NCBI GenBank assembly: GCA_964106915.2
Contig: OZ066924.1
Length of the DNA: 64,000 bases
From: Podarcis gaigeae
Lineage: Eukaryota
Strand: one strand, 5' to 3'
In this document: positions 1 to 64,000 of the stretch, piece by piece
Numbering within the stretch: the first letter of the stretch is position 1
Layout: each line of letters starts with the position of its first letter
Made by a program: the position numbers and the translations under genes
Notes under the pieces: model-generated
What the model was told of the DNA's origin: nothing
Database searches by the model: none
The model's input: only the letters and a program-made list of their open reading frames with translations

Positions 1-21
1 GATAATAGACAACGTGATACG
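1..21 (+). CDS. MCTP1: MCTP1 coding exon, 3' end only (truncated by window start)
   Basis: Reads DNRQRDT followed by GTAAGT donor at 22. Joins in phase 0 to VVEDML at 10603, matching recalled vertebrate MCTP1 ...KDNRQRDTVVEDMLEDEEEE. Confidence 0.88.
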
Positions 22-2064
22 GTAAGTGTCTCTTAAACTTTTTTTGCTGTGGGGGCAGAGGGCAGAAGACCCTTCTCTTCATGGAGGCAGAACTTTGAAG
101 TGGAATTTAAGCAATAAGCCAATTTGGGTGCAGGTTCACCCCTGGAGAGACATTAAGTGATTGCCTCTTAGGCTTTGCAGTTCTACCACACTCCTCACCA
201 TAATAAGAAGTTGAACATCCAAACAAGAGATTCTGTAAATATGAGGACCTTTCATGAATTGCTGCCGTCCTTTTTAAAATCCCAAGGAAACTGGAAAACA
301 CCAGAGACCTGGTGCAAAGTTGTGGATGCCAGAACATAAAATCTTGGCATGTACCTCCTTCCAGCACTTCTCTGATGAAAATGGGGACAATGGGTGGGGT
401 TCAGGGCAGAGTCTGGGAACCCAACAGCGCTGACAGTGGCAGGGCAACACAATCTTGACTTGGAAGTGCAAGGGGAAACTAAAAGCACATGAGAATATAT
501 GGCTCTGGTTGACAGAAAAACAGTGCTGTATGCAGATCAAATAACAAATGCATATTTATTAAAGAGTATTGGTCTAATTTTATAAAACACAGCAATAAGT
601 GACTAGCTGAAGTCCAGTTAATAGATGGTAGATAATAATTATGTACAGGCAGCTACCATTTTGCACAGGGGTTCAGTTCCTGATCTTTGCACGCGTTGGC
701 AGAGTACACATAAGCCCACCCTGTTCTGCCACCATTCTGCCTTCTTCTGAGTCCAGAAAGACCCCTGTGTAGGCAGACATGTGTCAGTTGGGTGCGTGTA
801 AAATGGTTGCTGCAGTTAGAAGCATTTATGAGTACAGGTAACTTGCAGCTTGGGCACATTTAACCTACACAATTTCAGCTTTATGCACCTGATGTATGGC
901 CGGTTGAAATCACACAAACTGAACATAAGGAAAGTGGAGAACTTAAAAAGCTCTTTTTGCACAGGATATTCCCAGTGCAGAAAGAGTTTTTAAGCTTTCT
1001 ACCTCTCTTACTGGGGTTTAGGAGGCCTTTCTTGGGGGATGAGACCCATTCAGTGCACTAGCTCCGGAAGGTAAGATTACTGATACAGGGGTGGTTCTAA
1101 GGGGTTATTTTGACATTCACAATAAGTTGCAAGTTACCTGTACCTCGGAGCACATGTACGTAGAGGGCTGAGTCCAGCATTGGTCCAACGTACCCAAATT
1201 CATGGAGGTTGTCTTTATATTTCAGTGGCTATTAGCCACAGTGGCCGTATTGAGCCTTCATGTGCTTCCTGGAGTCAAGAATAGGAAACAGAAAGGTGGA
1301 CTAGGTGAATCATTGGTTTGATTCACCAAGCTTCCTTTTCTGTTCTTATTCCTCTTTAACATGCTGATATGCATTAAAGAAAATTAAAATGCAGCATCTC
1401 AGAAGGCCTTTGCCCATAGAATGCCTCTCCTACATAACAATCTCAGTTTCCCAATCAATTCCAGCATGAGAGTCTGTAATAATGTTTCAGATCAATGACA
1501 TTATTCACCAAGTTGCTGTCTGATTATGACAGATGGACCAATCTTGTCTCGTCACTTTTAAGTGGCAGGGAAACATTTTCCACCCATATGTATGCTCTGT
1601 TCTACTTTGTAGTATTTTTAACTAATTTTCTAATGGCTTAAAATTTTCTTTTATTTCTGAGTGTTACTACGTGTCCAAGAACAAATACCATTAATCTTTT
1701 TTTTTTTTTGTCTCAGTCTAGATACAAAATGGTTGACTTTTTACAGCAATATATAAAAATAAATGAATGAATGAATGAATGAGAGGGGTTTGCCTTGTGG
1801 GACAAGGAATAGGGCTTCTTCAGTTGTGGAACATCTTCTTTGGAACTCCCCTTCTCAATGAAACATGCTTTGTTGTGTATTACATAGGTGATACTGAGTT
1901 ATAGGGAAGGACCTCAGTAGCGTGTTCTAGATGGGGATATTTCTATTTAGAAATATTTACTTCACTTTATTTCTATACTCTATTTCTTTCTCTTAATGAT
2001 AAAGCTCTTTGGCCTGCTAAGGGCCTCCCCTTTGTGGCCTCTTTTCTTTTCACTCGTTCTAGAA

Positions 2065-2193
2065 CAGGCATAGGCAAACTTCGGCCCTCCAGATGTTTGG
2101 GACTCCATCATCCCTAGCTAACAGGACCAATGGTCAGGGATGGTGGGAATTGTAGTCCCAAACATCTGGAGGGATGGAGTTTGCCTATGCCTG
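2065..2193. mobile_element. hAT-type MITE
   Basis: Perfect 16-bp TIR CAGGCATAGGCAAACT...AGTTTGCCTATGCCTG and perfect 8-bp TSD TTCTAGAA (2057-2064, 2194-2201). Confidence 0.92.
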
Positions 2194-5100
2194 TTCTAGA
2201 AGGTCAGTTTTGGAGAAAAGGAAACAGAATGGAACTCAACTTAGAATAGGTCAAAAGTATTTATGAGCTGAGCTGAAATTGAAAGGGATATTTGACTCTG
2301 ATTACAAAAGTTCACTATGTGTTTTTGAACTGTCACCACCGCCCCCAGTTCTGAAACTCGACAATAAAACAACTGTTATATATTTTGGTCTTCTCCCTAA
2401 GTTTGTGCCAATCTTTCTTTATCATTCTGTTAGTAATGTAAATAGAAACTACAACACAAAACAGTGGTGCCACTGATATAGCCCAGGTGTGGGTCACAGT
2501 TTCTCAGTTGAACACTATTTTAAAATTATTCATTTGTGGGGAGGGGTTTCAGTTTATCATAATTAGCTGCAGCTTTTCCAGTATCTCAAGGTAGTTATCA
2601 AATTAATAAATCAAATATTTGATTAGGATGCAGTTCTATGCAGAAAGGATGGTGATGTGCCTTCCCCATTTATCTTTGCAATGCAAATAAGGAAGTCCCA
2701 GTTCCTACACTTGTTTGGTGCTGCAGTCCACAGAGAGTTCCTCCTTCACGCACTGCAGTTCCCTGTCCCCCATATAAAATTCCCTTAGAGCAATTCAACT
2801 CTCATCTCCTGTGTTTATGCAGTGTTTTTCTCATGACTGAAGGCTACTTTTCAAACAGGGCAGTTGCCATGTTTAGGGGCAGTCTTCTTTCAGGGCGAAA
2901 ATGCTATATTGCTCCCATAAGCAATAGAATGTGTAAATACATGGTTGAGGCTGACCGTGTAAACCATGTCTCCATCCTTATTATGACTGCTGGGTAGTCC
3001 ATTTGTGCCCTCAGACTCTGAAGTCATGCCATAAGTTTGAGCTGCCCAACTAAGGCCTGTAGTCCTATCCCTTTTATCTAGCCGATTGAATGCAATAGGA
3101 CATACTTTTGAGTAGACATGGCTAGGATTCTCTTGTATATACGGTAATAATATTAATAGGAAGAAGTGAAACAATGTTTTCATAACTGTTTATATGAAAC
3201 ATGCTTAACTGCTAAGGTCCAAGTTCCTAACTGATCCCAGCTCCATGATACTAAAATCTCACTTGATAAACTATATTAATTCATTTGTCCCAATCATGCA
3301 TACTTTGAAATCTCCCTTGAATTTATGGGTAATTGTAAATGTGCAGTTTGGGGATATGTGTACAAGAAAATTACAATGGACTTTAAAATCCTTTAGATGG
3401 AGACATAGTTCAAATAAACATTCAATATACTGCATAGTTCTTTGTGAAAAAGGTGAGAAACAGCACACGAACTCATTAAAGATATATACAAGTGTAGATT
3501 TGCAGTAGTCTTGGTATTAACTGTACTAGCATAAAGAGCACATTAAGCTAATAAATTAAAATTGCATATTGCAAATTTACGTTGGATTTACTGTAGTGCC
3601 TGTTTATACTACATAGATCTCAATTGTTTTAAAAATCCGTTGATCATACAAGGCTATTATGTAATGAATTGAATGCATCACAAGTGAAATCCCCACTTCC
3701 TATGAGATGTCTGCCTAAAATTACAACATTAACATTTTCCTTTCCCAGACTAAAGCAATGAAACTTTTGAAAGCATTTCTTAAAAGATCAAGATGCCTTT
3801 CTTTCCACTGCAAAGTACCAGTGCTGCTTTCTTTCAACTTGCTGCCTTATGTAGAGCAATATATTCAACCTTTAGTGGCAAGCTCATCATATTAATTACG
3901 ACATCCAATGGTTCAGTTACCTTGATGACTATGGTAGATGAGATAGCCCAAGGTCAAATGTTTAATAGCGGCTTGGTTTTATTCTTGCTGCCATGGGTTT
4001 TCCAGGTGCTACTGGAAGGAATTTTTTTTGTTTTGACTATGGCAGACCAACACGGCTACCTATCTGTAAATGGGTTTTCCAAATACTGTTGCAGATATGC
4101 TATACAATTAACATCAATTGTTTATAAATGCCTTCTAGAATTTCTACCTGTGTGTAGAAGCAGGCTTTACATGCCTAGCCTGGGGATAACATTGTGCACA
4201 GGAAAGCACATCCTACATAGGTTGCGAGCCTGGTAACTGCAATACTTTGCTTAAGCAGCTTGAGCCTGCATGTGCTTTGTCCACAGGTGCATGTGTTTAT
4301 CTTGAAGCTGCCATTCTGTAAGAGATGGATGTTTTGTTTCAATTACGGCATTTTAAAAAGTTCTTCTTCCACTGTTCTGTGTGAGAGAAGCAGATGCCCT
4401 GTTGTGAAAATGACCACATAAGACTCTGATATTAGGCTTATTGACTGTAGGGAATCTTCAGCTTGACCTAAAGTACTTTCAGATGACCTGCAATAGTCTG
4501 AGTGGTTTTACACATCCTCTTCAATCCATGCACATTCAATAATTTTATATTATAATTATGTGTAAGCACTGTAAATCAACTGACACGCAGACACATATTG
4601 TGGTTTAGATTTTGCAGAGACAAATGGGAGGGCAGGGAATTAAATCAGCTCCAGATTCCTCACGAATCCCTTTGTGTCCCTAGAGTAGAAACATTGACTC
4701 AGGACCCAGTTCTGTTCCCTTTATTGAATAAAAAAATAGTGTCAGGCCACGGTTTCATATTATTTTAGGTCGAAATAAATATACGGTATATGCAAATATT
4801 TGTTTTGGTAAGTTATGTTAACTTCTGTGTACTTTCAAAAAACATCTGAATGACGTCGGAGTGCTCCAGGTTTATCCAGCATTTCACTGGTTGAGATGCC
4901 TACACTTTTTATTATTTTTCAACTATTGAGAATACCCACGACTTGTGATTTTCTGTAGCTTTCATACTTTATATTATGCAATTTAATCAGAATTGTTGTA
5001 TGGCTTTTTAACTTAGGCATTTTTCTGTAGCTTCTTGGTAAATATTAAAGTCAGCTCGATTTTTATTATATATATGCAGGACCATGATGGTGGTACAACA

Positions 5101-5842
5101 GTTAATAAAACAGGACTGCCTATCTTTGTATGGGAAACAGTTTTCTGTGTTGACTGCCAAGTGACAAAAAGGGCCATTCTGCATTTTATTCATTTCAGAG
5201 GTTTACCCGGGTTTGACACCCAAGTGAAGAGTCCATACAGAGTTTCTGTTACCCAAGATTCCCTAAGAAGCATTTCTTTATGAAAAATGATTGCAAATAA
5301 ATGTTGGTAGCATTCATATTCCATATGTTTAGGTGTAGGGCATGATTTAGCCAAAGTGATGTTCTTTTAAGGCATATTGATGTCACAAGGAGAGCTAATC
5401 AAATGCCTTTTCACTATTTTAACTATCATGACCAAAAAGTTCTAAGTAGCTCTGTGATTCTGTAAAACTGCCATATTAATATGACCCTACCTAACAGGAA
5501 TCTAGTTGCAAAGAACAATAATATTAATATACTAATAACCCTGGCTACATGCAGAGGAAATGTGCAGCCATGTGCTGGGTTACATAATAATGTGGGCTGA
5601 TCAAAATAGATATGACAGTTACGTGGAGTGAGCCCATTTTGTTGTGTGCCTGTTTCTACATATAACATTGCATGCATTAGCACACTTGCACATCTACAAA
5701 CCTTCCTCTTTTCACATGTTTTTCGTGTGAAATATCCTTTCACATATTTAAAAGTGCCATTGGTCCGGGGATATTAAACGGTATTACATTGCAATTGGAG
5801 TTATGTCAGCTCCAGAATTTAAAGTCAACTGTGTCCGTGGGA

Positions 5843-5887
5843 TGTTTGTTTGTTTGTTTGTTTGTTTGTTTGTTTGTTTGTTTGTTT
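5843..5887. repeat. (TGTT)n microsatellite
   Basis: About 11 perfect units. Confidence 0.97.
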
Positions 5888-8800
5888 TTTGGTGTGTAGG
5901 TCAGCTCTGTTGCTTGAACCATCTGGGGCTGTTCGTTCTGCAGGGAGCTTTGCTGCTTTCTGCTTCTAGTCTAGCATGCTGTGGTCTGGTTTGCAGAGGC
6001 TGATCTGTGGCAGGACTACTTGGTTGGTTTTGTTTTCCCTCCTTTTGATCAGGATATCAAGCTCCCCAATGTGTCTTTGCATGACACAGAAGGTGAAACA
6101 CCCAGAGAAACACCACTGGAAGTATTGAGTTGAGGGCCAACAAGACCAGTTTGATTGCTATAGCCAATTCAGAGGAAACATAAAGCCAGAATTGAATGGA
6201 GCCAAAACTAGAGTATATTCAGGGTGGTAGGGAATTGAAGTTAGCATAAACCTAGAAGGCAGCCAAGGGAGAGGGATGACTGTGAAGCACCAGGTCCCAC
6301 CTGCTCCTGAGGTTTGGCTGGCCAGACCTTTAGTGTGGCGGGCCCTGCCTTGTGAAACCCCTTCTTGATAGAGGTTTGGCAGGAATCATTCCCAATCACT
6401 GTAGACATCTTTAAAAGAAAAAGAAAAACCTGTGTTAATTAAGCAGGCCCTTAAAAACCGAGATCTTTAAAACCTGAGACCTGCAGTTTCAGTTGAATTT
6501 GGGGAAACCACTTGAAGCATCCATTGTGTCAAGCTATTTCAACTGCTTTTGTCTGATTTGCTCATTTCAAACAGCTGAAAGTCTGTAAATTTTGATAATA
6601 AACCTGATTTGCAATGGGAGTTGAATAATTTCAATTACAACTGTATGAAGGTGCAATTTATAAATATTTAAGTGAAATAAATAAATCTTGGCTACATGGG
6701 TAGGGGGTCAGACAAAGGCCTGAGTCTCATCTGGAACCTTTTAACTTTAGGAGGGTAACCAATGACCTGTAAAGAACAAATCCTTCAGTTGCAAATAACC
6801 TGATTCAGGAAAATAACTCAGAGACCTATGGTGTTGGTTCAACACTCTATGTATCTTACTGAATATAAACTGGATTAACTTCTGTCTCCTTCCAACCAGT
6901 GAAGGTTGGTCTATTAAGGCAAATGGGGTGCTGCCCCGTCAACTTCAGTCTCCTTCAGCCAGCTCACACTTGTCATTATAACCAGTTCCTGGTGGGGAGC
7001 TTCATCCTTCTTATTCTCACACAGTGAAGATGAGGATGGGGACAAAGCTAGAATTCGTTGGTTCTGCCTCTCAATTGGACCTGGCTCCACCCACTGTTGA
7101 GTTCCCTGCCTCCCATCCTCCCTGTTCCAGTGGGCATCAGTCACTACTGCTTCTAACTATATAATTACCTGATTTCAATGTATTCTGCATATTTCAATTG
7201 CAATTATATCTGTTGTGTTGGGATGGATATGGGCATCTAAGCAACTTATGTGTCATGTTGTCTGCTGCCTATTTCTGTTGCATTTGTTATGTGTATACTA
7301 TGATGCTTGCATTCTGGCAGGAGGAAATGATATATGGTCTGAATGGTGTCATACAAATAATTCTGTCTTGCTTTTTTGTCAATAAATACCTTGCAAAGCA
7401 GAAAGGGAAGAGGTTTCTTGAGCCATATTGTGTAATTTATGGCTAAACAGTAAGCACAATAAAGAAACTCGTGTGTAATATGTGAGACCATCTTATCTGT
7501 GCTCTTAAGTGTCATCTATATTCGTATAATAATCATGGATCAGCACCAGGAATTAGGTTCTTTCAATATCTTCCACTGCTATGTGTCATATACATCTGTG
7601 ACAAGTGACATTACAGAAGGTCATGTCACTTTTAACTGCTTGCATTAGAGCTTTCTGATTTCCCCGGTGCCTTTCCTTTGTTTGATTAATAATGCTGGAT
7701 TTCAAGCAAGGTTGCAGACAGCAAAATTTAAAGCACAGATTCTGAAGCAATGTTAAGCATTCCCCCCCCCCTACATAAACCTTAAGTAAAATACTGTTTC
7801 CTTAATGTTTGCCCTATAATATATATATATTTTACTATTTAGATGCTATGCCATCCAAAGGTCTGAGAAGGAACAGCAATGCCTTATAAAGCAAAGCTGA
7901 AATGATCCTAAATAACTACAGAATAAATACAGCTGAAATGTATATGCTGCAGAATAAACTTTCTCTCCAAAAGTCGGCTGCATTACTTGCATTCCCCCCA
8001 ATAACACATGAGTTATTTGAACAGAAAGATAGAACCAAAGACAGAGGATGGAGGGAGTGTTGTTCTCTCACCCCTGAGAACCACACTTTGGTTCCTGCAA
8101 CACCTTCAGGTGATCCTTTGAATCGACAATGAAAATGAAACATTGATGGCCTGCTCCAGCACAAACAGTAGCAGAAGCTACATTAACACTCATATTTTTG
8201 GCACTCCTCCTGTGCTGCTCTTTTCAACATATAAGGATAAAAGGAAGTATTGCTGTTTAGTGGGAAAGCATTGCTAGGAAAGGGATGGGGGAAAACTTAA
8301 AAAAACCCAACACAAGTAAAAATAATGGTCTCTAAAAAGTATTTGTATAAGTTCTTCACACAACTCGATAGACTTCCAAACTGCAGTTCACATAGAAACC
8401 TAGCATTTACGGGCTTCAGTAGTGTGTGGTCAGTGGACTAGGGGGACTAGGCTAGTCCCCTAAATGTTCCCCTGGCACTTCCTTCCCACAGCCTGGGAAG
8501 TTTCTGTCTGGCTTAGGGAGGAAGATGCGATGCCTCTGGCCTGAACTGTTCCCCTATGGGAAATTTCACTGCATGCTGCTGAAGGGCTTCTTCCTTACTT
8601 TCTCCATGACATGTTCATGAATTCCATTTCCTGTTAAGGACAAGCCAGAAATATATTTTCTGATTCTAGCAAGACCTTCCCATCACCACTTATGCCCTTC
8701 CACTTCTCAGCAATATGGGGAGAGATGGCTGGGAAAGAGAAACTAATAGGATAGAGGCAGGCATGCTTCATTTAGTTTTTTTAGCTTTCATCAAGAGTAG

Positions 8801-10602
8801 TTGGGAGGAAATGATCAAGGTTACCTACCCCCGCAGTATTATCAAGGAAAGGGTAAAAAGACCAAATAAATTTTCAATGAGAGTTTGCTCATCACAAATA
8901 ATGACCAATTTGGGATGGAGATTATTCATTGCCATAATTTATTTCTAGAAGGGGAAATACTTCTTTCCACCGTCTGCCCCTTCTCTAGCCTACACGGTGT
9001 ATATCCATTCTCTTACAAGCCTTAGCAGTCACCTCCCCCCCAGCAGCTATTTAATAGGGATAACTACTCACAAAGACTAGTCAGCTTAATAGGCAAACTT
9101 CTCTATCATCAAATCACATTGATGGCCCTGTTTATAATCTGTTCTGAGAAAATGGCTAGGATTAATCTCATGTGTAGAAACAACCTATGGTACAGATTTT
9201 CCTGAATCTTATACCTAGGTAATAGTTACTTTAAATATTTTTTAAAAGCCTTCTTACACATAGAATTTAAGAAACCAGGGTATTTTACATGGTTATTGTT
9301 AGTAGTATTTATTCATCTTTGTATCACAGGTCCATATCAGATATATCTGTGCCCTGCATAATATTTCAATTGGAATCCAAAACAATGAAAACAAAACAAT
9401 TTTGAGGCAAAATACATTAAAGAAATAACCCTAGCCTTCTGCATACAGTGTATTTTTCATGTGAGAGTGTTGTGATCACCTACCTTAAATCTAAACTGTG
9501 TTACAAGAGTTAAGCATGCAAAGTCTTTTGGTACATATTGGCTGTTAATACATATATCAGAAGTCATGATAAGTCATAAAACAAGCCATAGAGAATTTCT
9601 GGTTTGCACATTCCCCAGCCCTCCATTCATCTCCCCATTTCCTACAGCCAGGAGGATGTGTTTGGGCTCTTTCACTTCCCCTTTTGATCAACTACAGCAT
9701 GTTACTTAGTTCAGACTTGGAATTGTGCTTAAATTTTACTATGGTAGCTTCCAGTAGCTATGGTTCGAAGATGGTTTGAAATAACCATATTAATCTTAAC
9801 TGCAGTTTGTTCGTCTTGATAGTATGGCAAAGCACAGTTAAGTAAAACCAAATGCAGCAGTTTCTGGATAAGCAGGGGGAGGGAAGAAGGGAGTGAATGA
9901 GCCTGATGCTCACTGCAGCTTGTTGCCACAACAGACCGTCAGTCATAACCATATGGCCATAGTGTGATCATGCAAAATATGGTTGCAAACTGTCTAGTAA
10001 CTGCAGTAATACTATAAATAATACAGTGTCAACATGCAAATAGTGTCCTGTTAGTGAAGGTCGCAATCTTTCAGTGGTTGAAAGATTGTTTCTTCAATTC
10101 CATTTCTATACTTCTCAATGTGGTCCTTTTTGGCTCTTGGGCTGTGCTGACATAAGCCATAGTTTGCCTTAGTGTGCTATCAAAATCCTAGTTTTGGCTC
10201 TAACCATGAGCCATAATGAAGGTTTGTCCTATACAGGTTACTGCTAATGGTTTGTTCCGAAGAACTAAACCACAAGTCTGGGTTCAAATGACATGCTAAA
10301 CCAAACTATGAATTAGCTGAGTGCCAAACAGCAGCAAAGTGATGAGTGCAGACTTGGTGTGCACATTCATAATGAGCCATGCTTTTTTCTTAACATAGCA
10401 TTCAAATCAGGGCACCATCTTGATGGGATTGCATACAGGACAAAGAGTGTTACCATAGTGTGAATCTGTAGGTTAAATTTTCCTATTGTGCATTTATTTG
10501 GAAATATTTAATAAAGATTTCCAACCACAGAAGGCTTAATGATTTGGCAGAACAAAAACTACCTTGTTGACTCATGACAACTACTCCTGTTTGTGTCTGC
10601 AG

Positions 10603-10656
10603 GTAGTGGAGGACATGCTAGAGGACGAGGAAGAAGAGGATGACAGAGATGACAAG
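10603..10656 (+). CDS. MCTP1: MCTP1 54-nt exon, acidic linker
   Basis: Acceptor tgtttgtgtctgcAG, VVEDMLEDEEEEDDRDDK, donor GTAATT; phase 0-0. Confidence 0.95.
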
Positions 10657-13600
10657 GTAATTATCTTTCCTAGCACTTGGGTACCTGGGGATGGGAGAAT
10701 TTAGACATGACACTGTTCTTGCAGACAGTTAAAAAGGAGCTGAAGTGTTTTTAGTCCAGAAAATTGGACAGAGCTGTTTATCATCCTAACAATGCCAGTG
10801 TATATTGTAGGAAGGGAAAGAAGACTATAAATCCTCCCTTTTTTGTCCAGAGCTGGGTCAATTTTTTTTTCTCCTACCAGGAACAAAAATAATTCAGCTT
10901 GTCTGGAACTTGATAGCTGTTGTGAAGATAACTGCAGTGACAACTGTTTTTGAAGGACAAAAATTTGTCCTGTCTTGAGTATTACAAATAGGGCTGTACT
11001 TACTTGTGGGAAGAAATGTTGTAAAAATAGAAAAGCCACACTGTTTGAAGGTGGTCTATTGCCATCTATAATTTTCTGAGAATTACTTGGCAGAAGAATG
11101 TTTGGTGCGTGTTTCACTCCATATGATATTTAAATAATCACAATTCTCATGGGCCTCTTACAGATGGATTTGGGATGGGTGTTGTGCAGCCCAGCATCAA
11201 CCTAAGGGACTATGGTAGCTCTTTTAGCTCTTGAGAATGTTGCTCAGTTCCTAGGTTGCTGGTCAGGTCGAGGATTTGCCACCACAGTAAATAACAGCTA
11301 GTTTATACAGGTTATTGAAGCAAGCAATAGGACTGCATGGTCGTCCCTAGAGGGGAGGGAAGAGGCACAGAGAGGAAATTAGAATGACCTTGTAAGAGTG
11401 AAGCAATGGCATTAGTTGGCAGGACTGGTTTGTGGGGAAGTAAAAGTACAGCAAGATAAATGTTTTGTTGTGTTTTAAGTTTTGAAATGAGGGCATTTAT
11501 AGAGAAAAGTATTCAGATTCTTTTAAAGCACTTCACGTTAAATACAGAAAACATTGACCTTTACGAACGTTCTTGTACTTCTGTTGTAATAAAGCACTGA
11601 CTTTTTTTAAGGCTAGAGAAAGAAAGAAAAAGTATCTTAATTTATGCCCTTGACCTTTGTTGCTAGTAGAGATGTACAGTTCTGTACCGCTATAAGAATT
11701 CGTAGGCTGGCAGCTACTAAACATTTCAAGTGTCAGAAAATTCACTGTGATTAGTTAGCCCTTTGAACAATTAAGGTCTGTGTTTTGAAAGATGAAAATT
11801 TGGACTATTTCCTTATTATCTTAACATTCAAGAGACAGAGACAGCATTTTTTTCCTTGTACACATTTAAATCATTTTGATACAAGCTGCAATCATGAAAT
11901 AACGTCATACCTAAATTTTCTTTGTGCAAAGCCACGTGTGCTTTCTTTCAGTAGTGTATATGTCTGGCAACAGAATATGTGATTTATTGTGAAGGTCAGC
12001 CATGTAGATGTAGTGAGCTTGTATATTAACTCAAAAGCATTTCTCCTCTGATAAACGTAGGTCTGCTATCCATTTGTGAGTATTTTCCTCCTCTTGTTCA
12101 TATTTCATTATAATTATAGCATATTATATGGGAATGTCCAGTAATTTTTGTATCCATAGAAATATCTGCAACACCTGTAAAATGTATACACATAAGTTAA
12201 GTACTTCTAATATACCCTTTGTTTAAATAAATCTTAGCTACTTAGTAATTAAGGAATTGACCCATTCTTTTTGTTACTAAGTAATCAAGAAAAGTATTTT
12301 ATTGTCTTGTGTAAATTACTTAACAAGCAAAGCATACTAAGCTAAAAATAGCATACTATCTGGAACGGTATTTGGCAGTCTGAATCCAACAAAATGATTC
12401 CAAAATACTTATTGAATATAACTACTCAAACCATGAAGATATGAATTCCGTGCTATTTATTCTTATAGGAAAACGTTTAGACTGAATATTCACAATATAA
12501 TGTTCATAAGTGTCTGGGTTTATGTAACACTATAGTTTGATGCAAATAATGTACACAGGATTATTTTGCAAAGCATTTCTAGAGACTAGACACTGTATTT
12601 TTGGAAGACAACCTTTACATTTGCAGAATTTTAGAAGGATTAGTTTTAGTTCTCCTCCATACCCTAAACTAGACTTGTATTGCATGGATAATTGTGTATA
12701 ATACACAACAAGAGTGAATTCACACATTTTAACGGTGTGTATAATACAGTTTTGAGAGAAAACAAATGTAAATTCTGCAGTGTTGATTGATGCTGACCTC
12801 TAGCTCTCATTACTTTTCTGTTTTCTCATTTGGTAAAATAGCAAAGTGAGGTCAGTGGGTCCCCTTATAGAATAAAAGTCAAAAGATTAATAAATGTGCC
12901 AAAGCCTCACTTTAATTGAAGCTGAAGCATATGTTGCAAGCATATAAAATATGTCCCAGATGTTTGACCATGCCAAGTAACTTAGTTTTCCCCGATTACC
13001 ACAAGGCAACTATTAGTCCAGTAACCTTTGGACTTGGGGGTAAATAGGGTATTACATGGCAGACAACAAGAGCACCTGTTTTCCATTCAATAAAGACCTT
13101 TGGCAAGCTTTGCCTAAACTGCGCCATATGCTTTCACTTAGCAGATAGTTGGGTGATTATGAAAAGTGTCTTTCCTCAGAACTGGTATAGATATTTGCCT
13201 CTTACTCAAAATGAATGGATAACTCCTTGACTACTTCTAGAAAGCCTGTGTGGGCACTCCCTGCAATAGGTTTTTAGATAAAAAGGGTTTTCTCTCTGAC
13301 GGGCCCAAAGAAACTGTAGATTCATGAGCAGAATAATTAACCTTTCTGTGATATATGTTTGTTAGTAGCCTATGAGGAGCTTTTAAGTGGCTGGAGAAGT
13401 GTAGTTCTTGCCCACTTCAGTATTAATCGCATTACATTGTTCTGACTTGCTCTTCCACTGATGTTCAAGTCATGTGCCATAGAACACTCTTACCTTGTTT
13501 GCTGTTATCCTGTTTAAAACATTCTAAATATTACAGTTGAATATTCAGTTGGTTAAATTCAAATCAGTGGGTGATAACCAGTGTCAGTCATACTCAGAGT

Positions 13601-14937
13601 AGATCCATGGAAATAAATTGCGTTAAGTCTGTTCATTTTGACAGGCCTACTCTGAGTATTACTAACATTGGATATAACCCAATATGTAAAACTCAATACT
13701 GCTAGACTAAGCCCCAAATGTTGCAGAATTCCAATTTCCTACATATGTAGCTACCGCTTGTTCTGCAAATTCCTCCCTCTGATCACCTATTCCAGCTGTA
13801 CCTGCAGCTTGAACTAAGGGGTGTGATCAGCTCTGCTAGTGTTTAGTCAGACAGTCAAATAATTTGAAACTCCAGATCACCTCATCAACGTAAGAATACC
13901 TGCCTGCCTCTGTGATGGTAAAGGCCATCACCTATTTGATGCCCGCTGGTTGAATCTGGAATCCTTCAGAAAGGACAGGATGAAAAAATCAGATGCAATA
14001 AAAGATAACAGAAAAATTGTTTGGTTTCCATAACCCCTTGGTCCAAACAAGCTACTCTCATAACTTTGACTTTCCCAGTATGTACTTAAATTGGTGCTGG
14101 TTTTACTTGGGACAGTCAGGAATTAATCATGCCCATCTTCAAAGCCATGTCTCCTCACAAATTTTACAACTCTGTTTCTAGGGGCTGTCACTCAAATTAA
14201 AAATGTCTTGTTTCTTGTGTTAAATGCAGAATTAGCCATATTAACATTTTCTTCAAAGTGTTAATAACTAAAAGACACTCTAAGCATCACTTTTGAAAGC
14301 AGCCTTGATCTATCATAATGCAGCAATCGTTCCTGATCTCACATTAAGGCAATTGACATCAAAAGCAGCACTGTTTGGTTCTGAATTAACTTGCAGTAGC
14401 CATTCTGAGTTCAGCATTGAGAGATCACATTTGGACTTGTGTTAGTCTCTCTGGGACTGTGGGTTTGCAAACTATTGAATACATTACTCTGATTCTTGCA
14501 AGGAGCTTTTTCTCTCTCGTCAAATATAATATACATAACAGTGATCAATTTATTGAGTATTCCAAGTATGACACAAGTCATATTGAAGGCAGTTCTTATT
14601 AACTTTATTAACTGTTTAGGAACATAAACTAAATTAGATTTCTCTCTTTACTAAAATGCCCCTGGATTTAGGGAACTTGTTACTTAAATGTATAGATAAA
14701 TGTTCTAAGAATGGGTTTACAAAATAACACAATGGAAATATATTTGCTGGGAATTTCTGAATCTAATGAGGTTATGTAATTATTTATTATAGAATTAAAC
14801 ATTTCAATTACTGTATGTCCAAGCTCTGGACAAGGACATTTTAAAACTATAGCCCTGGAATATTAAAGAGAATATTAAAAATGAACTGCTTCTTAAAAAT
14901 AATGCTCTGCCCATCTCTAGTCACGATAATGCTTCCT

Positions 14938-14939
<2 letters not shown>

Positions 14940-14987
<48 letters not shown>
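14940..14987. repeat. (CA)n microsatellite
   Basis: About 24 perfect units. Confidence 0.98.
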
Positions 14988-14989
<2 letters not shown>

Positions 14990-15444
14990 TCAGTGCCAAG
15001 TTTGCCCTTGTTTGCTTTCTTTCCCATCCTTAATTTTGTATGGCTAGTGATAGATTTTTAACATTGCATTCTGACACTTTTGCCAAAGGTACACATTTCC
15101 GACAATTTCAGATGTCCGCTTATGTCCTTAGTTGGCACTTAAGTTCCATATTCCAAGTGATCAGCTTTCTGATATATAAGCACCATGGCTTATTTCGAAT
15201 GTGATGCTAACCCAAATTATGGTCTAGCACAAGAATGCAAGCATGTAGAGAGATCACTGCCACTTTGCCACTTTGTTCCCCTCTGACAGTTTTGCTGCCA
15301 CGCTGAACTAAGCCATGGTTTGGTTTGGGCTGAAAAGGAGTCCTTCTGTGGAATGTATTTGTTCATACCTCCTAGGAACCTTCCACTAACCAGCTCCACC
15401 CATTATATCTGAGTTTCTGGCTTGCAGATGGGACTGAGCTTATA

Positions 15445-15753
15445 CAGGACACCTTGAGCTTTACAGATATTGCTCTTTACGAGGGCATGGGTGCAGCTGT
15501 GGGCAGCTCAGCTGCTTCCAGGGAAAGGAAGCCTCCTGCTTCCATCGCCCCTCTTCTGACCTGGCTAGGGCTAGAGCTTTGTTTCCCCCCCTGCAGCCAG
15601 CTAGCCTGGCTTAATAGACTATACTATAGTGTAAACACAACTTTTATAATGCACTGGGAAACTTTAAAAAAATGGTGCGACTCACTTTATTGCGATACTT
15701 GTTTTATTGCGGTCGTCTGGAACCAAACCCGGCATATCTCCGAGGTATGCCTG
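15445..15753 (+). mobile_element. Tigger1-like (pogo/Tc1-mariner) non-autonomous element
   Basis: TA on both sides. The 3' ~140 nt (ATAGTGTAAAC...TTTATTGCG...GTCTGGAACC...ATATCTCCGAGGTATGCCTG) resembles the recalled Tigger1 right end; the left end CAGGACACCT...CAGATATTGC is degenerate. Confidence 0.8.
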
Positions 15754-18149
15754 TACATTTTTCTTTTCGGAAATTAGCCATTGGCTATATAGGTGTAATT
15801 CATGCTGGTGAACAACCAAGATGTTAGAACTAATGGCCATGAAGATTAATGGGAAAGGAAAATTAGATTTGGTCTTGAGAATTTTTCTTCTGTGAAGTTT
15901 TATTTGTTTAACTGTGCTATATTCTTTGGCTTTCTTACTCTTCCAAATAGGGTCATATACTGGAAGATTAGTAATAACTGCTTCCATGCAAGCTAATTCT
16001 GTGGTGGTTCCGCATTGTGGAAAAAAGTGTGTTTTGGTTATTCTTGGAAGCTACACATCTCATGACATTTTAACTGGCAGGGACTAATTTAATTTGTTTG
16101 GGTGTAGTATTTTTTAAAAAATGGTGCACTCTGATTCCATAACATTAATCACTCTGCCTAATAAATGGTGAGTGCCAACAGGATTGAAGCTCAGTTGAGA
16201 CCACAGACAAACAAGAGGGCAAAACCATTGAGGACTGAGTACGTTCGGTAACCACAGAATATTAGAATGGCAGCAAGAAAGTTCAGAAATGGTTCTGTGA
16301 CCAGCCAGGGGAGAATAGTGGAATGCCTTCCTTGGTGTGAACATCTGGTTAAAACCCAAAACAAGAGCATTCCTTTTAGTAAGAAGGATACACTGCGACA
16401 TCTTGTTGTACGTCCCACTTGTTTCCTGCCTGTTTTTCTGCAAAAATATTTGTGTCGACATAAGATGTTTTGTTACTATACTCCTGAGAAAGAAAAAACA
16501 GGGGGGGATAACTTCTTAAAATGTTAGTGTTGGTTTGACTTGGGGTCAAAATGGGTAGCAAGAAGAGCAGTTTTTTAAAAAAATGCTCATATATAAATAT
16601 CTTCAAGGATGGATTATCAATGGCGCAGTTGCTGATGTTTTCAAGGGGCCCCAGGCTCTGACCTTACTTTTTTTTTAAAAGGAGGTTCGGCAGCCCTCTC
16701 AGAAAGAAACTTAGGAGGCAGGCAGGTTCAGTCAGCCTCAGTCCTTCCACCATTCTGCCTTTTTAACCAAGGAGTTTCTAATTAATCACATTAGTTTGTA
16801 ATTCCTTTGTTTGGGATATGACACTTTCAGCGACTTCCACATTCTATATACAAGCAAGCACTATAGCCACTGAGGGAGGAAAGAAGTCATTCCTCTGTGT
16901 TTGTTCAACCACCTGCTGCCCCCAGAACCGGAAAAGTGCAATTGCAAATGGATTCAGAATAACTGAAGAAGGGGACAGAACTTCTGGTCCCAGTTCAAAA
17001 TAAGTGAAGGGAGTTCACTCATCTCTACCCAAAATGGCCTTGCTTACCATCAGTGGTATCTGCAAGACCTGGCAAGATGCTTTATGTGCATTTTCGAGGT
17101 GGTATTTTTTTTAAAAAAAAAGTATCAACATGCGTAGAGGTAAATTACAACACTATTTCAGTTTCTATATTTTGCAGTGGCTATTTCCATTCACTACTCA
17201 GCATTGTGGAAGTTATATCTAATTCATATATTAATACTTCATTGGAATAATCAACAGTTCTTTCTTTCTTTTTGAACAAATCAGTATAGTGTATATGCTT
17301 ACACATTTCTTTGGGGTACATCATTCCCACTATTCTTCGGAAACATTCTTCTGAATATATACATTTGGATATATGATTTAGAAGATGAGCTATCTAGCCC
17401 TCTTGTATGGCTGGAGCACTTTTGTGAATAAGTAGGTTACATTTCTTAATCTTTTCAAGGGTTTTTCTTTTTAAGAGACTTTCCTTTTCAGTGTCGCACC
17501 CTCCCCCACAAGTACATTTCTTCTGCTTTTGCCCTGTGGAAAGAAATTAGAACTGTGATTTGGTATGCTAAATTACCTGTACTAAAAACTGTAATTTGCA
17601 ATATTAAGTCATCACTGTCATAGTTTTAGAGTTCTTTCCTCTTAAATCAGCCAGCCCTAATTACTTTTTTATTATTAAAGATGTTCATAGTGGCAATGAA
17701 GATAGCTGAAAGTGTTAGTAACAGTAAAGTGTATTGCCCACTTAAACCTATTCCAAACAAATTGTATCCTTTTTTGCATTATAAGTCCATAATTTCAGTT
17801 TAAGCATTTCCCCCCCCCCCTCTTTTATCCTTTACCTTTCTAATGGTATCCAAGCATTATAATCTGATATCATGACATTGCATCAAGTTGGAGGGGTTAG
17901 TTAGACATTGGTATGTGCATTGAGCTCAGGATAATGCTATATAATGTACACGAATATGCAAAGCTTTTAATTCTACTTGGTGCTTTCCAGCAATCCCCTC
18001 TATTGGCTGCATCACCCTTAAAACTGTTTTTGAGGGTAGGGGGGTCCTCTGAAATGAGATATTGCATCAGGAGCTGCAGTCAGTACGGGAGATTGCTGAA
18101 AAATTGGTGCCTTGCCATTTGTGTGTGGAAGCTCTTTCTGCTAGCCCAA

Positions 18150-18575
18150 AACCACCCTTGGATACTACTAGAACTGGACAAATATTTCAGTTTTAGTTTC
18201 TCCTAGCTTCTCACTTTTCAAGTTCAGTTCACCTTTCCAAAGCAATCTGCAATAAAGAGGGGTTCTCATGAAAAATCAGCTACCTTAGTGCCTATTTCTT
18301 CTAACACACCTCTTTGTATGCAATATGCCTAATGTGAACATTTTTGCAAAGCATTTTTGACTAATGTAATGCATTTCTGTATGTTATTTTCACTATTATA
18401 TGCATGCTTTTACCCTAGTATATGCATTTTCGTTGCACATTACCTGGCTGTGGAACTGCATTGAATAACTCAGAAAGGGGCGAATTTCGAAGTATGTCTA
18501 TGTTTCAGTTTGCGTATCGTTTTGCAAAATGCAAATTAGGCAAGTTCGCTTTACATGGGGGATTTCTACCCCTTC
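18150..18575. repeat. Old squamate interspersed repeat, class unresolved
   Basis: Recurrent TGCATTTT/ATGCA units and the segment GGAACTGCATTG..GCGAATTTCGAA..TGTTTCAGTTTGCG, recalled from lizard genomes. Confidence 0.4.
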
Positions 18576-20602
18576 TGCAGATACAACCTGTTAGGAACGG
18601 GCCTGAGTGAGGAAGTTCCCAATGGTTCTTACCATGTTTCTTGTTCCTGGTTAGAACAACTCAAGGAGCAGTTGAAGGCCCCACGTAGCCTCTGCCTCTG
18701 CTACACTAGCTATAACAATCAGCACTCCTCCCTTAAGACAGAAGCAGTTACTCTGTGTGCCTAAACAAATGGTAGCTTTATCCATGATAACATTGCATTC
18801 TGTATTTTTGGTGCTGCTTTTCTAATCCTTATTCTCCATTTAATAGACTGCCTATTTGTAAGATTTGTTTAATGCTTCTAAACATAGCTTCAGTGTGTTC
18901 TAGCCTTTTTCCCTCCTCCCCCTTCTTCTTTAGGCTCCTTTTGTATGTAGCTCATTCCTTCTCATGCTTGTGATCTGTGTCCTTATTCCAGGCAGGGCAA
19001 ACCCCTGTATTTTCTAGTCTACTGAGATCCCGTTCCTGCCAAAGGAAAGGAAGAAAGAGAGGACTATTTTCCTTGTATCTCCCTTTTCTTCTATGAAAAA
19101 TCTTGCAACAAAGAATACGGCTCCTTTTCCCTGTAGTGTGAAGAGATTTCAGACAAAACACTTAACCTGCATCCAATCAGGATTTGCTGCCTCTGGTTGC
19201 CAAGGGAACTTCTTTATATTCACATCATTTTAGCATAACTCAATGACTACAGTTATTTGCGGTGACTTGGTGGGAAAGCACTGTGCGTTGGTGACTTTTC
19301 CAGTGTTTTCTCTAGTGTTTTGGGTAAGCCTTGCTGGAGAATATCCATTATTTCTCCGTAACACATAGCTAACAGAAAATGGCCATTGTAAGGAAACGAT
19401 ATAATACACACACAAGTGAAACATGCACAGGAATATTACCCATTGTCCAGAATATATAGCGAAAGTTGTTATTCATTGCATATTTGGTGAAGGATCAGTT
19501 TTCTAAAACCTAGTTCACCTTGAAGCTTTTTGCAGCAGTGACGAAACGATTCCTGAATCTATCCCATCTGTGGTGGGGAAGACCAAAAAGGAATGTTGCC
19601 TGTGTAATGTCAGAGATCAGTATCTGCCTCTGTTCTGAGTCATAATGAAAGTCAGTAGTGCTCTGTATAATACATATAGATAATGCATGAATATATCCAG
19701 TGGAAATCTGGTAGCCTTCCATATTAACTTCAGTATAATATGTTGTGGTTGTGTATTGAGTATTCCTTCTGAATCTCACCTGGTACATTTCGGAGAATAA
19801 GCACGTAGACTGCAGAATATATTTATATTTATTTTTCAGGTGTGGCTTTGTTAAGAACTGTTAAACTTCATCCAAAGTTGGCTAATGGGGAGAGAGAAAA
19901 CTCACTCCTGCCCAGTCTACAGTGCCATTGATCCTCATCCAAACAGCCCAAAAATCATATTAAGACCTCCAGCTGCCCTTGCTGCCTTTGTCAGCAGCTA
20001 GAAAAGACATTTATTAGGTATATGGCAAGCTAGTGCCATTAATTTTCTTTGTGTAGCTAGTTAAGAGCCCATTAAATTTCACAGGTAAAGGGAATACAGA
20101 ACATGCCCTGAATTCATCTCTTTGTGGGAATGAATAGGCTGTGTATATAAATGGAAAAACGTGTTGCGTAAAATTATATGGGTCTCTGCTCATGAACAGA
20201 TTTCAGATCATATTCTATTTAGGCTAAAAATGTGCATCTTACATCCCAAGGGCTTGTTCACACATTCCTGTTAACTGTTTGATAACTGCAGCAATGCCTT
20301 GTATGCGTGTATGAACCAGCAGAGAGTTAGATACAATTTTAACATTACTAGAAATGTTTAGCTTGAAGCATTTAGCTGCTAGTCATTCCATGTAATCAAG
20401 TTACCAAGCTGATGCTGCAACACAATAACATGGTTGCCCCAATGAAAACTGTTCAAGTAATGTGCCTGCATCTGTGAATCAGCCCTAAATGTCTGGAATC
20501 TGACAAAATGTCTGTAGCCATCTAATCTTCAGCAAACCTGCAAGCATCTTAGGGGTGTGTGTTAATAAAGTTGAAGCAAGCTACTAGGCTTGAGAAGAAC
20601 AG

Positions 20603-20604
<2 letters not shown>

Positions 20605-20639
<35 letters not shown>
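20605..20639. repeat. (CA)n microsatellite
   Basis: About 17 perfect units. Confidence 0.97.
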
Positions 20640-20640
<1 letters not shown>

Positions 20641-21440
20641 TCTTTTGAGGGATGGGGGAGAGAAAGTGCAGGAGGCTGAATATGTTCTGTCTTCCACTCC
20701 TGTTCCAAGGATCATAAAAATTTCACAACCCTCCCCCGCCCCGTTTACTTAGCATTGCTGTGCCCTAGATCTGACAATATATACCTCCAGTAGCTATAAT
20801 GAAATCCATGGAAAGGAGGCACAAAGAATCGGGGGGGGGAGGGGGGAGGAAGACATCAAATGATGGCAGCTTTTATTCCCTGCTGTTGAAGTGAAAATGG
20901 GTAGATAGTTTGCAACCAAGGCTGGGGGGAAAAGCATTTAAACTTTATTTACAAGACAATAAATAATACAAAACCTACCTGACAAATACTGGAGATGAGT
21001 GCTGTCATTGAATTCTTATATTGTAGCTGGTGATATTTTCTTTGAGACTCACTGAAATGAGCCCTAAGTACTATTTTGGGGAGGAAAATGTTTTTACAGA
21101 GGCCCAAACAGAGCCATTGTTGCGGAAACATTGTGTGTTAGATGTGCAGTCAAATTGCTTGCCTTTATCACGTTTACGTGATGTATTAACTCCTCCGTTT
21201 ATACACGGGGATATAAAATTTGTAGATTCAGACATTGTAGAGCTGCACATCTTTGTCCTGGCCTTTGTCTGACCCACCTTGCAAGGATTGCTGCCCCAGA
21301 TAGTTTACTCTGAGATCTAAATAGTGACGCGTTTAAAACACACAATAAGAGCTTAGTTTGGAACAAGGATTTCACCTCAAATCTTATCCTCCATGCCAGC
21401 ATTAGCAAGATGTGATTTGTGGGGGTCCCAGCCTGAGCAC

Positions 21441-21697
21441 GTTCATGCCCCTTGCTAGGAGATTCCTGCATTGTAGGGGGTTGGACCATAGCTGTCAACT
21501 TTCAGATTTGAAAATAAGGGATCAGCAGCCTCACCTGTCCCGGGGACAGTCTACGGGATATCTAACAATCCGGGATAGCAGTGGGAAGCGGCGCTGGAAT
21601 AAGGGAATTTCCCGCAAAAAAGGGAAGGTTGACAGCTATGGGTTGAACTAGATGGCCCTTGGGTCCCATCCAGCTCTAAGATTCTGTGATTCTATGA
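21441..21697 (+). mobile_element. SINE with CR1-type tail, split by the MITE at 21487-21640
   Basis: GATTCCTGCATTGTAGGGGGTTGGAC | TAGATGGCCCTTGGGTCCCATCCAGCTCTAAGATTCTGTGATTCTATGA; same tail as 30559-30699. Confidence 0.75.
21487..21640. mobile_element. hAT-type MITE inserted in a SINE tail
   Basis: TIR CATAGCTGTCAAC...GTTGACAGCTATG; 8-bp TSD GGTTGGAC / GGTTGAAC (21479-21486, 21641-21648). Confidence 0.9.
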
Positions 21698-22213
21698 AAT
21701 GCCAGGCTATGTGCTATAAGAACTTTAAAAAATATTTGCATGACAATGCTGCTAGATTTTTCTTAAACTCAAATAGAGCTGACTGAAGTGCCATATCACA
21801 TTAAGGAAAGTAAACTGTATTCCATTTCCAAAGACTTAATTTTCAAACATATTACTCCCTCCAATATTGAACTCTGGTAGAGAGCAAACAGGATAGGAGG
21901 CAAAAGGGGAACCACTGAGAAACAGGTGAGATGTATTTACATACTTAGATGAACTCGTAAGGTGAAGTATAGAAGATTTTTTTTTCTTTCAAACCCAAAA
22001 GGGAGAAAAAGCACACATGCCTAAAACAATTCATTGGGGGGGGGGGGTTAGTTTGGTCTGTTTGAGACACAGCTTACTTAAAATGTCCTAGAGGGCACAC
22101 GAGTGACTTTTTGGAGCCTGAAACAGGAGCAGTCTGGATGTAGTTGGACAGCAGCTCCTGTTAATCTGTGACATGGACCACATGGGTTGACAGGGGCTGG
22201 AGTCCCAATGATT

Positions 22214-23017
22214 TGTGATTCGAGGACCCGATCCCCACTTGGGGAATAAAGACATGTGGACACGGTATATTAGGTTAATGGGCAAGAAAAGGCCACAACT
22301 TTATTGATTACAGCATGTGAGAAGGTATTGACTTAGGCATTGGACCACGGAAGACTTGACTCCACCCACTCGGAGAGGGGTGAGTCTGAAGAGGGGTTAT
22401 CCACCAGTTGGGGGAGCCTGTTGATGCTGATACAACTATAAGCTCTCCCCTGATGTCACCGAAGGTCATGCCATGGCCCCCCACCACACAGGCATCGGGC
22501 AGGATCCACGACCGCCGGATTCCTTTAACGGAATACCCAAAATTGAAAAAAATGGCCACACCTTGCCCTTCCAAACACCAACAACACATTCCAATGCCTA
22601 ACCGCCAAATACCATTAAAGTTGTGAAAGTTGTGACAATTGCTACGAGGTAGGCGAAAAGAGGCCGGTGCCAATTTGCCAATTGGAAAATACTCCTACCA
22701 GGCCCCCTGAGCAACCAGGGCGACCAACCAGAGGTCCATAGCAAAGTCAAGGGAAAAGCTAAGCCCTAAAGGGAGTGGAGGGTGGGTGACTCGTGGCGAA
22801 AATGTGAATGCAATGGCCGGGATGGCTGGCGCGGCCGCATTTGAGCGGCAAACCACGCCCCCCAATGTGTCTCCCGAATGGGTGCCCAACCGGGAGGCGT
22901 GGCGCACCAGCCATGACTATGGGCAGGGCGCAGAACGCCCCCTGCGTGACGCGGGAATCGTCTCCCGCTCACAACACCTCCCCTCCGGAAGGAGGAGAGG
23001 CCTTCTGGGACGCCACA
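22214..23017 (-). mobile_element. Probable solo LTR (ERV-like)
   Basis: About 800-nt GC/CpG-rich block in an AT-rich intron, with TGTG...CACA ends and flanks GATT/GGTT. Minus-strand AATAAA at 22301-22306 and several CCAAT boxes; no coding homology recognised. Boundaries approximate. Confidence 0.55.
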
Positions 23018-25601
23018 GGTTCCTGACCCATGTGTTAGGATGGGAGGATGCACTGCAAGATTTTAGGCTACAGATTACCAGGGAGCAAGCCCATTGAACA
23101 TAGCTGAATTTACTTCTGAGTAAAGCTATATAAAGTAAAGCTGTATAAAGTTGTGTTCTTTACTGTGTAATCTCAGGTGCCGTTTTTCAGACTCTTTTAA
23201 CCATAGGATTCTTTCAGAATTAGAATAAGCAAGTAAGGACTTAATCCTTGCAGCAAGATTTTGCATCTTCATAAACATGGCATTTAGAATATATCCTGCT
23301 CCCTTCTCACAGATTCAGAAGACTGAGATCTCTGGTTGTTTACATTTCTGATTGTTTTCTTCAGCATTCTGTAGTTCCCATGGCTACAAAAGCCATTTCA
23401 AGAACTCATAGATTCCGAAGCCATGCTGATAGAATTCTGCAAATTCTGTTTCCACTGCCCCTCCACAGAAATTCTGCCTCTGGTGTGTTTTCAACATGCC
23501 TCTGGGACTAGATCTTCAAACCAAACCCTGAATTAAATGTTTCCAAACAGAAGTAACACTTCATTCAGCTATCATGACGTTAAGGGCAGGCTAGATATAT
23601 GCATGTGACTATTACAACAGGTCCTCCAGCTCTCACTGACATATGTCACTCTCTGGAATGCTCTGTGTCTGAAAAAACGGCCTAGAACTTTGTGAACTAT
23701 CTGGTGCGGCAGGCCAAATTCTGTCATTAAGGGGGGAAAGAGCCTGCACTAGATGGTTTTGGTTTCTTTCAGCAGGTAGCCTTTCTGTAATATCACAAAC
23801 TGCTGTTGAAATCTTTCCTCCATTTCATAAGTAGTTTGCCGTATGGAGAGTACCCCAGCCAGCCAATTAGGAGCCCTGCTTGGCCTCCCAGAGGAGAGGG
23901 CAAAAGTAAATAATGTGCATCACTTTTTGTTCTCGCCTTTTTAATACATTAATATGTTTTGAGGGGAAATCATGACCTGCTGATTTATTTATGAGTAACC
24001 GAAACGGCAGAAGATTTTTCAGAATCTTGACAAAACACCCATCTTGAAACTTGTACTGTATTGGATTTAGAATTATTTGGGTAGTATGTGGAATCAACAA
24101 GGTCTGTATATTTTATTCTGCTATGTAGCATATTATACCACCTTATAAAAGTTACTGCAGAGTAGTTAAAGGAACAAATTTTTACACACACACACCCCGA
24201 ATCCCTTTTGATTTTGGGGAATTCCAGACAAGCAACAAGATTAACCTGATAACTCTAATACTTAATTCCAATCTGCTCTCCTGTAAAAACAAATAAAATA
24301 AAACCCTTGCTTTTGTTAAACTAACCACACACAAACATACAATGGAAATTAAATAGCTGTAAAACTGTTGTTTGCACTTTTACCCAGTATTTAAAAGACA
24401 ATTATTTCCAGAAAGTTGGCACTTGTAACCATACAGATGATAAAATTGATTCCAGTTACAGTCCATCTTTGTTTGGACAGGAAATACCAGTAGTGTTTGA
24501 AAAATGGATTATTAAGGACTTTTGGTTCGCTGAAGGTGGCTCACACAGCAGCGTACTAGGAAAAAGTGTAGCATTTCTCCAGCCCAGATTATTTTCTCTG
24601 CAAATCTTTGGAACAGGAAATAAAAAACAGCTAATGGTTCATGGGGCATGTGGAATTAGTTTAAGCAAACCTCAACCCTTCTCCTTCTGGCTGCCTCCTC
24701 TTTCCTATGCTGTTTTGTCTATGCTTGCCTCAGAATATGTCAACAAATTTCCTTTAAGCTCCAAAGAGAGTGAGCAGTGGGAATGCAGGCAGTATAGTGG
24801 TCCTTTCCATTAAGGGGGAAAATTTAGAACAGATGTGCATTCAAGAAGGTACAAGTTGGTCTTGTTAAAATATTTGTAAAGAAAAATAGCTTCAGGATCT
24901 TCCAAATAAATCTCTATTGAGCTCTAGAGATATGAGAAAGGGGTATGGTTTTTGTTATTCTGATAGCATTCTTTCCACACAATACTTGATGATGAATCAA
25001 GATATGCTTAGATCAGGGAATCTAAACTGAAGAGGCATAAGTAGGAACAGAAAACAGTTGTGACTTGAGGCTGGATTATTGTTTACTTAGTAGTTAATGA
25101 ACAGAATAATTGTTTCATGGTCCTCTTATATCATCAAATTTGCTGGAAAGAATGCTGCAGCAGCAAAATGACTAATTAAAATAAAATCCTATATATCCTA
25201 GAGGTCTACAGCTTTGGATACAACTACACAACCATGCTTACTATATGTAGGATTCCTGAATGAGGTTTTCCCTTAGGAGATAAACACTTAGGAAATATCA
25301 GGGTATAGTTTGATGTATGTTATCCAAGTGGCATGGATCATTAAGAACAGGGTTTGGGGGCTAATATTTTCACAGGGACAAGGGAAACACAGTGACCCTT
25401 GCAAAGTGTTATTTTAAAAATGCATTGTCATTTCTAAGCATGAATGGCATCCAAATGTATATTGAATCATTACAATTAGTTCAGTAATATTTGGGTACTT
25501 AAATGCTACCTGATGATTCATTCTTCCAGTTCAATTTCTAAAGAACAATGGTGCAAAAAAATGAAGCCAGTATTATTTTAATAAACTATTACGTATTAGA
25601 C

Positions 25602-25660
25602 CTTAAGACATATTGAAACAGAACAAAACTTAAGACATATTGAAACAGAACAGAACAGAA
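25602..25660. repeat. 27-bp-period tandem duplication ending in (GAACA)n
   Basis: CTTAAGACATATTGAAACAGAACA at 25602-25625 and 25629-25652. Confidence 0.9.
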
Positions 25661-26990
25661 TGTAGCTTTTATTAATTTTCATATTTAAACTGTTTAACAA
25701 GGTTGCATTGAGATTAATCTTTGTTTACAGTAGAGCATATGGCGTGAAACAATTACTTAAAAATAAAAATAAAACAACAATAAACATTCAGATGTTTATT
25801 AATTCAGATAAACATTCAGATAAACTATTAACAAAATTGTGGCAAAGTGTATATACGAAAATTATTACAGTTACTACAAAGAACACAACTTTTATGATAC
25901 TCCTTGCAGTTTGGTCTTAAAGTGGTGTAATGACATTGTCATGTCATCGGTCTCTGAACATTTTTTAAATTTGCATGTTGTTGTGTGTTTAAAACATGCT
26001 GTGCATTTATAAAGCTTTTATCATCCCAACTAATGCTTTGGCTCTATGTTTTGGACATAGAGTTTTGAAGTTGGGGAAGAAGGAGAGAGGAACAGGAGGA
26101 GCTCAAGATTCTCCTCCCAAAACCCTATCCAATTCTGCTCATGACATCCATGGGCCTTTAAGAAATATTAATATGTTTTAGGCTTCATTGGAATGTCATT
26201 GGTATAGTAAGGCATATCATAGGTCAATGGCAAAAGTCAATTAGTCTTATTAGTCTTAGTTTGCCAATCAGTCATTTTGTACCATGAGTCCACATTCTAC
26301 TTTATTGGCCAGTTATGTTTTGCCCATTTGACATCATGGCAAACCATGTTTTGTCTGCACTGAGCCATTGTGCATCAAGTACTGAAATTATTTTATCTCC
26401 AAAATGTGTACTTTTACTTCCCTATGATTAAGAACAACATACCACCACTCCTTTCTAATACAGTGGGGGAAAGGCACAGAAACAATGCCAAACCCTGGAA
26501 AATTGAAGTGCCTATCCTTAGAATCCAGGTGTGTCTGGTTTCTTACTTCACCAAAGAAGCTTTTATTATCTTGAAATGTAGATATACTCCTGTCAGCAGC
26601 AGAAAATGCATTTCAGAAATGTGAGCTGGTAATATACTGATACTTATCTCTTACCAAAGTGCACAGGATATGAAATTGGCATCCTCAACATATAATAATA
26701 ATAATAAACCAAGTTGCTGAATTATTGGAACATATATCTAAGAAACTGATACAGTGACAGATGAAGATAGCCACTATTGTGTACTCGTTTTATATGCCCT
26801 CTGTGCACACAGTTCAAAGTACAGGAAAATAACCAATTCCACAATGTGTGTGTGATAGATAGATACACACACACACACACAATTTTAATGGTGGCTTCCA
26901 TGTGTTTCTAGGGAAAACTGTAATAATTCCAGTATGACCAGCAAAACTTGCCTTTGATTGCTGATTTGGCCTCTTTCTCATAATCCTTAG

Positions 26991-27100
26991 GACAGTGAAA
27001 AGAAAGGATTTATGAATAAGCTCTATGCCATCCAGGAAGTGTGTGTCAGTGTCCAGAACATCCTTGATGAAGTGGCTTCCTTTGGAGAAAGAATAAAGAA
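26991..27100 (+). CDS. MCTP1: MCTP1 exon (start of C-terminal PRT_C-like membrane region)
   Basis: Acceptor ctcataatccttAG, DSEKKGFMNKLYAIQEVCVSVQNILDEVASFGERIK(N), donor GTGAGT; 110 nt, phase 0-2. Confidence 0.96.
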
Positions 27101-27781
27101 GTGAGTGTTGACACACTGGTGCTCAGTTTCTCTCAGATGGTCTTCACATGCCTGTGTTTCCCCGAGGAAGTTGTGAAATGTTACCTGTTTTAATTTAGAC
27201 AAAACACATTGTTATGATGTACATTGCAAAATAACATTATACATGTTTTGCCGCTGTTTGTAATTTTTATCAGGATTTTACAAAAAATATGTAGTACAGA
27301 ACAGAAATAGCAGTGCATCTCTGAAGGAAGAAATAATTCTGAGTCATAGTTCATAAGCTTAACACTTTGTGACAAGAGAGACCATGCAGATGGCCAAGCT
27401 GCCCCTGACGCTCTTGAGAATAACTGGTACTCTGTACCATCCTGCCAAATGGCAAGAGCACATTAGGTGCTGATGTGGGGCAAACAGGTTATTTGTATGG
27501 GCTCTTGGGCAACATCAGCGCAAGAGCCTGAGAAGATGGGGTGGGTAGAATCAAAAGGATTTCAGAGACTTACACCCATTCCTAAAGAACTCACTTGAAA
27601 GCAACACTGACTGATTTCAATTAAAATGGGTGTGTTTAAAAATCAGAGCCTTGTGCAAGGGTAGCAGGTTGTGTTTTATCTCTCCTGCCTCTCCCGCTGC
27701 ACCACCATCAGTCCTGTTTGGGGCAGGATCTCACCAAGCTCTGAGCGGTGAGAAGTTTTAGGGGTTCCTACGTGTGCCCTG

Positions 27782-28146
27782 TGTTGTTTTTATTGGAATG
27801 AAGGTAACTGGAGACTTCTGGCATGTATGTGAAATCAGGTTTATTTATACAGAAACAGCATAAGATGGAAGGTTCACACATGCTACTCTGCCATTTGGTT
27901 CTTAGGGGACTCCCAGATTCCATAGCACTGGGTTTTTCGTAGAGAGCAAGTCTTGCATTTCAGACTCTGTTCCAAGGCTACAAGTCTACTGTTGTCTTTC
28001 AGATGGAGAGGTTGCTTGAGGAGAAACGGGGGTAGCAGGGGGAAGAAAGACATAGCAAGATCACCTCTACTTCACCATCTCTTTAGTTATGCAAAGGGAC
28101 ATTTTCTCAACTAAAGGGAATCTGCCAGGCTAAATTTGTCCAATCA
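27782..28146 (-). mobile_element. Possible solo LTR
   Basis: TGTTG...CAATCA ends, TTTATT about 60 nt from the left end, degenerate 5-bp flanks CCCTG/TTCTG. Confidence 0.35.
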
Positions 28147-28350
28147 TTCTGACCTCTTCAGTAGTCTCTCTTTCTGCAGAATACAACCTTGCAACTATTT
28201 TTAAAAACCGAAGGGTCCCAGAGTATTTTATTCCCCTTCCTCATTTCATTTCATTACATTACAATACCATGTTCAATTTGGCAGTGTGTCAAATTGCTAA
28301 GAAGTTGGGAGGAGACAGCACGCCTTACTTCTGTTAATTTTTTCATTCAG

Positions 28351-28460
28351 CACATTCAATTGGACTGTTCCGTTCTTGAGCTGGCTGGCAATCGTTGCCC
28401 TCTGTGTGTTCACAGTCATCCTGTATTTCACTCCACTGAGATACATTGTCCTTGTCTGGG
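28351..28460 (+). CDS. MCTP1: MCTP1 exon encoding the hydrophobic transmembrane segment
   Basis: Acceptor tttttcattcAG, (N)[36 protein letters not shown](G), donor GTAAGT; 110 nt, phase 2-1. Confidence 0.96.
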
Positions 28461-28967
28461 GTAAGTAAAGCCTTTCCTTCCCCTCCAAACCTGTCTATGC
28501 CACATAGAACAAACTGTTTATAAGGGATGAGTTATATTGTCAGTAGTTTTCTGTATTTATGATCATGAAGCTACTACATGATGGAAACAGACAGGTTAGT
28601 TAGAAATCACAACTGTGTAAAGATTTAGACTCACCTGCAAAACACATTTTTCTTGCCCAGCATCTTAGACTTAATCATGCTATAAACATGTATCCATGAG
28701 GATTCTTCATATATCAAACTGTAGCTTTGTCTAGATATAACTCTGATTTATTTTCACCACTTATATAAAAATAGTGGCATTTCAATTTATATAGCACATT
28801 TAGGACAATATGCTTTTGTTTAGCCTTTTATCAAATGGAAATATATAGAGGCAGTTCCTATGAACTAGCAATGAGAGGTCACCTTTAAATGAACAGAAAA
28901 GATACATGTATATTACACAGGCTGCTTCATACATTTTTTAAAGTGTGCATTTGTGTGCATTTTAGAG

Positions 28968-29099
28968 CAGGAATAGCCTACATTGTGCCCTCTAGATGTT
29001 ATTGGACTGCAATTTCTGCCACCCCTGACCATTGACCATGCTTGCTGGCCACGATGGGAGTCCAAAAGCATCTTAAGGACACCATGTTGGCTAGTCTTG
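28968..29099. mobile_element. Degenerate hAT-type MITE related to 2065-2193
   Basis: Shares the CCCTCYAGATGTT..GGACT..CCCTGACCATTG..GATGGGAGTCC..CATCT layout. Further decayed copies at about 35605-35690, 38780-38890 and 42980-43083. Confidence 0.65.
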
Positions 29100-29385
29100 C
29101 TTTAAAGTAACCAGCAGTGTAGAATGGCATGTGATGAGTGAGAGTTAAAAGGTGTTTCAATTAAACACTAAACTTGGGAGGCCTTTAGTTAGTAAAAAAT
29201 GGTCATTTGATTTACTGGTTGGGACCAGAAGGCTAAATCAAAATTCCGTCTGCCCCAAGGAAGAAAGGAAGAAAAGTGAGAATAATAGGAGCACTTGGCA
29301 AGAATGGGTTTGTAGCCAATTGTGTCTTAATATCATTGTAAGAGCCACTGGACAATGTATTAATATGATTTATCACTTTATTTAG

Positions 29386-29483
29386 GGATCAATAAATTTA
29401 CAAAGAAGCTCCGAAGTCCATATGCAATCGATAACAATGAAGTACTTGATTTCCTTTCCAGAGTTCCTTCAGATGTGCAACTG
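29386..29483 (+). CDS. MCTP1: MCTP1 penultimate coding exon
   Basis: Acceptor ctttatttAG, (G)[32 protein letters not shown], donor GTATGC; 98 nt, phase 1-0. [14 protein letters not shown] is the conserved MCTP tail motif. Confidence 0.96.
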
Positions 29484-29550
29484 GTATGCATTTGAATTTG
29501 ATCTTAAACTCATTAATTACTATTATCAGGCAGTGTTAATTTTACGTGTA

Positions 29551-29792
29551 CAGTGGTACCTCAGGTTACATACGCTTCAGGTTACATACGCTTCAGGTTA
29601 CAGACTCCAGTAACCCAGAAATAGTGCTTCAGGTTAAGAACTTTGCTTCAGGATGAGAACAGAAATTGTGCTCTGGCGGCGCGGCAGCAGCAGGAGGCCC
29701 CATTAGCTAAAGTGGTGCTTCAGGTTAAGAACAGTTTCAGGGTAAGAATGGACATCTGGAACGAATTAAGTACTTAACCCGAGGTACCACTG
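29551..29792. mobile_element. Tc1/mariner-pogo MITE
   Basis: TIR CAGTGGTACCTC...GAGGTACCACTG with TA TSD on both sides; internal repeats of GCTTCAGGTTA. Confidence 0.92.
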
Positions 29793-30558
29793 TACTTGCA
29801 CATGATGCTAAAGTTTCACATTTTGGCAATTTTTAATGTAATACGTTCAGTTACAGTTCTGGCAGACAGGCAGATAGACAGATATATAAAAAGGAAGCAT
29901 CTCAAAAGCTTCCATTCATTATTTATTGTCTATTGATTTTGTAATAGGCATAGGTTTCTTTTGCGGGGATTTTTTTTTTTTTTTTTTAATCTTAAAACTA
30001 GTTCTGCATTCCCAATAGGCCTATGTATATGTCACAGAGGCCTGCTGTTTGGGGGTGGCAGTGGCAAAGCATCCCACTTGGCATGCCCCTGTGCCAGATA
30101 TAGAGACAATGTAGTGCCAGGCTGTTTTGCCAGACACTCCTCTCTTCAACCATGCATAGCCTGTGGTAGCAAACAGGAAGATGAAATCAGAAGGTACCAG
30201 CTTATAAGCATGAGCAGACCACTTTGCCCAGTATTTCATAGCAGCAAGATGGTCATATGGAATTGTCGCCACCGTTCGCTGATGGTGGAAATTATTCTTG
30301 AACAGTTCGTTGCATGATGGGGACATTTTCAAAAATGTAAGGCTGCTGCACCCTCTGCACATAAAATCATATTTGCAGAAGTGTGTGTTGTCTGTTTATA
30401 TAAAACATTTTCTTTGCTATCAATATTTCCATTAACTATGGGTTGAATTTGAAACTGTTTAAAATAGCTGAAACATCAGTAGAAAGACACCTGGATACCT
30501 GCAGTTTTAATGTTCCTGACAAGGTGGGCCACATTATTTTGAGAATGTCATTATACAA

Positions 30559-30699
30559 CTGGGAGCTCTCTGTTGGTGTAGCAAGAGACTCTTCATCTCA
30601 GGGTCATAGGTTGGAGCCCCATGTTGGGCAAAAGGTTTTTCCACTGCAGGGGGTTGGATTAGATGACCCTTGTGGTCCCTTCAAACTCTACAATTCTGT
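30559..30699 (+). mobile_element. tRNA-Lys(CTT)-derived SINE with CR1-type tail
   Basis: GAGACTCTT.ATCTCAGGGTC..GGTT.GAGCCCCA.GTTGGGC resembles tRNA-Lys-CTT; tail GCAGGGGGTTGGA.TAGATGACCCT..GGTCCCTTC.AACTCTA. Confidence 0.85.
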
Positions 30700-30989
30700 A
30701 AAGAAGTTTATAAAGTAGGTACTGTTCATTTTTAAAGTCATATCCCGTGGGGGAGACTTCACTGAAGTTTCTGCCACCATACTGCATTATTTCCTGGCAT
30801 TATTTTCCTTGTGTTGCTTTTCCTCCTAGCAATACATAAAAGTATTTGACCTTTGGGGTGCAGGGCTCAAATAGCTTGTAGGTGTGATAGCAAGAATACT
30901 TCCTTACTCCTTTGCATGGATATTTTTTTTTTTGAAATCCTGTGGTTGTGTTGAGTTGAAATTTCTCTCTTAACTTTGTGTTTAAACAG

Positions 30990-31061
30990 GTGCAGTACCA
31001 AGAACTGAAACATGATCCTACACACAGTCCAAGTAAGAGGAAGAAAAACAACCCTGGCTAG
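30990..31061 (+). CDS. MCTP1: MCTP1 last coding exon with stop codon
   Basis: Acceptor tttgtgtttaaacAG, VQYQELKHDPTHSPSKRKKNNPG then TAG; resembles the recalled MCTP1 C-terminus. Confidence 0.95.
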   Translation: MQYQELKHDPTHSPSKRKKNNPG

Positions 31062-32940
31062 CCAAATCCGTGTGCTGAGGAGACCATCATCTGTTCAAGG
31101 GGAAAATAAAACTAAAAAGCTCTAGACCTAAGGAGCATTTCCTCTCTCTAAGCTTTATTTATTTTGCCTTTTATTCATAATGGGAAAATTTATAAATACT
31201 GTACAAAGGGATTTATCAGTGAAATTGCACTTGAAGTTGGACAGAGTTATGACGAAGGCTTCAAATTTAGTTTAAGCTGAAGTTTTGTTGGAGTCCATTT
31301 ATAGCATGAATGTGAAATGGTAAGTGATATGATAGGCACACATGACTGGATAAATAAAAGATACATTTTTAAACTCATGCTCTGGTTAATTTTTAAAAGC
31401 TAACTGAGGATTTATGCATGACCCATCCTTTTATCCAAAGAAGATCACTCTTTTTTAAATTTTATACATTTTGCCAGAAGAACAGAGCAAAGGCACTTAT
31501 TTGTGTGTTTCATCCAAAAGAAATAAAACTGTAATTAGACCCTGCTGCAAATAAACAAACTGACTAGGGCTTGCCTAAAAAGCAAGCTATATATACACTA
31601 AACGCAAATGTCTTACTGGAGCTCCAAAGATTTAAAGAAGTTTTTAACACTTTTATCATTCCACCACAAAACTTTGAAAAAAAATATATACCTGTATCTA
31701 AAATACTGCCAGGTTTATAACGGATTGCATCTTTAACTTTTTATATTGCCACTAATCTTGATTTGTACTTACTTAGCCTAGTGAAGAACCTGCATATCGT
31801 TCAGTAGTGAAAGAAATATTATCAGATTAAAACCATATTGCTTCAGGTGTCAGGCTGTGAACACCTTTTGTGCACATATAGTATGTCAATACTAAAATCT
31901 GTTTGCTTCCTAATCAAAAGGCCATTTTAAAAGGCTTTACAGCATAGCACTTGACCTAGTACTGTGGCAAATGAAAAAGAAGCAATGTGGGCTGAATTTA
32001 TATACCTGTTTTGTTTCTTCATTTGATTCACCTAATCAGTCCTCCTGATAGTTAAGTGCCCTGTTGCGTGGAAAGCATTTTTTAAATTGTGGCAGATGGG
32101 AATATGGTTTACATTTCAAAACATTGCCATTGCATAATGAGTGGCTAGGAATATATTCTTAAACTGTGACCAGTGGAGCTCTTGAGTTGAGTCTGTACAC
32201 CTAAGGACCTTATCATATAGTCCTTACAGAAAACCTGCAGTGGATGTCAAAAGGACCAATTAAGAACTAATGGATTTGTGCCCTCAGGGGGGAAAGAGAT
32301 TCCACACTCTTCATTACAGAACATTCAGTCTGCGTGGTGGCTGCTTACCAGATTCTATTGCACTACTTACTGTTAAAATAGTCCTTTTTTTGAGAGAGAA
32401 ATATTCAATAGTATATGCACAGGAAAATGTATATACATTAATTTACATCTAAAGGTATTCTTAAACTACATTTCTCATGAAAGCTGATTTTGAAAATTAT
32501 TTTTATCTTAGAGATGTGTTGCTGTTTCTTACAGAAGAACTATTTTGAAATTGCCTATTTATACAACATGCTTGAAAGAATGCCAAACAAGTTATGTATC
32601 TGCAGGGAAGACTTGACCCGAACATGTTCTGGTTATGTAGCCAGGTGATCGTGACTTATTCAATATGCACATGTATGCAGGTCGTGTCTCTGTTTATTGC
32701 TGATGAACAAATATGCCATTAATGAAGTCAACCTATTGAATTGTCTGTATTAATGTTGATAATTTCTTTTAGTCTGGAATATTTTGTTCACAGTGAAAAC
32801 CTGTTACATAATACATGAAGACTTTTCTCTTTATTTGTTCACTTACTATTATCTATCATTCTGTGGGCTTTTTTCCCCCCTGTACAAAATGCTAACCTAA
32901 CTTATTTATGCCATTAAACTCATATGACAAACGATTGATT
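31062..32940 (+). other. MCTP1: Probable MCTP1 3' UTR (end uncertain)
   Basis: AT-rich, repeat-free stretch after the stop. AATAAA near 31085, 31353 and 31522 and ATTAAA at 32913-32918; recognisable repeats resume at about 33235. Confidence 0.5.
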
Positions 32941-33234
32941 TACTGTGTGAAACATTATGGGATAAAGAAGAAAGAGTTAATATACTCCCCACTCTCCCAT
33001 GCTCAGGGAGAGCAAATGTCCACAATTTGCATAACGGCATTGATGGGAAAGCATCTATAATGACCACTTTGAATTGGGGCCAGCAATTAAAAGTAATATT
33101 GGTGACTGCTTAGAGAAGTTATTTTCTCTCCTAGAGTTATAAATGCACTTGGAATTGCTGCCTTTGGATCTCCCAACACCCCATCTGAGCTCTTCACCTG
33201 CAGGGGGCTGTTGCCTTTTGGTTTATGCAATGGT

Positions 33235-33303
33235 CATAGAACCATAGAAGAGTTGGAAGGGATCTAAGGATCATCTAGTCCAACCCACTGCAATGCAGGA
33301 ATA
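33235..33303 (-). mobile_element. CR1-type SINE/LINE tail fragment
   Basis: CATAGAA..GAGTTGGAAGGGA..ATCATCTAGTCCAACCC.CTGCAATGCAGGAAT is the reverse complement of the tail seen in the SINEs above. Confidence 0.75.
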
Positions 33304-33339
33304 ACCCTAGGAAGCCCCCAAGGATGACATAAAGACTAC

Positions 33340-33790
33340 AGACCTCTCCTGCTGAATGTTCAGTGGCATGCTGAGTACTGAGATTCCAATCAGCTACCGT
33401 TAATGGCCATTAGAGCTTATCACGCACGAGTTTGTCTGATCCCCTTTTGAAGCCATCTAAACTCATGTCAGTTCATTCTGTAAATGAATTGGATGGTGTG
33501 TGCAAAAGTGCCATTTGTCTGTCCTGAATATACAGTTAATCAGTTTCATTGAATGATTCCAAGTCCTAATAACAGGAGGGATAAAACCTTGTCTCCTAAT
33601 TACCTCAAAACATGCATTTTTTAAATCGGCTTCATTCCTGTTCTCCACTTGTTATATGGAAGTTCCATCCACGTAGTAATTTTGTTTTCCCTTTCTGTAC
33701 TTTCCCAGGTCTTTTTAAGATGAGGTTACCAAAACTGCACGTGGTATTCCAAATGTGGACTGCTCCATAAATTCATATAGAATTCAGGTG
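33340..33790 (-). mobile_element. Old CR1 LINE 3' fragment
   Basis: Degenerate ORF2 end TWNHSMKLINCIFRTDKWHFCTH (CR1-like TRGHxMKL..FRTDKRKYFFT) plus a recognisable 3' UTR. Confidence 0.65.
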
Positions 33791-35047
33791 CGTGCCAAAT
33801 ACATATTCTGTGCTGCGTAATCATGAGACTCAGCAGTATCTTTTCATAGCACCAGGTAGAGTATCACAGCTGGAATTCAGCTGCTGAATGAGTAAATAAA
33901 CCACGTTTTTCCTGCCTGAGAACATGCTTTGCCTTTCCACACATTTATCAAGGGTTACTGATAAGTTTACAAGCTTAGAATCCATGCAAGAGAGTTTGCA
34001 TGAAATAATTAGTACCAAGTTCTTCATATTTCTGTTAGTGACTTGTCTGTAAGCTGTTGATGTTCTCCTTTGGAGAGGAAACTTCTTTGGGGAATAAGCC
34101 TGCCTTAAGCATCAAGTGTTTCAAGATGCTCTGTGTGGTAAAATTAATTCTGGAGTGAGCATCTACACCTGTTAGTGTCCTTATTTTGATAACTCACCTC
34201 AGGCATTTTTTAAAAAGGCATTTGCTTTCAGAAGCACATAAAGCTGCTTTGTAGTAGAACAACATTTGCTATAAACAATTTTAAATCTATTGAGAGAGAC
34301 AAAAGAAATTTGCAAAATGTTTAGGTTTTCTACCTACTGCTAAAATCCATTCATAGCTGTAATTTTCAAATATCACTTAGGGAGAAAAATGTTCATTTTT
34401 CACAGTAGATGTTTCATGAATTGCTGTTTGAAATGCAATAAGAGAGAGAGATGGAAATAGTATTTTGGGTGTTTGGGTGTTCTTTAATCCAGTAGAGTGG
34501 AAATCAGGTCACACTTTCAAGTCACATTTTCCACAGCTCGGTCTGAAAGCGATCCTTTGAGCCTGAGGTTTATGTACTTTTACTTGGAAGTATTTCCCAT
34601 CAAGTTCAATAGAATTTTCATCCAAATAAGTGTATATAGGAGTACAGCCTTGATGTAGTCTTAAGTTTGCACGGCTTCAGACATGGGAGCTTTAAAGTGC
34701 AAGCAACTACAAAGTTCTGAGCTTGGTACCCTGAGCAGACCTACAAGTTGAAACAGTGAACAAAATGAAAAAGCAACCATTTTAAACTAGCGACCAGGAA
34801 TATTTGGCTAGGTCTGCAGTTTGTGGAATAGAGTGTGCACTCTGTTCAGAGATTTGACAGGAACCATGCCCGTCAGAGTGGCTGCAATCTGCTCCCTCTA
34901 CTTATGGGAAGCAGAATAGGGAGATGCACCTCATCATAGCATGATTCTTCCCATTGTTGCCATGCCACCCCTGTGCGGTTTTGCTAAGTGTTTTGTGATG
35001 TGTCAGATCAAGCTTCCCTCCACTTGCTTCCCTCCAGACGTTACGGA

Positions 35048-35310
35048 CTATTTGTTTTATTTATTTGCTGTGTCTCAAAACAGGTTATATTGTAGAAAGA
35101 ACAAGGGACATTAAAACCTAATTTTAAAACAAGATAGAAAATACCCGTGTGTTATGTATGACATCCTACATACCACACCACTTAAAAGGACGGCACAAAG
35201 AGTCCACAGACATAACTGGTTACTCTCCCAATTAAAGACGAAGGGACTGAGTAAATAGAAATGCTTTGCCTGGTGCCTAAAAACAGACAACAATGGTGCC
35301 AGGTGCTCCA
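35048..35310 (-). mobile_element. Old L2-like 3' fragment
   Basis: TTTA-rich tail followed by TGCTTTGCCTGGTGCCTAAA...TGGTGCCAGG. Confidence 0.45.
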
Positions 35311-36385
35311 CAAATAGGGGGGGAACAAAGAAAGAGGAGGAGAAGGAATGTGGCAAGGAGTGTAGTGAGCAGGTGGTGAAACTCACCTCCTCCACTGATA
35401 GTCCCAGCTGCCACACCCAGCAAAGCCTCCAGCTGGGGCCTACTTCAAGCTGACAAGCCTGACTGGGCTGTCAATCAGTTCAGGGGGTGGGGTAATAGTG
35501 AAGCCAGTGTTTTCATACATTCCCAAGCAGGAGGGGGGGGGGGAGGAGGAGGAACATAGCAGCAAGAATATCAGGGCTGGCTGGGTAAGTGGACCAACAA
35601 AGATTCCATTTCCCACTATTGCTGACTATTGGCTATGCTGACTGGGGCTGATGCAGGCAAAATGTTGGGAGGGCACCAGGCTGAAGAAGCCTTCATCAAA
35701 CTATTCAAGGTTCTTGTGCACCTCCAGGTGGTGGTTGAAGGAGGAAGCTGCTAGATGTTTTAAGGTGATACGCACTGCAGGTGGGCAGGTCTTGGCTTGC
35801 CATTAATGGATGGGTGCTTTGCAGCACATCTGAAACAGTGGCAGAATTGGGGACAGGGAAGAGAATTAAGCAGAAGTTCGAACTTCTGAGTAGCCGGTAG
35901 TCTCTTCCTGTCCCTTTTCTCTCTCACACACCACACACTGTCTTGAGATTCCTGTAATGATTATGAACGTAAACATAGTCTGTTAACTGATGATTGCAAA
36001 CAAAAATACTCATAATAAGGATGTTGTTAAGTGTAGTATTAAAGCAGAGATGCTAAGAAAAGTTTTGAACAGTCAAGAAAAGCTGTACTCAGCTTGATCC
36101 TGCAAGCAGCGGCCCCTTTTCCCCAACCAAGAATGGGGAAAACTGGTGGAAAGCGTTATTAAAGATTAATTTTTGAAGCAGATAGAAGAACCAGTCTAGC
36201 TGAAGCAGAATCAGCATGGCTTCTGCAAAGGCAATTCCTGCCTTATAAATGCATTTGTATTTTTTGAGGGCATATGAATCAGAAATGGTGAGCTGCAGGC
36301 TTCCCAATTTGGCTCTTGCAGTTGTTTTCCCCAGATCATGTCCACCTGCCCCATGCTTGATAGAGGCAGCTGGATCGGGTGCTTG

Positions 36386-37199
36386 GTTTTTTGTTTTGTT
36401 TTTTAAATGTATTTTTATTAAAGATTTTCTTGATTTACAAAGGTATGTGCAATGTCTTTCAATTTTTTCCCCCACGTAACAATTTTTAAAATATTTTTTT
36501 ACAAATCGGTTTCATTTGTTGAGACATTAGGAAGAATAGGGGGAAAGAGGTGGAGGGGGAAAAATATGAGTGGGGGTGGGGTCAGGTGGTGATGTTTCTA
36601 TTTTGCTTAATATATGTGGGGTTTTGTGTCAGCGTTGCTTGTGTGGGTTCTCTGCTGTTCACTTGCGTTCCTTTGGTGGTGAGAGAGGTTGGGGTTGGCC
36701 TAGGGTGTGGCTGTTCATTTGTGGTTGGCTGTGGTGATCTTTGTTTTCATGTGTGAGTGGGGTGGGTGGGTGTTTTGGATCAGGTTAGCCATATTGATTT
36801 GTATGCTGTTGGTGGATTTTTGTCATTGTCTTGTTGGGCTGTGTATGTGATAAAGGGGAGCCATACCGGGGTGAAGGAGTCTTTTTCTATTTGTCCCCGT
36901 GTCAGTTTCAGTTTATTGGCTAATTTTTCTAGTAAGGCTGTTTCCCATACTATTGGTACCATTGGTCCATGTTTATTCCTGACAGGTCTCTCCAGTGTCT
37001 GGTTATGACGTTTCTGGCTGCTGAGAGTAGGTGGGTTATGAGTTCTTTGTGGCGTAAGTGGGCATTGTTGTCTTGGAAGATGTTTAGTAGGGCCATTTCT
37101 GGGGTGATTTCTAATACTTGCTTGGTTATTTTACATATTTCTCATATGACTGTTGTCCAGAATAGTTGGATTTTGGGACACTCCCACAACATGAGGAGG
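36386..37199 (-). mobile_element. 5'-truncated L1-clade LINE, second family, decayed
   Basis: Minus strand reads MLWECPKIQLFWTTVI*EICKITKQ...LLSAARNVITRHWRD...WYQ/IVWETALLEKL with one stop and one frameshift. AATAAA and an A-rich tail lie at the left end. Flanking 15-mer TGGA(T/A)CGGGTGCTTG at 36371-36385 and 37200-37214. Confidence 0.87.
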
Positions 37200-37374
37200 T
37201 GGAACGGGTGCTTGTTCAGCCAATACTTAGTGAAAGCAAAGTTGCCACCCCCACCACCCCCATCAGCTGCACAGGGAGTTCAATCTCCTTGGCTTGTCTG
37301 CAAAATCATCAAATTTCAGAAGCAAAATTTGAGGCTTTTTCATTTGCAGAAAAACAAAAGGAGACATGATAGAG

Positions 37375-37620
37375 GCATAGAAAATTAAGCATGATGTGGA
37401 GAATCGGCTAGAGAAAAGTTTTTCTCCCTCCCTCATAACATTATAATTTGGGGGGTTCAATTAAGCTGAATATTGGTAGATCCAGGGCAGAATTAAACAA
37501 AGGATTTCTTCATGGTTAAACTATGGAATTAACTCCCACATGATGTAAAGCCATCTGTCTTATCCTTCATTAATTTGTCTATCAATGGCTACTGGCTCTG
37601 TTCTGTCTCCACTGCTGCAG
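37375..37620 (+). mobile_element. Old CR1 LINE 3' fragment
   Basis: TAGAGAAAAGTTTTTCTCCCTCCCTCATAACA...AAGCTGAATATTGG.AGAT.CAGG.CAGA...TTAAACTATGGAA..ACTCCCACA...CTATCAATGGCTACT. Confidence 0.65.
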
Positions 37621-38379
37621 TGAAATAAGTCCCAACTTGGATTGTCATTTGAAGGAAAATGCTTTGGGGCTCAAGTTACACAAAATATATTCCTCTGCCT
37701 ATTTTTGTAAGACCATTCGTCGCGTGTGAAAGTGAGGGATGGGGTAATTGGTTGCTTTCAAAGGATGGGCAAATTAAAAGTAATTATAATTTTACCTTTT
37801 TAAATGCAAGATTGCTGAGGGTGGTTCTTTTCTTTCCCCCTCCTCTTTTAAAAACCTAATGAATGACAAACTTAATGCCACTTCAAGTAACTTTTCTGGG
37901 ATGGAATACCTCTGGGAATGGCACCTTGTCATGACACAGCATCATTCCCAGGAGCATTCTGGGAGGAAGGGGAAGAATGGTCACAATGTGGCCACTAGTT
38001 TATGCCACTGCTCTAGCGCAGCCATTAGATGTGGCAGCCATTATTTTGTGGATTACAAATGTGGGCAAAATGTAATTGTTCAAAAAACTAAACTAAAATT
38101 ATTTTGTAGCAATCACAAAGTCGCAATAGGGTATGCTCATTCCGTCATTTCTCTATTAAAACATAAAAGGTGCTGTAATTTTCGGGCAACAATCCAGGAG
38201 AGCCTCAGGAAATTCAAAGTCAAGCCTGAAAACCTGTTTGTAACCAATGTTGTTTTCCTTTTAAATTGGTTAATTCTGCATTCCTGAAACATTGGAAATA
38301 GCCATCTGCACAAACATCTGTTCTAAACCTCTCCTTTAACGATGCACTAGTGGTGAAATCACTACCACCACATCATGCA

Positions 38380-38780
38380 AGAACTTAAGAGGAAACGACC
38401 ATTTAGTCCAGCCTCCTTTTCTCCCAAGGAACCACTAGTTGTCCGCGACAGCCCCACAAGCAGGACATATGTGCAACAGCAGTCTCTCGTGCTTCCTGGC
38501 AACTGTTAAAATATCGTCATTGTGACTAGTAGCCATTATTAGGCTTATTAATCAAGAATTTGGCAACACCTTTTCAAAACTGTTTAAGCTGGTGGTTATT
38601 ATCACATCCTGGGTTTATGAATTCCATTCTTTAACAATGCAGAATGCAAAGAAGTACTTCTGTTCTCCAACATTCTGCTTCTTTGGATTGTCCCATGTTC
38701 TAGAATTATGGCATCTAGAATCTAGTATTCTAGGAGATGGGAGAGAGGGAAATTTCTTTCTATGCACTTTCTCCAAAACA
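38380..38780 (-). mobile_element. Old CR1 LINE 3' fragment
   Basis: Reverse-complement CR1 motifs: GAATTCCAT..TTTAAC.ATGC..GAAGTACTT and GGAGAGAGGGAAATTTCT. Confidence 0.55.
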
Positions 38781-40666
38781 TGCAGATGTTGCTGGACCAC
38801 AACTTTGACATCCCTGGCCAATGGCTATGCTGGCTGAGGCTGATGAGCGCTGGACTCCAGCATCTGGAAGGCAGCCAGTTCCCATTCCTGAAGTAGTTCT
38901 TAATCACACTCCCATCATGCTCCTGTATGTGAAGTCTCTCCCATCGATTTACATGACTGCAAACTGATTATTCATACATTTCCTTTCGTTTTCAGCATTG
39001 TAATTGCTGAAATACTGATCTTGACTCCTATATTGTGTGGGTGCAACCTTCTCTGCGCAGAGGGCTATTGGGAAACATCTCTTGGTTGGCTGGAGAAACA
39101 GGACATTAGACCTTTTCTCTGTCCTCCTCAATCTAGGCAGCTTTCCACTAACATCCTGGAAGCATTGCATACTAGAGCCAGCAGTCCCAAATAGCTAAAA
39201 TGCCACCACATACTGTTGAAATTCATCTCCCATGAACCATTGTTAGGGATAATGGAGGCTTTCACTTAAGAATATGTTTAGAAAAACTGGAGCCATCACA
39301 GCAAGTATTAAATGGAAAAGCCATAAAATGAGATGAACGCAGTCCATCTGGTTATAAAGTTTCTTTGGGGATAGAATATATTTTTTGCTATGGACTCAGA
39401 AAGCATCATGATGTAGCCTGTCTTTGAAAGGATAGCAAACCTAAGAATGGTTGGAACTTGTTGTAGGCAAACAGGTCAGTAATAGTTCAAAGGCTTGCTT
39501 CCTACACCTACTTCAGCTTTTGCTGCAGTACCGCATACTTTCAAAAGCGGGTTTTTTTATGAATTTGCCAAGGGTAAAAAAAGTCTTAATTTAATAACAG
39601 GAGTGAACTCCCTATAAATACATCCATGACAGAGCCTTTGATAAGTGTACTCAGTCATTTAATCTTATCAGTTCCCTCCCTTCTTTTTGTGCTGAGTCTG
39701 AAAAGGCACATCAGGGAACAAGCAATTCTTCATGTTCCATGAACACTCCTAAAATCATAAGGGGTTGATAGAGGAGATAGACTACGTTATCATCAATCCA
39801 CATGGTATCCATATGAAAAAAAATCCATCTTTAGCAGTTTAAGAGCCATTATAGATAGCATGTCCCCCACACAGAGAAGGTCTGCTTTGAAAAGGTTTAA
39901 ACTAATGATAGGCTGACCACATCAAACTGACACATCACATTTATTCTTCTCAGAGAGTTTAGCACATAACAGAGAAATTTTAGGACATTTCAGATAATGT
40001 AATAAGACCTCATTATAAAAAAGCACATAAGGATCAGAGTTGTTTCGGTAACATAGACTTACTGTGAAGCAGAAAATATAAGCTACTGTACAGATAAATG
40101 GGGAACTCAGCATGGTCAGAAATGTCACCAACAATTAAAACTTGAAAATAATACTTTAAACGCAGTGTGGTTTTAAGATGCTGATAAGCACTTGCTCACG
40201 TGAACATGGAAGAACTTTCAGTGGAGATACTGATTTAAAAAACAAAATTTAGAGTATTATGATGTGGTTTATATTAACTAAAACTTTTTTTGTACCTACA
40301 GGGGGGAGTGTACTTTAAGCACTGTTAATAAATGAACTTTGGCAATTCATTTTTATGAATTGGGATGTTTTCTGCAATTTACTCTCTTGTGCAACCAGTC
40401 CTACGCATTAAAAATATTTAGTGTGGGACTGACATTTTTAGCAGAAATTGGTATTGAATCAGGTTTTTATAATCCAAATTTTAGTGGACATCTTCAGATG
40501 TGACCATATATTAACATTGCTCTTGAAATGCTTGTGATGTTTTGAACAAGTAATGCTTGAGGAAATAGGCTTGAATCTTGAATGGTTGTATTTATGCCTC
40601 GCTCATATCATCTCTGTTCTGATGGTATTATAACACAAATTTGTATTTTTGGGGTTGTACTGTAGC

Positions 40667-40805
40667 AGGACTTAAGTTGGTTAGTGTGGTGCTGATAATA
40701 ACAAGGTTGCAGGTTTGATCCCCATATGGGACACTGGCATGTTCCTGCATTGCAGGTTAAATGAGATGATCCTCAATGTCCCTGCCAACTCTGTGATTTT
40801 ATGAC
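40667..40805 (+). mobile_element. tRNA-Ile-derived SINE with the same CR1-type tail
   Basis: AGTTGGTTAG..GTGGTGCTGATAA..CAAGGTTGCAGGTTTGATCCCC.TA.GGG resembles tRNA-Ile; followed by TTCCTGCATTGCAGG..AGATGATCCTC..GTCCCT.CCAACTCT. Confidence 0.75.
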
Positions 40806-41316
40806 TACTTCAGACCAATGTCTCTAGGTACTGTAGAGTAATGGTAATAATTATTTGAATCACTGTATTATACAAATGTCCCAACATGTTAACAGCATGC
40901 TTCTGTGTTCTGAACAGTACCTGTATGTAGCTCAGAGACCCTGTAAGACCTGGCCCTCCTTATTGTTCTCTTAATTACATCACATCATTAGAATGGCTGA
41001 CATAACCTTACAATGCTTCTAACATCACGGATTTGTATGGGCCAAACTACATCAAAATGTCTGGATGAAGGTTTGGGGAAGGGATTAAAGTGTTTGGTTA
41101 TACGATTTTGCAAGCAAAAGCAACAAATCATTGTGTAAGAAAGTAGTATATTTTATTACATGGATGTTTCAAAAGATATACTTCTTCTACTGGTAAAGTT
41201 TGTTTTGTTAAAATAAGGCCACTTTTTGCTTGCTCTGTTAGAATTGATTGTTGCTATGGTTAAGGCAGAAGGCTCACTGAACTATTCAAAATAATTTTTA
41301 AATAAGTTAATTATTT

Positions 41317-41441
41317 GGGATAGCTCAATCAGTAGGGCATGAGACTCTTAAAGGTTGTGGGTTCGAGCCCCATTGGGCAAAAGGATTCCTGCTTGCAGGG
41401 GGTTGGTCTAGATGATCCTTTGACTATATGATTCCATGATT
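41317..41441 (+). mobile_element. tRNA-Lys(CTT)-derived SINE with CR1-type tail
   Basis: TAGCTCA.TC.GTAG.GCATGAGACTCTTAA...GTGGGTTCGAGCCCCA then GATTCCTGC..GCAGGGGGTTGG.CTAGATGA and an ATGATTC tail. Confidence 0.85.
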
Positions 41442-41714
41442 TACATAATGAGTAGCTCCCTAATATTTACCTTGCAAAATCAAATCTCAAAATGCCTTGG
41501 GATTAAAGAGTTCTGTACACAATCATTTGTAGATTAGTCCTCTTGTGTTACATAAATCTATACCTATCTGATAAGGCTATTGTTGGCTATCTACAGTGGC
41601 TATGTTCTAGCTCCATTGGGACGAGTGATGATGTGCTCAGCTTCTACACTTCGGTTTCCCATGGGCGTATTTAGAAGCTGAGCACCTCTACTCTCCTAGC
41701 AATTCAAGGCCCTG

Positions 41715-41850
41715 TGCCATTTCAGTCTCACAACAGCTCTGTGAGGTATGTTAGGCTAAGATCTGGTAACTGAAAGAAGAGCACCCATTGAGCTTCATGA
41801 TGGATTTCAAAACCAGGCCTCTTCAGTTCTAGTCCAACACTACCACACCA
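41715..41850 (-). mobile_element. CORE-type SINE, decayed
   Basis: CTCACAACA.CTCTGTGAGGTA.GTTAGGCT...GAGCTTCATG..TAGTCCAACACT, homologous to 58455-58665. Confidence 0.65.
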
Positions 41851-42226
41851 GTCCCACTTGCAAAGTGCTGCTTTGGCCTAAGGTGCTCCTGAATTTTCTT
41901 TCAAATCAGCATTGATTTTTTTTTAATACTTTTTTTTCAAATTACAAAATGTTTCTTTTATGAACATACATAATGAAGCTATGCTTCAACCATTTTTATT
42001 TAATGGTTTTTGGTTCCAAATTACATTTATAAAGCTTTAATAAGAGTCCAATCTTAGGGCATGTTTTATGGAAACTTCGACTTCCCCTAGATACTGTTGC
42101 CTCCTACACAAGATAATTAACATGCCCTACCTTTTAGAGTGGCCTTAAATCTTCCAAATTCCCCCACACCACCCAAGGTGGCATGCCTCATAAGCTGAGA
42201 ATGACAGTATTAGGATCAAGAGCATC

Positions 42227-42355
42227 TTTATTCATTCTCAAATAAATTGTGAATGCAGTGTATGATTGTGGTAGTATATTGCCTCCTAAAAGTAAATGAA
42301 CCAAGTATACAGTACTCTATTCAAATATTGATCACATTACAAAAACAATTTTATT
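42227..42355 (-). terminator. SLF1: Candidate SLF1 polyadenylation signals
   Basis: Minus-strand AATAAA (TTTATT on +) at 42350-42355 and 42227-42232, about 770-900 nt after the stop. Which one is used cannot be told from sequence. Confidence 0.45.
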
Positions 42356-43125
42356 AACAAAAATATTATACAGGATTAGTGAGTGCAGACAGCAAAATGA
42401 GGTAGCCAACAAAATGAAGTGTCGCTTGATAGGATGGAGTAAAAGGATCCCCTGAGTTGGTGCCACAATCATTGCTGGAGCTCACCCCCCCCATTTTAAG
42501 AGACTATGGGCTGTTTCACAGCTGGTGGAAACCAGTTTCCCAGTATGGGAATGTGCTGTAGTGCCCAAGTAAGAAGCATCCACTTTCAGTTTCCTATGAC
42601 GACTGAGCCTGGAGAGTAGTTTGTTTACAAACTACCTGGTGAGGACAAGCCAGCATCTGAGAAAACAGTTTGCTTAATTAATTAGTGGGAACAAGATAGG
42701 ATCAAGTAAGTTTCCCGTGTTCAAACAGTATAAGGGAAAATGTGGTTAGTGCAAAACTGGGAACAGACGGTTCTGGTTTTCTGTCCTGGGAAAGGAAAGT
42801 GTGCAAACCTGATATTCTGTACAGCTTGTTCGCATTGTAGTAGGAAGCCAGTTTTGTGTTACGGCTAAATCAGGCAAATACAGTCTTAGTTCCCTTGTGG
42901 GGATCAGTAGGTCAACCAGGCAAGGGTATTATGCTTATATGTTGAAGATGATAAACATGTTAGACCAGGATCAATGAGGTACCAGATGCTGCCAAGACAA
43001 CAACTCCCATCATCTCTTATCATTGGTCATGCTGGATGGAGCTGATGGGAGCTGGAGTCCAAGGACACATTAGCTACCCCAGTGTTAAGACTATCAGCTT
43101 TTGGCAAGCAGTCCTAGTTTGGAAG

Positions 43126-43619
43126 CTAGTTGGCCAAATAACAGTTGGACATTTGGATTTCCACTGAAATTTGCTGTAGTGTTGCTGCAAAAGCTTGCTG
43201 CTGTTCACCTGTGCCCTTTTTAAGCTCCTCAATCATCTTCTGAAGATACACTGGGAGATGTCGAAAGGTTTCAAGCTCTCTAAAATAAAGATCTAGGAAC
43301 CAATGGCTAGAGCTAGCATTAAACTTGCAACAATCAGCTGTCACCAGCAACGGTTTGGAGCAGGCGAGCTTTTTAAAGGCTACAGAAAAAGGCTTAAATA
43401 GCTTATATACAGAACAAAAGTTTAACAACATCTTACAATATAAGACCATCCAAAATTCTGTCTGTGTTTTATGAAAATTGCTTTCCACTTGTGCATGGAA
43501 TTCCTCAACTTTCTCTTCTGGATTAACAAGATGCAAAAGTTGCTGCTTAGTTGTTTCACACTTTATGATATCCAGTGGCAGGTTCCCCTCAGAATCTTTC
43601 TGCTGTAGCAATACTGGTC
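43126..43619 (-). CDS. SLF1: SLF1 (ANKRD32) last coding exon with stop codon
   Basis: Minus-strand acceptor ttccttcttctgcAG-like pyrimidine tract, then (G)PVLLQQKDSEGNLPLDIIKC...VEEFHAQVESNFH...MLLNFCSVY...WFLDLYF...CYLAN*; corresponds to ORF 43126..43611 and resembles the recalled SLF1 C-terminus. Confidence 0.94.
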
Positions 43620-45736
43620 CTGCAGAAGAAAGGAAATAGCTTATTTAGTGCAGCTAAACAACTGGCTGTTTTTCAGTATCTGCAGTTTTGTCTGCAGCAT
43701 CTAAAGCTTTTTGATTAACAAATCACATTTTAATTCCCAAATGAATTAGAATTGTTAAGCCTCTTTCAGGCGTATACTATGTGCCTTAAAGATTATGGGG
43801 TGAAATGCCCTGCTAAGACCTTTGCTCCTCACCCTTGCAGTCATGTGGTGAGTCAGTCATAGGCTGGATGTTCTCGAACACTGGATCCAAATTCGCTAAG
43901 TACTACTGTTTTTCAAACCCCAAGCCATGGACCCTCTGGTTTTGAAAAGTTGTATATCTCTAAGGTAGTTTTTGTCATGCGAATGGTGCCACATACTCTT
44001 GGGGGTCCGGGGACCACCAATTGGCAACCACTGTTCTAAAGCAAAAGCCACTTCCTGATCTCAACAGTGTACTACAGATTTCTTTTTGTTAACATAACCA
44101 GATGATTCAAGTTCTTTGTATACGTATCATGCTTCAGTATATTTAAAGAAATTGGTAATACCTATTAAAATACAGGTTTACAAAATGTGTTTTGCAAGAC
44201 ACACAAAATAGATGATACTGATAGATGAAGATGATAAAAAAGAAATGAGGAAGCAAACTTTGGGGTACACAAGTATAAAATGGGGTCTGCTGCCATCCAT
44301 GGTGACAAATTTATTTCACAACGTTTATATACTGATAGATTGTAATAAAAGCTCCAAGTGGTTTACAAATCACAGTAACATTCAATTAAGTTGAGCGCAT
44401 GGGCAGAAGGCTGTGCCAGCAGCTGAGTTACGTAACATTTCATGTGTCTCAGCCACATGTATAAAGAATCCTAGCCTTGTTCATACATTCCTTATGTATG
44501 GCAGATAGCTTTCAGTATGAGCCAGGCCTTCTATGTGAATGCCAAAGGATGGTAGTTGGTGGCATTTCTCTGCCTCCAAAATGTGGGAGAAAGGTCTTGT
44601 GAGCTGGTCATCCTTACAAGTCAGCAGGATCTCTTACCTACTATTTTGGAGAAAGAAAAATGCCACCAACTAACTTTCTTTGAGTATTCATAAGGAGAAC
44701 CCAACTCAAACTCAAACGAAGGCCTTCCTGCTACTCTGTCGTACTGTTTCAGCACTCCCTTGCCAAGCGAAGGTAAGAACTGGAGTTTGGAACGTATTTT
44801 TAAGTTTAAACAGTGGCACAATAAGAAACAGCAGATTAGATATGCTAAAAATATAGTTTCCTGTTACTTTCCCTAAGACCTACAAAATGAGAAGAAAAGG
44901 CGATATAGCTTGCTTGCATAAAGCAAAAGCACCAAAAGCACCAAACTATTAGCATATGCTGTTTATCAGGAGGGAGTATGTGTCATTGCACTGAATGCCC
45001 TCTAGACAAACAGCCTTGGCTCTCAGGTGAACCTTGGGCTGTGTGGATCCACCAGAAGTAACTCTTCCTTAGTGGCTGAATAGGACAGAATGCAAGAATG
45101 CAGCTTCTCAAATAACCAGGGCTTAAGTTTTTATTCCATAAACCCCCTAAACATTCACAGAATCAAATAATGTGTTTGCATCTAGCAAGGACACACAGAA
45201 AAAAGTATGCCTAGATTCACCCACATTTTTGCCTTTAAGCGGTATATAAATTAATAATAATAATGGTTTCCGGGATGGTGTCCGTATACAGAGAAGACTG
45301 CCGTGCACAGTTTAAATGCCCAAGCCTGTATCTTAACACCCAAGCCTATGAGTGCAGCACTCATCACCTGCTTGGCAGACAGGTCAGAGGGATTTAATGA
45401 TCTTGCTTCTACCTAACAGGTCATCAGGACTGACACTCTGTTTCTTAGATTGGAGGACTTTTTATGTGTAGCAATGTGGTCTGACCATTCTGCTGCTGCT
45501 ACTAGAGCGATAGATCAGCTGCAGCCTTTTTTAAAAAAACAACAAAAAACCACAATTCAACTACCATAGATTACAGGTTGCACAGAGTTTTTAGTCATGA
45601 CGAAACTGCAATGTACTTAACTGAAATGCTTTAATGTGCAGGGGGAAATGGTATGTTAATGTGACATATGGATCGGGGGGGGGGGGGGAGAGAGAAGAGC
45701 AGCCTACTTTTGTGAAAGGTAAACTGCAAGACCAGG

Positions 45737-45940
45737 AATAATAATAATAATAATAAATGTTATTATTTGTACTGTGCCCATCTGACTGGGTTGACCCAGC
45801 CACTCTTGGCAGCTGCCAGCATATACAAAAACCATAATAAAATATTAAACATTAAAAACTTCCCTATATAGGGCTGCCTTCCGATGTTTTTTAAAGGTTG
45901 CATAGTTACTTATCTCCTTGACATCTGATGGGAGGGCGAA
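45737..45940 (-). mobile_element. L2-like LINE 3' end with (TAA)n tail
   Basis: (AAT)n then CCCATCTGACTGGGTTG.CCCAGCCACTCT.GGC.GCT...TAAAAACTTCCCT...GGGCTGCCTTC.GATG...GGGAGGGCG, typical of lizard L2 ends as I recall them. Confidence 0.65.
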
Positions 45941-45944
45941 TCCA

Positions 45945-46120
45945 GGAAAACCTGGATTCAAATTCCCACTCAGCCTTAGGGCTCATTAGGAGACGTGGGC
46001 CAGTCACTATTTCCCAGCCTACCCTACCTCAAAGGACTGTTGGGAAAATAAAAGAGGAGAAACATAAATGCCCCCCTTGAGCTCTTTAGGAAAAGGATGG
46101 TATAACACATCAATAAAATT
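45945..46120 (+). mobile_element. CORE-type SINE, decayed
   Basis: CCTGG.TTCAAATTCCCACTCAGCC...GGGCCAGTCACT..CAGCCTA.CCTACCTCA.AGG..GTTG; same family in forward orientation. Confidence 0.65.
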
Positions 46121-47617
46121 AACAGGTTGTGTGCCTACAGAGAGAGGGCCATGCACACAAGAGCAATATTTTAATTTTCAAATGTAGATATTGCATCATA
46201 GTGTAGATTAAAAAAAACCCCAAAACTAAAAAGGATAGCTTATGGGTGAGGGACGTGCCAAAGGACTCTATAAAGTTTAGTTACCAACAATGAGCAATTG
46301 TATACTGAATGTGCAGCATAGTTCCTGCCATGCTTCTGTCAAACTGCTTGACAGGCGAAGGCCTGGCATGTGACAGCCAAGATAACTCTGCACACACCGT
46401 CTGCACCGTTGCAAGAGGACCTTGATGAATGAAAGTGCAAGCAGATCTTCTCCCCTAGGACAAGGGGATCATCCGCTTCCCATTCTTCACAGACACCCAG
46501 GAAAAATGCACATCTGTCAGTGTAATGCCACGTTCTATTGAAGACTTGGGCTTTCGGTAATATTGGCTCTTGCATCACTTAGACCGATTGAAGTGTGGCC
46601 AGGTATTGGCTTGGCGTGTCAGTCGCATGGTGCGGTAGATAAATAAAACACCTGGGAGACAGCATTAAGGTTCAGCACAAGCACACAGAGGGAGAAGAGC
46701 AAGGGATGTATTGATTGCGAAAGAATGTCAACCAGAGACAAAGAAAGTAGCCTTTAGGGGGCAGGAGAAGACTGCAAATGCACAGAGGTCTTATAAAACA
46801 GACTAACCAGTGTAATGTTTGTGTTTCTGGCTGAGTTTAGCTAAAAGCTATCTAAGTACAGAACATTATTTTGCACTCCACACAGCAGAATTAGTATAGC
46901 CATAACAAATCTGAAAACATGAAATATGTGAAATTAAACTGACATGCAGAGTAGTGGTATGAGCTACATAAACTCTGTGTTTATATATGGCACACACAAA
47001 CGCTCTAAAATATATATACTTTCTCTCCTTTGAAGATGAGTACTTTGTGAGGGGAAGACATCTCATGGACGGTATACACAAAATGTTGTAATTTTTGAAC
47101 TGCTTTAAGTGGGTTTTTTTTTTTTTAAAATGCAAGATTCTAAAGTAAGGTATTTCTAACCCTTTCCCCTCCAATTTTTAGAAACCTAGACTTTTCAGAA
47201 GCAGAATTATCAGCCTAAATGGTTGGATAACCATAAATATAAGCAGAAACACCATGAAATTAAGCAGCACAAAGCAGTTAAGCTAACGATTTCTGCAGTA
47301 CATTGTAAAAATTAATTTAAAATCCAGATTTTGTGAAAAATGCCTGGTAGGCATGCAATCCACATCACTGCTTGTTCATACAGCTTTTACAAAAAATCTG
47401 CAATTCAGCAAATTTGAGAAAGCAGCCAAAGTTATGGGCTTACTGAAATAATTTAACTGACAAGATGAATGAGTATAAATATGGCATGATGCACATCAAT
47501 ATTTATGAAAACCTCTAGCTTTCAAAAATCACATCAAGAACACCCTCAAATTTTAATACTCTGCAGTTTTTTACAGATTCAAATTTCTCTAAGCTTATTT
47601 AACACAAACACACTCAC

Positions 47618-47800
47618 CCCCGTGCTGAAGTAGAAGCTTGGCAATTTCTACATGTCCATTTCTCAGGGCATCATGCAAGGGAGTAACCCCATCCACTTGG
47701 CTGAACAGGTTTACCTCTGGACAATGTTGCAAAATTTCACGGACACACAGAGTGTTTCCATGGTTACAAGCTTCATGCAAAGGCGTCCAGCCAGCATAGT
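47618..47800 (-). CDS. SLF1: SLF1 exon, ankyrin repeats
   Basis: (D)YAGWTPLHEACNHGNTLCVREILQHCPEVNLFSQVDGVTPLHDALRNGHVEIAKLLLQHG(G); two TPLH ankyrin motifs; CAG acceptor, GTGAGT donor; 183 nt, phase 1-1. Confidence 0.96.
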
Positions 47801-48401
47801 CTGAATTACAAATCAAGGGAAGTTTGAGAAAACAGTAAAATTAGTAGCAGGATGTTCATAATATTGTCGTTCAGATTCTGTTTACCCTTTCCCCCCTCTA
47901 ACTAGTGCCATGACGAATATTTTGAGAAATCAATATGCTAATTCTATTATACTTTTAAAATGAAACGAGGCAAAGATATGCTTCAGTGTCATTCTACAAT
48001 GAAGCTGTTTCTTTTTTTCTGCAAAGCATCGTATTTGTTATTGCTAAAGTAAGAACAAGGCATCTGCAATCAAAACCACACACTGGCCCAGGTCTGTTCG
48101 GACCAGAATTTCACATAAAAATCTTGACTATGAAGCCATTCACAGCTTTTATCCTCCTATCTATAAAAAGGCCAGAAATTAATTATTTTAAACCACAACT
48201 GTGCTTTAATAGAAAAACCATGCAGACAATTAAGTGCAATCAATAAGCTTTAGCCACAAAACTATCCATAAAATCTTTGCTTTAATTCATAATCCCGAAG
48301 CAGGAAAACAAGGAATGAAAAGAACTCTGCCAACACACAAGTATCACAGCTATTTGGGAGGCTTAATGTGTTTGTTCAGGGAAGAAAATAAAACTACTTA
48401 C

Positions 48402-48494
48402 CTTTAACGTTAATATCTATTCCTGGAAGAGAGAGAAGATGAATCAATCTCTCCACATTGTTCCTTTTGCAAGCAGTATGCAGGGCAGTCTCTC
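48402..48494 (-). CDS. SLF1: SLF1 exon, first ankyrin repeat
   Basis: (G)ETALHTACKRNNVERLIHLLSLPGIDINVK; TAG acceptor, GTAAGT donor; 93 nt, phase 1-1. Confidence 0.96.
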
Positions 48495-49123
48495 CTAGCA
48501 AACAGAATTAATAGATTATACCAGTCTAGGCAAAATGGCAACTGAAGAAAATAATCAAAGCGCAGGAACTAGGAGATCTGGCTACACGCCAGAGCACTCA
48601 GTAATGAATAAGATTTCCCTTTGTCCTGTTTAAATACCTTTTAAGAAAACTCAAAAAGCCCACAGAGCTTCTGTTCCATCAGAGATCCAGCAATGGAACT
48701 GCACTGCTAAAGGGTTAACACAGGAATTATCTCTCCCTCTCCCCCACCCACCCGTTCAAGCTGTAAAGCTTCAACCACATTATAAAAGCACCGAATGATC
48801 ACAGAACACCAAAAATGCTTGGTTTTGAAGCAATAAAAGTTTAGAGCGCAGTTGCCCTCCCTTAAATTTATTCATGAACCTACATTAAGTGTATGGTTCT
48901 TTTTACACAGCGTTTGTAGCTTAATTCAAATGAATGTTTCTGGCTAAGCACGAGTGCCTCTACACACTCAAGTATAATTCAGAACTTCAAATCCGTTAAC
49001 AGATGGTTTGCTCTTTCTCAATAGGCTGTCTGGCTTGCCTACAGTACCAGAGAGAAAAAGGAGGGGGGTGGAGGAGGGAGAGGGGGAGAGATTAAGAAGA
49101 ATGAAGCAGTCTTAAGAAGAGGG

Positions 49124-49124
<1 letters not shown>

Positions 49125-49170
<46 letters not shown>
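49125..49170. repeat. (CA)n microsatellite
   Basis: About 23 perfect units, next to a purine-rich tract. Confidence 0.97.
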
Positions 49171-49172
<2 letters not shown>

Positions 49173-50419
49173 AGACCTAGGAAAAAAAGAGAGAAGGAAG
49201 ACAGTGAAGACTGACTGCAGTTTACAGGTAGTGCCTCAATTAACGAAGGCAGGCTGTAAAATTCTGATATTTGTTTAGGTTTTCATCCACTGATTGTACT
49301 AGAACAAGAGTCGACAAAAAACACGTTTCCAAGTGAATGATGAAATTTACCCAAATGAGAACATTCTGCCCTCCCCACATTTGCTCAATGGGACTGGGTC
49401 AGTAAATTCCCTTATTTATATTCAACAGGATGATATTCTTATGCAGAGTGTCTGGTTGTTTGTTGTGGGCAACAATCAAGTCTATCTTTCCCAATGTATC
49501 ATATTTTAGCCACTTCTTTTAAGCGGAATTATGTATCAGTTTGTCTTACCTCTCCAATAGCACACCAGTAGAGGGAAAATCAGCTAATTTTTTTATCAGT
49601 GCATTTGCTGATATAGTGTGAGACTTTGGCATAGGGTGGGCATAAAATTTAAATCCAAGCAAAATGAGGGTTCTGCTGTTTTTGGCTCTACCAATAGCTT
49701 AGCATATAGTTCTAAAATATCCCTTCTGATATCCATTACTGTTATACTTTGGAGCGCTTTGAATGGCAATAATTATATATGTCTAGGTTAAATTCATATT
49801 AAAAATAGTTCCAGAAATTGATTTAAGACAGGTACAAGCATATAAGTACATTTTATTACATTTGTGTATTGAACAGAGCCCGTGTAAACTACTGTACTCT
49901 GCTATTTAAAACTTAAGTGCTTGGGTTCTAGTGTAGTTAAAACTAAAATCCAAATGCATTTCATAGCTTGGGCTCGATGCCTAGAAGAAAACAGTCCATA
50001 TGCTTAATGGGGCTATGTAATTCAGCATACACTTCGGTCTTTGTTTGCAAAACGTCTAGGACGGAAAGAGATGAAGACTGAATTAGACTTTCAAATCAGA
50101 GGACGATGCTGATTCTTCCAAGCACAGGTTGAGGTGGATTAGTGAAATAAGGCTGTGACTGGAATGGACTCATTTTAGGATGCATTCTCAATTTACAACT
50201 CAAGAGAAAATTGTGTGAGTGTGTGTTTGACTGATTAAAAAAAGCAGACAATCATATCCCCAACTTTAAAAAAGGGGCATTGCATAACAAAAAGCACAAG
50301 AAAGCCATATTTGACTTATGGCAATAATGAGATACCACTCCATCTTCACTGGGGCCAAATGTGGAACTACAGATTGCAAACTTGTAAAGTACTAAGCATA
50401 AGTTAGGAAATCACAGTAC

Positions 50420-50553
50420 CTTTAACGTTAACCTTGTTAACAGCCCCCTGCTTCCCTGAAAAATGATGATTATCTTTGCTGCGCATCATCTCAACTTCAG
50501 CTTTGTTTCCCAATTTCTTTTGAACACAAGCAGAGTTACCAGTGCCTTGTATA
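50420..50553 (-). CDS. SLF1: SLF1 exon (linker before the ankyrin repeats)
   Basis: IQGTGNSACVQKKLGNKAEVEMMRSKDNHHFSGKQGAVNKVNVK; cttttAG acceptor, GTACTG donor; 134 nt, phase 2-1, compatible with both neighbouring exons. Confidence 0.88.
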
Positions 50554-51065
50554 CTAAAAGCAAGAAGTGGTAAAAGTACGTTAAAAGACTGAACTTTATT
50601 TACATTTTAAAAACCAACAACACCCCACTTGTTCAGAAGTCACAAGTGTTCTCGCAGACAGATACATCTACATGCTTTCATATTTTGAAATTTAAGTCAC
50701 TGTAGTTTTGAAACATTCCATACAGTATGTGCTTGTAATAAACCCACCAATCATTCAATATACAGGGCTTAAGCTCACTCTGAAAACATTATTTCTTGAA
50801 TACTTCTATTTCTCCTGGGAAGCAATTTACATTAATAGTGGGAAAGTATGTATAGTCTGTGAAGTCTACATATATGCAGGGAAAGGGAAAAAGGAAAAAA
50901 CCCCTCACCATTCCCAGATGTGTTACAGGATTAAAACCGAGCTTTCTGCCAGTCACAGTAATTTGCAGACAACAACACAGGTCACATAAAGTTCAAGAAA
51001 TGTGTCAGGTCAGAAGCTGTCCCCCAAAGCAGAATAAAACCGGTGATGTTATAGGTATTACTTAC

Positions 51066-51229
51066 GGTACATCAGGCAGCACTTCGGCTTGGTTCTGCTT
51101 ATCACCATTTAGCATCAGTAATGCCCTTTGAGACTTAGGGCAAGGCCATTGCCCTATTTTCCTTTTCTTTGCTTTGTGTATCCTTGGCTCACACAACCCA
51201 ACTTGTAAAGCAGGCAGATAGGAACAAAC
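51066..51229 (-). CDS. SLF1: SLF1 exon
   Basis: VCSYLPALQVGLCEPRIHKAKKRKIGQWPCPKSQRALLMLNGDKQNQAEVLPDV(P); CAG acceptor, GTAAGT donor; 164 nt, phase 0-2. Confidence 0.93.
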
Positions 51230-52218
51230 CTGTTGCAAGAGTCAAACTTTAGTCCAGCTATGTTAAATATGACATCTGGTAATTAGCAACGCTAACAGTT
51301 CCCTCCAGATCTTTATTGCATTTAAAGCTTATCTTCCAGATTATCATACCTAGGCTTCACAAAAGCCTTTTAAAGTAAAGCTTATGGTGTGAAACTCTTA
51401 AGGACCCAGATAGTTTCTCACACCCCTATGCAGGTTATGTTGTTAGGGTGCTGCTGGGGACTTGAATTGCTCTTCTCACACATATTTTGGCTTTTGAGTG
51501 GTTTGCTGTATTGTGGGCTACTGCGCTTCAGGGTTCAAGTACATGCTCGAAAGTAGCATCCATGTGTTGGAATTGGGAAAAATATGCTGCACTACAGCAG
51601 AAGGCAATTTGCCATGGGGAATGAGAGTAAGATGCACTGGGCTGGATCTAATGTTGCACCAGCGGAAGTCTGGTTTGTAATGTTTACCATTAAGTCCTGC
51701 AACACTAGTACCCGATCTCTGTTGATTGGAAAGAAGCAAAAATTCCCAACAGGAACAGATGAAATATAGATATGTATAAAATTAGGGGGGCAGGAAGAGA
51801 GGTTGAAGCAAGACAGTTAGGGGTATCCTGACATTGAGGAACAGAGGAGCCGGAAGGAAAACTTGCGAAGTCATTTCTAGAGTCCTTTAGAACCCTCCCC
51901 CAATCCCAGAACAATACCAGCTGTCTAGTTGATATCATGGTTTGATACCTGACATCATGGTTGGAATAGCTCAAACATCAGTTTCCCAGTTCAGTTGCCA
52001 CAAGAAAATTGGTTTAACAAACCAGTAAGTATTGAGTTAATGTGTATGAGGGGGAGGGATGGAGGAAAGAAGGTCAGAGAGGAGGATGAAGCATGCAGGC
52101 ACATAGTTAATTCCTGGTGCAAAAATGAATGGTTTATTGGACCAAGATCATTGCATCTGATCTAGGCCAGAATGTTTTTGCATTAAGAAAGATATTACTT
52201 AGTACAAATGACACTTAC

Positions 52219-52364
52219 CATTTTTTGGAGAGACAGCAATTCAGTAGAAACAACAGCATTGGTTTGGAATGGCAAGTTTTTAAAAACTGCTTCTGCAACA
52301 AACATTTCAAGCCACAGAGATGTTATAGAAGAAATGAATGTTTTTAATTCCTGTGATGAGAAAT
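52219..52364 (-). CDS. SLF1: SLF1 exon
   Basis: (D)FSSQELKTFISSITSLWLEMFVAEAVFKNLPFQTNAVVSTELLSLQKM; cttttcttcAG acceptor, GTAAGT donor; 146 nt, phase 1-0. Confidence 0.94.
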
Positions 52365-53607
52365 CTGAAGAAAAGGGAGACAGTAAGAAAGTGTTAGGGA
52401 GTACAGAGAATATTATTGCTGCATTTTTGTCCTTTAATTGCTATTCCTAAATTGTTAGAATTACTAAACCAGCTGTAGAATTGCTTGCCAAATTCTAGAA
52501 ACAGAAAGATGCAGCACTCCCAACAGATAACTGCCCAGCTTCTAGAGATGGAGAGCTACTTCTTTTAGTTCTTCTGTCAGACTATTCTTAGTGTCAAGCT
52601 TATCCCAATGTTCAATTGAAATCTATGCTCCTGTAAATTGAACCCAGGGAACCTAGTCTTCCCACCTGTGGCAGCAGAGAACTGGACATAGTACTCCAGA
52701 TATCAAATTGAAGAAAACACATTATGCAGTAGCTAAGAGGAACAGGTTTGCAAAGCTGAAGTACTTAAAATATAAGGTAAATTCCATTTTAAAATAGTAT
52801 GTAAAATCCATGCTTGCTTGCATGGATTTGGGTTTTTTTTAATGGAGAGATTTTTGTTCATGAAAGTTACAATACAAGAAACTTTAAAATCTGTACTAGG
52901 ACAGAGATTTTATACTGCCAGCATGCTTGTGGATACCCAAACTTTACATTTTAGCAATCAGGCTCTAATATGAATTATATAATCTGTTTAGGTGAAATAT
53001 ACAATTAGTTGTTTACAGTAACTCCCTACACTACTACTCTTGGCAATGCAGATAGTGAATGCACAATTTTGTGTCCCCATTTGCAAAATGACAATGGAAT
53101 ATATGGAAGTTTGCCTGTATAGCTCTGGGCACTCTCACGTCCTCTTCCACCAATTGCTTATGATTTACAAACATGAGGTGCTTGATTTATTTATGGAAAC
53201 ACCCTAATCATTATTATTACCATCAACATTATTATTTGTTATCTAGCAAACATTAACAATAATTACACTTTCTATGCATAAGTAGTGCTGTAAGATTACA
53301 GTGCAGAACCAGAACCAGTGGCCTATTAAAAAAAAAGAAGAAGAGGAGGCAAGGGAAGTAAGCTGGTAGTTAAAAATGCCAGCTAAAGTATTCTGACATG
53401 GGAAGAACACCAAGAGAGAGAGAGATAATGAAGACGAGGCAAGGATAAATTCAGGGGTCACAGATGAGGAAGGCTTCACACACTGAGTTGGAATAAGTGA
53501 TGAAATAAGCAGCCAAATATTCCAACTACAGTATTCTGGTTTAGATACAGAGAACTGAAGAGTTTCTTCACTACGCATGTGTATGACAAAATATATTACA
53601 ATCTTAC

Positions 53608-53755
53608 CATTACATGAAATGGCAATATAAGATGCAAGATCAGCAGCTACAGGATGTAACATATTTTTGTCTATTAGGAACCCTGAAAGAATCCAGTATT
53701 CGACCACAACTCCCAGAATTCTGTTCAACAGGTCAGCTACTTCATGCTTGATGAT
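53608..53755 (-). CDS. SLF1: SLF1 exon
   Basis: IIKHEVADLLNRILGVVVEYWILSGFLIDKNMLHPVAADLASYIAISCN; ctcttctAG acceptor, GTAAGA donor; 148 nt, phase 0-1. Confidence 0.94.
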
Positions 53756-54566
53756 CTAGAAGAGAAGATCACCTTTAAAATCTCTCTATTACTATATTTT
53801 TTCTTAACATAGAAGTCTGTTTCATCCATTTTAAACTGCTCACACAAGTGGTCTACCCTATGAGCATCGTAACTCCAAGAAATTTACCAGGTCTTACTAG
53901 TTTCCTTAATTATACCACAATCTTGCCAGAAGATTATGACTTGTTTTTTCATGTGATTGGGAGCTGAAACATTTAATCTTATTGATCACCAATCTTTATC
54001 CACTAACATTCAAGAAGCACAAATTGCAGTTGCTTGGATTGATGCTTGGATGGAACAGATAATTGCTCTATTCAACATGTTGAGGTCCTGCTACCACGTG
54101 CTGCTAACTTCAACGCCAGGATTGGACCAAGCAACTTACTCTTGAATTCAAATGCCCCCTGCTAAAATATTTCGAGGACAGACTACTCCCCTAGAGGAGC
54201 TAAAATGAAGGCCAAATTAATTAACCCTGCTTATGTTTATTCCAATTAATATATTGTTTCACCATGCTAATCCAAAATAAAACTACAGGCTGATACATAG
54301 GGAGAATTTACATTCTGTGTTTTGTTTGTGAGGCTCTAGTATAGTTGATTATATGGTAGCTTCTAGAATACCTTTCCAATTAACCAGGTCTTCCATATAA
54401 GTATTAAAACAAATGACAATCACCATGCTTCCAGCAGTTGTCATAATTTAACTTTGCAATCCACAAAACCCACCTTTTCATTAAAAAAACATAAGAAACT
54501 GATTCAAATAATTAATTCTTGCATTTAAAACTAGATGGTTCTCTTCAGTGGTTTGACTCATGAGTA

Positions 54567-54678
54567 CAGGCAACTCCTCACACGACTACTAACACGCATG
54601 CCGTTTTTGGTGCTGAAAGGGAGCGGGGGCAGAACAGACTGGAAGGAGCTGACTCATGCAACAGCAGGGATTCCCCTG
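54567..54678. mobile_element. Possible short Tigger-type MITE
   Basis: TA-CAGGCAACTCC...GGGATTCCCCTG-TA: imperfect TIR with TA flanks around a GC-rich interior. Confidence 0.35.
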
Positions 54679-55424
54679 TATAGAAATTGTCAAAAGGGCA
54701 CTGGCTCTGATGCTACAGGAGCTCAGAGTTAAGTAAGCTCCCATCAAGCTATTTCTAATTAAAGATTACAAAGTCTGGCTATGTTGAAATAAATAGCATA
54801 GTGTATGCCTCACTTAATCATGGCTCTGGACATTTTGAACCTTGTCTTAGGCAACTGTTTTCCAGGAACCAAGCTCTCCATTTTGCATATTTTACTTGAA
54901 ACCAGGCGGAACCCTTTTAGATCTATCTTTACTGACACAAAGGGTAAAGAGTCTGTTACTTTGAAGACATATTGGAGATTACAGAAATCTCTTATGACAT
55001 AAGCTGTTAACCAAGATTTTCAGGTATCAGCTTCTCAGATACATCAGTTGTGAGAGAATTTATTTGCATTCATCAGAAGAAATTCACAATTCCAAAGATC
55101 CATTTTCACTAGGATTTTAAACAAATGTCAACCCATGGTTTCAAAACATACTTAAGATGGCATTACTAATCAGTTAAGTGGCAGTGCCAACATAAAGGAG
55201 ATATTCAGCTAAGTCATGCTCAGAGAAGACCCACTGAAATCAATAAACAATAACCTTTAACAATGATTAAGGCCATCTGGGGAACAACAACGCAAAAGTC
55301 TTGTTCTAGGGAGTAGGGAACATATACAGTCGTGGAACATTATTAAGAGTCCTGGGAGAAAGCAGCAAAACACAAAAGACATTATTGGGCTTTCTTTACT
55401 CTTCATAGTTGATAAATCACTCAC

Positions 55425-55584
55425 ATCATCTGTCTTGTACTTCTCTCTATAGGAATTTATGACCCAGTCTACTAGAATATTTATACGTTTTGTGAAAAGC
55501 ACCGATTCACTTCCTAACCAGAATGTTTCCAGAAGAACAGTTTGTGGCATCACTTGTGCTTGCTGTGAATCTTCTTCACACAAA
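55425..55584 (-). CDS. SLF1: SLF1 exon
   Basis: LCEEDSQQAQVMPQTVLLETFWLGSESVLFTKRINILVDWVINSYREKYKTDD; ttttacAG acceptor, GTGAGT donor; 160 nt, phase 2-0. Confidence 0.93.
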
Positions 55585-56398
55585 CTGTAAAAGAAAAATA
55601 ATTCCTAAATCTGTTTTTCTGTTTCGTTACAATGATTACATAACACACAGTATATCTTCTGTTAAAATCTGCAATTTAGCATGTTTTAAATTACAACGGA
55701 ATTCAAACATTGATAGAAATGATGTCTCTAGCTACAATCCAGAGTGATATTCAGGCATGATGAAGTATATTGAACCCCCCCAAACTTGGGGGGGGGGGGG
55801 ACAGTGGATAGAGTTGTATCTACCTAGGTTTTGCTCAGAGAAGACCCACTGAAATTCATAGCCTGAAGTTAGTTGTGCCCATAATTTCAATAGGTTTACT
55901 CTGAGTATGGCTAATCTTGGATACAGCCCATTGTAATGCTAATTTTAAAAAACTGAATTTTTGCACTTTAAGAACAAAGAACCATACCACCACATAAAGG
56001 AAGAGGTTACAAGCCTCAGGCTTTTTGCTGTTACAGTGTAATTTCCAGAATTGTCTCCAGTAAAATCTAAGTATTATGTGCACATTATGAAAAAAGGCTT
56101 TTAATCTAAGCCTGGACTAAGAAAAATCACAGAACTGCAATGTTAAACACTTACACACTTAAGCACGTGTGTGTGTGTATGTAAATTAAAGAACTAATGT
56201 GTAAAAGCAATTTTTGAAAAAAGTTTAGAAACATATTTGGCCATTTACCTAGAATCAGAATAGCTTTCTTAAAAACTGACATAAAAGTACAGGAAAAGTA
56301 ATCAAGTGGGTAGTACAATGTACTTTGGGCACAACTTGTTGGTAAGATACAAAAATGGGTTAGAAATTAAAAAGATAAAAACATTCATTGAAACACAC

Positions 56399-56536
56399 CT
56401 TCTTGTTAATGCTATTACTTCATCTTGGAACACATTCATAAGAAACATTAAGAGTGTTTTGTGAAACATTCTTGCCTCATCTGTGGTTTCTGTAACAGGG
56501 ACTGAATGACAAATATTACTGCAGTAAAGGCAAGAC
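56399..56536 (-). CDS. SLF1: SLF1 exon
   Basis: SCLYCSNICHSVPVTETTDEARMFHKTLLMFLMNVFQDEVIALTR(S); tttccccaccAG acceptor, GTGTGT donor; 138 nt, phase 2-2. Confidence 0.92.
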
Positions 56537-57689
56537 CTGGTGGGGAAAGCACAAGCAATAGTTAAGGGTCAGATAAATCAGGATATTTTCTGATCTACCT
56601 TTCTGTCCCCACAGCCCAAAGTTCACCAGCTCCACTAAGGTGCCTGTGAGCTCCACACAGTGCTAACCTTTTTTCAGCTCTGGGTGCCAGCAGAAGACCC
56701 GTGTTTCCATAAAGTATCTAGAGGGATGTTTACAGACTGGCTACAGGGACTGACAACTTGCTTTTACTTTAAAAGTGTTGCTATTTTATTTTCTATGCAT
56801 TTGTTATTGTAACCCAACCTGCACTCTTCAGATAGAGGCAGGATATTAAATTTTTAAAAAAACCAACCAAATAAATACACAAATCCCCAGTCAAATAAGG
56901 AATTGTAAACAGAAAGTGTGCTTTGAGCCTGATTCCACTGCTTGGGCTATGCATATGGAGCTTGCAGACAGGAATGATGAAATCCTATTGATTGAGAAAA
57001 CCAAGGGCAGGATTCAGCACTCTGTGCTCCCCTATTCTCTCCAAAGAGCTAATTGTCTGGCTTCCAGCTTTTTACAACAGTCTTCATATATACAGACCGT
57101 ATATGTACATATATGTACATGCTTTGCTTGTAATATATCACTTTAATCGTTAGCTGTTTTAAATGCAAACATTCAAGTTCTGAGGACTTTACAATGAACT
57201 CAAGAAATTCCTCAACCTAAAGAAAAACAGTAAACTTGAAAGTTCTTCACTGCATTTACTGACTTGGATCCAGTCTTGCCTCAGGAATAAATCCACTACA
57301 GTATCTGGAAACTCCTATGGGCAAGAGCAATTTCCTGCAAGTCTTCATTCACCCTGCAGCACCTGAAAACATTCTTGGGAGGGTTGGGAGATCCCCCAGA
57401 AGGGTACAGAGATGTTGCCAAAAACCACTTACTCTGGCTTCTGCACATGGGAATAACCAGTTAGCAGAGGAGTCTCCACTGGATCAAACTCCCCTCTGTG
57501 AATGGGAGAAAGACCTTCCTTTGGAGATAGAGATGCCTAGATCCCATCCATCAATTGCTTTATCTTAATCTTGACGTTCCACATCCAGAATTACATTTCC
57601 ATCAAGTTTTCCACCATTATTGTAGCTAGGCAGATGCCTCTGTGATGCTCACAAGCAGGGCATGGGGGATGATACAGCAATTTGCGATT

Positions 57690-57985
57690 TATAACAGTTT
57701 ATATACTTACTCATCTTTAATCTGACTACGTCACTTTTAAAGCCATCTAATCTAGCAGTCAACATACTGTGTGGCACTGTGTTCCATAAACCAAAATTAA
57801 TTATGCCTTGTGTGAAGTACTTTCTTTTATTTCTCCTGAATCCACTGCCAATCAACCTCATTGCATGACGCTGAGTTCTAGTACTATGAAAGGAAGAAAA
57901 CTTATCTATGTTCACTTTCTCTGCACCATGCGTAATTTTAAAAACCTCAATCTTGCTTTAGTTCATATTTTTTTCTGAACTAAAA
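57690..57985 (-). mobile_element. Old CR1 LINE 3' fragment
   Basis: ORF 57649..57915 reads TRTQRHAMRLIGSGFRRNKRKYFTQGIINFGLWNTVP..LDGFK, the CR1 ORF2 C-terminal motif. Confidence 0.75.
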
Positions 57986-58454
57986 GGCTCAGAAAGCATA
58001 AGCCACTTTAGTCAAAAGTCAAATTAAAATCTTACAAATATGAAATATTTTTTACTTGAATATTTCAAGAGCTTTCTGAGCAACTGATTATACTTATGCT
58101 ATACTGTAGTCCCGTGGGCTTGAGAAGTACTACACCTGAGAGAGTGGTTTGTGAATACATACAAAAAAATTAGGAAAAATAAAAAAATAAAATTCATGTG
58201 ATGCATTTTTCAACCCAATTTTTCAAGGTTGAAAAATGCAGGATAAAACCTCATTTACTTGACATACACTCTGATAATCTGCTGAACAATTCTGACACAG
58301 TGCTCCAACTTAAATCTGTGGAACATTGTGGAAGTGCTCTATAGAGGCATGCTTAAACCCCACTGAAATTAATAGCAAGTAAAATTGCCAATATCCAGAC
58401 AGTTTTATTATCTGGATTGCACCCAAACTTTCCTACCCCCCTTAAAGTAAGATT

Positions 58455-58665
58455 ACTTATTTATTACATCTGTATATCACCTTTATCTTCCAAGGAGCTG
58501 AAGGTAGTGTATATAGTTTTCCTCTTCCCCATTTCATCCTCACAACAACCCAGTATGGTAGGTTAGACTAAGAGATGATAACTTGCCCAAGGTCACCCAG
58601 TGAGCTTCATGACAGAGTGGGGATTTGAACCTTGGTGTCCCAGGTCACAGTCCAACACTCTAACC
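58455..58665 (-). mobile_element. CORE-type (MIR-like) SINE
   Basis: CCTCACAACAACCC..GGTAGGTTAG...ACTTGCCCAAGGTCACCCAGTGAGCTTCATG..GGGATTTGAACC (CORE domain plus reversed B-box). Confidence 0.8.
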
Positions 58666-59077
58666 TGATTGTAAAAAACAACAACCCAAGCCACCTTCCT
58701 TCACTTTTCCCTAATATTGGGGTGGGTATACATGGTTAAGAAATAACATCGTACATATTTCATGAGGAGTTACTTTTTTCATAGTCTATTGTAATTTCAG
58801 TGCCTCATTAAAAAGCACTTAGTTTATAAAACTTTGTTAACATTAACCATAGGTTTAGTATTATGAGCAAACTTGGATTCCCTCCATAACTATGGTTATG
58901 GAATATTTACCATGCACAAGCTATAGAGCCGCAAGTGAACAGCAGCTCTTGTGTCTCCTTTAATGGAAATCAAGGTTTAAGTGACCATTTACTAGATGCA
59001 TCAGCTTTAACTATTGTTTGTTAACCATACTGTAGTTTGTGCAAATCAGGCCACTGTGCAAATCATAGTGGTCTTAC

Positions 59078-59244
59078 CTCACAAGCATCTCTAACAGAGG
59101 CCATGTTCCCCTCATGCAAACGGGACATTGAAGAACTTCCAGGTAGTACGTTAACATAGAAGGTGATTTCCAAGGAGGATCGTGTTGAAGAAGAGCATAC
59201 ATGATATGAAAGAACTGAACAGGAAGTGCAGGGTCTGAATTTTC
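59078..59244 (-). CDS. SLF1: SLF1 exon
   Basis: ENSDPALPVQFFHIMYALLQHDPPWKSPSMLTYYLEVLQCPVCMRGTWPLLEMLV(R); the PPWKSP...QCPxCM motif matches recalled SLF1; 167 nt, phase 0-2, GTAAGA donor. Confidence 0.95.
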
Positions 59245-59580
59245 CTGTAATCAAACATGAACACATCTCATTCTATCACTCTGCTCCAATCTTACACCTG
59301 TTGTTTCTGCCACTGAAATTAACTAGTTTGAGACAAATAAATGGCGTTTTAAAATACATACCACCCTTCAACAATGTTTCCACACTATATATATATATAT
59401 ATATATTTACCACTAAGCCATCTTTCTTTATTGGATCTGCCATTTAAGTAGCATTATAACCCACTTTTTTCTATCATGGAACTCAAAGTGGTGTGTGTAG
59501 ATTTCTCAGGTAATCTTTTACCATTAATCCCAAACCATTAAGAATAATTTACAGTTAAGGACCCCTGACCATTAGGTCCA

Positions 59581-59926
59581 GCCTCTTGGGCTTGCCAATC
59601 AGAAGGCTTGCAGTTCGAATCCCCGCAACAGGGTGAGCTCCCGTTGCTCTGTCCCAGCTCCTGCCAACCTAGCAGTTTGAAAGCACACCAGTGCAAGTAG
59701 ATAAATAAGTACCGCTGCGGCGGGAAGGTAAATGGCATTTCCGTGTGCTCTGGTTTCCATCACGGTGTTCCGTTGTGCCAGAAGCGGTTTAGTCATGCTG
59801 GCCACATGACACAGAAAGCTGTTTGTTGACAAACACCATCTCCCTTGGCCTGAAAGCGAGATGAGCGTTGCAACCCCATAGTTGCCTTTGACTGGACTTA
59901 ACTGTCCAGGGGTCCTTTACCTTTAC
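59581..59926 (+). mobile_element. Sauria SINE lacking its extreme 5' end
   Basis: B-box GTTCGAATCCC; GGTGAGCTCCCGTTGCT..CCTGCCAACCTAGCAGTT; GTGCAAGTAGATAAATA; TAGTCATGCTGGCCACATGAC; ends CCTTTACCTTTA. Confidence 0.92.
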
Positions 59927-59958
59927 ATAGATATATGTCTGTCAGAAGTGACAGAGTT

Positions 59959-60150
59959 CAGTGGTACCTTGGGTTACAAACACTTTGGGTTTGTACTAAC
60001 TTTGCCCCAGGATGAGAACAGAAATCACACGTCAGCGGTGCGGCAGCAGTGGGAGGCCCCATTAGCGAAAGCGCACTTCAGGTTAAGAACGGTTTCGGGT
60101 TAATAACGGACCTCCGGAACGAATTAAGTTAATAACCTAAAGTACCACTG
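59959..60150. mobile_element. MITE, same family as 29551-29792 (internally deleted)
   Basis: CAGTGGTACCT...AGTACCACTG ends; shares GGATGAGAACAGAAAT, GGAGGCCCCATTAGC and GGAACGAATTAAGT with the 29551 copy. Confidence 0.88.
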
Positions 60151-60152
60151 TA

Positions 60153-60353
60153 CACTGGTACCTCACAAGACGAATGCCTCGTAAGACGAATTTCCCTATG
60201 GGCTTGCTTCGCAAGACGAAAACGTCTTGCGAGTTTGTTTCCTTTTTCTTAAAACCGTTAATACCCAGGGAATCCGTGCTTCGCAAGACGAAAAAACTCG
60301 CAGAACGAAAAAACTCGCAGAATGAATTAATTTTGTCTTGCGAGGTACCACTG
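60153..60353. mobile_element. Second Tc1/mariner-pogo MITE family
   Basis: CACTGGTACCTCACAAGAC...GTCTTGCGAGGTACCACTG flanked by TA; internal TCGCAAGACGAA repeats. Confidence 0.88.
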
Positions 60354-61097
60354 TACACAGCTTTTTCTAACATGGAAACAGGGTATATACACTGCAAACA
60401 GGAAAGAATGGCAAGCCAAACCTAGCTGCTGGAATTTGGTTTTGAAGTCAGAACTCAGTGTTCTTGGCCACTAAGTAATCACAGCCAGCTCCAAAACTTT
60501 CAGTTTCTAGGTCTGAGAGTGGCTTGAAAGGTCATGGCACCTCCATTTGCCCTTCAGTGCCATGGCATGGATGTCAGAATTCACAAGGAAAGGGATGCAG
60601 TTGCCTCCTGCTCCTGCAAGTTCCTTATTCACTGCAATGGAAAGTGCCTCCCCAACACAGCCTGCCAAACTGGCTAGCATTTCGATACTACCAGAAAGAT
60701 TCATATAGCAAAATCAGTGTGCGTTGTGTGCTAAACACATTAACTGGGATTTTAGTGTGGTAAATACTAAAAACCATAGCATCAAACTAGGGGGAAAACA
60801 AATGGGAAAATAAGGTTAAAAATAAAAGCAACTGAAAAAGGAAAAACAACTTATCAACCTCTTTTACATTGACATCATACTTCATATCTGACAATAGTAT
60901 TTAGTACCTACATAGTGGTATGAGTAAAATCCTTACAACACCCTTGTAAGGGAAGTCAGTACTGTATTAAGCTAAGTTTGAAGATGAGGTGCTGAAGGCA
61001 CAAACAGTTGGCTAAGGTAAGACAAGAGAAAACAGTGACCCGGCCACTCCTTCTTAGCCACTGCAATGTACCAGTTCTCATAAGCTACCATTCTCAC

Positions 61098-61250
61098 CTG
61101 AAGTATGTGCTCTAAAAGAGAGTGAACAAGTTTAGCAGGAGGAATCAGATCTTTTCCAGATAAAAATTCTGAGATTGCTATAGAAAATAAGTGGTCATCT
61201 AGTAGTTCAAGTATATTGTTGGTTCCTCCAGAACAGCGAGTATTTTTTAC
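61098..61250 (-). CDS. SLF1: SLF1 exon (most 5' exon identified in the window)
   Basis: VKNTRCSGGTNNILELLDDHLFSIAISEFLSGKDLIPPAKLVHSLLEHILQ; ttccctAG acceptor, GTGAGA donor; 153 nt, phase 0-0. Confidence 0.9.
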
Positions 61251-61613
61251 CTAGGGAATGAAAGACTAAGAATTACAAGACTAAGCACTGATCAGATACA
61301 CATAAACATAAGTTAGGGCCGTTTAAAGAAACTCCTAAGTTTGATGGTTAATCGATTAAACTGTATTTGCATATGAATTGAGGCAATTCTAAAGCACAAA
61401 GAAAGCCTTTATTTTTAGAGAATGCACAAAAGTGCCAAACTAGGTATAGTTTTAGAAGTCACATTTCCTCCAGTGTGGCAGAGAAAGAGAAAACAGTTAT
61501 CCATAGTTTTTATACGTATAGATGTATTAAAAACGATTGCTTTTAAACAGTCTGTTGCTTGATTAATTGACACTCTTCTTTGGTCAATCAATTCTTTAAA
61601 AATTGATAAATCC

Positions 61614-62533
61614 CCACTGGGCTGAACTTCACTGCATGTAATGCTCTGAAGGAAAATGTAATGAAAATGATATATAGATGGTACATGACCCCTGTTAAAC
61701 TTGCTAAAATATACCACTTGTCCGAAAATAAATGTTGGAAATGTAAGGAAAATGAAGGAACATTCTTTCACCTCTGGTGGACTTGCCCGAAAGTGAAGGC
61801 CTTCTGGGAAATGATATATAACGAGCTGAAAAAAGTATTTAAGTATACTTTCACTAAGAAACCAGAGGCCTTCCTCCTGGGTATAGTCGGCCAGAAGGTG
61901 TCAAAGAAGGACCGAACATTTTTTATGTATGCTACAACGGCAGCAAGGATACTTATCGCTAAGAACTGGAAAACTCAAGATTTACCCACACTGGAAGAAT
62001 GGCAGATGCAGCTGATGGACTATATGCAATTGGCGGAAATGACCGGCAGAATCCGAGACTTGGGAGAAGAAAAGATTGAAGAAGACTGGAGGAAATTCAA
62101 GATTTATTTACAAAAATATTGTAATTTGGTGGAATGTTAAGAAGGGTGCTTGATTACAAAAAATTGGCCATCACTAATTTGGATTTGAATTGGAAGATAA
62201 GTGAGATTTTAGAAAACAAAAATTGCTGAAGAATTGTTATTTATTATTTATCATTTAAAAGAGCGACTATAAATTACATGATAATTTGCTTGGAAAAATG
62301 TATTTACAATGTAAGTGTGAACGGGAAACGTGAGGAAGTCCAAAAAGGTTTGAAAATTTGTTAAGACAAAAGGAATGTTGTTTATTATTTTTGTATTTTT
62401 TATAAAAAACCCTAATAAATATCTTTATAAAAAAAAAAAAAAACAAACTTTGAAAAGCTGGTGTCATTGGATCAAGTTCATCAGCTTTGTTGAATTAATT
62501 AAACTAATAGTTTTAACTGGGAAAAAAAAAAAA
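61614..62533 (+). mobile_element. 5'-truncated L1-clade LINE (ORF2 C-terminus, 3' UTR, poly(A)) with 3'-transduced segment
   Basis: Open frame 61616-62140 with zinc knuckle CWKC..FFHLWWTCP and AARILIAKNWK. AATAAA at 62414, A15 at 62429-62443, second A-tract from 62522. TSD AAAAATTGATAAATCC at 61598-61613 and 62534-62549. Confidence 0.93.
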
Positions 62534-64000
62534 AAAAATTGATAAATCCAAGTTGAAACCCTAACACAAAGTCTTTACTTTAAAAAAATAAATGGAAAAG
62601 AACAGCCAATTTTGTAACAAAAAATAAAATGCGAAGAAGAGACTGCCTGCTTGCATCCCCCAACCCCACTAAGCCACTTTGACAGTTGATGGGGCTGTGC
62701 CCCTGTCAATCACCCAACATGCCTGGTGACAATTTTTTCCCTTGTAGTGGGACAAGCTGAGTGATGGTAACTCCAAGCTTGCTTTTAACATGAATCAGCT
62801 GCACAGCCAATCCAATAACTTGAAGTTATTGCTTATTACCATTGATAGGCACTGATAAGACCACTAGAGCTCGACATGCTCTGTTTTGGGCAGGGGTCAA
62901 CTGCACTAGGTTCCTCCAAAGCATAATCAAGGAGAACACTTTTAAGATTCCTGCATCTCTACCTGCCCCACACCTGACATCACATATGATGGGCATGGTT
63001 TGGGGAAAATGGCCTGATGGGCCAAACTGGGGCCCCTGCCAGGCCTATTAGGCCTGTGAGCTGGAGGTTTTCCACCCCTGGCCTACTGGATTAACCCACT
63101 GGGAACAGCAACAATCCTTTACCAATGTCATACCCCAGGTCTATCCCAGGTATTCCTCTAAATACTTTCCATCCTCGCATCCACCATATTTGCAGTTTAA
63201 CACAGGATAGTAAGAAATAAAAATGAAAGTACTTTTTTTTAGTTATTTGTTTAATTATGTCGTATTGCAGAACATCTATTATTAAACTTAAATTTTTTAA
63301 TGGGTGATGTACAGGTGGGTTTCAGGATTGCAATCTCCAAGGAATAAGTTGTTGGGAGGATCAGTGCATGACTCACTGGGGGCTTTCATAAAACAAAATT
63401 ATAAATCTGGCATATACCTCACAGCATTACTCTAGCTCACAGAGCTATCCCAAATCACAACTAGCTGCGTTCCAGATTTATAAATTGCATAACTCCCATC
63501 GTAAGCAAGAAGAGCAGCAAGTGCTGAATTACCATAAATTATACATTAAGCACTGGGATATCCCTTTGTGAATTTCAAAAGCTATAAAAGATAGATATGC
63601 TGTGCAGATATTTAAGCCTACCTAATTGCCCCATGCTGAGGACTCTGAAATGATCCAAAGGGTTGCTATGTAAAACATTTGTATGTGGCAATTTCTGTGG
63701 GCGTAGGATCTTTTAGTGTGAGCTCAGCTAATTCTCTGGATTGCAGACACTATCCAGTACACACAGATACATTTAATTAAGGATGGAATCACATTCTACA
63801 TTGGCAGCAAAGCTTGTCATTTGAACACAAGGGCTTGCAATTCTAAAAAGAACAGATTCCCCAGATGGGAACCTGGAGTGCACCCAGTCAATATTTGTAA
63901 GCAAGACATGGGGAAAAGGGGCGGAGAGTCCATAGCCATAACCTCCTTCAGGTTTGAATACTCATACATATGTGGGAGTATCAGTAGATGCAATAGAAAG

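What the first reader, a model, noticed from the sequence alone, without database searches (positions are those of the whole stretch)
61598..62549. L1 3' transduction in a lizard: double poly(A) with 78 nt of captured DNA inside a perfect 16-bp TSD
Seen, in order: TSD AAAAATTGATAAATCC (61598-61613) preceded by TTT, giving a TT/AAAA-type site; L1 ORF2 end and 3' UTR; AATAAA (62414); A15 (62429-62443); a unique 78-nt segment (62444-62521) with its own ATTAAA (62498-62503) 18 nt upstream of a second A-tract; the identical TSD (62534-62549). Established: this layout is the signature of L1 read-through past its own poly(A) signal, copying flanking DNA from the donor locus. It is best known in mammals. 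Inference: the 78-nt tag is a barcode for the specific source element, and squamate L1s can move genomic DNA.
Basis: partly seen in the sequence, partly recalled or inferred. Interest (0 to 1): 0.78.

Follow-up and report, generated by a model that had tools for sequence, protein, structure and literature searches.

The report
Young lizard L1 insertion, probable 3' transduction
A very recent, still polymorphic L1 retrotransposon copy in a wall-lizard genome carries 78 extra bases and a second poly(A) tail inside one target-site duplication; this is the expected footprint of L1 read-through (3' transduction), but the donor locus could not be searched, so the case is likely, ordinary in kind and not proven.

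Summary
A perfect 16-bp direct repeat (61598-61613 and 62534-62549) encloses, in order:
- a 5'-truncated L1 (ORF2 C-terminal domain, 3' UTR, AATAAA);
- A15;
- a 78-nt segment with its own ATTAAA 18 nt before a second A-run.

Contigs from three public runs cross the site with exactly 936 bases missing and one repeat copy left. The runs are another individual with the same species label and two close relatives. So the whole composite, 78-mer included, is absent from the ancestral allele, and the insertion is not fixed in the species. It also makes two successive insertions at the same spot very unlikely.

The decisive test could not be run. That test is whether the 78-mer lies directly downstream of a progenitor L1 elsewhere, or is instead a repeat or part of the family consensus.

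Best reading: L1 3' transduction, about 0.65. Rivals: a subfamily-wide extended 3' end, a template-switch chimera, a nested insertion.

The kind is well known in mammals and expected for any poly(A)-type L1. The scan's first readers flagged two more candidates in this genome.

The parts
61598..61613 (+). 5' copy of the 16-bp target-site duplication AAAAATTGATAAATCC, preceded by CTTT (bottom strand TTTTT/AAAG)
   Evidence: The empty alleles keep one copy.
61614..62140 (+). 5'-truncated L1: the last 174 codons of ORF2 (C-terminal Cys/His domain), open to the stop at 62138-62140
   Evidence: open frame; weak zf-RVT match; lizard (Podarcis lilfordi) relatives at 51-78% identity; human L1 ORF2p 1099-1224, E 1.2e-11; other genomic copies continue upstream of 61614 (loose ends ...GGAAAGGTTGTGGA), so this copy is truncated.
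62141..62428 (+). L1 3' UTR (26% G+C) ending with AATAAA at 62414-62419
   Evidence: many contigs at 88% likeness or more, and one 98% alike (record 14), in the best-holding run. The UTR therefore belongs to a multi-copy, recently active family.
62429..62443 (+). internal A15, at the place where this L1's own poly(A) tail is expected (9 nt after the AATAAA)
62444..62521 (+). 78-nt extra segment (32% G+C) with ATTAAA at 62498-62503, 18 nt before the terminal A-run. It has no other copy in the window.
   Evidence: Absent from the empty alleles. No Rfam match.
62522..62533 (+). terminal poly(A): 12 A, plus up to 5 more that are shared with the TSD
62534..62549 (+). 3' copy of the 16-bp target-site duplication

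Best explanation
One recent L1 retrotransposition event inserted a read-through transcript. A source L1 of a currently active wall-lizard family was transcribed past its own AATAAA and through its genomic A-tail (now the internal A15). Transcription ran 78 nt into the DNA downstream of the source, where ATTAAA directed cleavage and polyadenylation. L1 endonuclease nicked the bottom strand at TTTTT/AAAG in this AT-rich, single-copy site. The new poly(A) primed reverse transcription, which stopped about 830 nt into the L1 (5' truncation at 61614). Repair produced the 16-bp duplication.

Shown: the anatomy, the L1 identity, the truncation, the EN-type site, that the whole composite is missing from the ancestral allele, and that the insertion is not fixed in the species.

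Inferred: that the 78-mer is the donor's flank.
For: - The order TSD, L1 ORF2 tail, UTR, AATAAA, A15, 78-mer with ATTAAA, A-run, TSD is exact.
- The only two poly(A) hexamers in the UTR plus extra segment each sit at the canonical distance before an A-run.
- The ORF2 tail is homologous to human L1 ORF2p and to lizard L1 fragments.
- One search shows bridging contigs whose own coordinates are contiguous across 61612 to 62549: X1 record 1 (509|510), X2 record 23 (1311|1312) and X17 record 16 (98|99). The 936 bases (insert plus one TSD copy) are therefore absent in another sample with the same species label (flanks about 0.5% different) and in two relatives (about 1-3% different).
- Because the whole composite is that young, two independent insertions into the same 15-nt A-run are very unlikely.
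- The 78-mer has no second copy in the 64-kb window and no Rfam match.
- From established knowledge: in humans, read-through of the weak L1 signal accompanies roughly a tenth to a fifth of young insertions (Pickeral et al. 2000, cited in PMC5381506). That is far more often than template-switch chimeras occur.
Against: - The defining test was not possible: nobody has seen the 78-mer next to a progenitor L1.
- Read laying masked 62415-62548, so there is no read evidence at all on the 78-mer. This covers its copy number, and whether other family copies run through A15 into it.
- The same anatomy is produced by a template switch from another polyadenylated RNA onto the L1 RNA tail.
- The same anatomy is also produced by a subfamily whose master already carries the extension.
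Confidence: 0.65

Rival explanations
1. Subfamily-wide extended 3' end. The master of this young L1 subfamily already carries A-run plus 78-mer (an older transduction that became part of the element, or simply its normal UTR). Many copies would then share it, and it would not mark one donor locus.
For: The family is multi-copy with near-identical members (830 contigs at 99% or more in X15; record 14 is 98% alike over the UTR). Nothing seen here shows where other copies end, because 62415-62548 was masked.
Against: A pure A15 inside an element that has to be transcribed and copied repeatedly is unstable. AATAAA sits exactly where a real 3' end is expected. The window holds no other copy to compare.
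Confidence: 0.15
2. Template-switch chimera. Reverse transcription began on the poly(A) tail of an unrelated cellular or retroposon RNA, copied its last 78 nt, then jumped to the poly(A) tail of an L1 RNA and copied about 830 nt of it. It is one integration event with one TSD.
For: It gives the same layout, the same single TSD and the same empty allele. The 78-mer ends like a normal mRNA 3' end, with ATTAAA 18 nt before the tail.
Against: From general knowledge of mammalian L1 chimeras (U6-L1 and similar), such events are one to two orders rarer than 3' transduction. The 5' partner is usually a small nuclear RNA joined without a complete poly(A) tail. Nothing here points to a gene origin for the 78-mer.
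Confidence: 0.1
3. Two successive insertions. An L1 inserted first; later a second retroposon, truncated to 78 nt plus tail, landed in its A-tail, with an all-A TSD that cannot be seen.
For: A-tails are favoured targets of L1 endonuclease (general knowledge). The structure would look the same.
Against: The entire composite is missing from another sample with the same species label and from two close relatives. No intermediate allele was seen. Both events would therefore have to hit the same 15 nt within the lifetime of a polymorphism. A rough estimate puts this at least 40 times less likely than read-through.
Confidence: 0.04

Closest known systems
Mammalian L1 3' transduction (Moran et al. 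1999; Goodier et al. 2000; Pickeral et al. 2000, the last cited in PMC5381506)
   Same: L1 3' end with its own signal and an internal A-run. A short non-L1 segment ends at a downstream poly(A) signal. A second poly(A) follows. One TSD of 16 bp lies at a TTTT/AA-type site. The copy is 5'-truncated. The empty allele lacks everything.
   Different: The host is a squamate, and the L1 belongs to a lizard lineage (51-78% identical to Podarcis lilfordi fragments in the ORF2 tail, and only distantly like human ORF2p). The donor locus is not identified, so membership is not complete.
L1-mediated chimeric retrocopies by template switching (U6-L1 and related; see PMC4476161 for U6 pseudogenes)
   Same: Two RNA-derived parts in the same orientation inside one TSD, with a terminal poly(A).
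   Different: Here the 5' part is an L1 3' end with a full A-run, and the 3' part is an unknown 78-nt RNA end. Classical chimeras have a small nuclear RNA as the 5' part.
Polymorphic, recently active L1 families of lizards (Anolis carolinensis; reviewed in PMC5381506)
   Same: Young, low-divergence L1 copies with poly(A) tails and TSDs. Insertions are not fixed in the species.
   Different: This is a lacertid, not an anole. This copy is strongly 5'-truncated and carries an extra 3' segment.

Membership tests
L1-clade LINE insertion | ORF2 C-terminal Cys/His domain homologous to L1 ORF2p | tested here: met
   human L1 ORF2p 1099-1224, E 1.2e-11; lizard relatives; weak zf-RVT match, below Pfam's cut-off.
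L1-clade LINE insertion | poly(A) signal and A-tail at the 3' end, a TSD of about 7-20 bp, and a TTTT/AA-type nick site | tested here: met
   AATAAA plus A15, 16-bp TSD, bottom strand TTTTT/AAAG.
L1-clade LINE insertion | a real insertion: an orthologous empty site with one TSD copy | tested here: met
   contigs of X1, X2 and X17 pass from 61612 to 62549 with no letters between.
L1 3' transduction | non-L1 segment between the element's own A-run and a second poly(A), ending 10-30 nt after a poly(A) signal, all inside one TSD | tested here: met
L1 3' transduction | the extra segment is absent from the pre-insertion site | tested here: met
   empty alleles.
L1 3' transduction | the extra segment is not part of the family consensus and is not another repeat | tested here: inconclusive
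   No second copy in the 64-kb window and no Rfam match. However, read laying masked 62415-62548, and no tool searches the genome.
L1 3' transduction | the extra segment maps to a locus directly downstream of a progenitor L1 of the same family | not testable with these tools
Template-switch chimeric retrocopy | the 3' part derives from the 3' end of an independent transcript with no L1 beside it at its home locus | not testable with these tools
   Same limits as above.

The most novel reading that the evidence does not exclude
Wall-lizard L1s are transducing flanking DNA now. The 78-nt tag would mark one currently 'hot' source element whose offspring could be traced through populations and sister species, as with human transduction families. 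Together with the two other candidates noted in this genome, this would show that L1-driven shuffling of genomic DNA is a regular process outside mammals.
Probability: 0.55. Interest if true: 0.4.

Novelty: new member of a known kind. Interest (0 to 1): 0.3.

Why it matters
If the donor is found, this is a clean, dated example of L1 3' transduction in a squamate, with empty and filled alleles both in hand. It would show that the weak-terminator behaviour of L1, and its ability to carry host DNA along, is not a mammalian peculiarity. It would also give a tag for following one active source element in wall-lizard populations. Independently of that, the insertion is a ready presence/absence marker: it is missing from a sample with the same species label and from two close relatives. 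That absence is evidence that this L1 family has been active very recently. No new mechanism is implied.

Tried and rejected
- BLASTN of the L1 body, the UTR and the 78-mer against the window found only self-hits.
- Rfam at E up to 1 on 61300-62900 found nothing.
- Pfam gave only a sub-threshold zf-RVT match.
- Read laying was meant to show whether other copies run through A15 into the 78-mer, and where 78-mer contigs diverge. The tool masked 62415-62548 as a repeat, so it says nothing on this.
- The search of earlier findings returned nothing near the place and nothing for the sequence of the 78-mer or of the UTR.
- Paper searches for L1 3' transduction in lizards, squamates, Anolis or Podarcis found only mammalian references and 'signal transduction' hits.
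- The other long A/T runs in the window (29970-29987, 47114-47126) were read to see whether an element ends like the 78-mer. They do not.
- Not run, on purpose: a word search of the protein database with the small ORFs that overlap the 78-mer. That database holds only about ten fragments of this abundant L1 domain, so a source-locus ORF is very unlikely to be in it.
- Not run, on purpose: scans of the microbial, viral and metagenome DNA collections, which do not hold lizard genomes.
- Not run, on purpose: the large HMMER search, because the protein is not in doubt.

Full report
**Observation**

- AAAAATTGATAAATCC occurs at 61598-61613 and again at 62534-62549. The two copies are 936 bases apart and 100% identical (family D5).
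- In 500 dinucleotide-preserving shuffles of 61300-62800, the longest non-homopolymer direct repeat never reached 16 nt (maximum 15).
- The 5' copy is preceded by CTTT. The bottom strand therefore reads TTTTT/AAAG at the nick, the L1 endonuclease consensus type.

Between the repeats lie, in order:
- an open frame of 174 codons ending at the stop at 62138-62140;
- a 288-nt AT-rich 3' UTR with AATAAA at 62414;
- A15 (62429-62443);
- a 78-nt segment (62444-62521) with ATTAAA at 62498, 18 nt before the next A-run;
- A17 (62522-62538), whose last five A belong to the repeat.

These two hexamers are the only poly(A) signals in 62141-62549.

**Identity of the element**

- The frame carries CWKC...HLWWTC and aligns to residues 1099-1224 of human L1 ORF2p (8sxt and others) at E 1.2e-11.
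- Pfam gives only a sub-threshold zf-RVT match.
- The word search found ten relatives at 51-78% identity. Several are 'hypothetical' proteins of Podarcis lilfordi; the others come from ENA and Logan contigs.
- Earlier follow-up notes of this scan call the genome a wall lizard.
- The window holds no second copy of the L1 body, the UTR or the 78-mer. It holds only a much older, unrelated L1-like fragment near 36953-37204 on the minus strand.

**What the public runs show**

The look-up of sequencing runs gave coded runs.
- Organism A holds most of the sampled words: X15 0.78, X16 0.71, and X1 0.65 from another study.
- Organisms B, C, D, G and H hold about a third, close to the share of the two flanks in the query.

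I laid X15, X1, X2 (organism B) and X17 (organism G) on 61300-62799 at 88% likeness. Four results matter.

1. The flanks are single-copy. Mean word depth is 67-85 in X15, about 7 in X1, about 10 in X2 and about 69 in X17.

2. 61614-62414 attracts thousands of contigs, which makes it a multi-copy family.
   - 830 contigs in X15 are 99% or more alike.
   - One contig is 98% alike over 62195-62304 of the UTR (record 14).
   - The family is therefore young and abundant in A. The ORF2 part is also abundant in B and G, but the 3' UTR draws far fewer contigs in G.

3. At 61614 the other copies continue upstream (loose ends ...GGAAAGGTTGTGGA in all four runs). This copy is therefore 5'-truncated there.

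4. Three contigs bridge the site with nothing in between.
   - X1 record 1: 61300-61612 lies at its positions 197-509 and 62549-62650 at 510-611.
   - X2 record 23: positions 1007-1311 and 1312-1560.
   - X17 record 16: positions 99-411 and 2-98, on the other strand.
   - The flanks differ from the window by about 0.5% in X1 and by about 1-3% in X2 and X17.

The whole 920-nt composite plus one repeat copy is therefore a derived insertion. It is absent from two close relatives and from another sample carrying the same species label. It is either polymorphic or private to the assembled haplotype.

In X15, the probable source sample, the left contig stops 14 letters beyond 61613. The right contig starts exactly at the first base of the 3' repeat copy. 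That is the pattern a k=31 graph gives when an empty and a filled allele are both present. This is my inference from record lengths only, because the contig letters were not shown.

**What could not be seen**

- Read laying skipped 62415-62548 as a repeat, so depth there is zero even in X15. There is no read evidence on the 78-mer's copy number, on whether other family copies carry it, or on where contigs that hold it diverge.
- No tool searches a eukaryotic genome by DNA.

- one is excluded: the 78-mer is not at the empty site;
- one is made very unlikely: a separate retroposon inserted later into the A-tail;
- one is untested: the 78-mer is part of the family consensus.

**Mechanism**

The most likely reading is classical 3' transduction. 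A source L1 is transcribed through its own AATAAA and its genomic A-tail into 78 nt of downstream DNA, and the transcript is cleaved after ATTAAA. The new tail anneals to the T-run exposed by the nick at TTTTT/AAAG. Reverse transcription stops about 830 nt into the L1, and second-strand repair gives the 16-bp duplication.

Shown here:
- the anatomy;
- the L1 identity;
- the truncation;
- the target site;
- the single-event character, supported by the empty alleles and the lack of any intermediate allele.

Inferred: the origin of the 78-mer.

My odds for the four readings:
- Transduction from a particular donor: 0.65.
- A subfamily whose master already carries the extension: 0.15. This would still be a transduction historically, but the 78-mer would not be a barcode of one locus.
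- A template-switch chimera with another polyadenylated RNA: 0.10.
- Two successive insertions: 0.04. Both would have to hit the same 15 nt within the lifetime of a polymorphism.

**Comparison with what is known**

Read-through of the weak L1 signal and transduction of 3' flanks is textbook for mammals (Pickeral et al. 2000, as cited in PMC5381506). That review of vertebrate L1 mentions transduction only for mammals. My searches found no paper reporting it in squamates. The library lacks most subscription journals, so this is no proof of absence.

Lizard L1s are known to be diverse, young and polymorphic (PMC5381506). They use poly(A) tails and TSDs, so transduction is expected of them. First readers of this scan flagged two more candidates in the same genome (s1-692096 and s1-707684; unchecked). 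If these hold, the process is recurrent here.

**Verdict**

This is a tidy, very young, non-fixed L1 insertion with the complete structural signature of a 3' transduction. It is a new member of a known kind, and its defining feature (the donor locus) is still to be checked. A single genome-wide BLASTN of the 78-mer would settle it. Interest 0.3.

Noticed in passing
window 61598-62549, runs X1 and X15: The insertion is not fixed. A contig from another sample with the same species label (X1) carries the empty allele. The contigs of the best-holding run (X15) break 14 letters past 61613 and exactly at 62534, as expected if that individual is heterozygous. The site is usable as a presence/absence marker.
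   Followed up: partly
window 36953-37204, minus strand: An old, diverged L1-like ORF2 tail fragment, 24-27% identical to the lizard L1 fragments P0001-P0005 by tblastn. It is unrelated to the young family at 61614.
   Followed up: no
protein P0009: A Podarcis lilfordi 'hypothetical protein' of 245 aa is a gene model whose last 67 residues are 75% identical to this L1 ORF2 tail, following about 180 unrelated residues. It is probably an annotation that runs into an L1 fragment.
   Followed up: no
window 29970-29987 and 47114-47126, minus strand: Two further A-runs (A18 and A13 when read on the minus strand). The first follows ...CTAGTTTTAAGATT. They may be tails of other retroposed copies. Neither resembles the 78-mer or this L1 UTR.
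   Followed up: partly
window 62141-62428 against runs X2 and X17 (table 2): The ORF2 part of the family is abundant in all four runs. The 3' UTR draws far fewer contigs in organism G (for example, depth 129.6 at 62200-62249 against about 31,000 in X15). This UTR lineage appears to have expanded mainly in organism A and its nearest relatives.
   Followed up: no
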